In this document: one piece after another, positions 1 through 64,000 of the stretch
How the letters are laid out: each line of letters opens with the position of its first letter
Position numbering within the stretch: the first letter of the stretch is position 1
Assembly (NCBI GenBank): GCA_036785375.1
Contig: JAWMAR010000110.1
Coordinates: 5,828,001-5,892,000, forward strand
Source: Leucoraja ocellata
Taxonomy: Eukaryota
DNA: 64,000 nt
Direction: 5' to 3'
The notes under the pieces: generated by a model
Database searches by the model: none
Told to the model about the DNA's origin: nothing
Seen by the model: only the letters and a program-made list of their open reading frames with translations
Made by a program: the position numbers and the translations under genes

Positions 1-1349
1 CTTCGTTCCATAGATGCTGCTGCACCCGTGGAGTTTCTCCAGCATTCGCGTGTGTGGGTGGGAGTTGGGGGGGGAGAGAGACATAAGGCAGCCTGAAGAA
101 TGGGTCGCCTGTCCATTTCCCTCCGTAAATGCTGCCTGGCCCGCGGAGTTCCTCCATTCATGCCTGTGTGAGAGGGAGGGAGGGAGAGAGAGAGAGAGAG
201 AGCGAGGCACACACAAGGTGGATGCGAAATCTCACCTGCATGTTTCAGTGACAGACACCCACCGCCAGTAAATGAAGGCACCCCCATCTGTCTCCCCCTC
301 CTCTCCCTCGACTCCCCCACCTTTCCCTCCCAACTCCAGTCCCGTCCCGACCCCCTGGGAAACTGAAGGTTTCCCGCTGTAATTAAAGAATTCCCACGGT
401 AGACTGTAAAACTGGGACCCTGGTTCTGGACTCTAACATCGGGAACATTCTTCCTCCATCTAGCCTGTACAATCCTGTAGATACGATTAGACAGGTATCT
501 AGTTATTTAATTCAATTAATGATTTCTATCGCCCAGCCTCTCATCTTTCAATCGGGTTCGGCCAGGAAGGATCTGCAGATGCTGGATTAAAACGAAGATA
601 GACACAACATGTAGCTCAGCGGGACAAGCAGCATATCAGAAGGGTCTCGACCCGAAATGTCACCCATTCCTTCTCCCCAAAGATGCTGCCTGCCGTCGAA
701 CTCATTCTCTTTAAACCGGCATCTGCTGTTCCTTCCGACACATACACAAGAAATAAGCAACTTTTCGGGCCGAAACGTTGCCTATTTTCTTCGTTCCATA
801 GATGCTGCTGCACCCGCTGAGTTTCTCCAGCTTTTGTGTGTGTGGGTGGGAGTTTGGGGGGGTAGAGAGATAAGGCAGCCTGAGGAAAGGCTCGCCTGTC
901 AATTTCCCTCGGTAGATGCTGCCTGGCCCGCGGAGTTCCTCCAGTTAGAAACTGCTTTCAGACAAAAAGAGACACACTGACATTAATGAAATGCTTGTTA
1001 GCTAGTTTTATTAGATTTGTATGTAAATAGCAAACTGGCTGGATTCACTCTATCCAACTTCCGGGTTCTCCGTTCGCAGGAGTTCCCACGGTAACCGCAA
1101 GAGTTACTACGGATATCGCACTGGCCACTACGTTCATAAAATGTTGCAATGCTCAACCACAAGTGTACAAGTCACTCTTGGACAAATTCAAACATGTTTG
1201 AATTTTCTCCCGAGTACCCAAGTTACACGATTACCTGCCGTTAGCGCCACGGTGGTCCACGAATGCCGTACTGTTACCGCACGAGGTTCCCACGATGTTA
1301 AACTCTGGTTACCTCTTGCGTCAAGTCGCCCCGTGAAAAGGGAGTTTTA

Positions 1350-1646
1350 GGGACAGTCTGGTCCCTCCGCCCACCCAGAATCACTGACCGCTCTGCAGTG
1401 GCACAGGACTCCGACCCCCACACAGGGTGATTCGCGCCCCCCCCCCCTCGACCCCTGGGCCTGACCCACACACAGGGTGATTCACCACCCTCTTACCCCC
1501 CGACCTCCACATTATTTCACTATGCCGAGCATCGGCGGGGGGAGAGGAGAGAGAAAGTGGTGGAATTTTGGGGGCAGGGCAGGGGAAACGGGTGAGTGAT
1601 GCATCATGGGTTGGTGGAGCAGACCCAATGGGTCTGCACATGGTCG
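1350..1646 (+). mobile_element. Helitron 3' fragment
   Basis: Hairpin gcagaccc-aat-gggtctgc (1619-1637); shares the cagggtgattc motif with the 61420 region. Confidence 0.55.
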
Positions 1647-2947
1647 TCTCCTTTAAATCTTGCCCTTTTTACTTTCATACTATGCCCTTTAGTCTTTGCC
1701 ATTTCCACCCTGGGAAAAAAAACTGTTTACCCTATCTATGACTTTCAGAATTTTATATAATTCTATCAGGTCTCCCTAAATCATAATCATAATAGTATTT
1801 TATTAGCCAAGTATGTTTTGCAACATACGAGGAATTTGATTTGCCATACAGTCATCATACCAATAAAGAACAAGACACCCAAATAAACGTTTAACTTGAG
1901 TATCCATCACAGCGACTCCCTCACATTCCTCACTGTGATGGAAGGCAACAAAAGGTTCAATCTTCTTCACTTCTTTGTTCTCACATTGTCAGGGCGCTCT
2001 TGGCTCCCGCGACCACTGTTGGGAGTGTCGATCCCAGACAAGGGATCACAGGCGTCGCTGGCAACTCAACGGCCCCCCGGTGGTGCTCAAAGTCAGTCTC
2101 GAACAAGGCTTCCTGCTCCATGATGTTAGGCAACAGAGCGTCCAGAGATACGATCCGGGAAAAAGATTGAATAAAGTTTCCCCCGACTCCCTCCCCCACA
2201 TGAAACCAGGGACCATTAACACATACCTTTGAAACACACTAAAAATAACAAAAAGACGAAGACAGACAGACTGTTGGCGAGGCTGCCATTGCACATTCCA
2301 GAGACAGCAATCTGTTTGGCCAACCTGTCCATATAGCCAATATCCTCTAATCTAGGCCACAATCTGGTAACTATCTGTACCCGCTCCAAGGTCTCCACAT
2401 CATTCCTGTAATGGGGCAACCAGAATTGTCCGCAATACTAACCAGAGTTGGTATAGTGGCCTAGCCAGTATCCTCTAAAACTTCATCTTAGAAACATATA
2501 GAAACCTTATCCTAATAAGACAATAGGTGCAGGAGGAGGCCATTCGGCCCTTCGAGCCAGCACCACCATTCATTGTGGTCATGGCTGATCATCCCCAATC
2601 AATAACCTGTGCCTGCCTTCTCCCCATATCCCTTGATTCTACCAGCCCCTAGAGCTCTATCTAGAACAGTCTTGTTTACAACATTAGCAAGGCATAATTT
2701 CCTGACTCTAATACTCAATATCCCGACCAATGAAGCCTAGCATACCATACACCCTCTTTACCACTCGATGTGTCCTTAGTGTTCAAGTGGTCCAGTGCAG
2801 AGTGGAGAGCCAGCGAGATCACAACCCTGTTGACCTATTGTGGAGGTAGGCAAATCCTAATGGGTGCAGGTCTTTGTTAAGGTAGGTGTTGCTATGCGTT
2901 ATTACCAACCTCCCAAAGCATTTTCATCTCCACAGACATTAGTGCCA

Positions 2948-3322
2948 CTGATCGGCCCCTTTCGGTCGTGGCTGACCATGGGTGGCTCCAGGGTGCTATT
3001 CCCAGTATGGAGGACGCCTGTGCATGACTTTCTTTAATGTGGGGAGACTGGTGCACAGACAGCCACCCCACAGTCCTTCACAGATCTGGGTCCAAGACGA
3101 CCGGAGACCCTTTTCTGCTGCAGCCTTCATACGCCTACCCAGCCGCTGTGACGCTCCACTAAGGTCAGCCATCGTCCTCCGCCTGATCCACCGTTGAAGT
3201 CTTGGTTGCAATGCTCTTTGTCAGAGACCTCTCCCTCAACCTCACCGCCATGACGGCATCGCTCTCAGGATCTCAGGTCCACACAAGCTTCTCCACCACG
3301 ACAAGGTGACAATCCACGGAGC
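2948..3322 (-). mobile_element. RTE-derived non-autonomous element
   Basis: Minus-strand head gattgtcaccttgtcgtggtggagaagcttg resembles RTE 5' UTRs; short, no ORF. Confidence 0.5.
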
Positions 3323-4879
3323 TATCCTTAGTATTGAGAGCTTAAAGGAGCAGGAGTAAACAGTTTCTAAAAAGAGTTCATGTACAATTAGAGTCATAGA
3401 GTTATGCAGCACAGAAACAGGCCCTTTGGCCCAATTCGTCTATGCTGACCAAGCTAGTTCCACTTCCCACTTGCCAGGACCAGGCCTATGTCCCATGTCC
3501 ATAAGTTGAGTCAGGTCAAATTGTGTTTATTGTCATATGCACAAGTATAATTAGATACAGGGATAACAAAAATCTTGTTTGCAGCAGCAGCAGAGGCTGA
3601 TTCGTGCAAAAATATACGTCCATTGGAAAGATGGTCCGTAGAATTATGTAGCTAATGTAGGATTCAGGTTGTGCAGGTGGGTTCAAGAACCTGATAGTTG
3701 TATGAAATTTCTCCTCATCTCCTTCCTAAAAGAACATCCTTTAATTCTGAGGCTATGACCTTCTTGTCCTAGACTCTCTCACCAGTGGAAACATCCTCTC
3801 CACATCCACTCTATCCAAGCCTTTCACTATTCTGTACGTTTCAATGAAGTCCCCCCCTCATTCTTCTAAACTCCAGCAAATATAGGCCCAATGCTGTCAA
3901 ATGCTCATTCTTGGAATAATTCTTGTAAATCTCCCCTGGACCCTCTCCAGAACCAGCACATCCTTCCTCAGATATGGTGTCCAAAATTGCTCACAATATT
4001 CAAAATGTGGCCTGACCAGCACCTTATAGAGCCTCAGCATTATATCCCTGCATAATTCTTTGCAGATCTCAGCCCATTACATTTTCAACAGGATCCTCCA
4101 AACCACACCTATTGCCAACTAGCAGAACAAGAGATGCATGCAAACATTGCCATTTGCAGCCTTACCTCAAGTTACACATTATCTCAGCTGGGAAAGATAT
4201 TGCAATTCCTTGAACTATACCGTGTGCAAAAGCTGAATTTCCCTATGCAACAGTACTTATGGGAGTGCATTCAAATGAAGAAGTTCAGCAGTTCAAGGCT
4301 CCAGCTCACCACCATCTTTGAGGACAATTAGAGAAGGACACTTAATGCTGGGCGAGCCAGTCACATCAAAAATCCAAATAAACAAATCAATGAATTCAAA
4401 CTCATTCAATTCTGGAATAATAAATGCTCGAAGAAGGCAGGTACGAACGGGGTACTGATTGGGGATGATCAGCTATGATCACAGTGAATGGCAATGCTGG
4501 CTCGAAGGGCCGAACGGCCTACTCCTGCACCTATTGTCATTAAAGATTTAGTAACAAATTGTATTTATCTTTAATTCGGAGTTCTGTTTAGAATCTCAAG
4601 TCCACATAATACATGAAGACATTTAACTCATTGAGTATGTTAGCACCGAGTGTAATTCCATCAGTCTCATTCACCCTCGCATTATTTCACCAGCCTTGCA
4701 ACTTATTCCAACCAAGATACCCCATCTACACGGGTCGCACCTGCCCATGTATGGTCTAATGACTTTTAATTACAATGGCTACCTTATTAGTGGTGAATCT
4801 GCCTGCAATAGCCCAGCATATCTGTTCTTCTACTTCCCTTTGACTATTTTGGGGGCATATAGTTCACACCCAACAATGT

Positions 4880-5735
4880 GATGATCCCCTTTTTCTCAGC
4901 TCCAGCCACAGAACTTCATTGGATGAACCATCAGTAATGTCATCTCAGACTATTGCCATGATGTTCTTCTTAATCAATAAAGCAACTCCCCCTCCTTTTA
5001 CCCCCACCTGTATCATCTGTACCTGGGAGCATTAAGCTGCCAGTTCCCTCCCTCCCCGAGGCAGGTTTCCGTAACAGCTATAACGCCCCAGTTGCACAAA
5101 CCTATCCATGCACTGAGTTCATATGCGCTATTCATCAGGCCTCTCGCATTGAAATTAATGCAATTTAACCCAATAGCCTTTCCTCACTCCCCGCTTTGTT
5201 TCTGACTAGCCTGTCGACTGAACTTACTTTCATTGCTTTCCGAACCAACTTCCAGCCTGCAGTGGATCCCCCTCCTTGCCACAGTCCTGCAGTGGATCCC
5301 CCTCCCCGCCAATCTTGTTTAAACCCAGCCATGTAACACTAAACCTGCCCACCTGGATATTCCCCGTCAGGTCAGGTGCAACCTGTCTCTCTTGTACAGA
5401 TCACCTCTGCCCCAGAAGTGATCCCAAGGTCCAAAAATCAGAATCCCTGCCTCCTGCAGCAACTCCCCAGCCACGTATTCATCTGTCTAATCTTCCTGTT
5501 GCTACCCTCATTAGCACGTGCCACTGGGAGTAATCCGTGGATTACTTCCCTAGAGGCCCTGCTTTTTAACCTTTTTGCCTAACTCCTTGCATTCACTCTG
5601 CAGAACCTCATCCCTTTTCCTACCCATGTCATTTGTGCCAATGTGTACAACTCCCCGCTGCTACCCCTCTCTGCAGCTACTCTGAAACGTCCTGGACCCT
5701 GGCATCAAGGAGACAACAAACCATCCTGAACCTTC
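4880..5735 (-). mobile_element. Probable CR1 ORF1 (esterase-like)/ORF2 start fragment
   Basis: Minus-strand CR1-like ORF1 motifs (HIGTNDMGRK, VIHGLLPV) followed by endonuclease-like sequence. Confidence 0.55.
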
Positions 5736-6449
5736 TGAATGTTGTAGTCGGCAGGGCAGTACTCTGCATATCGCCAACTTGGACAATTTAACATTAAAAA
5801 AAACATTTTTATTTTAATCAAGCCAATTGAATTTAAAGATGGGGTTGGAGCCAGGCCTGGCGACAATCATGCATAAACGAGAGTGTAGAGCACACAGCCT
5901 TAAGGGTCCTCGCACAGTCTTGAGGATTAATCATCCTATGATGATGGTCATCATTGAGAAGGATTATTGTCTCAGTGTGTACTGAATTGTTGTCAAATTA
6001 TCTGCTATTGAGGTTGAGGATCCAATTACAAAATAACAAGCAGAGACTCTGGTTCTCCGAGTTTGATGATAAGTTTTGAGGGGATGATAGTGTTGAATGC
6101 TGAGCTGTAGACGATGAACAACAGCCTAACATACATGTTTTTATTGTCCAAGCGGTCTAGTACAGAGTGGCGAGTTGGGAAGATCGCATCCATTGTTGAT
6201 TTGTTGCGAATTGTAAGTTGGGGAATTGTAGTGGGTCTAGTTTTGTGTTAACGTAGGAATTGACATGCATCAGAACCAACTCGCAAAGCACCAATTTACT
6301 TTTGTTTGTCACATTCCTTAGCCTAATTTCTAGTATGGTTTAGGGATCCAAAGCAAATAATAAATTTACAGTTACTGAACAAGCTCAACAGTTTATTCCA
6401 TGAGCATGTTCTACCGGTGGACAGTATTTTAGGTCAAGCAGCAGACTAA

Positions 6450-6758
6450 AGCCCCTGTCCCACTTTCCCGAGTTACTCACGAATTCTCTCGAGTTTTCCC
6501 CTCGATTCAAACTCGGACAATTACGGTACTAGCCAGCCGTAGGTACTCGGGGCTATTATTTTTACTCGTGGACATTTTTCAACATGTTGAAAAAACGTCC
6601 CGACTTACCTGATTCCCCCGAGTGCCTACGACTAGCATTACGAGCCACTACGAAATATCTACGGACGCCGACAGCCTCCTACGGACATTCTCCGAGTTTG
6701 AAGCAAGGGGAAAACTTGGGGGAATTCGTGAGTAACTCGGGAAAGTGGGACAGGGGCT
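6450..6758. mobile_element. PIF/Harbinger-like MITE
   Basis: ~68-bp TIRs agcccctgtcccactttcccgagttactcacgaatt...; flanked by taa/tag. Confidence 0.8.
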
Positions 6759-9026
6759 TAGGAATTTGACAAAAGATAGACACAAAAAGCTGGAGTAACT
6801 CAGCGGGTCAGACAGCATCTGGAGAGAAGAAATGGGTGACTTTTCAGGTCTTGCGTCGAGTCTCGACCAGAAACGTCACATATTATTTTTCTCCAGAGAT
6901 GCTATCTGACCCGCTGAGTTACTCCAGGTTTTCTGTGTGTCTATCTTTGCTTTAATCTAGCATCTGCAGTTCCTTCCTGCACACAAATTTGACGCAGCTT
7001 CCCAGGACTTGCATCAGGTCAGTATGGAACAGGACCATAAGCCTTTTCATTTAAATGTGGTTTCTGGGGAGTTTAAAATAAAATAAAAAAGGCAAATGGC
7101 TTTGTTTGCTTTAATATTTTAATTATTATTAAATGTGCTAGCTATTTCAGTGGATTTTACTCCAAAAATAAAATCATAAATTTAATCTTAATGCACAGCA
7201 GTCAGAAGCATTAAGAATGTGAAAACTTCATCAGCGGGCAAAGCTGGGTGCAGGGCTTTGGCAGCTGTCAAAGGCTTCCTACTCTAGGATTGTTTTGGTA
7301 AATAAACAGCACCTCATTGCTTTGCCCAAGGCCCTGATAGCGAGATTGGCCTTCTGAATCCAGTGATGAAAGAAATGAATTCAGTTAACAAGGTTCATGG
7401 GTACAAACTGAAAGCATTACTCAGGAAATATCCAGGCAGTATGAACCAGAGCATGTTTCTAGTTAACACAGTGACTGGTGAATTTCTAAATCAAAATGTT
7501 CAAATCACAGCATTAATTATTGGGTTCCATTAATGACAAAAAAAAGGACTATGAATTGAACAAAGCATGTAAAATTAAAATGTATTCACAATTTTAAACT
7601 GCTTCATTGTGGAGCAAACCAGGTTAGAACTTTGAAATTCTCAATACTACGCATATTCTGAAAAATTAAAAATTAAAAACAATTATACACATTCACTTTT
7701 GACCAGAGGCAATGATTAGGAAAGGCAGAAGGAGGAGACCATCTCAATAGACTTAGAGGACTTAAACTGTTCCTTGAATTGAAGACTAGACGTTGCAAGT
7801 ACCACGAAAGTTAGTGAAGAGCTCTGTACCAAATGTGGTCTCTAACAAGCAGTACATATTAAATGTTGTAATAAGTCTGTGAATAGTGCTAACCTGTAAA
7901 AATTAGACTTACCAGATTTCTGAGACTTGACCAATGAATAATAGTAACAATATGCAAGATAGTTATCACATGAATGTAGTATATTTTTTAAATAGTTATT
8001 TTAAACTATTGGCCAAAAGATTATCAAAGGCAATTACCTTGAATCCAAGGCTAAAAAGGTCCATAGCAACCATCTTAGATTGCACCAAGAACATTCTTAT
8101 TCTGCATGATAAAGTCACGGCAGTACTTTAAAAACTTAGTGAAAGCTTTGTTTTCATTAGATAGTAACTAATTGCAAAATTGCTATGTCGCAATGTCATC
8201 AATCCTTTTTGGCAATATTTAACCAAATACTTACACAAAGTTTGAAAGTTTGGAGAATCTACTGTGTCAATCTCTATAAAGAGAGGCACGATATATGGTG
8301 AACCTTTATAACTTATTTTATTTTATAGTGTCATGTTCTCTGGATAACAAAGATAAAAATTATATTCCAAAGATAAATGCATCCAATAAATGTAATTAGC
8401 CTTTGCAGTTTATAGTGTTTATTTAAAGTTCTTCAAATATAGGAATGTTATACAACTTAAAAAGATTTAAGAATTATTTTGAAATCGATCTGTTCTAAAA
8501 ATAAACATTAATAAATCCTCAAGACTTTATGCCGACTAAAAAATTAAAATCTTTCTTTCTAATACAGTAGAAAATTGGCAGGTGAAGCAGCAAAAACAAA
8601 AAAGTATTCTGCAGAGAAAAATATATTTGATTCCTGGGAAGGATAGATCAACAGTATTAAATGGTCAAATAGAAATGTGCACAAACCCAGTCAAAGGTTG
8701 GAGCTATTTAAAAATAATGATTCCACAACCACTTAAACATCAAGAGGTTTCGCAAAATACCGTACCTGAATTTGACAGAATTATTAGAAATGTAGAATCG
8801 TTTTTCACACATCTGTCTTATAAATGATATTTTGTATTTGAGAGCCTGTAATGAAAGTCTTGGGTTTCCTAACAATAACGGCCATTTATAGTCACACAGG
8901 GCTGAAGCAGGACCTTTGGCCTACATCCATGGTGTTCATTAAGCTTACACAAAGCCAGTTTGCCGGCATTTGGTCCGTGCCTCAATGTTTCAAATGCACG
9001 TCTTTTCTTAAATGTTGCGAGGAGTA

Positions 9027-9957
9027 AAGTAAACCCTCGTTATAACGGGCGGTGGCAGGGGAAGGGGAATGGTGTCCGTTAATGCCGCCTGTCAGCTATA
9101 ACTGAGTAAGATATTATCATTGTATGCAGCAGATATAAAGAACTGTAGATGCTGGTTAATACACAAAAAGGCACAAAGTGCTGGAGTAACTCAGCAGATC
9201 TGGCAGCATCCCTGGAGAACATAGATAGGTGATGCTGGGACCCTTCTTCAGGCTGATTCAGTCTGCTGAATTAGTTTAGTTTATTGTCACCTGTACCAAG
9301 ATACAGCAAAAAGATTTTTGCTGCTACAGCACTTTGTGTTGTTTCACCTTAAAACTAGGTGCTGATGCCGCTGTCTGCACCAGCAATCCTTCTTCACCCA
9401 CTGCTTGATGCTGTTATGGCTCACGTTGGAACCCCTGGACGGCAGAGCTTTCTTCATGCCTCTGCTAATGACGAGACACGTTCAGTCACCATGGGGCTCC
9501 CTCCCCCCTCACATCAGCTGGCGCTTCTTCCTGTTGGTCGTCGCTTTATCCGCTCCAGCTCCTTCTTCTGCCATCGTTTTGTCCTCTCTGCTGCTCCTCC
9601 CTCCACCACCGCCTCCTCTCGTCGCTTTGTCTCCTTCTCCCCCGCAGGTGACTCTGGGGGAGGAGAAGGAGGTGGAGGGGAGGGGAAGAGGCCTATTGGC
9701 CAAAGCGACAGATGACAGGTAGGAGTGGCAGCTGTGAGACAGGAGGGAACCCCACAGTGATCGAGTGACCTGTCGTTGGCAATGGCCTGAAGAAAGCGTT
9801 GCCGGTCAGGGTCTACAGCGTGAGCCGCAACAACAGCTGCGACAACAACTGAAGAGGAGCTTGCTGATGCACCTTGAAAGCCAGGGTACTGTCGGTAGCT
9901 CAGTCTGCTCTAATCCAAATCCATTATAAAGGGGTCCATTAAAACGAGGGTTAACTG
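9027..9957. mobile_element. pogo/Tigger-like MITE with foldback interior
   Basis: TIRs (a)agtaaaccctcgttataacgg / ccattaaaacgagggttaactg; TA on the left, CA on the right; interrupts a CR1 remnant. Confidence 0.65.
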
Positions 9958-10057
9958 CACATCATCTACCACCTGTTTAATTGTCAAATAAATTAGATTT
10001 AGTTGTGCAAAGGATCATCTATGCTAAGATCCTTCAAGAATGCAAACATTCAACTTG

Positions 10058-10550
10058 ACAGTCCGTTCACCAGACTGATTCCTGGGATGGCAGGACTTTC
10101 ATATGAAGAAAGACTGGATAGACTTGGTTTGTACTCGCTAGAATTTAGATGATTGAGGGGGGATCTTATAGAAACTTACAAAATTCTTAAGGGGTTGGAC
10201 AGGCTAGATGCAGGAAGATTGTTCCCGATGTTGGGGCAGTCCAGAACAAGGGGTCACAGTTTAAGGATAAGGGGGAAATCTTTTAGGACCGAGATGAGGA
10301 AAACATTTTTCACACAGAGAGTGGTGAATCTCTGGAATTCTCTGCCACAGAAGGTAGCTGAGGCCAGTTCATTGGCTATATTTAAGAGGGAGTTAGATGT
10401 GGCCCTTGTGGCTAAGGGGATCAGGGGGTATGGAGAGAAGGCAGGTACAGGATACTTAGTTGGATGATCAGCCATGATCATATTGAATGGCGGTGCAGGC
10501 TCGAAGGGCCGAATGGCCTACTCCTGCACCTATTTTCTATGTTTCTATGT
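10058..10550 (+). mobile_element. CR1 LINE 3' end
   Basis: RGDLIETYKIL...TRGHSL...FFTQRVVNLWNSLP; (TTTCTATG)n tail. Confidence 0.92.
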
Positions 10551-11334
10551 CATGAAATTTGGAGAATTGAGGCTGTTTATCAGAATTTTTAAAATTGTTC
10601 AGTACAAGTATGGAGTTTTGAGGTAATGCTAAGTCTATTTACGACCTAATTTGATTGAAGGTTGACATCTAGTCTAAATACTCCCATCAGGACATTGGAT
10701 TCAAGAATTTTAAGAAGGATACATGTTCAAATGATAATAAACAGCCATACAGTACAGGTTTATAATAAAATCATCTTGTGAATTAGTTTTGCTCTGCTTT
10801 GGTAGTGAGATAAAATTCTGGGCCAAACGACATGGGTTCACCCCAATTGTTGTTAAAGAACCTCACCCTGAAATATGCACAGATGAAAATGAAATCAATG
10901 TTGGGTTCAGTTTTGTATTTGGATTAGGAGCATTGATTTTCCCCAAGCCAGAAAACCACTATAGGCCCATTCTTAGTCACGTGTGTGACCAAACTATGAA
11001 AGATTGTGGAACACATCTCTTCTAATTCTGAAAGCATTACAGGTGTATTGTTTTGTATTGTATATTTTTCAATTTTTTTTTCAACATTTATCAAGTGAAA
11101 GTTTTGTTCTGCTAACATTGTTTGCTTGGGGTCAGAGGTCAAATATGACTGGTCACGTGTGTGACCTCACACAGACACATTTTTTCCATAATTCAATTTT
11201 ATCTTACAAACTGTGAATTTAAAAAAGCTAGAATATTCAAAGATTTCATATAACTCAAGTGCAACAGCAGCAAATGTAGGACATCTCTCTCACAAGATTG
11301 ATGCTCTTATGCAAATTTCAAATGGTTCTAGATA

Positions 11335-12705
11335 CATATACAATGGGTGCAGGAGTAGGCCATTCGGCCCTTCGAGCCAGCACCGCCATTCAATGTGATC
11401 ATGGCTGATCATCCACTATCAGTACCCGGTTCCTGCCTTCTCCCCATATCCCTTGACTCCGCTATCTTTAAGAGCTCTATCTAACTCTCATTTGAATGCA
11501 TCCAGTGAATCGGCCTCTTCTGAGGCAGAGAATTCCACAAATTCATAACTGTGTGGAAAGGTTTTCCTCATCTCAGTTCTAAATGGCCTACCCTTTATTC
11601 TTAAACTGTGGCTCCTGGTTCTGGACTCCCCCAACATCAGGAACATGTTTCCTGCATCTAGCGTGTCCAATACCTTAATAATTTTATGTTTCTATAAGAT
11701 CCCCTCTTATCCTTCTAAATTCCAGTCGCTCCATTCTTTCATCATATGACAGTCCCACCATCCTGGGAATTAACCTCATGTACCTACGCTGCACTCCCTC
11801 AATAGCAAGAATGTCCTTCCTCAAATTAGGAGACCTGCACACAATACTCCAGGTGTGGTCTCACCAGGGCCCTGTACAACTGCAGAAGGACCTTTGCTCC
11901 TATACTCAACTCCTTTCATTATGAAGGCCAACATACCATTAGCTTTCTTCACTGCCTGCAGTACCAGCATGCTTACTTTCAATGACTGATGTACAAGGAC
12001 ACCCAGGTCTCGTTGTACTTCCCCTTGTCCTAATCTGACACCATTTAGATAAAAATCTGCCTTCCCGTTCTTGCCACCAAAGTGGATAACCTCACATTTA
12101 ACCACATTATACTGCATCTGCCCACTCACCCAACCTGTCCAAATCACCTTGTATCCTCATAGCATCCTCTTCACAGTTCACACTTCCACCCAGATTTGTG
12201 TAATCTGCAAATTTGCTAATATTACTTTTAATTCTTTCATCTAAATCATTAATGTATATTATACATAGCTGCGGTCCCAGCACCGAGCAATGCAGCACCC
12301 CTCTAGTCACTGCCTACCATTCTCAAAGGGACCCGTTAATCCCTATTCTTTGTTTCCTGTCAATACCCTACCCCCAATAGCATGTGCTCTAATTTTGCCC
12401 ACTAATCTTCAGTGCACTTTCTGACAGTCCAGGTACACTACATCTACTGGCTCTCCCTTGTCCATTTTACTTGTTACATCCTCAAAATATTCTAGCAGAT
12501 TTGTCAAGCGTGATTTCCCCTTTGTAAATCCATGCTGACTTGGACCAGTCATCCATGCCGACTTGGAAAATCAACTCCAGCATCTTACCCACCACTGATG
12601 TCAGGCTATAATTCCCCGTTTTCTCTCTCCCCCTTTTCTTGAAAAGTGGGATAACATTAGCTACCCTCCAATCCACAGGAACTGATCCAGAATTCATTCC
12701 ATTTT
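11335..12705 (-). mobile_element. CR1 LINE fragment (RT to 3' tail)
   Basis: DWRVANVIPLFKK, SVLGPQL, SKFAD, QRDLGVLVH fragments. Confidence 0.9.
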
Positions 12706-12864
12706 CCACTCTTACAGAGAAAAGCAGTGTACATTTCATTGGATTCCATTTCTACCAGACTAAATCTTTGATATTTGTGATTTGACCGTTCATTCCACCA
12801 GGGAACTTCAATCACGTAGTCAGAGTATATAAAGTTCAAACACCTAGCCAAACATAAACAGTGT

Positions 12865-13166
12865 TTAGTTTAGAGATACAGCGTGGAAATAGGCCCTTTG
12901 GCCCACTGAGTCCATGCTGGCCAACAATCCCTGCACACCAATACTATCCTACACACTAGGGACAATTTACAATTATACCAAGCCAATTAGCCTACAAACC
13001 AGTACGTCTTTAGAGTGTGGGAAGAAACCAGAGATCCTGGAAAAAACCCACACAGGTCACGGGGAGAACGTACAAACTCCGTACAGACAGCACCCGTAGT
13101 CAGGATCAAACGTGGGTTTCTGGCGCTGTAAGGCAGCAACTCTACTGCTGCGCTACCTTGCCGCCC
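12865..13166 (-). mobile_element. tRNA-derived SINE (HE1/V-SINE-like)
   Basis: Head gggcggc..tagcgcagcagtag (A box) ... tttgatcc (B box); core gagtttgtacgttctccccgtgacc; CR1-like tail and (CTAAA)n. Confidence 0.85.
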
Positions 13167-13547
13167 AGTGTAGCTTGAAAATCAGCAAATTCCAAATAAC
13201 AACTATGAAATTTGGAGCTATAGTATAAACTCATCTAAGGCAAAGTCCTTTGTACAGCGAGTCCACATTAGAAGCAAAACTCTCAACACACTGCTCGGGT
13301 AGCTTTCTAAATTTATAACATTCTTCCACATCATGGAACTAAGAGCAAATAATGCAAACATCACTAGTTCTAATGCTCATTCAGAAGCAGTAATTGTCAA
13401 GGATACTCATTAAAATTTCAAGGTTATCTTGTGTAACAGATTTCACCATAATAAATCTGTAAAATAATTGCAACGTTAATACAATAATTCATCCAATCAC
13501 ATTCTATATTCCTTCATTATAGTGTTTTACTGTGCTGAGATTACTTG

Positions 13548-14017
13548 TTACTTTGTCCTGTTAAAAGGAATTTCAATCACCATAAAGTCTTCGGCCAGAA
13601 TTACTTCCTGTCCTTCTAGTACCAGCTCAGCTTGAGTCTTCAGTTCCTTTACGTCATCATCTCCTTCATTAGTAAGGGCAGTAGGTTTGTATCTTTGACT
13701 GAAGTGTGTGAGGACCAGCCGTTTAGCTTTGCATAATTTTGCAAACTCTGCAGCCGTCTTCGGAGTGCAGTGTCCATGTTCCTCAGCCTTGTCAGACTGA
13801 CTATCATTTAGTGTGGCCTCATGCACCAGCACATCAGCATCAATGCAAAGTTTTTTACCTTTTTCACCCACTGTTCCTGAACAATCTCCCAAAATGCATA
13901 TTTTTCTACCTGGAATGGGAGCTTCCAGAACATCAATAGGAAAAACAGTTAACCCGTTGTTAAGAGTGACGGGCTGTCCATTTTTTAGTTTCCCATACAA
14001 AGGTCCTGGTTGAATAC
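13548..14017 (-). CDS. ELAC1: ELAC1 coding exon 3 (terminal), 470 nt including stop
   Basis: Acceptor ctag|GT at 14017; GIQPGPLYGKLKNG (GP exosite), ILGDC, VHEAT, HGHCT, LTHFSQRY, LAEDF; TAA at 13548-13550; total CDS 1098 nt = 365 aa. Confidence 0.96.
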
Positions 14018-15144
14018 CTAGATTATTCCAAATACGACATGTAGGGGAAAAGAAAATATATGTTACTGAAGTAAAAGGAAAAAAAGAACCATATCCATTT
14101 TGCAATTTTAAAATGATTTACCGTTTTGGTTTAATCTACAAAAGTTAAGCAAATGGTTAATTCTAGACAATTTAATAAAGCAAATGTAATTGTGACAACT
14201 TCAGAAGTATATTCACAATGTTTCCAGCATTTTGATATATTCACAAAAAAACTTCCATCTAAAATAACATGTAGCGATTCCAACATTTCTCTTTGCACTC
14301 CCCACTTCCCCCAACAAGCTTTTCGAGTATGCAGGGTGGAATATACCTGTTTATTTCCAAATTAACATCACATGCAAAAATAATTTGGAGAAGACTACAA
14401 ACTAAAACACTGATATAGCAAGACCAACGTCTAAATTCTAATCTCAAATACTCTTAATATTTGAAGTAACTGGGTAAGAACAGGCAGGCTGCATTACAAG
14501 GAAAAATAACAAATTTTGCAGAGAAAATTGACTATATATTCAACATGAATACAAGTAATTCAATCATGGTTATTCAGAATCCTGGAATTGTAACAGGAAA
14601 AAAAAATGGGGAAATTATTTTAAAGAATACATTCAAAGGACTTTTAATTCACAAATTGAGATTGTCTCTTCTTAAAAAGGCAACCCTTCATTTTAAAACA
14701 GTGACCCCAGTTCTGTGTCTGTGGCCTGGGTGGACACTGGTTTGATTTACTCACTTGTATAGACAGAAATGGATATCCTATTAGCATTCCATAAATCAAT
14801 ACTCAGGCCGCTTATATTGTCCAACACCAACAACACATTCCAGGAGAATTCAGGCTTCAAAGGATTTTTTCACATGGATAAGGGGCTTCAGTTATGAGAA
14901 GTTGGAACAGTAGATAACTTGAGTATTTCAAGAGGAGGTTTCAAGAGCAAAAAACATTTCCTCTGGAAAGTAAGCGGCAGAAATTGTGGTGGAGGAAAGA
15001 TGAGGACAATTGTTTCAAATGACTGAAATCTGAACACACAAAGAGAAGGGACCAAGTGCAACCACATTCAAAGAGAGCACAGGTACAAGAGGCTCCGAGA
15101 CCTCCTTGTGCACTTTCACTTTCCTTGATTCCTTCAACTTTATT

Positions 15145-15395
15145 TTCCAAAGAGATACATCGTGGAAACAGGCCCTTCAGCCCACCCTGACCAACAATCA
15201 CTAGTTCTATCCTACACAATTTACAGAAGCCAATTAACCTACAAACCTGCACGTCTTTGAGGAAACTGGAGCATCCGGAGAAAACCCATGCAGTCAAAGG
15301 GAGAACATGCAATCTCTGCACAGACAGCACCTGTAGTCAGGATCGACCCGAGTCTGTGCCGCAGTCAGGCAGGAACTCTACCATTGCGCCATCCT
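15145..15395 (-). mobile_element. HE1/V-SINE-like SINE
   Basis: Same head, core and tail as the 12865 copy. Confidence 0.8.
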
Positions 15396-15620
15396 GCACA
15401 ACTTTTAGAGTCTGGTGGAGCCGCACCATTTATTATGATGGGGAGGATGTGGGTGATTACAAAAGTAAACATGTCAATCTAGTTCAACCGATTGCATTAA
15501 TTTTTAAGAGCACTAAAGTACTTCATATCGCCAGTACGGATTGATCTGTCAACTGAATCTGCAAATGGTACATCAAAAAATAAAGATGAACAATGTGAAC
15601 ATGTGGTAAGATAAAATTAC

Positions 15621-16091
15621 CCATATCTTTCAGCTTTTGAGTCTGAAGCTTTCCTGGTCGTTCTCTCTCCTCAATTACAAACCCAAAAGATGGTATGCGA
15701 TGAAAAAGCCTAAAGGCTTTTACTATGAACTGTTCATGGGTGACAAGATTGTAACAGTCTTCCTGAGGATCAAGATGAATTGTTTTTCCTTGTAGTTCCT
15801 GTGGATGAAGCTGATCATCCACATTGTGTGCAGAGGGGCTCCTCCATTCCTCAGGAAAACACTGATCCTCAGTTGGTACCAGTTCATGGACTACATACGA
15901 AAAGACCAATTGCGAGTGAGACAGGTGCATGCACGTCCTCAGAAATGTCCTTAATCCAACAGGCCCATAAATTTCAACAGGCTGTTTGTTTAAGAGAGAA
16001 CTACTCTGGAGGCTTACTGTGCATAGAAGTCCAGGCAAACCAAATAGATGATCACCATGAAGATGAGTAATGAAAATTTTTGAAATTTTAC
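15621..16091 (-). CDS. ELAC1: ELAC1 coding exon 2, 471 nt
   Basis: Acceptor tttgcag|GT at 16091; KISKIFITHLHGDHLFGLPGLL contains the HxHxDH metallo-beta-lactamase motif; ends KLKDMG|gtaat at 15621; phase consistent with exon 1. Confidence 0.96.
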
Positions 16092-16304
16092 CTGCAAAAT
16101 TAAAAAAATTGAGATTAGTATTTCAGTTTTATTCTTGGTTCTCTCAAACAAGCTTTAAATTGGAATTTTTCTTAATTAATTATCATTACTTGCAAGCAGA
16201 AAAGATTTGTGCAAGAAACTGCAGATGCTGGTTTAAACCGAAGATAGACACAAAAAGCTGGAGTAACTCAGCAGGACAGGCAGCATCTCTGGAGAGAAGG
16301 AATG

Positions 16305-16338
16305 AGTGACGTTTCATGTTGAGACCCTTCGTCAGACT
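16305..16338 (-). ncRNA. Decayed minimal hammerhead-like motif in a Penelope tail (ELAC1 intron 1)
   Basis: Minus strand agt CTGACGA agggtctcaacat GAAA cgtc act; N7 varies (C); helix II partly broken. Confidence 0.45.
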
Positions 16339-16390
16339 GGTTAGGGATAAGGGAAACGAGAGATATAGACGGTGATGTGGAGAGATAAAG

Positions 16391-17427
16391 TAGCTATGTT
16401 ACAATACTTACCTTCAGTGGCGCTGCAATTCTGCCACTGGCCGTGTGCGCGATTTTGGCGCCTTTGAGAGTGGGGTGGGGGGTTAAAACGTGGTTTTATC
16501 CTACCTTGTCCTGGAATATATTTGGTTGGAGTGCAAGCTTTTGCTGGAGAATCGTTCCGACGGGCGTTCTGTGTATTTTTTTTTATTTTTTAAATTGCCC
16601 GACTAGTTCGGCGCTGGAGTAATTTTAAAATCAGCTTCTAAAGGCGTCAACGCCGATAACGGGGACGGACTTCAGGTACGGTACAGGTAAAAGAAAGCTG
16701 TTTATTTTATGTATAAAAGTGCCCCTTAAGATGCCTTTAATTCACATTTTAAGTTGCGAAACGGTGATTTTTCCCCCATACGACCCAGCAGTACTTTCCC
16801 TGCCGATATGGGGGTATAAAATCACTGCAACCGCAACGTTCCAAATGATCGCGTTCCAGAAAACCCACTCGCAAGATGTGCCATTAATTTACAGGTATTA
16901 AACATTCTGTAAACAATCTTTCCATTTGGCCTATAAATCCATGACAATGAGATTTAAAAATTATGTTATATTGTGAATTCTTGTGTGAATGTTATTTGGA
17001 CACTTCGGCTATTTAAAAATGTTAATCTATTCTTAAGAAATTGATGGATGTTTAGATCTAGTAATTTAATTTTGTAATTAGCTACAATTAGGTAACTAAC
17101 TAATTATATGCTTTAATTTCAAGTCATCTAAGTAAGATTGTTTCATATTTGTTTCAGAATGCTTCAATCTATAATAACTGAAAAATTCTTTCAGTTCTCT
17201 TAATTTTTAAGAAAGTTATGGGCTTTTGACTGTACTCGATCTTAAGTCAATGGAAGAGCAACAGGGAACAAGATGCTAATTTCCGAGTATGAAAATGGCC
17301 ATAACCTTTTTAATACTGAAGATATGAAAGTGAATTAGGTGTCAAATTAAACTTCTTTTTATGCTTCATCTGATGGGATAAATTACAGACTTGATTTTTT
17401 AAATCTCAAAATTTTGTAACATTGCTA
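16391..17427. mobile_element. Non-autonomous DNA transposon (hAT-like MITE) in ELAC1 intron 1
   Basis: 14-bp TIRs tagctatgttacaa / ttgtaacattgcta (1 mismatch); 7-bp duplication gataaag at 16384-16390 and 17428-17434; interrupts a Penelope tail. Confidence 0.8.
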
Positions 17428-17711
17428 GATAAAGAACAATGAATGCAAATGATATGCAAAAAAGTAACGATGATAAAAGAAACAGGCCATTGTAAGCTGT
17501 TTGTAGGGTGATAACGAGAAGCTGGAGCGGAGAGAGGGGGAGAGAGAGCTCTGAGGGGGGGGGAGGTGAGGGCGGGGGCGGGGAGAGGAGAGCGTCCTGA
17601 GCGGGGGAGAGTTGGGGAGGTGGTGGGTAGTGGAGGATCGGAGCAGGAGGGGGAAGAGCGGCCCGAGGGTGGGAGAGTGGTGGTGGGGGGGGGGGGGGGG
17701 GGGGGGCGGGC

Positions 17712-17860
17712 CGCTTTGGCTGGGCCGGGCTGGGCTGGGCCGGGAAGGGATGGGCTGGGCTGGGCAGCTTTGGCTGGGATGGGCTGGGCCGGGCAGCTTT
17801 GGCTGGGCTGGGTTGGGCTGGGCCGGGATGGGCTGGGCCGGGCAGCTTTGGCTGGGCCGC
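17712..17860. repeat. (GGGCT/GGGCC)n G-rich tandem repeat at start of ELAC1 intron 1
   Basis: Repeated ggcagctttggctgggctgggccggg units preceded by a G run (17685-17706). Confidence 0.9.
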
Positions 17861-17874
17861 TCGGGGAGCCTCAC

Positions 17875-18031
17875 CTGCTCTCAACTGGCTCCGCATCAAC
17901 TGTGTCTGCGTCCCCTCGCCGCAGTCGAAGAGCCAGCACTCGCCCTCGTAGCGCAGCGCCACGGCCGAGGCTCCGCGCGTCGGCGACGGGTAGGCCGAGC
18001 CGGTGCCCAGGAAGGTCAACTCCACCGCCAT
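17875..18031 (-). CDS. ELAC1: ELAC1 (tRNase Z short form) coding exon 1, 157 nt
   Basis: ATG at 18031; [53 protein letters not shown]; donor GCAG|GTGAG at 17875/17874; lies in a CpG-rich segment. Confidence 0.97.
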
Positions 18032-18200
18032 AGCGGCCGCTCCGAGTCAAGGGCCGCCCGGCCTGCGATCAGACCAGGAGCAGCAACTCTCCGCTATGAT
18101 CTTTGCAGCAGCAGCGGCGGCAGCGGCAGCAGACAACGCTGCACCTCCCCGTCAAATCAACCCGCCCTCAATCACCCACACTCACGTCATCCTGCAAACC
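18032..18200 (-). promoter_or_regulatory. Probable ELAC1 CpG-rich promoter/5' UTR
   Basis: CpG-dense region spanning exon 1 and upstream; GC box CCCGCCC at ~18160-18167 and CRE/E-box-like TGACGTGA (plus strand tcacgtca, 18182-18189). TSS not determinable; a possible acceptor (cgcag) ~30 nt above the ATG leaves room for a non-coding upstream exon. Confidence 0.5.
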
Positions 18201-18486
18201 TAGGATCGGATCCAAAAAAAAAACTTGCAAAAAAATCTTTAAATAATCCGGTGACAGACAGAAAATGCCGGAGTAACTCAGCGAGACAGGCAGCATCTCT
18301 GGAGAGATTCTGGACGCTTCGGGTCGAGACCCTTCCTCAATAACGGGGGGAAATGTATTATAATTCTGCAGAAGGGTTTATTCCTTTTCTCCACTGATGC
18401 TGCCTGTCCTGCTGAGTTACTCCAGCTTTTTGTGTTTATCTTCAAGGTATTATCACTGTATGGTGTTAAAACAAAAGACTGCAGAT

Positions 18487-18519
18487 CAAAGATCCTATAG
18501 CAGAGCTATAGGATCTTTG
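18487..18519. mobile_element. 33-bp palindrome with 8-bp TSD (transposon footprint or minimal element)
   Basis: ctgcagat|CAAAGATCCTATAGC-aga-GCTATAGGATCTTTG|ctgcagat. Confidence 0.8.
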
Positions 18520-19029
18520 CTGCAGATGCTGGTCAATACACAAAGTGCTAGAGTAACAGGCAGCATCTTTGGAAAACATACATGGGACCAGACCCTTCTC
18601 CACCGCAGGTCCCCGGTAGCAGAGATGTGAGAAACAGCAGGTGCTGGAGTAACTCAGCAGGTCAGACAGCATCCATAGAAAACATGGATAGGTGATGTTT
18701 CAGGTTGGGATACTTTAGACTGGATCTAATAGGGAGGAAGAAAACTAAAAGAGATGTGGTTGGAACAGAGCTTTGCAAGTGATAGCTCGAAAAGAAAGAC
18801 AAAGTGCTGGAGTACCTCAGCGGGTCAGGCAACATCTCTGGAAAACATGGAAAGGTGATGTTTCGTGTCCAGACCCTTGTCCATCTCATGCCCCTGGTAT
18901 TACCTATGTCCCTGGTAATGTGGAACCGGGCTCGTGAGATGCAGACACCAGCAACAGCTGGTGCTGGAGTAGCAGCGGGTCAGACAGCAACTGGTTCCTG
19001 TACCAAAGAGGATCATGAAGTCCCTTGAG

Positions 19030-19865
19030 AGACTGGTACTCACCTGCGACCCCTGGTTAAACCCTACCTGGACCCCCTGCAGTTCGTTTACTAAACAAAG
19101 TTAGGGGTTGAGGACGCCATCATCCACCTGTTCCATCATTCCTATGCTCACCTGGATAAGCCGGGAAGCACTGTGAAAGTCATGGTTCTTTTACTTCTGC
19201 AGTGCTTTTTACACCACCCGACCTGCACTAGAGGGAGCAGCCTGATGAAGATGCGAGTGGATGCTCCATTGGTATCCTGGATCACCAACGACCCAACCAC
19301 AATATATCAGCCTACAGAACTGTGTCTCGGACATTGTAGTGAGCAACACTGAGGCCCCACAGGGGACCGTCCTCTCTACCTTCCTGTTCAGACTTCAGAT
19401 ACAACTTGGAATCCTACCAGAAGTTTTTAGGTGACTGCAATTGTGGGCTGCATCAGTGAGGGGTGGGAAGCTGAATACAGAGGTGTAGTCAATGACTTTG
19501 TTGAGTGTTGTGGACTGAATCATCTGCAGCTCAACACTGACAAGACTAAGGAATTCGTGGTGGACTTGCTATTGATGGAGTGCTATTCTTGCTATTAAGA
19601 ATGGTTAGCCATTTAGAACAGAGATGAGAAAAAACTTTTTCACATAGAGAGTTGTAAGTGTGTGGGATTCCCTGCCTCAGAGGGTAGTGGAGGCTGGTTC
19701 TCTGGATGCATTCAAGAGAGAGTTAGATAGAGCTCTTAGGGATAGTGGAGTTCAGAGATATGGAGAGAAGATAGGAACAGGGATTGTGGATGGTCAGCCA
19801 TGATCACATTAAATGGTGGTGCTGGCTCGAGGCCGAATGGCCGACTCTTGCACCTATTATCTTTT
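19030..19865 (+). mobile_element. Rex1-like fragment (19030-19570) followed by CR1 3' end (19590-19865)
   Basis: LDPLQF, GVEDAI, PQGTVL remnants; CR1 tail. Confidence 0.7.
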
Positions 19866-20489
19866 CACTTGTTATAGTACCTGCCTCAACTACTTCCTCA
19901 AGCAACGTGTTCCATATACCCACCACCTGCTACGTGAAAAGAAGTGGTGGGTATATGGAACAGCAAGCACTTTGTATTCCACTTGGGCACCTCAGAACCC
20001 AACAGTATGAAAATTGAATTCTTTAATTTTAAGTAGTCCCCACACCCCCCTCCCCTCCTCTCTCTTTCTTTCCTGTGTCCCTCCCACCACCCGTGCCTAG
20101 AATTACAATTACCTTTATTATCATTCAGACCTTACGGTCTGAACGAAATTTCATGTCTGCAGTCATACATACAATAATAAACAACAATAAACACAATTAA
20201 CATCCACCACAGTGAGTCTTTCAAGCACCTCCTCACTGTGGTGGAGGCAAAAATCTTAGGGCTGCAGTCTCTTCCCCCCCTCTTCGCTGAGGCGATACCC
20301 CACCGGGCGATGGTACAAACAGTCCCGCGGCTCACTGAACCCCGCAACCATTTCAACCACTATTGAAATATCTCTTTGGCTTACATTGCATGCATGTGTG
20401 TGTTTGTGTGTATAAATACATATATTTATATGTACATTTTTAACTTTGCAAAATCCAGTTTGAGAAACACTGCAATGGCAGTTACAGCT

Positions 20490-21162
20490 ATGACGTCACA
20501 ATGAGATCTCATTTACATTAAAAAAAACTCGCTGTCTCTGATAAAAGCACGCTGGACACAGGCATGGACTGGGCCAGGAGCCGTGCTCCTCCCTCCCCCT
20601 GCTCCAGAGCTCGAACCACAGCCCAGGGCCCCGAGCGCAGCGGACAAAGACACAGAGACAGACACGAACTGGGCCCAGAGCCGCGCTCCTCCCTCCCCCA
20701 CCCTCAGCTCCAGACCGAATATTGCGTTGGGGGAGTGAGGCCCAACGGGTCCCACTTGGGGTAGGGAGGGGAGAGGGGTTATGGACAATGTTAACAAAGT
20801 CAGGGCTCCCAGTCCAATGAGAGATTTGTAACATTGTTATAAGAAGAGGGAGTGGGGGTAGGGGATGAGGAGAGGATTATTGTTTAAAATTATTTAAACA
20901 GATAGAGGGAAAGGAGGGGAGTAGGGAGGGGAGAAGGGTTATGGAGGGAGGGAGTGACTGAGGGTAGGGGTAAGGAGAGGGAGAGATACGGAGGGAGTGG
21001 GGAGGAGGAAAGAAGAGGGAGGGTGAAGGGGGGGTGGGGAGTGTTGGGGGATGAGCTGCGCCTGCCCAGTTGGGGGCTATCGGTGAGCGGTCGAATATTG
21101 CGTTGGGGAAACGGGTTGCATTGGGGGAAAACGGGTGAGAGGTGGAATATTGCGTTGGGGTA
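20490..21162 (+). mobile_element. Helitron-related fragments
   Basis: cccaacgggtcccacttgg (~20740-20760) and repeated gaatattgcgttgggg match the 46050 element on the opposite strand. Confidence 0.55.
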
Positions 21163-22552
21163 ACTAAAATTAAAAACTAACAATTTCATAAACAAATATA
21201 TTGAAAATGTTTTATTCAGTAATTTGCAAATAAAGACAAAAAACAATGCACAACTAACAGACCATCAATATCAGTTATTATTATTTATATTGCGATTGAG
21301 AAACTGACACACAATTCTTCATCCATGACTAGAGACATAATCAGGAGTGATGGAAATTAATTTTGCATATTTAGTATTAAAACCTATAAAAGTTTATCCA
21401 CAACATAAATATTTTCTTCAATATACCTAACAGAACTAAAGTTTAACTACCCCATCCTCTTATTTACACTGTGCTTTATCACAGTAAAATGTTTTAATAT
21501 GCAGAACAGAGGTAAATAAAAACTTTCACTATGAACCACAGGATATATTATGGCAGAAAGCTAAAAGTTGTATGCCTTACAAACAGAGTGACCAATGGAA
21601 ATTCTAGTTAGGGACCTGGCTGATAAACTTTTCCTGCCAGCAATGGGGTGATTAAAACTGGGGTGTCCAAGAAGCAAAACATTAAGTGATTTGAGGACTA
21701 GAGGAAAATATAAAAACAACGGTCAAGTCTCTGGAGGAATTTGGAAGCAAGAGTGAATATTTTAAGATCAGGGTATTGCTTAATCAGAAGTCTATACGCA
21801 CATACAGGAGGTGAATTGAACATGTCCCAACCAGCACCTGCAGTTCCTTCCTGTACCAATATGAGATGGGACAGATACAGAGTTTTGGACAAATTGAAGT
21901 TTGGAGGGAGAATTAAGGAAGCCTCAAGAAGTATATTTGTTAGAATAATTAAATCTAGATTCAATAAAGATACTCATGTGCATTCCATAGATGTAGCTGG
22001 CTGTTGGAAATACACCGCATAATAAATGGCAGAGACCCAAGAATCATAGACAATAGGTGCAGGAGTAGGCCATTCGGCCCTTCAAGCCAGCACCGCCATT
22101 CAATGTGATCATGGCTGATCATCCACAATCAATACCCCGTTCCTGCCTTCTCACCATATCCCTTGACTACCTTTAAGAGCTCTAAATCCCTCTTGATTTA
22201 AATCTTTTTATTTGAATTTCACAACAATTTGCATACATACAATAACAGTCAAGGCATAATTGTGCAACAGTATGTAAGCGACCCTCAAAGCCCTTACCCT
22301 TACCCACCTTCAACCCACCCGAATCAGGTTGGAACCAAACGGGGACAAACAACACTCACATACATACACATCCACACAAATATGGTAAGATAAACTGAAC
22401 AAAAAGTACTAAAAAATAAAAATAAAATAAAAAAAAGGGGGTCACTAATAACAGTAAATAAGTAAGTAATTAAATAAATAAAATAAAAATGTGGGGGGGG
22501 GGGGGTTAAGGGGAGAGCAGCTGCAGTAGAGCAGTACAATGGTGGAGAGCAC

Positions 22553-25500
22553 TCAGTCCTCTTCCGAGTCCGGAGACAAGTTGAGAGAGTTAACAAGTTC
22601 CAAGAAAGGGTTCCACGTATCTAGGAATGTCTTGGTAGAGCCTTTGAGAGAGAACCTAAGTTTTTCAAGCTTTAAATTGTAAAACACCTCCTTAATCCAG
22701 CGGGCATGTGTTGGGGGACAGGTGAGCCTCCAGTTAAGCAAGATCAGTCTCCGGGCTAACAAGGTTGTAAAAGCTAGAACCCGTTTTACCGCAACAGAGA
22801 GGTTGGTGTTGGGAGGGGTACCGAAAATGGCTGACAGTGGGTTTGGAGGAATAGTCTGGCCATAGGCTCTGCTTATCAAGTCGAAAGCACTCCTCCAAAA
22901 GGCTGCTAGCTTAGGGCAAGACCAAAACATATGGCTATGGTTGGCAGGAGATTGATTACATCTGTTGCAGGTGTCCCTAACAGCGGGGTAAATTCTAGAT
23001 AATCTTGCATTTGTGTAGTGGACTTTGTGAAGGACTTTGCATTGGATTAGGCCATGACGGGCACATATGGAGGAAGAATGGATCAAATCCAAGGCAGAGT
23101 CCCATTGCTGGTCTGTTAGTTTCGTATTCAGCTCGCCCTCCCACGCAGCTTTTAATGAGGTATGAGGTTTCAATATAACCGACCCCAACAAGTTATACAA
23201 AACAGAGATGCATTTCTTCCAGTTGGGATCTAGAGCTAAGATGGTATCGGTCAGGGTTTCAGGGGGGCGATTTGGGAAATGGGGGAATGTCTTCTTCACA
23301 AAATCCCTAATCTGGAAAAAACGAAAAAGGTGGGAGTTTGGGAGGCTATAGTTGGACGAGAGCTCCGCAAAAGACGAAAAGATGCCATCCTTGTATAGGT
23401 TTTTGATACTACTGATACCGTTGCTATGCCAGGTTTTGAATGCGTGGTCTGTACTTGAAGGTTTAAAGATGTGGTTTTTAAGCAGTGGGGTCAAGATGGA
23501 AGGGCCTTGTAAACCAAAGTTTTTCCTGAGTTGACTCCATATCTTGAGCGAGAGGGACGCAATTGGGCCTGCACCCACAGATTTTATAGGAAGGGGGAGT
23601 TGGGAGTATAGGACAGACCGCAATGGGAGATGTGAACTCGCCTTTTCCATGTGTACCCAGGTCAGTAGGTGGTTGCAATCATCATTCATCCAATACAGGA
23701 GTTTTTGCAAGTTAGCTGCCCAATAGTATCGCCTAAAGTCAGGAAGTGCCAAACCGCCATCACTCTTAGGAGACTGCAGTATCGCCTTTCAAATTCTAGC
23801 CGGTTTGCTACCCCATAAAAATTTAGATATTGTCCTTTCTAATTTATCAAAAAAGGATTTAGTTATAAGTATAGGGACGTGCTGGAAAAGATACAGGAAT
23901 TTGGGTAGGACGACCATCTTGACCAGATTTATCCAGCACACGAGGGATAGCGGTAAAACTGACCAGCGGTCAAAATCTCTTTCAGCTTTCTCAACCAGAG
24001 GCAGAAAGTTTGTGCGGAAGGAACATATCAGATAAGGGTGTTGTGATAAAGACGCAGAGGTAGCGAAACCCGTCCTCTGCCCATTTGAATGAGGTTAAAG
24101 AGCGAGGGAGCTGATTAGCCAATGAGTTAATCGGTAATAGCTCACTCTTTTGGTAGTTAAGATTATAACCAGAATACGCGCCAAACTGTTCTAAAATATT
24201 CGTAATCACAGGGAGAGAGCTGACTGGGTTCGAGATGTACAGGAGCAGGTCAACCTCATACAATGAGACTTTATGAGTTGTGTCGATCCGTGTAATCCCT
24301 TTAAAGCCCTTCTCTGAGCGTAACCAGACCGCCAAGGGTTCTATCGCGACAGCAAACAGAAGTGGTGATAATGGACAACCCTGTCTGGTACCTCTCTGAA
24401 GGGGGAAGTGGGGCGACAGTGTGTCGTTTGTTTGTACTGAGGCCACCGGGGACGAGTATAATAGACTGACCCAAAGAATAAAACTGTTACCGAGGCCAAA
24501 CCTGTCCATCGCCTCATATAGGCACCTCCACTCAACCCTGTCGAAAGCTTTTTCGGCGTCGAGGGAGACCACTATCTCCGGGGTCTCACTACTCGGTGAA
24601 TGGATGATGTTAAGGAGACGCCTAGTATTGTGGGAAGACTGTCAGCCTGGTATGAACCCTGTTTGGTCTAACGAGATAATAGAGGGCATCACTCGTTGAA
24701 GACGGAGCGCAAGGGCTTTAGAGAGGATTTTGAGGTCCACATTCAGGAGTAAAATTGGTCTATAGCTACTACAAAGCAGGGGATCTTTCTCCTTTTTAAG
24801 AATTAGGGAGATAGTAGCCCACGACAAGGTGGGCGGTAGGCGACGATGTAAAAACGCCTCATTGTACGTAATTCTCAGGACTGGTGCGAGGAGAGCAGAG
24901 AAAGCTTTGTAATATTCTACAGTGAAACCGTCAGGGCCGGGCGACTTTCCGCTTTGCAGCGATGTGATGGCTGCTTGGACCTCAGTGACAGTTATGGGAC
25001 CACCCAAGTCTCGTGGCTTCATCGTCAATTCGGGGAAACGTCATACTACTGAGCATGTCACCTGCAGTGGGAGGACAATCGGAAACGTATGGTTCTGCGT
25101 AGAATTTAGCAAATGCTTCATTAATTCTAAGAGGATCAGTATGAATCTCCCCTAAGCTGGATCTAATGGCTGGAATTAGCCGTGAAGTCGCCTCGGTTCT
25201 GGCCTGATGGGCCAAAAGCTTCCCAGCTTTATCCCCAGATTCAAAAAAGTGTTGCCTAGATTTAAGCAGTCGTAGCTTAGCTTTATTAGTAGACGTGAGG
25301 TCAAAGTCTGTTTGTAACCTAAGGCGTTCTCTATAAAGGTTAGGGTCTGGGTCAGATGCATATTTGTCATCAATGTCCTTTATTTTTTGTAACAGGTCTG
25401 CCGTTTGGGACTTCTCGGTTCTTTTCAGGTTGGAGACAAAAGAGATAAGTTGGCCCCTAATATAGGCTTTTGAAGCTTCCCAGAGTATACCTCTATGTCA

Positions 25501-26335
25501 GGCGAGTCATTCAGCTCAAAATCTAAGGTGATTTGGGAGTGCAAGAATTGCATGTAGTGAGCCTCTGCTAATAATGAGTAGTTGAACCTCCACTGTTTAA
25601 AGGGGTTAGTTCGTTTACGAAAGTGGAAATCGAGGGAGGTTGCAACGTGATCTGATATTACGATGCTATGATACTCGCTGGATTTGATTTTGGAGAGCAG
25701 TCTGTTATCTAAGAGAAAGAAGTCTATACGGATATAGGTACGGTGCATGTGGGAAAAAAATGAAAATAATTTAGTCGTGGGGAATGTAAATCTCCATGGG
25801 TCTGTGAGCCCAAGTTGTTTGGTGAAAGCATGCAGCGTCTTACCTGATTTAGTTAAAGTAGAGGTTTTGTTCGAAGATCTGTCCAGTATAGGGTCTTGGA
25901 CCAGATTAAAATCTCCACCCACAATGACGTGGTGACTTTCAATATTTGGGAGAGATGTAAAAAAATTTGGTTACAAATGAGCTGTCATCCCAGTTGGGAC
26001 CGTAAATGCTGGCCAATATGACAGGTGTGTCTTGCAGTTTGCCAGACACCATGACAAAGCGGCCAGCAGGATCCTCCACAGTTTTCTGTGGTTCGAACAT
26101 AACGTTCTTACGAATCAGGATAGCAGTACCCCTAGCCCTATCATTAAATTTCGAGCGAAATAAGTGGCTAATCCAGCCTCTCTTAAGTCGTGTTACCTCT
26201 CTGTTACGAAAGTGCGTCTCTTGAATAAAAAATATTGCATTTGAGCTGTTGCAAGTGGGCCAAGATCCTGTCAGTCTTGGTAGGACTTCCCAGCCCCCTC
26301 ACGTTCCACGAGACAAATCTAAGAGTGGGACACAT
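22553..26335 (-). pseudogene. L1 ORF2 (APE endonuclease + reverse transcriptase + C-terminal Zn finger), frameshifted
   Basis: Split over ORFs 26204-26389, 25425-25922, 24982-25215, 24642-25028, 23991-24572, 22553-23752; RT YADD motif decayed to YEVD. Confidence 0.9.
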
Positions 26336-26367
26336 ATCACTTAACCATCTTTCAAACCTGAGTCCCC

Positions 26368-26680
26368 GGAGGGCGCTCAGCATCGCCAAGGACTGCTCTC
26401 ACCCCAACCATGGACTGTTTACCCTCCTACCATCCGGGAGGCGCTACAGGTCTCTCCGTTGCCGAACCAGCAGGTCGAGGAACAGCTTCTTCCCGGCGGC
26501 TGTCACTCTACTCAACAACGTACCTCGGTGACTGCCAATCACCACCCCACCGGACACTTATTATTATTTATTCAAATCATTTGCTATGTCGCTCTTCCAG
26601 GGAGATGCTAAATGCATTTTGTTGTCTCTGTACTGTACACTGACAATGACAATTAAAATTGAATCTGAATCTGAATCTGA
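26368..26680 (+). mobile_element. Rex1/Babar-like LINE 3' fragment nested in the L1 inter-ORF spacer
   Basis: RALSIAKDCSHPNHGLFTLLPSGRRYRSLRCRTSRSRNSFFPAAV; (GAATCT)n tail; imperfect duplication ctgagtcccc (26358-26367) / ctgagatcccc (26677-26687). Confidence 0.85.
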
Positions 26681-27615
26681 GATCCCCAATGTCCCAACTG
26701 AACCTCGAGTGCCCATTGCACCAAGGTGCGTTGTCCTCGCATCTGCATGGAGATATCTGATCTTAACTCCCAATATTTCCACCTCCCAAAGCAACAAAAT
26801 CGCACAATGTCAGTAAAGTAACATAAAATGAAATGAGTATAGTAATAATAATAATAACAATGATAATAATAATTTGAAAAATAGAAAGTAGAAATAAAGT
26901 AAAATAAACATAAATAAATACATACAAAGTTGAAATAATTGCCATAATAGTTGCACTGCCAATGTCATTGCTAAAAGGGTGATACTGAATAAGCAAGCCA
27001 ACGTATAAGTGGAGCAAGAATAGCTTCCTTTGGTATTACATAGTATATCTTAAAATCGACAAGGTATAAAGAAAGAGTTAGCGTTAGAGAAGTTAGCGAG
27101 TTGCAAACTGGGCTCTTGGATTAAAGCGCAGGGCAAAAGAACATCAATTAAGTATTGTTAAACAAAAACGCTGTAGGAGCAGATTGGTATAACACAGCCT
27201 TGGCTGTAATGAGCTCTTATCAGCCCCAGACAGTCCGCTAGGAAGACTAGTGTAAACAAACTAGCCGAATGCTGGCAGCATTAGCAGCCAGCTGCTAAAA
27301 ACAAGAAGGCAGAGACCAGATCACGAACCACAAAGTGGGTCCCTTAAGCCCAATTTTATAGCATGTGCAGGTGAAGAACCTTTCAAGTATGATTACACAT
27401 AAACATTATAAGGAAAAGTTGGTTTAAGATGGTCACGAATCGTGGTGAATTCTTACCAGCCTCATACATTTCAAGACAGGGGTCTAGTATAATCAGCAAG
27501 GCCGAGCGCTAGCAATGGCTAGTTGCTAAGAGCAATCAAGCTAAAGTTAGTCCATAGTGTAACCGTAGATTAACCGGACCCCTGTGCCACTCGGATATAG
27601 ACGTACCGAGCGAAA

Positions 27616-28422
27616 TCAGTCGTCTGTGGGTCCCGGTCTGCGTCGACGGTAAGATGAGATGAAATCCTGAGCGTCCTCAGGAGATGTTAGTCGTCGTCTC
27701 TTTCCTTCCCCGGCCATGATGAACAGCTTGGCTGGATAATGAAGGGAGTGTTTGAGACCCAGGTTGTACATCTCCTTCATAACGTCTCGGTACGCGGAGC
27801 GTTGTTCAACTATCTCGGGACAGTAGTCTCTGAAAATATGGATCGGGATATCCTTGTACTTCAGCTTACCCCTCTGCCTCCGAGCCTCACGCACCACCAA
27901 CTCGTGGGTCTGGTATCTATGGAAGCAGATCACAACTGCTCTGGGTTTCTCACCAGGGCTTGGCTTGGCTGTTAGCGTACGGTGGGCTCGGTCTAGCTCC
28001 GGGGCCGATTCCAGTGTGTGTTCGCCAAGAGTCTCGAGCAGGAGTTGAGAGAAAAAAGCTGTTGTTTGGGGGCCTTCGATGTTCTCGGGGAGACCGACTA
28101 TCCTTATGTTATTTCAGCGACTCCTGCCTTCCAGGCCGATAAGCTTAGACTTTAGCTTGGCGTTCTCTTCGGTCACCGTAGTTAGCATTGTCGCTATAGC
28201 TCGTATGTCTTGGCTGGTGGTATCAGCAAGAATCTAATGACGAAGTTGGTGATCTAAAATTGTGGTCTGGATATTGTCCAGCTTAGTTTCCAGTTTGGTG
28301 AACGCTGCGTTGAATTCTGCCAGTAGCAATACCTTGTGCTCCGTTAACATGGCTGCTAGCGTGGCCATGCTGGTCATCGGGTCTTCCGTCTTTTGCTCCT
28401 CTTTCTTTCCTCTGCCTGGCAT
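27616..28422 (-). pseudogene. L1 ORF1 (coiled coil/RRM/CTD), interrupted
   Basis: MPGRGKKEE...TKLETKLDNIQ; C-terminal ICFHRYQTHELVVREARR...IHIFRDY...HSLHYPAKL typical of fish L1 ORF1p. Confidence 0.85.
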
Positions 28423-28824
28423 CTTTACGGCGTGTGAGCTGCTGTCAATGGTGTTTAAATATTTATGGGTAATTATAAAACTTAGGCTGAGCTATAATAA
28501 AAGTTGGAGGTGAACAGGTCGGGAGCGTGGAAAAGTGCGACTACTCCAACATGTCGCCCCCAGCGGATTGCCAATCCCTCTTGAAAGCATCCAGAGAAAT
28601 GTTGCCCACTGCCTTCCGAGGCAGAGAATTCCACAGATTCATAATTCTCTGGGTGAAAATGTTTTTCCTCATCTCCGTTCTAACCCCTTATTCTTAAACT
28701 GTGACCCCTGGTTCAGGACTCCCCCCAACATCAGGAACATGTTTCCTGCCTCTAGTGTGTCCTATCCCTTAATAATCTTACATGTTTCAATAAGATAGCC
28801 TCTCATCCTTCTAAAGTCCAGAGT

Positions 28825-29323
28825 TTTGGCGAGTTTAGAAGAGTTGAGGAGAGTTTGAAAAAGTGTTATGTTGAAGACCTCCTTCGACTATGTTGAAGAC
28901 TAGCTTCAACTAGCTTCGGAAAAATTGGACACCGAATAGTGGAGAGTGAAGACGACCCCCTTCGATCTACTTCGACTATGTTGAAGACTATCTACAACTA
29001 CCTTTGATTACCTTTGACTACCCTTGATTACCTACGAGTAACATGCCGACCTACTATGACCTACTTTGACTAAAGCTACGAGTAAAAAAATATCGATTTT
29101 TACCATGGTGGCCTTTTTTTTTTTAAACACGCGGGCATTTTTCAGAATGTTAAAAAATACGCCGCGACCTAGCTGAGGCCTCGAGTACGCGGGTCTACTC
29201 TCGAGCATGAAGGAGAGTTACAAAGATCTCCTAGGACCTCGTGTTGACCATGCTGCGAGTATCAGTCGAGGGAAAACTCTTTTAAACTCGCCAATTAGAT
29301 CGCCGCAGTGGGACAGCCCCTTT
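28825..29323. mobile_element. Harbinger-like MITE fragment with short internal repeats
   Basis: Right end cagtgggacagcccct-tta related to the 6450 element TIR; repeated cttcgacta/ctacga units. Confidence 0.6.
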
Positions 29324-30224
29324 ACACTCTAGTGTTGTTTAGTTTAGAGATACAGCACCGAGTCCGCACCGACAGTGACCCCCTCACATTAACACTATCC
29401 TACACTAGGGACAATAATTAACATTTATACCAAGCCAACTAACCTACACATCTGGACGTCTTTGGAGTGCGTGAGGAAACTGAAGATCTGCCCGTTTTTC
29501 CTTCCCCTGTTCTTTTCGAACATTTTTTGATCATAACCCGGATTATTGAGCACCGTCATGGTTAGTCTGCAACTACATTTCAGAAATAGCCATTACATCA
29601 TACTCAGATGTTGCTATTTGCGCTATGGCAACAAATCTACTTTTACAACGGGACGCACGTTCAAATAAGCAGGGATTTAAAAAAAAAAGTTATTTACAAT
29701 TCTGGATTTGTTCTGTTTTGCATATTTTTGTTAATATTGTCCGCGTGGCCTTTCGCACTATAACTGTCCATATAGCCTCTATCCTGCACCAATGCTCGTC
29801 ATTCCCTCCCAATTAATTAAAAACGTCTGTACTTTGAGTTAGTTTGAGTTCTATGAGTTAGTTAAAAGCCCCATGTACAACACTGGGTATTTGATTCACC
29901 AGTACACTGATCCAGGGATCACAAGGCAAAAGAAACGCGGATAAAGACTAAATATGTATTTATTACAAGCTAATGATTTATTCTCACTAAGTTTTTGCTC
30001 GGGTTAAAATGAAATTTACCCCCATTGAATGGAAACAGTATAGTAGTCCTATTTTTGAGCAAGATGCCAAATACCGAGAATTGATCGAGTCAGATAAAAA
30101 TCAAACCAGATAATTTTGGTACTTAAGTCATATTTATAAATAAGTCTTATTTATAAATAACTTATTTATGAAATAAATTATAAAAAAGGTAATACATAAA
30201 TTGTTTTGACTAAGACAATTAGGA

Positions 30225-30980
30225 TCCACCCTCATCAGAATCCCTGGATACACCAGGTGAATACTATCCTGTCCTCAAAGACATCACTGTGGATATGATC
30301 GACAGCTTCAAATTCCAAGGCACTAACAACACCAATCACTAATCTGAACCATTCACTCTGATCCGATGATCAAGAAAGCACATCATACTTTTTTACGCTT
30401 CTGAGAAGGTTCAGCATGTCCACAATGATTCTCTTGAACTTCTTAAGAAGTGCCACAGAAAGTATTCTGACGGGATGCACAACAGTCTGGTATGTCAACT
30501 GCTCTGCATTTGACCACCTGATCCTGTGGTGAATGCAGCTCAGTCCATCACAGGCTCATCACTTCCTTCCATTCCGTCCATCTTCACAGGACCAGGAAGG
30601 CCAGAAGTATTGTTTGGGATGCCTGTCACCCTGGCTGTTTCCTTTCATCTCTTCCATCTTCTGGGATAAATTACAGACGTTTTGAAAGCTCAGACATCCA
30701 GGCTGAAGGCCAGCTTCTTCCCCACTGCTATTGAACTCATGAAACAATAACACCTCTAACTGAAGCTGCTGCCACATATTCTTAATCTTAAAATATTGCA
30801 CTTTATTTTTTGAAGCACTACCTCAGGTTGCACCACAATCCCCATATCATACTGCTATTATGCACTCGTGGTTTTGTTGTATTTACCATTACCATGTACA
30901 CCGTTTACTCTACGTGCTTCAAGAAATTTCATTGCACCCTGGTGCATATGGTAATAAACTAATCTGAATCTGAATCTAAA
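30225..30980 (+). mobile_element. Decayed Rex1-like 3' fragment
   Basis: FKF.G and LRRF remnants; aataaact(aatctg)n tail. Confidence 0.6.
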
Positions 30981-31519
30981 TCTAGTGTAGCACATTAAAA
31001 CACAACTCCAAAGGAGAATGTCACTCAGCTTGTACGTCATGTACAATTCAGCTTGTACGTTTAGCTGTAAGATTTTCCTGGATTTGATAAAACAATTTTA
31101 CTTTATGGTTTCAAGGTCAGTTTATTGTCATTCTTTCAAGTGAAACCTAATTCCGAGTCGGTTTACTGACAGTTCTGCTGGATTGTAAGATTCCTATTAC
31201 ATACCTTTTAAGATGTTACACGGTATTACAGATTTTTTTCCCCAATGAGTTCCCTCGGAGAGCAGGAATCAATAATCAATAATGAATTTTAAAATAGAAT
31301 TTAGAGGTACAGTGTGGAAACATGCCCTTTGGTCCATTGAGTCCACATCAACCATCGATCACCCATACACTAGTTCAATGTTATCCCACTTTCGCATCCC
31401 ACACACTGGGTCATTTTCCGAGACCAATTAACCTTCAAACATCTTTGGAATGTGGGAGGAAACCGGAGTACCACAGTCACAGAGGGAATGTGCAATCTCC
31501 ACATAGACATCAGAGTTTT

Positions 31520-32922
31520 ATAACCAAAATCGATTTTAGTTGACCAAATTACTGAATGCTTTATTTTCATTATTCCAAGAACTGCAATCAACCACAGATC
31601 TTTTCCAAATTTTCAGCTTCATTGCAATTTAATTTGACATGGGTTTGACTATTATATTATTTGCATATATTAAACACACATAAATACTGGACTTGCATTA
31701 TTCCAACAGAGAAAAAGGCAAAAGCCTTGTACAAAAACAGCACTTTAGTGAATAGGAAAAATATTCTTTACATCAAATTGCAATTGAAAATCCCTACAAT
31801 TAATATCTTGGGAACATGGGTTTAACTTCTGCTGTATTTCGGACTCGTTATCCTTCTTGATTCAGTCAAATGCCTTTCCTTGGGAGACTAAAGAGTGGTT
31901 GGGAAGAGTGGAAAGTAGAAAGGGGCCTCTGCAAAAGTCAAGTATCTATTGGAGATCATTTGCTCTGCAAATGATAGTTTGTAAACTACAATATGTTTTT
32001 GAATAATATTCAATTTCAATTGTATTATACATTCCTTTTGAGCAGGATAATCCTGTTGGAACTACTTCTTAAAACCCATGATTCTATTTCTCATAATCTC
32101 TTTCTATGGGAAATATGATGCATGGACTTCGCCAGCCTGTCTGCACCAATAACAATCTGACAAGAAATTGCATTGATGTTATGCTATTCCTTGAATGACA
32201 TTAGCAAAGTGAAATTGTAATTTTGTCAACTCACAAATGACACTAACATTTAATTTAACAAAATGCTTATGCCAACACCTTTAAAATCAACCATGACTCA
32301 AAGTTGTATTATTCAAAATAAGTTAAACATACAAAAAAATATAATTCCTAACTCTTCACACATACCTTCCAAAAATTTAGTTTGCTGGTTTTACTGAAAC
32401 TATTTTAAACTACAGAAATAAATATTTGTCACTTATACACAACACCTGAAGGTTTTGAATACGAGGTGGAGAATCATGATGTCGCCAATGCTTTCCTGTA
32501 GCCTTAAGGATGTTCAACCTCAACACAGTTTCATTTTCGCAAAGATAATGTGCAAATGAAACCATGGCCGATTTTTATTTCCCAAATAGTTAAAGCCACA
32601 CTTCAGCTCATAATCTAGACAGAACTAGTTCTGAAGGGGCTCTTCTTTCAGATTTGTTATACCAACATTGTTTTTAAATTGACAATTGAATTTGCCTATA
32701 GAAAGCTGCATTAGAATTAATGGTTGTCAGACATCCTGATGTACAGAATATTTTACATACTGAATTTATGTTCAAGATCTGCATCATTCCAATGAATCAC
32801 AGTTAATTAAGGTTGGGGAAAAGAAATCAGCTGGAAAGAAAATTTGAGGGCACTTTGTCAACAGGTCCAAAAGTTAATTAATAGGCAGACATGCCTGTTC
32901 TTGAGTTTAAAGAAGCATCAGG
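31520..32922 (-). other. Probable ME2 3' UTR with candidate poly(A) signals
   Basis: AT-rich, repeat-poor sequence after the stop; minus-strand AATAAA at 32574-32579 and 31560-31565. Confidence 0.4.
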
Positions 32923-33084
32923 TTACAAACTAGGTAGCTTTGTTGCAGACTCTGGCCAGTCATAAATATCTGGAACAAAGGACTCGTAATTAGTCTTCCA
33001 CATCTTCGACATCAAAAATTCCCTTTTGTCCTTTGGCTCTGGGTACTCCAACGCAAGTCCATTTGCATAAAGGAATTCTCCGAT
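32923..33084 (-). CDS. ME2: ME2 terminal coding exon, 162 nt including stop
   Basis: ttacag|ATC; IGEFLYANGLALEYPEPKDKREFLMSKMWKTNYESFVPDIYDWPESATKLPSL* with TAA at 32923-32925. Confidence 0.95.
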   Translation of the reverse strand: MGEFLYANGLALEYPEPKDKREFLMSKMWKTNYESFVPDIYDWPESATKLPSL

Positions 33085-35546
33085 CTGTAATAAACCAAAA
33101 CCAAATTAATGCTTACATGCACTGGTAGGGTAAATGAATAAATGGCAGTGTAAACGCGACAGGCCAAACAGCCTATGCTGCTACTGTGACTGAGAAACAT
33201 AAATAATTTTCCAGGAAGGGTGTGAACCTCCAATGAAAGGACACTATTTTAGATGAAAGAATGTTGCAAAATATAGCATCAACTAATTTTGCTCTCTTCC
33301 CCACCCCAGGCAAAAAAAATGGCAACACAAGGCTTCACCAAAAGATCATAATTTGGTAAATGCTTTACCTCTAGTGGTAGTGGCGGGAAATTGGGTCCTT
33401 AAGACTACATCTATGCTGGCTCCATTAGTAGGCATTTCATATTTGTTATTTGCTATTATCATGCAAGCATAAAATTGACATGCTTTTTGCCATATTTTAA
33501 AATTAGTTTGAAACAGAAGATCCTTAAAACAGCCAGCAATGGATATGCTTGATAAATTTGGAATGATTCAATTGATCATTTAGCTTATTTCTTCAGAGAA
33601 GAAAAAAAATATTTTCCCCCAAAATTATTCAAATTTTCATTGTTTAGGAAACTTTTGTAGACATCCCAAGCTGATGAAAGTTCCATTGTTTACACACTAG
33701 CAGCAGCTCCGATTGGACCATAAGATGCGGAGATGGCTAGAATGTAGGCACTGAAGGCAGAATAGCTGTAGAGTAAATTATTAAGTACACATGGGTGTTG
33801 TTATTAAATTCGAATCACCATGTCTATTGGACCAGTAATCTGGAAACCCGAATTATAATTTAAAAAAGTGAGAATTCAAATCCAATTTAATTATTGAAGA
33901 AATTGAACTCAGAATTGAGAAATAACTGGAAAGGTGAATATCAAGACATTGGTTGAAGCAGGTGCAGTAACATTGAAAAGACATTTAGGTACGTACACAG
34001 ATAGAAAAAGTTTAGAGGAATACGAGTTTGGAGCAAGGGTACCATTTCCATGCTGCAGGTTTCCATGACCCATGAAGCATGTCACAAAACCCAAATGGTT
34101 CACATATGCTACATGGGCGGAAAACATTTATTTAAAAAACTTGGTTCTAGCCTGTAAGTAACACCAATTCTACAATGGGCAACATGGATTGGCAACATTT
34201 TGGGTCAGGACACTTATTCAGACTAATTATAGTAGGGGAGAAAGCTGGGAGAGGTAGGTGGAATGGCACAAATCCTGCAAGTGATAGGTCGATACAGTTG
34301 AAGGGGGGGGGGGGTGATTGATAGATGGTTAAGGTTCACATTTGATGCCTCTTCTATCCTCATCTCACACTTTGTCTTTTCATCGTGGCCTTTGTCAAAC
34401 CATCTGCCAATTAAATCTTACCCCTTAACCTGTATCCACCTATCACTCGCCAGGCTTTGTACTGCCCCCCACCTCACCAATCCAATGCATCTTATTGATC
34501 TACTTAGCTGACCTTCTTCCATGCCCCATTTAAAGTTCTTATGAAGTATCAACTTAAAACTTTCCATGCAAAGAGATGGCAGACAGTTGCTGCCTGACAG
34601 CTCCTGGGTTTGATCCTGACTACAAGTATAGTCCCATATTCTAAAAACGTGCAGATTTTCAGGTTAACGGACTTCTATAAATTGTCCATAGTGTGTAGGA
34701 TAGTGTGGGGCGATTGCTGGTCACGCAGACTCGGTGGGCCAAAGGGCCTGTTTCCACACTGTATCTCTAAACTAAACCAAGATTAAACATTTACAACCTC
34801 TTCTCTGGGAATGAGACTGCTATTATAACAACTATTTCCCTACTTAAAATGACAGATCTGCTCTGGATCACAATGCTTCTTGCCAATTTATCCATTTACT
34901 CTAACCCAGCAGTTTTTAAGATTTCATTTACAGCTATTCAGTCTTCATCCTGCACATCTTGCTAATTAGACAACTTTTGGTGAAAAATGTGGCACTTTGA
35001 GGTTGGGATGTCCAGAAAGGTCTCCCAAATTTTGGAAATTGGTTGCTGTTTTGAGGAGCAAATGGATTGAGAAATAGCTTCATTTTTAATTCTGTTAGAT
35101 AACTCTTAGAAACTCAAAACTTTCTAAACACAATAGATACCAGTCACAATGATGCAACCTAAACTTGCAATTCCACCCTGGCACAATTCTGCTGGATTTG
35201 GGATGAGTTCCTTCCACAAACCACTCTCCCACCCCACCCCCCCTTCAAGCTCAGCCTAAAATTGAATTGAAAATTTTAAATTGAGGTCTGACCAAAATTC
35301 CAGACAACTGAAGAACAATTCTCCAGATGATCAAGAGCAAACATTTTTTCCTTACTTGCAGACATGCACTGTTTATATATGCTATAATGACTGAATCCTT
35401 GATTGCTCCACATCAACATGTCTCTCTATGTCTCTCTCTCTCTAATTCAATATGACGGTCTCTCCATTTTATTCCAATGCATACTTAAAACTCTTTAATT
35501 GATTGGAATATTCTCAATATAATCTACAGGTTATCAGGATGCTCAC

Positions 35547-35645
35547 CTTAACTGCAGTATTAATAGACACTTCCCGGATATTAGATATGTTCGGATAAAG
35601 GAGTCCTTCAGCCAATTCTTCATTGGTCACCTGGTCAGCAAGTGC
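35547..35645 (-). CDS. ME2: ME2 penultimate exon, 99 nt
   Basis: ctgcag|GCA...AAG|gtgag; ALADQVTNEELAEGLLYPNISNIREVSINTAVK. Confidence 0.96.
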
Positions 35646-36312
35646 CTGCAGAATATTTATAAATAGAATCAGATTAAAAATACTAAGCAGAAAACCTGGC
35701 CCCTCGCTCTTCTCCCCTCTTCCATCAGGCAATAGGTATAAAGTGTGAAAACACACATCTCCAGATTCAGGGAGTTTCTTGCCAGCTGTTATCCAGCAAC
35801 TGAATCATCCTACCACAACCAGAGAGCAGTGCTGAACTTCTAGCTAACTCATTGATGACCCTCGGACTATCCTTGATCGGACTTTGTTAGCTTTACCTTG
35901 CACTAAATGTAATTCCCTCATCATGAATCTATACACTGTAAATGGCTCGATTGTAATCATGTATTGTCTTTCTGTTGACTGGATAGTATGCAACAAAATC
36001 TTTTCTCTGTACCTCGGTACACATGATAATAAACTAAACTGAACCAGTGTTTAGAAACACCCTACCAGTCTCAGACAGTGTTCGATGTTGGCATGTGCAC
36101 CAGATATGTTGGTTTCCCAGCATCAATGAACTTGAAGAATGACAGCTGATGAATGGTCACCAGCTGGAGCTCCACCCCTAGCTGGCATGCCTTTAATTTT
36201 CACCATATTACATTTCTTCAGGTAATCTGGAATCGTATTTTGCTGCAGAAAACATCACCCCTCAAGTCAAAACAATTATACTGCAGATTGCATTTTTGTT
36301 TCTATAACAAAC

Positions 36313-36383
36313 CTTTGCAGCTTCCAAGAAAACTTGATCACTTATTTTACGAACTCCGAAAAGGATCACAGCCAGTGCCACAC
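36313..36383 (-). CDS. ME2: ME2 internal exon, 71 nt
   Basis: ttgcag|GT...AAG|gtttg; VALAVILFGVRKISDQVFLEAAK. Confidence 0.95.
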
Positions 36384-36424
36384 CTGCAACAAAACATAAT
36401 TTTAGTTAAAGTTATGAGATTTAC

Positions 36425-38455
36425 GAGTTGTCATTAAATACAGGCGAGGTGCCGCAAGACTGGAGGGTAGCAAATGTTGTGCCTCTATTCAAGAAGGGCT
36501 GTAGGGAAAAAGCTGGGAACTACAGGCCAGTGAGCTTAACATTTGTGGTCAGAAAGTTACTAGAGTGTTATGAGAGATCGTTGATAAGGGTGCAGAGAAG
36601 ATTTACAAGAATGCTGCCAAGACTTGCCAAGACTGCCAAGGTTGAGCAGGCTAGGATTCTATTAGTCATAGAGTGATACGGTGTGGAATCAGGCCCTTCA
36701 GCCTAACTCGCCCACACAATGTCCCAACTACACTAATCCCACTTGCCTCCGCTCTGTCTATATCTCTCCAAACGTGACCTATCCATGAACCTGCTAACTG
36801 TTTCTTAAACGACGAGATAGTCCCAGCCTCAACTACCTCCTCTGGCAGCTTGTTCCATACACCCACCACCCTTTGTGTGAAAAAGAAATCCCTCGGATTC
36901 CTATTAAATCTTTTCCCCTTCACCATGAACCTATGTCCTCTGGTCCTCAATTCCCCAGACTCTGGGCAAAAGACACTGTGCATCTACCCGATCTATTCCT
37001 CTCATGATTTTGTATACCTCTATAAGGCCTCCCCTCATTCTTCTGCGCTCCATGGAATAGAGACCCAGCCTACTCAACCTTTCCCTATAGCTCAACCCTT
37101 TCAAGCTTGACAATATCTTTCCTATAACATGGTGCCCAGAACGGAACACAATATTCTAAATGCTGTCTCACCAACATCTTATGTAACTGCAACGTGACTG
37201 TCCACACTCAATACACTGACTGATGAAGGCCAAAGTGCCTAGAGACTTTTTGACCACCTCATCTACCTGCAACTCGACCTTCATGGAACCATGCACCTGT
37301 ACTCCTAGATCCTTCTGCTCTACAACACTACCCAGAGGCCTACCATTTACTGTGTAGGTCCTGCCCTTGTTTGACGTCCCGAAATGCAACACCTCACACT
37401 TCTCTGTATTAAATTCCATCAACCATTCCTCCGCCCACGTGACCAATCGATCCAGATCCGTCTGCAATCGTTCACAATCATTTTCACTATCTGCAAAATC
37501 ACTAATTTTTGTATCATCAGCAAACTTGCTAATCTTGCCCTGTATGTTCTTATCCAAATCATTGATGTAGATGACAAACTGTAACGGGCCCAATACCGAA
37601 CCCCGAGGCACATCACTAGTCATAGGCATCCAGTCTAAGGGGCAAGCTTCCGCGATTACCCTCTTCTTCCTTCCTTGGAGCCAATTTGCTATCCATTCAG
37701 CCATCTCTCCTTGGATCCATGCGATCCAACCTTCCAGAGCAGCCAACCATTTGGAACCTTGTCGAACGCCATGTACACAACATCTACAGCTCTGCCCTCA
37801 TCAACCTTTTTGGTCATGTCTTCAAAATAAATCAATTAGATTTGTGACTACCCTAATCAGCCCTTGCCCATCCAAATGCCTGTATATCCTATTCCTCAGA
37901 ATACTCTTCAGTAACTTACCAACTACAGATGCTCAGCTCACTGGCCTATAGTTCCCAGCATTTTCCCTGCAGCCCTTCTTGAAAAGAGGTACAACATTTG
38001 CCACCCTCCAGTCTTCCGGCACCTCTCCTGTATTTCAGGACAACTCTTAAATTTCAAACAGGGCTCCCACAATTTCCAGATAAATATCCCACAATGTCCT
38101 CGGATATATTCCTTGGAGTGCAGAAGGTTGAGGGGTGATCATGAGAGGAATAGATCGGGGAGATGCACAGAAGCTCTTGTCCAATGTAGATTCGAGAACC
38201 AGTGGTCATAGGTTTAAAGTGAGGAGGGAAAGATTTAATAGGAATCTGAGGGGTGATCTTTTCACACAATGGGTTGTGAGTGTAGGTAGGTGCTATCGCA
38301 ATGTTCAAGAATCATTTAGACAGATGCAGGGATAGTACAGTTGTAGAGCTATATAGGCCATATGCAGGCAGGTGGGACTAGTGTAGATGGGGGATATTGG
38401 TCAGTGTAGGCAAGTTGGGCTGAAGGGCCCGTTTCCTCACTGCATGACTATGTCT
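36425..38455. mobile_element. Cluster of CR1 fragments (+36425-36660, -36665-38100, +38110-38450)
   Basis: DWRVANVVPLFKKG, GSVLGP, SKFADDTK, KDLGV, RGHRF, FFTQRVV motifs. Confidence 0.9.
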
Positions 38456-39570
38456 AACTAGCCGAAAACAATGGTGGTAGAAAACGCTCGTAGCCTTTTA
38501 ATATTTAAGATTTAATATACCATATTAAAAACCTACATTTTGATTTGATAAATAAATAGTTGTACAAATAATTAGTTTCGGACATATAATTTGAAAAATA
38601 ATTATCAATAATCCCTTGAAAATACATATTAATTGATAATGGTTTAAAAAAAAAAAAAAAAAAAACAGGATCACATTATTCCCAATTTTTAATCTAACTC
38701 AAAATCAAATCAATGTAAACTAATTCCATAATTCCATTTGGCCCCAAATACTGACACGTCTATTAGAAGCAGAACAAATATCTTATAATCAAATAAATCA
38801 AATTTGGCAGTGATAAAATAGGCTAAGAAAAGATAAAGATATTTGAGATGAATTATGAAAACTAAGGAGGTTTGATCTAAAACATATTTTAAGTAGTATT
38901 GTCTTGTTTGTTTATTGTTATTTTTCTTATTTTATTGATTGATTGTGTTGTGATGTGTTTAACTTGTTTATTTAACATCAACCTGCCAAAGGGACTAAAG
39001 ATGGAAATTAGCTAGTGGCTATAATCTTGCGTATTTACATGTAAATGTTAATTAATATGCACTGTCCCCGTTTAAATAAATTTAAATTAAAAAAAAAGTA
39101 TACAAACGTAGAAAAGTGAGGTAATCTGCAAAGAAAATTCCAGTTAACATTGGCAGCATGTTTATCATCCGACAACAGATGAGAATGGTTAACAAACAAT
39201 TTGCAAAGGGAACTGCAGTCTTTTTTCCCTACACTTAAAATCTCCCTAAGGTCCTTCATTAAAGTCACTAAGGTGAACATAATGAGCTTAAGAAACAATG
39301 TTGAAAATGCATAATGGGAAAAGTATAGAAATAGGAGCACACCATTCAGCCCATACTTGCTTCCCAGTTTCATGTCTAGGGAAGTAAAGAAAGTTTGGAA
39401 AAAATGTAAAAGAGAGATTGAAAGTCAAAAGTAGCAGTTTAACAAAATAGTAATATTTGAGTGGGCATTACAAACATGACAAATAATAAAAGCAGCAAAT
39501 TTGAAAAGATAACAGTACCAGGGATAGGAGGATGCTAATAAGTTCAAGAGGAGTTAAAAATGTCACTTAC

Positions 39571-39673
39571 CAGGGAAGATGTAAGCATTATTTCCCTGGC
39601 CTGACTTCAGCACACGTCCATCTGGTAGAGTCACAGGGTCAAATGGGCTGCCACAGGCAAAAAGGCACCTCCC
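39571..39673 (-). CDS. ME2: ME2 internal exon, 103 nt
   Basis: cacag|GGG...CCTG|gtaag; [35 protein letters not shown]. Confidence 0.97.
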
Positions 39674-39743
39674 CTGTGTAAAATACAGTAATTCAAACAC
39701 TGCATAAAGATAATTTAAACTGCTGGCAATTCTGTTGCTTATA

Positions 39744-41270
39744 CGTGCATTCAGAATGTATTCAGACCCTTTATCTTTTTCCACATTTTGTTACGTTACA
39801 GCCTTATTTTGAAATGGATTAAATTCTTTTTTTTTTTCTCATCAATCTACGCACAATACCCCAGAATGAAGAAGCGAAAACAGAAATTTTTGCAAAGTAA
39901 TTAAAAAGAAATAACTGAAACATCACATTACATCAGTATTCAGACCATTTGCCATGACACTAAAAATTGAGCGTAGGTTCATCCTGCTTCCATTGATTAT
40001 TCTTGAGATGTTTCTACAACCTGATTGGAGTCCACCTGCAATTAAATTGACTGGATATGATTTGGAAAGGCACACACCTGTCTATATAAGGTCTCACAAT
40101 TGACAGTGCATGTAAGCGCAAAAAAAAAGCCATAAAGACGAAGGAATTGTCCGTAGACCTCCGAGACAGGATTGCTATCGAGTCACAGATCTGGGGGAGA
40201 ACTTTTGGAACCACCAGAACTCTTCATAGAGCTGGCCACCCGGCCGAACTGAGCTATCGGGGGAGAAGGGCCTTGGTCAGGGAGGTGACCAAGACCCCGA
40301 TGGCCACTCTGACAGAGCTCCAGAGTTCCTCTGTGGAGATGGGAGAACCTTCCGGAAGGACAACTGTATCTGCGGCACCCCAACAATCCTGCCTTTATGG
40401 TAGAGTGGTCGGATGGAAGCCACTCCTCAGTAAAAGGCACATGACAGCCCGCTTGGCGTTTGCCAAAAGGGTTGTTTTCTCTGGTGCTCTGGTTTGATGA
40501 AACCAAGATTGGACTATTTGGTCTGAATGCCAAGCGTCATGTCTGGAGGAAACCAGGCACCGCTCATCACCTGGCCAATACCATACCTACGGTGATGCAT
40601 GGTGGTGGCAGCATCACGCTGAAGGGATGTTTTTCAGTGGCAGGAACTGGAAGACTAGTCAGGATCGAGGGAAAGATGAACAGAGCAAAGTACAGAGAGA
40701 TCCTTGAAGAAAACCTGCTCCAGAGCGTTCTGGACCTCAGACTGGGGCGGAGGTTCACCTTCCAACTGGACAACGACCCTAAGCACACAGCCAAGACAAC
40801 GCAGTAGTGGCTTCGTGACAAGTCTATGAATATCCTTGAGTGGCCCAGCCAGAGCCAGGACTTGAAGCTGATCGAACATCTCTGGACGGACCTGAAAATA
40901 GCTGTGCATCGACGCTCCCCATTCAACCTTACAGAGCTTGAGAGGATCTGCAGAGAAGACTGGGAGAAATTACCCAAATACAGGTGTGCCAAGCTTGTAA
41001 CATCATACCCAAGAAGACTTGAGGCTGTAATCGCTGCCAAAGGTGCCTCAACAAAGAACTGAGTAACGGGTCTGTAAATGTGATATTTCAGTTATTTCTT
41101 TTTAATTACTTTGCAAAAATTTCTAAACACCTGTTTTTGCTTTTTTTATTATGGGGTACTGTGTGTAGATTGATGATTAAAAAAATGAATTTAATCAATT
41201 TTAGAATAAGGCTGTAACGTAACAAAATGTGGAAAAAGTGATGGGATCTGAATACTTTCTGAATGCACTG
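39744..41270 (+). mobile_element. Tc1/mariner DD34E transposon (Passport/Glan-like), defective
   Basis: TA target at 39742-39743 and 41271-41272; ~200-bp TIRs starting c(a)gtgcattcagaa; transposase fragments KTKELSVDLRDRI, LYGRV..KPLL, WFDETK, HGGGSI, DNDPKH, WPSQSQDLKLIEHLW, VIAAKGAST; start codon mutated to ATA, deletions and stops. Confidence 0.95.
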
Positions 41271-42084
41271 TATTCTGCTCTCTGTACAGCTGTAACTTAC
41301 CTGATTTAAAACATATTGCAGCCAAGAATATGTAGAGATTTATTTTTGTTAATGAGCAAGCCATCCAAATGCAATCCCTCCCCCCATACATTCCCTTATG
41401 AAAGGAGGTAGATCAGAGAGAAATATATAACACCAGGGAACGTTCAATCATGAATTCACATGCAGCTTTCAAGGAGTTTCCACATTGTTCCCAACCCTGT
41501 GGGCTCACACTGATCTCAATTTTCCTCATACATCAGAAAGGCATTACTTAGACTTAAATGATCACTTGATGTAAGGAAATGTCCATAGTAGTGTTGCTTG
41601 CATTTCAAGTATCACAAATAATTGAAAGAGGAAGACATGATGTAGTCAGTAAATAGCAGTCAGTAAATGTGTATGGGATGCAAGAATTCATAAGAGGCAG
41701 AAAGTACAAAAGTAGGAATGGTTTGTTTAACCAGAGCTTCACACTGTTGACCTTGAATCTTAGCTGCAAAACTGTATTCATACCGATGGAAAACTAACAT
41801 TATATTCTTGTAGAAAAAAACTGCAGATGCTGGTTTACAAAATTAGACAAAGTGCTGGTTTAACTCAGTGAGTCAGGCAGCATCCACGGAGGACATGGAT
41901 AAGTGACATTTTGGGTCGAGAGAGAGTGCTAGGTTTGCTTTACTGGGATATGCACAGATTTGAGGGACTAAGTGTCTTCCTTCTGTGCTGTAACAATCTT
42001 AAGATTTTAAGATTACTGTCAAGATGGTACTTGAGCAGTGGTGGAGGACACTGACAGCATCGCCAGGCTGACCCCTACCTCTTT

Positions 42085-42118
42085 GGTCTGAAGAAGGGTC
42101 TCGACCCGAAACATCACC
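42085..42118 (+). ncRNA. Minimal hammerhead-like motif in a solo Penelope tail
   Basis: ggt CTGAAGA a GGGTC tc GACCC GAAA catc acc. Confidence 0.55.
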
Positions 42119-42364
42119 TTTTATTTATCTCCAGAGATGCTGCCTGACCCGCTGAGTCACTCCAGCATTTTGTGTCCGCTTCCATCATCCTCGTAGTTCT
42201 GCAGCCAGGACAATGGTCCTTTAAGGCCAAGATAACCCTCGATATTTTTAAGAACTTGATACATGGAGCCAGAAACATGGCAACTCAATTCAGTTTTGTT
42301 TATTGTCACGTGTACTGAGGTACCATAAAAAGCTTTTGTTGCGTGCTAACCAGTCAGAGTAAAC

Positions 42365-42825
42365 TCTTAAAAGTATGTGCATAGCAATCTGTGGTGTGAA
42401 TTTGTGGAATGGTCTGGACCAGGAGATAAAACTTAGCACAAACATAATTCAGTTTAAAAAGATGTTCAAAAACACTTTTTTTTTAAAAAAGGATATTGGG
42501 ATGAGGATAGGTGATTGTGAGTGGGATATTTGTTATACTGATTGTATTGGGAAGGGTGATCATAGGGTGATGGGTTGTATATATGACTAAGATACTATAG
42601 TATATGAGGGTTTTCTTTTCTTTTTTATTTTTCTCTCTCTTTTTTGTATGGCTGTAAATATTTGATTAGTGTATAAATGTAAATAATTTGGTGTACATAT
42701 AGCTGCTGGTGTACATATGGAGTACATATAGCTGTTAAATTTGTATAAGATAATTATAAGCAGTTGAATAAGGGGTGGGAATCAATAAACTTTGGCTTCT
42801 TCCTGCTCCTTTTCAGACACATACG
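42365..42825 (+). mobile_element. L2/Crack-like LINE 3' end
   Basis: ICGVNLWNGLDQEIKLSTNIIQFKKMFK; tail aggggtggga...cttcttcctgctcctttt. Confidence 0.6.
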
Positions 42826-42827
42826 AT

Positions 42828-43080
42828 TTCATAGAAACATAGAAACATAGAAATTAGGTGCAGGAGTAGGCCATTCGGCCCTTCGAGCCTGCACCGCCAT
42901 TTAATATGATCATGGCTGATCATCCAACTCAGTATCCCGTACCTGCCTTCTCTCCATACCCTCTGATCCCCTTGGCCACAAGGGCCACATCTAACTCCCT
43001 CTTAAATATAGCCAATGAACTGGCCTCAACTATCCTCTGTGGCAGAGAGTTCCAGAGATTCACCACTCTCTGTGTGAAAA
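42828..43080 (-). mobile_element. CR1 3' end, same young subfamily as the 10058-10550 copy
   Basis: (CATAGAAA)n tail; near-identical reverse complement of 10310-10550. Confidence 0.92.
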
Positions 43081-43770
43081 AAAAAATTCATTTATTTATA
43101 GATATTGTTTATGACACTTTATAAATATTCTTGTTTTGTTTTTTGTTTGCTGTTTCACACTTGCTTTTTATTATTTTATTTTGTTCGAAATAAAGAATTA
43201 AAATAAATAAAAAATAAAAATAAATCCATGTTACAATCGAGCCATTCAGTGTACAGATACACGATAATGGAATAATGCTAAGTGCAAGGTAAAGCCAGTA
43301 AAGTCCAATCAAAGTAAATGTATTATTGTTAAACTACAGTCACTGTACTCTTTTACTTATATATGATTGTGCTGATGAATAGAATGTATGATTTTAGTGA
43401 ATTGTATGCAAAAAAGAATTTCACTGTTTTTAGTTATATGTGACAGTAAAGCACTATTGAACCATTGACTGATCATGGCATCTGGATTGAGTCCAGTAAC
43501 ATATCTCTACATGAATCATTTCAGAACAGCTATCTTGCTGTTCTAACTTGCCATTTTATGGCATTTCACCATCAAATTGGACAATACGCACAAATCCTGA
43601 GAATGGCACACAAAGCTAAACGTTGGATTGCATGATGAAGGAATGTAATATAGTACACATATTTTCACCAAAAATGTAAAATTGTCAAAAACTTGCAAAT
43701 CTCTGTTCCCTGATATACAAGTAAATTGTGATACACGGCGTGAAAAGAAAGTTGCAAAGGCTCACAATAC

Positions 43771-43913
43771 CTCTGTTAAAGTGTATGCCTCTTCTGCAGT
43801 GCATTCAGCTTGAGTTGTTGGATTACTTAATGCAAAAATTATTGGACGTTCATTGTTTCTGCCCATGGCACTAATCACTTCTTTGGTGAACAGTCTGCCA
43901 GCACCTGCCACAC
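43771..43913 (-). CDS. ME2: ME2 internal exon, 143 nt
   Basis: gacag|GT...GAG|gtatt; [47 protein letters not shown]. Confidence 0.97.
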
Positions 43914-44419
43914 CTGTCAAAAAACAAATTAAAGTAATCTGAAACTTAAGAGAAAATAAAGCAAGTCAACACTTCACATACAATCCTCAAGATTTTTTAC
44001 AATGCTGGCAGTGCTGTTGCAGAATTTTAGTTGATACCATATAGAGCAAACAAGGCAAAAGAATAAACAATAAATAATATCATACTGAAAAGAGGAGGAA
44101 CAGTAAGAACTTGAAATAGCTATGGATCCCTGAAGCAGGACAAATAGGTGGGACACAGGATACCTTTTAGGCCAAGGCCTAGAATATAACAATGATGCCA
44201 GAATTACACAGTATACTTGTTAGGAAACAACTGGAGCAAAGTATTCATTTTTTTTTAGAAACGAGGAACTGCAGATGCTGATTTACAAAAAAAAAAAGTG
44301 CTTAAGTCAGCAGGTCAGGCAGCATCCATGGCGAGCATGAATAGATGGCATTTTGGGTCAGTACCTTTCTTCAGATATTTTGGTCACAAGTTACAAGAAG
44401 AAGGAACAATTGCCACATT

Positions 44420-44735
44420 TTGTTTAGTTTAATTTACAGATACAGCACGGAAACAAGCCCTTCGGGCCACTGAGTCCACACAGACCAGCGATCCCAGCAC
44501 ATTAACACTATCCTACACACACACACACACACACGATGGACAATTTACATTTATACCAAGCCAATTAACCCTCAAACATCTTTGGAGTGCGGGAGGAAAC
44601 TGAAGATTTCAGAGAAAACTCACGCAGGTCATGGGGAGAACTAACAAACTACGTAGACAGTACCCGTAGTCAGGAGCGAACCCGCGTCTCTGGGGCTGTA
44701 TGGCAACAATTATACTGCTGCGCCACCGTGCCGTC
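44420..44735 (-). mobile_element. HE1/V-SINE-like SINE
   Basis: cggcacggtggcgcagcagt head, gggttcgctcc B box, shared core. Confidence 0.85.
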
Positions 44736-46277
44736 ATGTGCTGGTGACGTTTAGTTTTTGAAGATCGAGTTCAAATTATTTTCTTTGAAACAGAGGTGGT
44801 TAATGAAAGAATTAATGAAATTCTTGAATTAAGAAATACGTAAAATTGAGAAGTATAGATAACGTTTCCTTTTGATGTCAGATTGAAGACAATTGTGAGA
44901 AAGAGAAGAGTTATGACATTTTCTCTTCCACCCAGAGGTGGTAGAACACTGCGACCCAATGCTCGATAATACCCAAGTACCTGCTGTGTTGCGATTTACA
45001 AAGGACCAAAGGCTGAGAAATGGGATTCATCCGACTTGCATATTGGGATTGGGATATCTGATTGCAGATTGAGATGAAAGACTGTGCATAATATTTAACA
45101 AAAACTCATTCCAGTTTTCCATTTTATTTGCAGTAAAAGTGAACCCTTCGTGGAAAGGTGTCAGCCTCGATAACAATCAGCACGGGAGCACCTCAAGGCC
45201 GTGTCCTCAGCCTCCTGCTGTACTCACTCTATACTCATTACTGCGTAGCCGGTCATAGTGCGAACACCATCATCATATTCGCTGACGACACCACTGTTGT
45301 GGGACGTATCACTGATGGGGACGAGTCAGAATATAGAAGAGAGATCGACCGACTGACCAAATGGTTCCAGCACAATAACCTGGCTCTCAACACCCGCAAA
45401 AGCAAGGAACTGATTATGGACGTTGGAAAGGTAGGATAGGGACCTACAGTCCCGTTTATATCAACGGGTCAATTGTGGAAAGGGTCAAGAGCTTCAAATT
45501 CCTGGGCGTGCACATCTCTGAAGATCTCTCCTGGTCCAAGAATACTGATACAATTATAAAGAAAGCTCATCAGCGCCTCTACTTCCTGAGAAGATTACGG
45601 AGAGTCGGTATGTCAAGGAGGACTCTCTCTAACTTCTACAGATGCACAGTGGAGAGCATGCTGACCGGTTGCATCGTGGCTTGGTTCGGCAACTTGGGTG
45701 CCCAGGAGCGGAAAAGACTACAAAAAGTAGTAAACACTGCCCAGTCCATCATCAGCTCCGAGCTCCCTACCATCGAGGGGATCTATCGCAGTCGCTGCCT
45801 CAAAAAGGCTGGCAGCATCATCAAGGACCCACACCATCCTGGCCACACACTCATCTCCCCGCTACTTTCAGGTAGAAGGGACAGGAGCCTGAAAACTGCA
45901 ACGTCCAGGTTCAGGAATAGTTACTTCCCCACAACATCAGGCTATTAAACAAAACTCATACAAAACTCTGAACATTGATAGCCCATTATCTGTTTATTTG
46001 CACTTTATCTGTTTATTTATTCATGTGTGTATATATTTATATAATGGTACTAGACTAAGTGGGACCCGTTGGGTCCCATGTTCACACGGGAGGGCTGGTC
46101 CCCTCGACGCAATATTCCACCTCTCCACCAATTCCAATATTGGTGGCCAGTGGGGGGGCTTTCTGGAGTACTGGTATGGGTTCTTGCGGTGGCAGCTCAG
46201 TCCCTCAAGCCTGATCTGCTGGCAGCTCACTCACGGCTGGTGGGCTGGCAGTTGACTCATGACTATCCCTTGAAATT

Positions 46278-46582
46278 CCATTTCAAGCAGGGTGCAAGGC
46301 CACCAAATTCAAATCCATGTTCCTACCATTTCAAGAAGGGTGCCAGTCCACCAAATTCAAATCCATGTTCCTACCATTTCAAGCAGGGTTCAAGGCCACC
46401 AAATTCAAGTGCAGTTTCATATCACTTCAAGCTGGATCCAAAGCCACCAAATACAAGTGCAGTTTAATACAACTTTCAGCAGGGTGCAAGGCCACCAAAT
46501 TCAGTGCAGTTTTATTCCACTTCAAGCAGGGTCCAAGGCCACCAAATTCAAATGCAGCTTCATACCATTTCATGCAGGGTGA
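46278..46582. repeat. 48-bp minisatellite, ~6.4 copies, inside Helitron
   Basis: Unit ccatttcaagcagggtgcaaggccaccaaattcaaatccatgttccta. Confidence 0.9.
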
Positions 46583-46950
46583 CACCACCATAAAACCACA
46601 CAAAACACCAAACTCACAGTTCAGTAGACATTCAGTGTGTTCAGTTGATTCACAGCTCAGACAGAGTCATGACCTCTCCCTCCCCCATCATGCAGAGACT
46701 GAGCCACACCCACAATTCCGGGTTTTATAACACCCTCCCCCTCCCACCGGAAAAGGTGTAGCTTTCAGGACGTGATTGACAGGAGAGATTCTCAACATTT
46801 TTTAAACACTAATAACACTTTTATTTTTCATTGATGGGAAGAATTCTCTGCACCTGCTCAGCGGAGGGGGGACTGAGTAAGATGGCCAAAAATCACAGCC
46901 GTAAGTGTAGCGTGTTATCTAAAATCAATATACAGTGCAAACAGGAAGTG

Positions 46951-47166
46951 CATTTGCAGTAGTGCCTTTTAACTTCAAGCCAAAGCACCCAAGCCACCAT
47001 TTGCAGTAAGTAGTGCCTTTCAACCTCAAGCCAAACCACCCAAGCCACCATTTGCAGTACCTAGTTCCTTTCAATTTTAAACCAAAGCTCCCAAGCCACC
47101 ATTTGCAGTAAATAGTGCATTTCAACTTCAAGCCAAAGCACCCAAGCCACCATTTGCAGTAAGTAG
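46951..47166. repeat. 51-bp minisatellite, ~4.3 copies, inside Helitron
   Basis: Unit catttgcagtaagtagtgcctttcaacctcaagccaaaccacccaagccac. Confidence 0.9.
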
Positions 47167-48650
47167 AGAGACGTGACCCTTGGCTTCATCCATCTTGCAG
47201 TGACTATGAAGCACACCACTTCCTGGTTTTATAATCCCTCCCCGTCTCTCCAGCAGGGGCAGCAGAGAGAATGGTGAATTTTTTTAAAACATTAATATCT
47301 CTCTGATTTGTCATCGATGGAAAAAATCTTCCGCTCCCGTAAGGCGGAGGGGGGCTCTGGGCGAGGTGGCCAAAAATGACGGCAACGTCTGTCGGAAATC
47401 GCAGCACAGTAGGCCAAAGCGGTCAAGATCAGAGATTTAGTAATATAGATATGGACACACTGATCTGTTCTGTATTCATGCCTACCATATTCTGTTGTGC
47501 TGAAGCAAAGCAAGGATTTCATTGTCCTATCTGGGACACTTGACAACAGACTCTCTTGAATCTCAAATCTGATTGTAAAGCTATTTTAAAATCATCAATC
47601 TGAAACATTTACTAGATATAAACTGCTCATTGAGAAGCTTTCAAAATTGCCCACAGCAAAAATGAAAATTTAAATACATGTATTTAAATAAGTCTTCCAA
47701 CTGGATGAAGGACCATTGACCAAAAACAACTCTTTTGATACAAACTGCCTGACCCGCCCAACATTTCCTTTCTATTTTTCATTTCAAATTTGCAGAAAAT
47801 CTTTGCTTTTCAATAATTGTGCACAATTTAGGTAGTGACGAGTACATAATGTGCGTGCCAGAGATAAATAAGGAAAGGAACAGCAGTATATGAAAGCCCA
47901 TACGCCATACGAGTCATCTGAAAACAAATACAATGAAGGTTGTTGACATCGACAGAGGAGAGATAACATTATCAGGGACATGTGGAAAATGCTGCCATAG
48001 CGACAGATAATGGTGGTAAGCAGATTATTGACAAAAGGAGCCCTGTGCAGCTTCTTGGGTAACAGAGATGGATAGGAGACTTTGGAGACAAATAAAAAGA
48101 GTTTTCCAGCTACTCAAGCAAAATATATAAGCTACTGGATCTAAGATGCTGAAATGAATAATTGAGTAGAAACCTGAACGAGGGAGGTGACATCATTAAG
48201 TGTGGCAGGGAAAAAAAAAACTGGCAATGAATAAAATGCACCATAATCACGTTGTGGAGAATCTCATTTGTGACTATGATTAGACTGTTTCAGTATTGAC
48301 AAGAGAAAACTTAATAAGAGATATTCAAATGGAAATTTCAAAAACATTTTGTGGATTTGAAAGGTAACAATACTTGAGATATTTGATGAAGCTGTAATTT
48401 ACATGAATGACCTTGTATTAACCTTTATAAAAGAGTTGCAATGTTAACGTTGCACAACAGCACAGTAAACCTGCTTCAACACTACCAAACATTTCCCTTC
48501 TGATAATCAAAAAAAAAATCTCCTAGTACACGCATTCATACTTATTTGCTTAACATCTTCTCACCTCAAACACCCTTCATATTAGTTCCAAAATTGTGCA
48601 AGTGTGCGCATTTTAGATTTCACATTTCTGCCGCAACTTACACCACCTAC

Positions 48651-48762
48651 CAATAATAGTAGTCGGCTGTAATAAATTGACTGCATCCAGAAATGTCTTT
48701 GTTGATTTAGTTGCTGGGTGGGCATATGCGACCTGGTTATCTTCTATTGGCTCTGAACGACC
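48651..48762 (-). CDS. ME2: ME2 internal exon, 112 nt
   Basis: aacag|GGT...ATTG|gtagg; GRSEPIEDNQVAYAHPATKSTKTFLDAVNLLQPTTIIG; Gln at the cofactor-specificity position (Q362 in human ME2). Confidence 0.94.
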
Positions 48763-48944
48763 CTGTTGTCAGAAGCAACATAATTAGACTTTAACTGCAA
48801 CAGACAAACTTTGTTAATTTCAGCTGAGATACCCACCAAATAAAGTGAGACTACTTATTAAAAAAATAATTAAATCCATTCTTAGGGCATAGGTTTAAGA
48901 TGCAAGGGGAACATTTAAAGGTGGTGTGCAGGGCCCATTACCAA

Positions 48945-49290
48945 AAGAATAAAGCCCTAACTTGTTCAACCTTTCTCTGTAACTTAGTTGCTGAAACCCA
49001 GGCAACATTCTAGTAAATCTCCTCTGTACTCTCTCTATTTTTTTGACATCTTTCCTATAATTAGGCGACCAAAATGGTACACCATACTCCAGAATTGGCC
49101 TCACCAATGCCTTGTACAATTTTAACATTACATCCCAACTTCTATACTCAATGCTCTGATTTATAAAGGCCAGTACACCAAAAGCTTTCTTTACCACCCT
49201 ATCTACATGAGATTCCACTTTCAGGGAACTGTGCACAGTTATTCCCAGATCCCTCTGTTCACCTGCATTCTTCAATTCCCTATCATTTAA
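48945..49290 (-). mobile_element. CR1 fragment
   Basis: QRDLGITVH...LYKALVRPILEYG...ERVQRRFTRM. Confidence 0.9.
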
Positions 49291-50145
49291 TTTATTTGTT
49301 CAGATTTCATTCCAACAAAGTGAAACTCACAAAAAAATAGACACTTCCCAGAACCCACTTCTCAAAATAACAAAGATAAAGTGATTACACAATTTATATA
49401 TACAAGACATTGTTCCCATTAAGCCTATACATCTTGGGAAATAATGTAACTTCTTAAACTACAGATCCAAACACAAAGATCTAATGTAAAATGAAAATAC
49501 CATATATTTCCCTAATTAAAAGACAATATATTTCCCAGATGACCTTCTTTATAAATCATATTTAAACTAACATTATCTTACGTTACACACTTTAAAATAG
49601 AAATTTACTCTGTCTTTGCAAACTCACATCTCCTATTTCGCCAGCATAGCAAGGATCACAAAACTGTCTAACTCGACTAATGATAATTGTCTCTTGGCTA
49701 TCTTACACTCCCCCCCTTTTCTTGTTATCTCTAGGGAACGGCATTCCAGCTCCATCCTTGGGCCTCTTTATGACTTTGCCACCACACTGACAACATTATT
49801 CAAAGGATTGTTACATTTCCAGACCACTGTCTCTTTCCCAACATCTTAGTCCCCTCAGTTTGTATAAACAAAAGAAATCCGACATACAAAGGTCACATAC
49901 CCCCATCCAACGAACTTCTACCCATCTTATCCGTCTTTCCTCTTATCTCAACACGAGTATAATTAAACGTAGCTCACAGATCCTGAGACACCTTGCTATC
50001 TAAGACTAATATAAACAGTTGTCAGTCGTAAACGCTGAGCCCTTTGTGTTACAGAAGAGCTGAGGAATGTGTCCTCATGAAAATGCATGTGGTCTGTGAC
50101 TGACCAAATGGCCTGTAACCTGAGAACGGCCACTTTTAAATACAG

Positions 50146-53100
50146 TGTGGCGGTCCCTGGGGGGTAGGCCACTCCTTAGATCATCCCCCTCGACGATTGA
50201 GGGACAGGGGCGTTGGTCTGCCACGGGGTTTTCCGGTCGACTCCCGAGGGGTAGAGATAAGGTGTCGGTGTGTGTTCTTGAACTGTTGGAATTAAAAAGC
50301 TTCTTTTGAATCCGCCTGGCATCCGGTCTTTTCCTGACCTTGACCAGGCCACTACACTGGTGACCCCGACTTCATTCATCACGCGTCGTGATGGATAATA
50401 ACGCTGTTGCGCTGAAGCTCCCAACTCTATGACCTGAAGAACCCGAAACCTGGTTCCAGCGGGCAGAGGCCCAGTTTGCTGTGCGAGGTATCACGCTGGA
50501 GCCAGTCTTCCTCCGTACTGGTGATCCTGTAGTACGCCCTGATGGCCCCCTGTCATCCGTGGATGCGACTTTCGTGCGTATCCTGGCAGATTTTCCTGGC
50601 ATTCTCGAACCCCACTTCCACTCCTCCACCCCGAAGCACGGGGTGGAGCACCATATCCCCACTATTGGCGCGCCTGTGCACGCCCGGGCACGTCGTCTCG
50701 CCCCAGACAAGCTCCGTCTAGTTCGGGAGGAGTTCCGCCAGATGGAGGCGATGGGCATCGTGCGTCCCTCCGATAGCCCATGGGCCTCACCGCTCCACAT
50801 GGTCCCTAAGAAGGACGGGGGCTGGCGCCCGTGTGGCGATTACCGGCGCCTGAATGATGCGACCGTCGCCGACAGGTATCCGGTCCCGTACATTCAGGAC
50901 TTCAATGCCCATCTGGCTGGGGCATCCGTATTTTCCAAGGTGGACCTCGTGCGAGGGTACAATCAAATTCCAGTCCACCCCGACGATATCCCGAAGACGG
51001 CCATTATCACACCATTTGGTCTTTTCGAATTTGTGCGGATGCCGTTTGGGTTGAAGAACGCCGTGCAGGCCTTTCAGCGGCTTATGGACTGAGTGTGCCG
51101 CGGATTGGACTTTGTTTATGTATACCTGGACGACATACTCGTGGCCAGTCGCTCGCGGCAGGAGCACTGCACCCACCTCCGTCAACTGTGTCAGCGCCTC
51201 AGCGATTTCGGTTTAACTATAAACGCGTCCAAGCGCTGTTTCGGGGTGACGGCTATCAACTTCCTCGGCCGCCGCGTGACTGAACAAGGGGTGGTGCCTC
51301 TGCCGACCAGGGTGGACGCTATTCGCAGGTTGCCCCGTCCGACCACAGTTAGGGGCCTGCAGAAATTCTTGGGAATGGTCACTTTCTATCACTGCTTCCT
51401 GCCGTCAGCGGCTGCGATCATGCGTCCGCTTTTCAACCTGATTGCTGGTCATCGCAGGGAGGTTGATTGGTCCATGGAAGCAACAGCGGCATTTGAGAGG
51501 GCTAAGCAGGCACTGGCTGAGGCCACAATGCTCGTCCACCCACGAGAGGATGCCACGACCGCCTTGACGGTGGATGCTTCGGAGATTGCGGTTGGGGCAG
51601 TGTTAGAGCAGCTCATTGATTGTTGCTGGCGGCCACTTGCCTTCTTCAGCAGGCATCTCAGTGGACCACAGCGTCGTTACAGCGCCTTCGACCGTGAGCT
51701 CCTTGCCCTATATCTCGCCGTACGCCATTTCCGCTATTTTCTGGATGGGAGACCATTTACTGCATTCACGGACCACAAGCCACTAATCTTCGCGTTCGCC
51801 AAGGTATCAGACCCGTGGTCTGCCCGGCAGCAGAGGCAGTTGGCGTATGTGTCCGAGTACACCACCTCCATCCGGTTCATTGAGGGCAAATTTAACAGGG
51901 TGGCTGATGCCTTATCAAGACCTGCAGTCCACGCGGTTCTCCAAGTCGGTGAGGGGATCAACTATTCCGACCTGGCAGCCGCTCAGCTGGTCGACGAGGA
52001 GATGGCTGCCTATCGTACAGCAGTTTCGGGCCTGCAGTTGGAGGACGTTGTCTGTGGTCTTGGGGGTACCACGCTGTTGTGCGATGTCTCCTCTGGAGTT
52101 TCTGCGACCCATCGTCCCGATCGCCTGGCGGCGCAGGGTGTTTGAGGTGCTCCATGGCCTTGCGCATCCCTCCATCAGGGCAACAACGGCCCTGGTAGCC
52201 TCCCGCTTTATGTGGCACGGGCTGCGGAAGGAGGTTGGACTTTGGGCGCGCACTTGCATCCCATGCCAGACCGCCAAGGTGCAACGACACGTGCACGCGC
52301 CATTGCAGGAGTTCCCTATTCCTCATAAACATTTCGACCACATTCACGTGGACATCGTGGGGCCGCTGCCGTCATCCCAGGGCATGACGTATATATTTAC
52401 CGTTGTGGACCGCTTCACGTGGTGGCCTGAAGCCATTCCGCTACAGAATTCCACCACTACTACCTGTGCTCGAGCATTGTTGGCGCACTGGATCGCCCGG
52501 TTCAGGGTTCCACTGGACATAACATCCGACCGGGGGCCTCAATTCACGTCAGAGCTGTGGTCGGCCATGGCACGCCTCCTGGGTGTTCGTCTGCACCACA
52601 CGACAGCGTACCACCCGCAGTCGAACGGCCTAGTGGAACGGTTTCACCAACAGCTTAAGGGTGCCCTGAGGGCGCGGCTCACTGACCCAGACTGGGTAGA
52701 CGCTCTACCGTGGGTTTTGCTGGGGAGACGCACCGCACCCAAGGAGGACGGCCTCCTCCTCCGCTGAGTTGGTGTATGGGTCTCCGTTAACGGTGCCTGG
52801 GGAGTTCATCCCGCCGGCACGTGGCCATGTGGAGCAGCCTTCAGAAGCTCTGCAACGTCTTCGGCAGACGGTGGGCAAGCTGGCGCCGGTGCCCACTTCT
52901 CGTCATGGGTCCTTCCGTCCGCACGTTCCCTCTACTCTGGAGGACTGCCAGTTTGTTTTTCTGCGCAGGGATGCACATCGGACACCTCTACAGCGGCCGT
53001 ACGAAGGCCCCTTCTGGGTCTTGGAACAGGGCTAGTCGACGTTCGTCCTGGACATGGGGGGTCGGCAGGAGACTGTTTCAGTTGCGCGGTTGAAGCCAGC

Positions 53101-53536
53101 ACATATCGATATCGATCGGCCGGCGCTGGTAGCACTGCCCCGTAAGCGAGGGCGACCTCTGTCTAGGGTACCTCCTCCTTTGGTTACTTCGTACCCCGCA
53201 CTTGTTGATCAGGCGCCTGTTCCGGGTCCGAGCGTAGTGTGCACCCGGTCTGGCCGTCGTGTACGCCGTCCTGTCCATTTCGTACCTCGGGTACTTGGGG
53301 GGGGGGGGGGGGGGGGGGGGGGTCCTGTGGCGGTCCCTGGGGGGTAGGCCACTCCTTGGATCATCCCCCTCGACGATTGAGGGACAGGGGCGTTGGTCTG
53401 CCACGGGGTTTTCCGGTCGACTCCCGAGGGGTAGAGATAAGGTGTCGGTGTGTGTTCTTGAACTGGTGGAATTAAAAAGCTTCTTTTGAATCCACCTGGC
53501 GTCCGGTCTTTTCCTGACCTTGACCAGGCCACTACA
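50146..53536 (+). mobile_element. Gypsy/Ty3 LTR retrotransposon, internally deleted (3391 bp)
   Basis: 211-bp LTRs TG...CA at 50146-50356 and 53326-53536 (4 mismatches); 4-bp TSD ACAG (50142-50145, 53537-53540); PBS TGGTGACCCCGAC at 50358-50370; poly-G PPT 53297-53322; RT ([25 protein letters not shown]), RNase H (VDAS, YSAFDRELLA, TDHKPL), integrase (HHCC, HVDIVGPLP, SDRGPQF, YHPQSNGLVER, GPF) in Gypsy order. Confidence 0.97.
50391..53330 (+). pseudogene. Gypsy gag-stub/pol pseudogene
   Basis: ATG 50391; in-frame stops at 50430, 51090 and 53033; frameshifts near 52100 and 52750. Confidence 0.9.
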
Positions 53537-53584
53537 ACAGATTATATAAGATACATTCAATACAGAAAATAATATCTACTATAA

Positions 53585-54861
53585 CCTCTACCTCCGTTAC
53601 ATCGATGACTGCTTTGGTGCCACCTCCTGCACCCACACACAACTGGCTGACTTCATCCACTTCACCACCAATTTCCATCCAGCACTCAAATACACCTGGA
53701 CTATTTCCGACACTTCCCTACCATTCCTTGAACTCACTATCTCTATCGCAGGTGATAAGACTTCTGACCGATATCCACTATAAACCCACTGACTCCCATG
53801 GCTATCTAGACTACACTTCTTCCCACCCTGCTTCCTGTAAGGACTCCATCCCCTACTCCCAATTCCTCCGTCTACGCCGTATCTGCTCCCAGGATGAGGC
53901 GTTCCACACCAGGGCATCTGAAAAGTCCTAATTCTTCAGGGAATGGGGATTCCCCTCCTCCACCAAAGATGAGGCTCGCACCAGGGTCTCTTCCAAACCC
54001 CGCAACACTGCTCTCTCTCCCCATCCCCGCACTCGCAACAAGGGCAGAGTCCCCCTAGTCCTCACCTTTCACCCCACCAGCCGTCACATACAAGTAATCA
54101 TCCTTCAGTTTCGCCACCTCCAACGCGACCCCACCACTCGCCACATCTTCCCATCTCCCCCCATGTCTGCCTTCCGCAAAGACCGCTCCCTCCGCAACTC
54201 CCTTGTCAATTCTTCCCTTCCCTCCCGTACCACCCCCTCCCCGGGTACTTTCCGTTGCAACCACAAGATATGCAACACCTGTCCATTTACCTCCCCCCTC
54301 TACTCCATTCAAGGACCCAAGCAGTCGTTCCAGGTGAGACAGAGGTTCACCTGTATCTCCACCAACCTCATCTACTGCATCCGCTGCTCTAGATGTCAGC
54401 TGATCTACATCGGTGAGACTAAGCGGAGGTTGGGCGATCGTTTCGCCGAACACCTCCGCTCGGTCAGCAAGAACCTACCTGCGCTCCCAGTGGCTCAGCA
54501 CTTCAACTCCCCCTCACACTCCCCGTCCGACCTCTCTGTCCTGGGTCTCCTCCATGGCCAGAGTGAACAACACCGGAAATTGGAGGAACAGCACCTCATA
54601 TTCCGCTTGGGGAGTCTGCATCCTTCGGGCATGAACATTGAATTCTCCCCATTTTGTTAGCCCTTGCTGTCTCCTCCCCTTCCTCAGCCCTCTGGCCGTC
54701 TCCTCCCATCCCTCAGCCCTTGGGATCCTCCTCCTTTTTCCTGCCTTCTCCCTGCCACCCCCTATCAGTCTGAAGAAGGGCGTCGGCCCGAAACGTTGCC
54801 CATTTCCTTCGCTCCATAGATGCTGCTGCACCCGCTGAGTTTCTCCAGCATTTTTGTGTAC
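53585..54861 (+). mobile_element. Penelope-like element, 5'-truncated (RT + GIY-YIG endonuclease + 3' tail)
   Basis: LYLRYIDD, HPALKYTW, YKPT, SIPYSQFLRLRRICS; NLIYCIRCSRCQLIYIGETKRRLGDRFAEH; GMN end; tail with CTGAAGA...GAAA. Confidence 0.93.
54767..54800 (+). ncRNA. Minimal type I hammerhead ribozyme-like motif in Penelope 3' tail
   Basis: agt CTGAAGA a GGGC gtcg GCCC GAAA cgtt gcc: core boxes, hairpin II and palindromic short helix III (AACGTT). Confidence 0.6.
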
Positions 54862-54934
54862 TTAAGAATCAGAGTTAAACAGGTGAATGACCATTTTCAT
54901 TTTCTAATGAAATCAAAAAACTTTCAAATTTTTA

Positions 54935-56050
54935 ATTCCCATCCTGCACTCAAATTCACTTGGACCATCTCCGAACCGTTTCTGGATCTCACCATCTCCA
55001 TCACAGGAGTCAGACTATTGACCAACATCTATTATAAACCCACCGACATCCATAGCTATCTGGACTGCACATCTTCCCACCCTGCGTCCTGTAAAAACTC
55101 AATCCCCTACTCCCAATTCCTCTGTCTACACCGCATCTGCACCCAGGATGAGGTTTTCCATACCAGGTCATCCGAGATGTCCTCATTCTTTAGGGATCGG
55201 GGGATCCCCTCTTCCATTATAGATTAGGTTCTCACTGGGGTGTCCTCGATATCCCGCAGCTCCGCTCTTTGTCCACCTCCCCCTATTCGTAACAAGGACT
55301 GATTTCCCTTGTCCTCACCTTCCACCCTATCAGTCGTCACATACAGCATATAATCCCACAACATTTTCGCCACCTCCAAAGGGATCCCACTACTGGCCCC
55401 ATCTCCACCCCTTTCTGCTTTCTGACCGTTCCCTACGCAATTTCCTGGTCAACTCGTCCCTTCCCACCCAAACCACTCCCTCCCGAGGTATTTTCCCCTG
55501 TAACCGCAGGAGATGCAACACCTCCCCTCTCGATTCCACCAAGGACCCAGACAGTCTTTTCAGGTGAGGCAGAGGTTTATGTGCACCTCCTCTAACCTCC
55601 TACTGTATCCGCTGTTTCAGATGTCAACTCCTGTACATCGGCGAGACCAAGCGCAGGCTCGGCGATCGTTTCGCAGCTCAGACCGCCTTAACCTCCAGAT
55701 TGCTCAGCACTTTAACTCCCCCTCGTATTCCCAATCTGACCTTTCTGTCCTGTGCCTCCTCCATTGTCAGAGTGGAGCAAATTGGAGGAACAGCACCTCA
55801 TATTTTGCTTGGGTAGCTTACACCCCAGCGGTATGAACATTGACTTCTACAACTTCAAATAGCCCTTGCTTTCCTTCTCTCCATCCCCTCCCCCTTCCCA
55901 GTTCTCCCACCAGTCTTACTGTATCCGACTGCATTCTATCTTTGTCCCGCCCACTACCCTGACATCAGTCTGAAGAAGGGTCTCGACCCGAAACATCACT
56001 CATTCCTTCTCTCCAAAGATGCTCCAAAGACTCCTTCCTTTTGTGTCAAC
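54935..56050 (+). mobile_element. Second, more decayed Penelope-like element in tandem
   Basis: HPALKFTWTIS, PFLDL, YYKPTD, SIPYSQFL and YIGET remnants; same 3' tail. Confidence 0.9.
55967..56000 (+). ncRNA. Minimal hammerhead-like motif
   Basis: agt CTGAAGA a GGGTC tc GACCC GAAA catc act. Confidence 0.6.
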
Positions 56051-57458
56051 TTTCAAATAAAATTCCTTTTCTTTGAAACAATTTTTCTCATGCTACCCGT
56101 AGCCCTAAACAGCATTCACATATTAGTAAAATGATTACTTATGGAATAAAATGTAATAAAAAGAATCTGCAGATGTTTGTTAAAACCAAAGAGAGACAAA
56201 ATGCTGGAGTAACTCAGCATGTCGGGCAGCATCTCTGGAGAAAATGGATATTTCTCAAAATGGAGAAAATAGGTGATGTCAGGACACTTCTTCAGACTGA
56301 TAGTGTGTGTGGTGGGGAAGGAAGGAAAAGAACTCAAAGCAAGAACAGACCAGAGCAAACCATTTTTTTCAAAATTGTTTCTCCAGTGATGCTCCTGAAC
56401 CACCGAGTTGCTCCTGCATTTTGTGCTTATCTTCGCTTTCTTATAGACATCCAATATGATAAAACTTTATTCATCTCCGGAGGGAAATTGATTTGCTGAC
56501 AGTCACAACACACAAGACAAGGTACACAAAAACTTGAAGTTAAAAGTGAGAACAAAATGAAAAAGACAAGCAACTGTTGGCTGACTGCTGTGTGCACAGC
56601 GCCCTTGGGCAGAGGATTCTCTACTAGAGTGCACCCCTCCCCCACACTGGGTCCCCCTTCGTTCTCCCACCATCCCTCACAGCGGTCCCCCCATGCCAGG
56701 TCCCGATTGTCTTCCCCTCCCCCTCTTCGACCGTGAGGCCCCACTGCCACCGAGGCCCATGTTGCAGCCGCGGCCCCTGCCGCCGCGCTAGTCTCCCGCT
56801 GCCGCCACTGCTGAGGTTAGTTCGGCACAGACAGGCATCGCCGCCCGGCGTCACCACGGTCCCCTGGGTGCCCTGTGGGGCGAGTCGGGCCACGTTCCCG
56901 TCGTCGACGCCACGGGTGGATCGGGCCCACGCGGTTCCCCGGGACACGAACAGCTACATTTTGCACTCAAGAGATTGAAGATCACCAGTTTAGACTTGTG
57001 TAATTCTAAACAAGCTATTATATAAAATTAGTTAATTTATTTTCTGAAAATAAAGCCACAAAGAATTGGAGAGGCACCATGTGAACTCCGCTTTCCAGTA
57101 ACTTTCCAGAGGATGGAGATTGACTTCAACATCGGAAAGTATTCTTTGCATTACATAGGCACGCTACTTCAAGATCACATAATAAATATCACACAATGAC
57201 ATTTGAGTGGATCTAACATTTTGTTCATCATACCCTAATATTTCTAATAATGTATTTAGTTGTGACCCGTATTTGAGATTTTATTCTGAAATTATTGTCC
57301 GAGTGTACACAGGTGTTTTTTCTGAACTACGTAGCACTCAAGCTCCATTCTAACCAGAAAAGGGAAATAAAAGGAAAACCAACGTACCTATATACAAGGT
57401 AGACAACCCAGTGAGATTAATTTAAAAATAACATGAAAATGTTTTTGTGCTTTCTCAC

Positions 57459-57572
57459 CTCACAAATTAAACCAAACTTGTCAAACATCCAGATCTTCTC
57501 CTGTGCTTCCTTTTCAGGCATGCCAGTCTCTTTCATTGACATCACGATCAGATCAGCAATGCCTAATGCTGC
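57459..57572 (-). CDS. ME2: ME2 internal exon, 114 nt
   Basis: cgcag|GCA...GAG|gtgag; [38 protein letters not shown]; DK (not DS) is ME2-type rather than ME1/ME3. Confidence 0.96.
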
Positions 57573-58104
57573 CTGCGTGAAAATAATTTCAGAGGATATC
57601 AGCATTAAAACATCAAAACAAAACCAAAACTGAACAGAATTTAGCCACCACTCACAATATCTCAGCGAAGGACAAGCAGAAGAGTCAAACTGAGTCTAAG
57701 GAGTATTTTTTTCTCATAAAGAAAACACAAAGTAATTTCAGCAGAAGGAACTCAAGCGCCAAGTTTAGAAGATTTATTAAAAAGGTATAAAATGACAGGA
57801 AGATACCAATCCGCCCGTTGTGGATCTAGGACCGATGGGAACACCATGAGCAGTAGTTCTACTCAACAGCCAAAAGTCTGTAGCCTCCTTTTGCTCTGGT
57901 ATTTTATTTAATTCTTCACATCTTTAAATTATGTTTTATTTTTAATTGTCTACTGTATATCGTGTTGTTACTTGTGAGCAAAGCGCCAAGGCAAATTCCT
58001 TGTATGTATACATATTTGACTAATACCATTTATTCAATTCAATTCTCTTTCTAGACAAAAAAAAAACGAAATGGCTGAAAAATACATAAAATTCATCCAA
58101 AATA

Positions 58105-59680
58105 AAATAGATCAAAATTAATCTAAATTTGCAAATGACACTAAAGTAGGTGGTATCCCGGGGAGACACACACGGCAGGAGTATCCCAGGGACCTACGAC
58201 CCTTAGACCGAGGACTCGCCCGGTTGGCCCAACTCGCCACTGCAGACGGAGAACCCACCCACTCGATAGGCCCAACTCACCCACCGGAGACCAGGGACTC
58301 GCCCTGTAGGCTCAACCCACCGCAGATCGAGGACCCACGTGAATCCACTTGGAGGGCCACTAAGCAGACCGGCTGCGGGTGGGAGTGCACAGTCTCGATG
58401 GGTTAGTGGGCCGTTGAAGGCCCTGCAACAACCTGGGGCTCAGCTGGACCGGACGCCGCTCCCAGAGGCCGAGCAAGTGGACCGGACGTGGCATACAGCG
58501 GTGTAGCAATGGCGGAGGACACCACGGCTACGCTTGGCCAGGCCAACCCTACAACGCCGCCAGGACAACGAGCCAGATCAACTTCATGGTCAGATAAACT
58601 GAAACTGGTGCCAAACTAATGAATTTGTATACTCTCTCATTATACTACTGCTATGCACTTATACTGTAGCTGAGATGCTAATTTAATATCTATCTAAGTG
58701 CTCATGTATATTGATACTTGTACTGAACTGAATACAAAAATGAATTTCACTGTACCCTGGTACATGTAACAAATAAATTACCATACCATATATATCTTAA
58801 GAAAGAAGATGGTTATCAAAAATTAAAGCGGGATCTTGATCAGCTGGGCAAGTGGGCTGAAGAATGGCTAAATGAGTTCAAAGCAGCTAAGTGCGAGGTG
58901 TTGTATTTTGGGAATTCCAATCAGAGCAGGACCTTCACAGTGAATGGTCGGGCCCTGATGAGTGTACCCCAAAAGTGGTAGATAGAGCGGTAAAAATACT
59001 TTTGGTACATTTACCTTTATCAGTCTGGGTTATTGAGAATAGATGCATATTACAGTTTGTGAGGCCACATGTTGAATATTGTGCTCAGTTTTGGTCACCC
59101 TGCTATAGGATGGATGTTAATAAACTGGAAAGAGTGCAAAGATTTATGAGGATGTTGCCAGGACTCAAGGGCCAAGCTAAAACATCCTTGGAGTGTCGTA
59201 GGCAAAGGGGTGATTTTATTTATATAGAGTATATAAAATTATGAGGAGAATTGACAGGGTGACTGCACAGACTCTTTTCCCCCAGGATAGGGGAAGTAAG
59301 AACCCGAACACATAGGATTAAGATGAGAGGGGACAGATTTAATAGTAAGCCGAGGGGCAGCCTTTACCACTCAGAGGGTAATGGTACATGGAATGAGCTG
59401 CCAGATATTGTAATTGAGACAGGTACAATATCATGTTTGAAAGATACTTAGACAGGTAAATAGGCAAGGTTTAGTGATCACAATCATCACAATGAAAATC
59501 AGCCATGATCACAATGAATGGCAGTGGTGGCTCAAAGGGCCGAATGGCCTCCTCCTGCATCTATTTTCTATGTTTCTATGGATATCTATGGATATGGATC
59601 AAATGGGACCAGCTGACATGGGGTATATTGGTTGACATGGACAAGTTTGTTGAAGTGCCTGTATCTATGCTGTACGATTC
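58105..59680 (+). mobile_element. Decayed CR1 interrupted by a GC-rich non-autonomous element (~58158-58792)
   Basis: SKFA(D)DTK at 58125-58150 resumes near 58800; insert ends in gaatttcactgtacc...aataaattaccatacca LINE-type tail. Confidence 0.7.
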
Positions 59681-60962
59681 TGATCTCTCCCATAAACAAA
59701 GTATTAGAGGGGATTTTGCAATTAATTGAAAAATGGTTTCATCCATCTGTCAGACTTGCACAGGCCTACAGATGTCCTATGTCACCAAAGTCTGATGTTG
59801 AAAAACTATTTCCATGCAAAATCCTCCCAGCAGATCTGGTACACATATTTGCTTTACTCACACTTATACCTTTCCTTAACTAGATTCTAACATAAAGCCT
59901 TGCAACATCTAAACCAAATCAATCAATATTAAATTCAGTTCAAAATCACACGTAGGCAGCAAAATAGAGAAATAAAAGTTATTTAAATTTACAATAGTAA
60001 TTTAAAGCTGTAAAAAATTAAATCTCCAAACCAAGCTGCTTTTTTTGCAAAGAGATTTTGTTAAGACATAATTAAAAATTTTCTAATAATTATTTTTTCT
60101 GGTTGGTTGAATATATTGGCTCATTGCAGTAAGGTCATTATAATCATATTCAAATTAGTTTCATACTAAAATATCATAGCCGTCATTGAAGTATAATGAG
60201 TCAGATTAGGTAAACTGCAGAATGTGTGAATATTTCCTAAGTTAAATATTTATCTACATTTATATAGGAATAAATGTAAATGTAGAGATGATTGTGCTTA
60301 AATGTTTCAAGGAGAAAATTGCAAAACACCAACTGTCAGATCACCAAGCCAGATTTCAACACAAATAGTCAGTGATTCTGTGATATGGAGCATTACATAT
60401 GTCAGAACATCATTAAACAAGTGTTCAGGAATCAGACAAGTCACATCTGTAAAACCAGTGGGTGCAAGAATATCTATGGATATTATTTGTGTGGAAAATA
60501 AAAATGCTAAGATCTCTAAAATTAAAACTCACATAATTGAAGGCTAATTATTAATCTGTGCCAGGGTGCAACCCATTAACTATTTAGCTCAGGTGGGAAG
60601 AGATTTTAAAACAAGGCTCCATCTGCTATCCATGATAGTTATTTGTCACATGTACCAATTGGTATAGTGAAATGTGTGGTCGCCATACAGCAATACAAAT
60701 AATAGAGTACAGAACACAAAAGTCTTTAACACAGACATATCAATCTGTCCTGCTCTTCAATAATGGTGACACCATGGACAACCGAAGAAGCAAAAAATAC
60801 AGAGCACAGTGCAGTACAGAACACATTGTCCGGCCCATGTCAGCATTGACCACAATGCCAATCTAAACCAATCCCATCTGTCAACCATTTGCAACATGTG
60901 GTCTATATCCCTCTTTCTCTGCTTGTTTAAGTCCTCTTAAACACTGTTATCATATCAATCTA

Positions 60963-61003
60963 TCTATATACTATTAAAAGTTTCATTTTGTATGCATGTA
61001 TAA

Positions 61004-61042
<39 letters not shown>

Positions 61043-61533
61043 TGTATGTTCGTCAAAACGCTATGTGGTAGCGCTCAAATTTTTTCATATTCTGACACAT
61101 ATTTTCCCTTCATGCAGTAATCAGGATCACTTACGATTTCATCCTATATTTCACGTTAATGACGATTCAAGTTTAAAAAAAAAGGCAAAAAACGGTTCTC
61201 ACGCACAGCCTTTTCCCAGGACTTTCGAACTGATGTCACAATGCCACTCACAATGGGCTCTCAAGCTGCCGAATGCCACAAAGACATCACAATGGCAGCT
61301 TCTCACAGACAGCCTTTTTTCCCCAGGAGCGTCCAGTGATGATAATCACAATGGGCTCTCAAGTGTCACACTCCCCGCCCCATCCGCTGGTTATTCACAC
61401 CCCTCCCCTTCCCCCTCTCCCCCCCCCCCCCCACGGGTTATTCACACCACGCAGGTTATTCATGATTAAAGTTATTTTAAAAAAAAAGACAAAACCATCT
61501 TTTAAAACAGCAATGGGTCTGCACTTAGTTTAG
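60963..61533 (+). mobile_element. Non-autonomous Helitron with (GT)n microsatellite
   Basis: a|TCtatatacta start; end aatgggtctgcacttagttTAG|t similar to the other Helitron 3' ends; (TG)n at ~61008-61041. Confidence 0.7.
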
Positions 61534-61643
61534 TATAATATAAAAGCCATCGGCAAAAACAGCAAAAAAAAGGTTTAATATTATATGAAACACAACATAA
61601 ATGAAAGCAAAAAATTATGGTTAGTGATTGTGCCGCATTACTC

Positions 61644-62293
<650 letters not shown>

Positions 62294-62770
62294 TAAATAA
62301 GTTAATCTACACACAGTACATTAAAAACATTCAAACATAGGAAGTCAAGTTTACAAATGTGCTCTGTTACTTTTGAAAACAGACCAGTCGGGATAACTGT
62401 TCCAAGTCAGAAATGTAATATTATTTTGATTCAAATATGTCAGAGCAAATTGAAATTTATTTGATATTTCAGTTGTTGATCAGATGTCTCGATTTCATAG
62501 CATGTTAAGTAAAACAAAGCAATGTTCAACACCATGATTGAATAATGTAATCAATTTAAGAACTAAAAAGTATTTAATTTAAAAATAGACAATGGAAACT
62601 AGAATTATTTAACTTTCCTGACATTAATGAAACAGAATTGTCATAGCACAGAGGGCCTGTGAGTATGTTATCTCTTGAGTCTTGGGTACTATAATTTTAC
62701 TCTCACATGTGTCCTGACGTTTGGCAGTTTACAGTTATCTATCCAAATTATTTTTCATCTGGTACGTTCA

Positions 62771-62902
<132 letters not shown>

Positions 62903-63014
62903 TTAAAATGAAAATTAGCATTATGTTTCTAGGCCGCTAAACCCACCTTGGTATACAGTGGGTTTGATATCCCCAAATATTCCAAGGAACTTGATGTTCA
63001 ACATTAAGCCATCC

Positions 63015-63268
63015 ACGTGCGGCGCAGCAAGTTACTGCCTTACAGCGCTTGCTACGCCAGAGATCTGGGTTCGATCCAGACTACGGATGCTGTCTGCACG
63101 GAGTTTGTACGTTCTCCCCGTGACCGCGTGGGTTTTCTCAGAGATCTTCGTTTTCCTCCCACACTCCAAAGGACGTACAAGCATGTAGATAAATTGGTTT
63201 GGTATAAGTGTAAATTGTCCCCAGTGTGTGTAGGATAGTGTTTATATGCGGGGATTGCTGGTCGGTAT
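63015..63268 (+). mobile_element. HE1/V-SINE-like SINE
   Basis: ggcgcagc...gggttcgatcc B box; core gagtttgtacgttctccccgtgacc. Partial copies also at 29335-29490, 31300-31510 and 34575-34780. Confidence 0.85.
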
Positions 63269-63539
63269 GAAAGAGCTAATAGTCAAATCTAATAGTAAAA
63301 TCTAAAATGGAGTAATTCTTCGACAAAAGCATGGACTAGAACAAAAGAATGGCTCGGTGCCAAGTCTGAATGACATTGTAAATTATATGGAACACAATAT
63401 GGAGGACAGGTTGTCTATTCAATAAACACATTAAGATGGCAGCCTGCAGTAATAACATGTGCTTCTTTTCAAGGCCATAAAGAAGCCAAGATTGAAAGAA
63501 AATAGCTGACACTCCAAGATAAGTAATACCTTATTATTG

Positions 63540-64000
63540 GATATAACCATATAACAATTACAGCACGGAAACAGGCCATCTTGGCCCTACAAGTCCATGC
63601 CGAACAAATTTTTTTCCCCTTAGTCCCACCTGCCTGCACTCGTACCATAACCCTCCATTCCCTTCTCATCCATATGCCTATCCAATTTATTTTTAAATGA
63701 TACCAATGAACCTGCCTCCACCACTTCCACTGGGAGCTCATTCCACACCGCCACCACTCTCTGCGTAAAGAAGTTCCCCCTCATATTACCCCTAAACTTC
63801 TGTCCCTTAATTCTGAAGTCATGTCCTCTTGTTTGAATCTTCCCTATTCTCAAAGGGAAAAGCTTGTCCACATCAACTCTGTCTATCCCTCTCATCATTT
63901 TAAAGACCTCTATCAGGTCCCCCCTTAACCTTCTGCGCTCCAAAGAATAAAGCCCTAACTTGTTCAACCTTTCTCTGTAACTTAGTTGCTGAAACCCAGG
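63540..64000 (-). mobile_element. CR1 3' fragment running off the window
   Basis: LGLYSLERRRLRGDLIEVFK...TRGH...FFTQRVVAVWNELP. Confidence 0.92.

Follow-up and report, generated by a model that had tools for sequence, protein, structure and literature searches.

Results

A Duplication-flanked Palindrome Lies Upstream of ELAC1

The window, by which we mean the whole 64,000-nt stretch of DNA that was analyzed, contains the first coding exon of ELAC1 and, upstream of it, a short palindrome set in an interspersed repeat. The features are listed below in window coordinates, with the target duplication abbreviated as TSD.

17875..18031, minus strand: ELAC1, first coding exon (match to human ELAC1; single copy in the assembly; context only)
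18479..18598, plus strand: host, an interspersed repeat of very high copy number, here as a degenerate copy broken at its start by the insertion (families D2, D5 and D6; paralogue comparison)
18479..18486, plus strand: left copy of the TSD, ctgcagat (sequence; single in 10 of 10 paralogous copies)
18487..18506, plus strand: transposon end A, first 20 nt, up to the C that precedes AAGAT in long elements (pattern identical to long-element ends)
18505..18506, no strand assigned: GC common to both ends (sequence; 389 loci of the same class)
18505..18519, minus strand: transposon end B, first 15 nt (sequence)
18520..18527, plus strand: right copy of the TSD (sequence)

The exon read from the ATG at 18031 on the minus strand matched human ELAC1 (3ZWF) with an E value of 3.9e-23, and its splice donor was read from the sequence at 17874. 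The palindromic stub lies 456 bp upstream of this ATG, immediately beyond the edge of the CpG island, so that its placement next to ELAC1 in the sequence-only reading holds; we saw no sign of function for the stub beside this gene. Between the CpG island and the stub there is an inverted pair of host-repeat copies (18253-18305 and 18388-18440), and more copies occur at 16239, 18625 and 18788. The earlier description of the surroundings as a Penelope tail was right about their repetitive nature, the host being a very high-copy repeat, but the Penelope label was not confirmed, and Rfam gave no match for the host repeat across 16000-19100.

As had been reported for this locus, two 15-nt arms (18487-18501 and 18505-18519) are 100% complementary with 3 nt between them, giving an insert of 33 bp, and the octamer ctgcagat stands on both flanks (18479-18486 and 18520-18527). 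Among the five short inverted repeats listed for the window, this palindrome is the only one flanked by a duplication. Hairpins with arms of at least 15 nt appeared in 0 of 20 shuffles of the window, indicating that the palindrome is not explained by chance, and the folding z score of the region was -7.7. The octamer is present once in each of 10 host-repeat paralogues (8 exact and 2 with one change; the ten include two duplicate pairs), which indicated that the two copies at the locus are a true target duplication. Two other perfect inverted repeats, at 19908-19962 (19-nt arms, 17-nt spacer) and 20203-20245 (14-nt arms, 15-nt spacer), have no flanking duplication and are unrelated to the family described here.

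The sequence-only reading had taken the insert for an excision footprint built of 15 + 3 + 15 nt. The footprint reading stands, but the anatomy is better described as 20 and 15 nt joined over a 2-nt microhomology. End A (18487..18506) would then be a full-length 3' tail from a staggered cut, the GC at 18505..18506 would be the end-joining microhomology (20 + 15 - 2 = 33), and the tail of end B (18505..18519) would have been shortened by 5 nt in repair. The inner part of the terminal inverted repeat (TIR) is missing from the stub, and the stub is probably inert. The locus by itself is ordinary.

Stubs with the Same Ends Recur throughout the Genome

The 15-mer of the TIR occurs 7,040 + 7,114 times in the 3.44-Gb genome, compared with 1 + 1 for a reversed control, and TIR-to-TIR stubs of 18-48 bp were found at 5,231 loci, compared with 2 for the control. 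Both 15-nt arms are kept in 1,122 stubs, and 389 loci belong to the same 33-bp class as the ELAC1 stub. Because some stubs have been amplified within host repeats, the figure of 5,231 is not a count of events. The 166 stubs that were fetched represent 135 sites and 24 lengths, indicating that most of them, though not all, are independent events; 50 unbiased stubs represent about 43 sites.

In the 50 stubs that come first in genome order, the TSD was exact in 36, had one mismatch in 12 and had two mismatches in 2. They measured between 19 and 41 bp and were most frequent at 22 (mostly host-repeat amplified), 33 and 38, and these modes at 33 and 38 bp bear out the earlier expectation that short copies would cluster near 33 bp. 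An exact flanking duplication at length 8 was present in 71 of 105 cases, and at lengths 5-7 and 9-11 in none. Over 97 sites with a perfect TSD, the symmetrised target preference was G/C-T-Y-N-N-R-A-C/G.

The recurrent lengths can be written as sums of two retained ends. Ends of the 20-nt type account for 38 (20 + 20 - 2), 40 (20 + 20), 33 (20 + 15 - 2) and 28 (15 + 15 - 2); 19-nt ends account for 32 (19 + 15 - 2), 37 (19 + 20 - 2) and 39 (19 + 20); and 18-nt ends account for 34 (18 + 18 - 2) and 36 (18 + 18). Templated insertions are found among the junctions besides microhomology and blunt joins. Stubs of 37 bp were present at 10 of the 135 sites, in what is an enriched sample. Two forms were set aside as repeated evidence: the 36-bp 18 + 20 form, of which all 9 fetched copies share flanks and represent one event amplified in a host repeat, and most of the 22-bp copies, which were likewise amplified in host repeats.

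Several arrangements of stubs were also observed. A duplicated site, with copies 203 kb apart on one contig (L219:201 and L220:201, G000:C2), carries stubs of 33 and 41 bp with the same TSD, reflecting either two repairs or later slippage. Stubs stacked or nested within a few to 150 bases of each other were seen at L006, L042, L116, L120, L170, L290, L299 and L301, and stubs were also seen within long members of their own family (L034, L177, L191 and L291); both arrangements may reflect either re-insertion hotspots or local hopping.

Long Elements with These Ends Encode a P-type Transposase

Longer elements sharing the TIR and bounded by 8-bp TSDs, which the sequence-only reading had called for, were found. 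Among the fetched loci, 29 long copies (2 of them stub composites) had paired ends and an 8-bp TSD whose two copies differed at no more than one position; most were of 0.4-2.8 kb. There were also coding elements of 5-12 kb. A Pfam search returned P-type RNase H matches for 137 of the 150 scored out of 216 candidates. Of 20 RNase H loci inspected over 10 kb, 6 had the gene enclosed by both ends and a TSD; these elements measured 5.1-6.9 kb and had 20-nt ends. A second group, recovered after extension, measures 10.4-11.9 kb and has 18-nt ends, with matching TSDs in about 3 of 5 to 4 of 6 of those showing both ends. The transposase gene lies between these TIRs, with a TSD, at L080, L082, L090, L091 and L092 and in the C376, C1699, C424 and C14 copies.

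Complementarity between the two ends of long elements reaches about nt 25-27. Copies at independent sites are ~95-98% alike; in some of them every exon that was detected is open. Copies with internal deletions come in many sizes, and the long deleted copies keep the inner TIR. Three of the 29 long copies (L001, L228 and L229) have one 19-nt and one 20-nt end, each with its own TSD. In one further element (L281+L282, G000:C14:3553967-3565224), the transposase is 93-94% identical to that of the 18-nt-end elements, yet the ends are of 20 nt with an 8-bp TSD; as judged from these sequences, end length is altered there with little change of the enzyme. Some transposase-bearing copies (L085-L091 and L093-L095) have been amplified in larger duplicated units on many small contigs, in which 10-kb stretches are 96-98% alike.

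The three Pfam domains TNP RNaseH_N, GBD and RNaseH_C (PF21787, PF21788 and PF21789) were present in 4 of 4 open reading frames. In L082 a THAP domain (PF05485, E 1.4e-9) was detected on exon 2, and an exon 1 with two cysteines was seen in L082 and in the C376 copy. With predicted exon joins, the gene would carry THAP over two small exons and the RNase H and GBD domains on one large exon. The protein matched the fly transposase 6P5A with an E value of 1.7e-41, with D230, D303, E531 and the D(2)H motif aligned, and 7 of 8 residues of the GTP site were identical to those listed in PMC7776569, the exception being K400, which is R here.

By its THAP domain and GTP-binding DDE core, a gene between TIRs and an 8-bp TSD, the family is, on sequence criteria, a member of the P superfamily. 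Like the hAT superfamily, the present family has an 8-bp TSD with T and A at its positions 2 and 7 and termini of the YARNG form, but its transposase is of the P type. In hAT elements, the donor ends form hairpins on the flanks with no TIR kept. No hAT family appeared among the Pfam matches of the four open reading frames, and together with the 6P5A match this settled the type of enzyme as P rather than hAT.

Among the 120 listed database relatives of the transposase, most of them nameless, the closest are unnamed (55-72%). The named ones include mollusc (39-43%) and arthropod (about 30-35%) proteins, and a cod-like fish protein matched partially, at 54% over 41% of the query; none of the 120 is a named THAP9. 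The earlier label "THAP9-related" is therefore apt at the level of the superfamily but not as a closer tie, since the named relatives in that list are mostly invertebrate P transposases. From these similarities, horizontal transfer of the transposase family is possible. A third P-type transposase was noted in L084 (G000:C1483:63100-73099), an 843-aa open frame with 57-80% identity to the others and no copy of the present TIR within about 5 kb.

Retained Ends Stop before an Inner AAGAT Motif

In 100 distinct long ends, the motif AAGAT follows after 18 nt in 9, after 19 nt in 19 and after 20 nt in 46; 25 have no inner AAGAT and 1 has it elsewhere. Ends of the 20-nt type running on as AAGAT number 5,241. 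Among stub ends, 1,771 have a base other than A directly behind nt 20 and 109 have A there, these figures being ends and not sites. By eye, 100 listed A cases comprise 4 that continue as AAGATAG (one of which copies its own flank and another of which has no TSD), 11 ambiguous 30-mers and 26 in which the final 10 or 12 nt of the opposite arm are bluntly joined on; the remainder are substitutions or templated repeats. Run-on was seen in 2 of the 100 listed 18-nt stub ends (193 in total) and in 0 of 64 19-nt ends. The retained length was at most 20 nt in 99 of 100 ends from 50 unbiased stubs, the single exception being a scoring artefact. A few stubs keep 23-36 nt of one end; a separate tally of retained lengths over-represents exceptions by design and is not a rate.

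The counterparts of full elements with GGGAC|AAGAT ends are blunt stubs reading GGGAC|GTCCC. Four such 36-mers (18 + 18) occur at four unrelated sites with perfect TSDs, and their tip is unable to self-pair, which ruled out a microhomology artefact. In the sequences compared, the stop of the stub end tracks the motif and not the distance: whether 18, 19 or 20 nt precede AAGAT, the stub retains that same tail, also in the mixed 19 + 20 combination. The tails read from the stubs are of 18, 19 and 20 nt, unlike the 17-nt tail of Drosophila. The ~17-nt overhang that the sequence-only reading assumed is accordingly replaced by a putative inner cut 18-20 nt inside the end. AAGAT is also nt 3-7 of the TIR itself, as read directly from the sequence, which makes it the complement of transferred-strand nt -3 to -7.

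Search for One Site in Full and Scar States

We looked for a single site occupied by a full element in one copy and by a stub in another. The assembly contains no second copy of the ELAC1 5' end beyond the window, and no stub was found among duplicated full elements sharing one site and one flank (14 sites, all full). Matches of a long element and a stub at one site (L178, L131 and L166) were rejected as full/stub pairs because their end types differ, which points to separate insertions at a host-repeat hotspot. Contigs of four sequencing runs (organisms D, A, B and E) on the ELAC1 site were swamped by repeats and did not reveal an orthologous allele, whether empty or filled; forms like the 28-, 33- and 38-bp stubs were present in all four runs, at unplaced loci.

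Discussion

Origin of the Stubs

The 33-bp palindrome upstream of ELAC1 is very probably the end-joined scar of an excised P-superfamily transposon. The long elements sharing its TIR, their P-type transposase, the 8-bp TSDs and the length modes all support the P-element-type excision footprint that had been proposed for the locus. A P-superfamily element would have inserted beside ELAC1 with an 8-bp target duplication and later have been excised in the germline. The transposase would make one cut at the terminus and a second, on the opposite strand, at C^AAGAT, so that 3' tails of 18-20 nt remain on the chromosome; this position of the inner cut, which is deduced from repair products, we hold to be probable. 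At the ELAC1 site, the GC tip of one 20-nt tail would have paired with the GC that occupies nt 14-15 of the other tail, after which 5 nt would have been trimmed and the gaps filled, giving 20 + 15 - 2.

An alternative accepts that the scars are real and places the true inner cut elsewhere, either more than 20 nt inside the end with trimming or ~17 nt inside with templated re-synthesis, so that 18-20 nt would reflect a preference of repair. It could draw on the self-complementary GC tip used in the commonest joins, on the 11 ambiguous 30-mers, which possibly use AAGAT as a microhomology, and on the few stubs with 23-36 nt of one end. Nevertheless, we regard it as unlikely. Blunt 20 + 20, 19 + 20 and 18 + 18 joins are all present, the last of these at four unrelated sites from AC-tip ends, which cannot self-pair; nt 19 is absent from every GGGAC end listed; and the stop shifts with the motif over three end lengths. 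The long-retention cases are themselves weakened by the one that copies its own flank and the one that has no TSD.

Stubs could be miniature non-autonomous elements that move as such, each TSD coming from the stub's own insertion, as might be suggested by the two termini and 8-bp TSD on every stub, by the recurrence of the 33- and 38-bp forms hundreds of times and by the uniformly full state of the 14 duplicated sites. We find this very improbable given the 24 lengths over 135 sites, where microhomology, blunt joins and templated joins all occur, the end variants of stubs, which mirror those of each long subfamily, and the common flanks of identical multi-copy stubs, which indicate spread with a host repeat. 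Inverted repeats are prone to deletion, and long elements could have collapsed independently of transposase, by hairpin or cruciform processing or by deletion between their inverted ends; internally deleted copies of many sizes would fit such a process. However, the ends are complementary to about nt 25-27, yet stubs stop mid-stem at nt 18-20, and the inner TIR is retained by long deleted copies, making this explanation very improbable. Against mobile miniature elements there is the further point that the inner TIR and subterminal parts bound by the fly enzyme, as described in PMC7776569, are absent from the stubs. We retain excision followed by end joining as the probable origin of the stubs.

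Relation to Known P Elements

In Drosophila melanogaster, the P transposase makes one cut at the 3' end of the element and a second, on the opposite strand, 17 nt into the TIR (PMC7776569), and fly donor sites heal to the TSD plus parts of both 17-nt tails through short microhomology, blunt joins or templated insertions (PMC2895639, Tables 1-3). The present family is like the fly P element in its THAP domain, split RNase H with a GTP-binding insertion, DDE residues, 8-bp TSD and CA..TG ends, and its scars are like those of fly P donor sites in containing the TSD and pieces of both TIR tails joined via 1-3-nt microhomology, bluntly or with templated sequence (PMC2895639). The scar type is already known from fly experiments. 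Compared with the fly element, the tails here are of 18, 19 or 20 nt instead of 17 and differ among subfamilies and between the ends of one element; the TIR match is about 25-27 nt instead of 31, in elements of 5-12 kb; and the scars are natural germline records in thousands, whereas the fly scars are laboratory products.

Zebrafish Pdre and vertebrate THAP9 likewise represent P-superfamily transposases in vertebrates, and Pdre resembles the present family in having deleted copies, 8-bp TSDs and TIRs. The TIRs of Pdre are of 13 bp, however, and human THAP9 is single-copy without TIRs. In the portions of PMC7776569 and PMC8230255 from which these comparisons are drawn, we found no excision scars or tail lengths for Pdre or THAP9. 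The P element of the repleta group is, like the present one, a natural P family in which the distance from terminal to inner repeat is not the same at both ends, being 32 bp at one and 30 bp at the other (PMC3698922). Its spacing offers, by analogy, a precedent for elastic spacing without footprint data, and the word "footprint" is absent from the main text of that paper. Unlike the present family, the repleta-group P element and BuT5 have 3-bp TIRs, 16-17-bp sub-TIRs and 8-9-bp TSDs (PMC3698922).

The search of the open-access literature returned no P-type footprints in a vertebrate genome and no tails other than 17 nt. Palindromic Galileo remnants were reportedly once described. They were not found in the available portions of PMC4168063 or PMC2775673.

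Possible Basis of the Variable Tail

In the fly structure, according to PMC7776569, the transferred strand loops out and pairs with the 5' part of the non-transferred strand. By analogy with that re-paired helix of the fly transpososome, the freed 5' end might speculatively pair with the transferred strand at nt -3 to -7, and the tail between the paired parts would then be a loop of tolerated length. Such a re-pairing role for AAGAT seems to us a real possibility, of slightly less than even probability. Extended to the superfamily, it leads to a proposal that we advance tentatively and hold a little short of evenly balanced: P-superfamily transposases may have no fixed stagger, an inner motif repeating terminal bases 3-7 may place the cut by re-pairing, and the tail may be an elastic loop of 18, 19 or 20 nt, even unequal within one element. 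The genome would then hold thousands of such records together with open-frame genes, and among these there may be a native vertebrate P transposon that is still competent.

What is new here is that the limit of retention tracks the motif over 18-, 19- and 20-nt ends, that the blunt joins provide a control and that the inner motif repeats the terminal one. A natural family in which a single motif goes with three tail lengths supplies a direct prediction, and ready substrates, for the rule of inner-strand cleavage in P elements. The stubs also document, in large numbers, how long 3' tails are end-joined in a vertebrate germline and are possible lineage markers, and they point to open-frame P transposase genes that are candidate tools.
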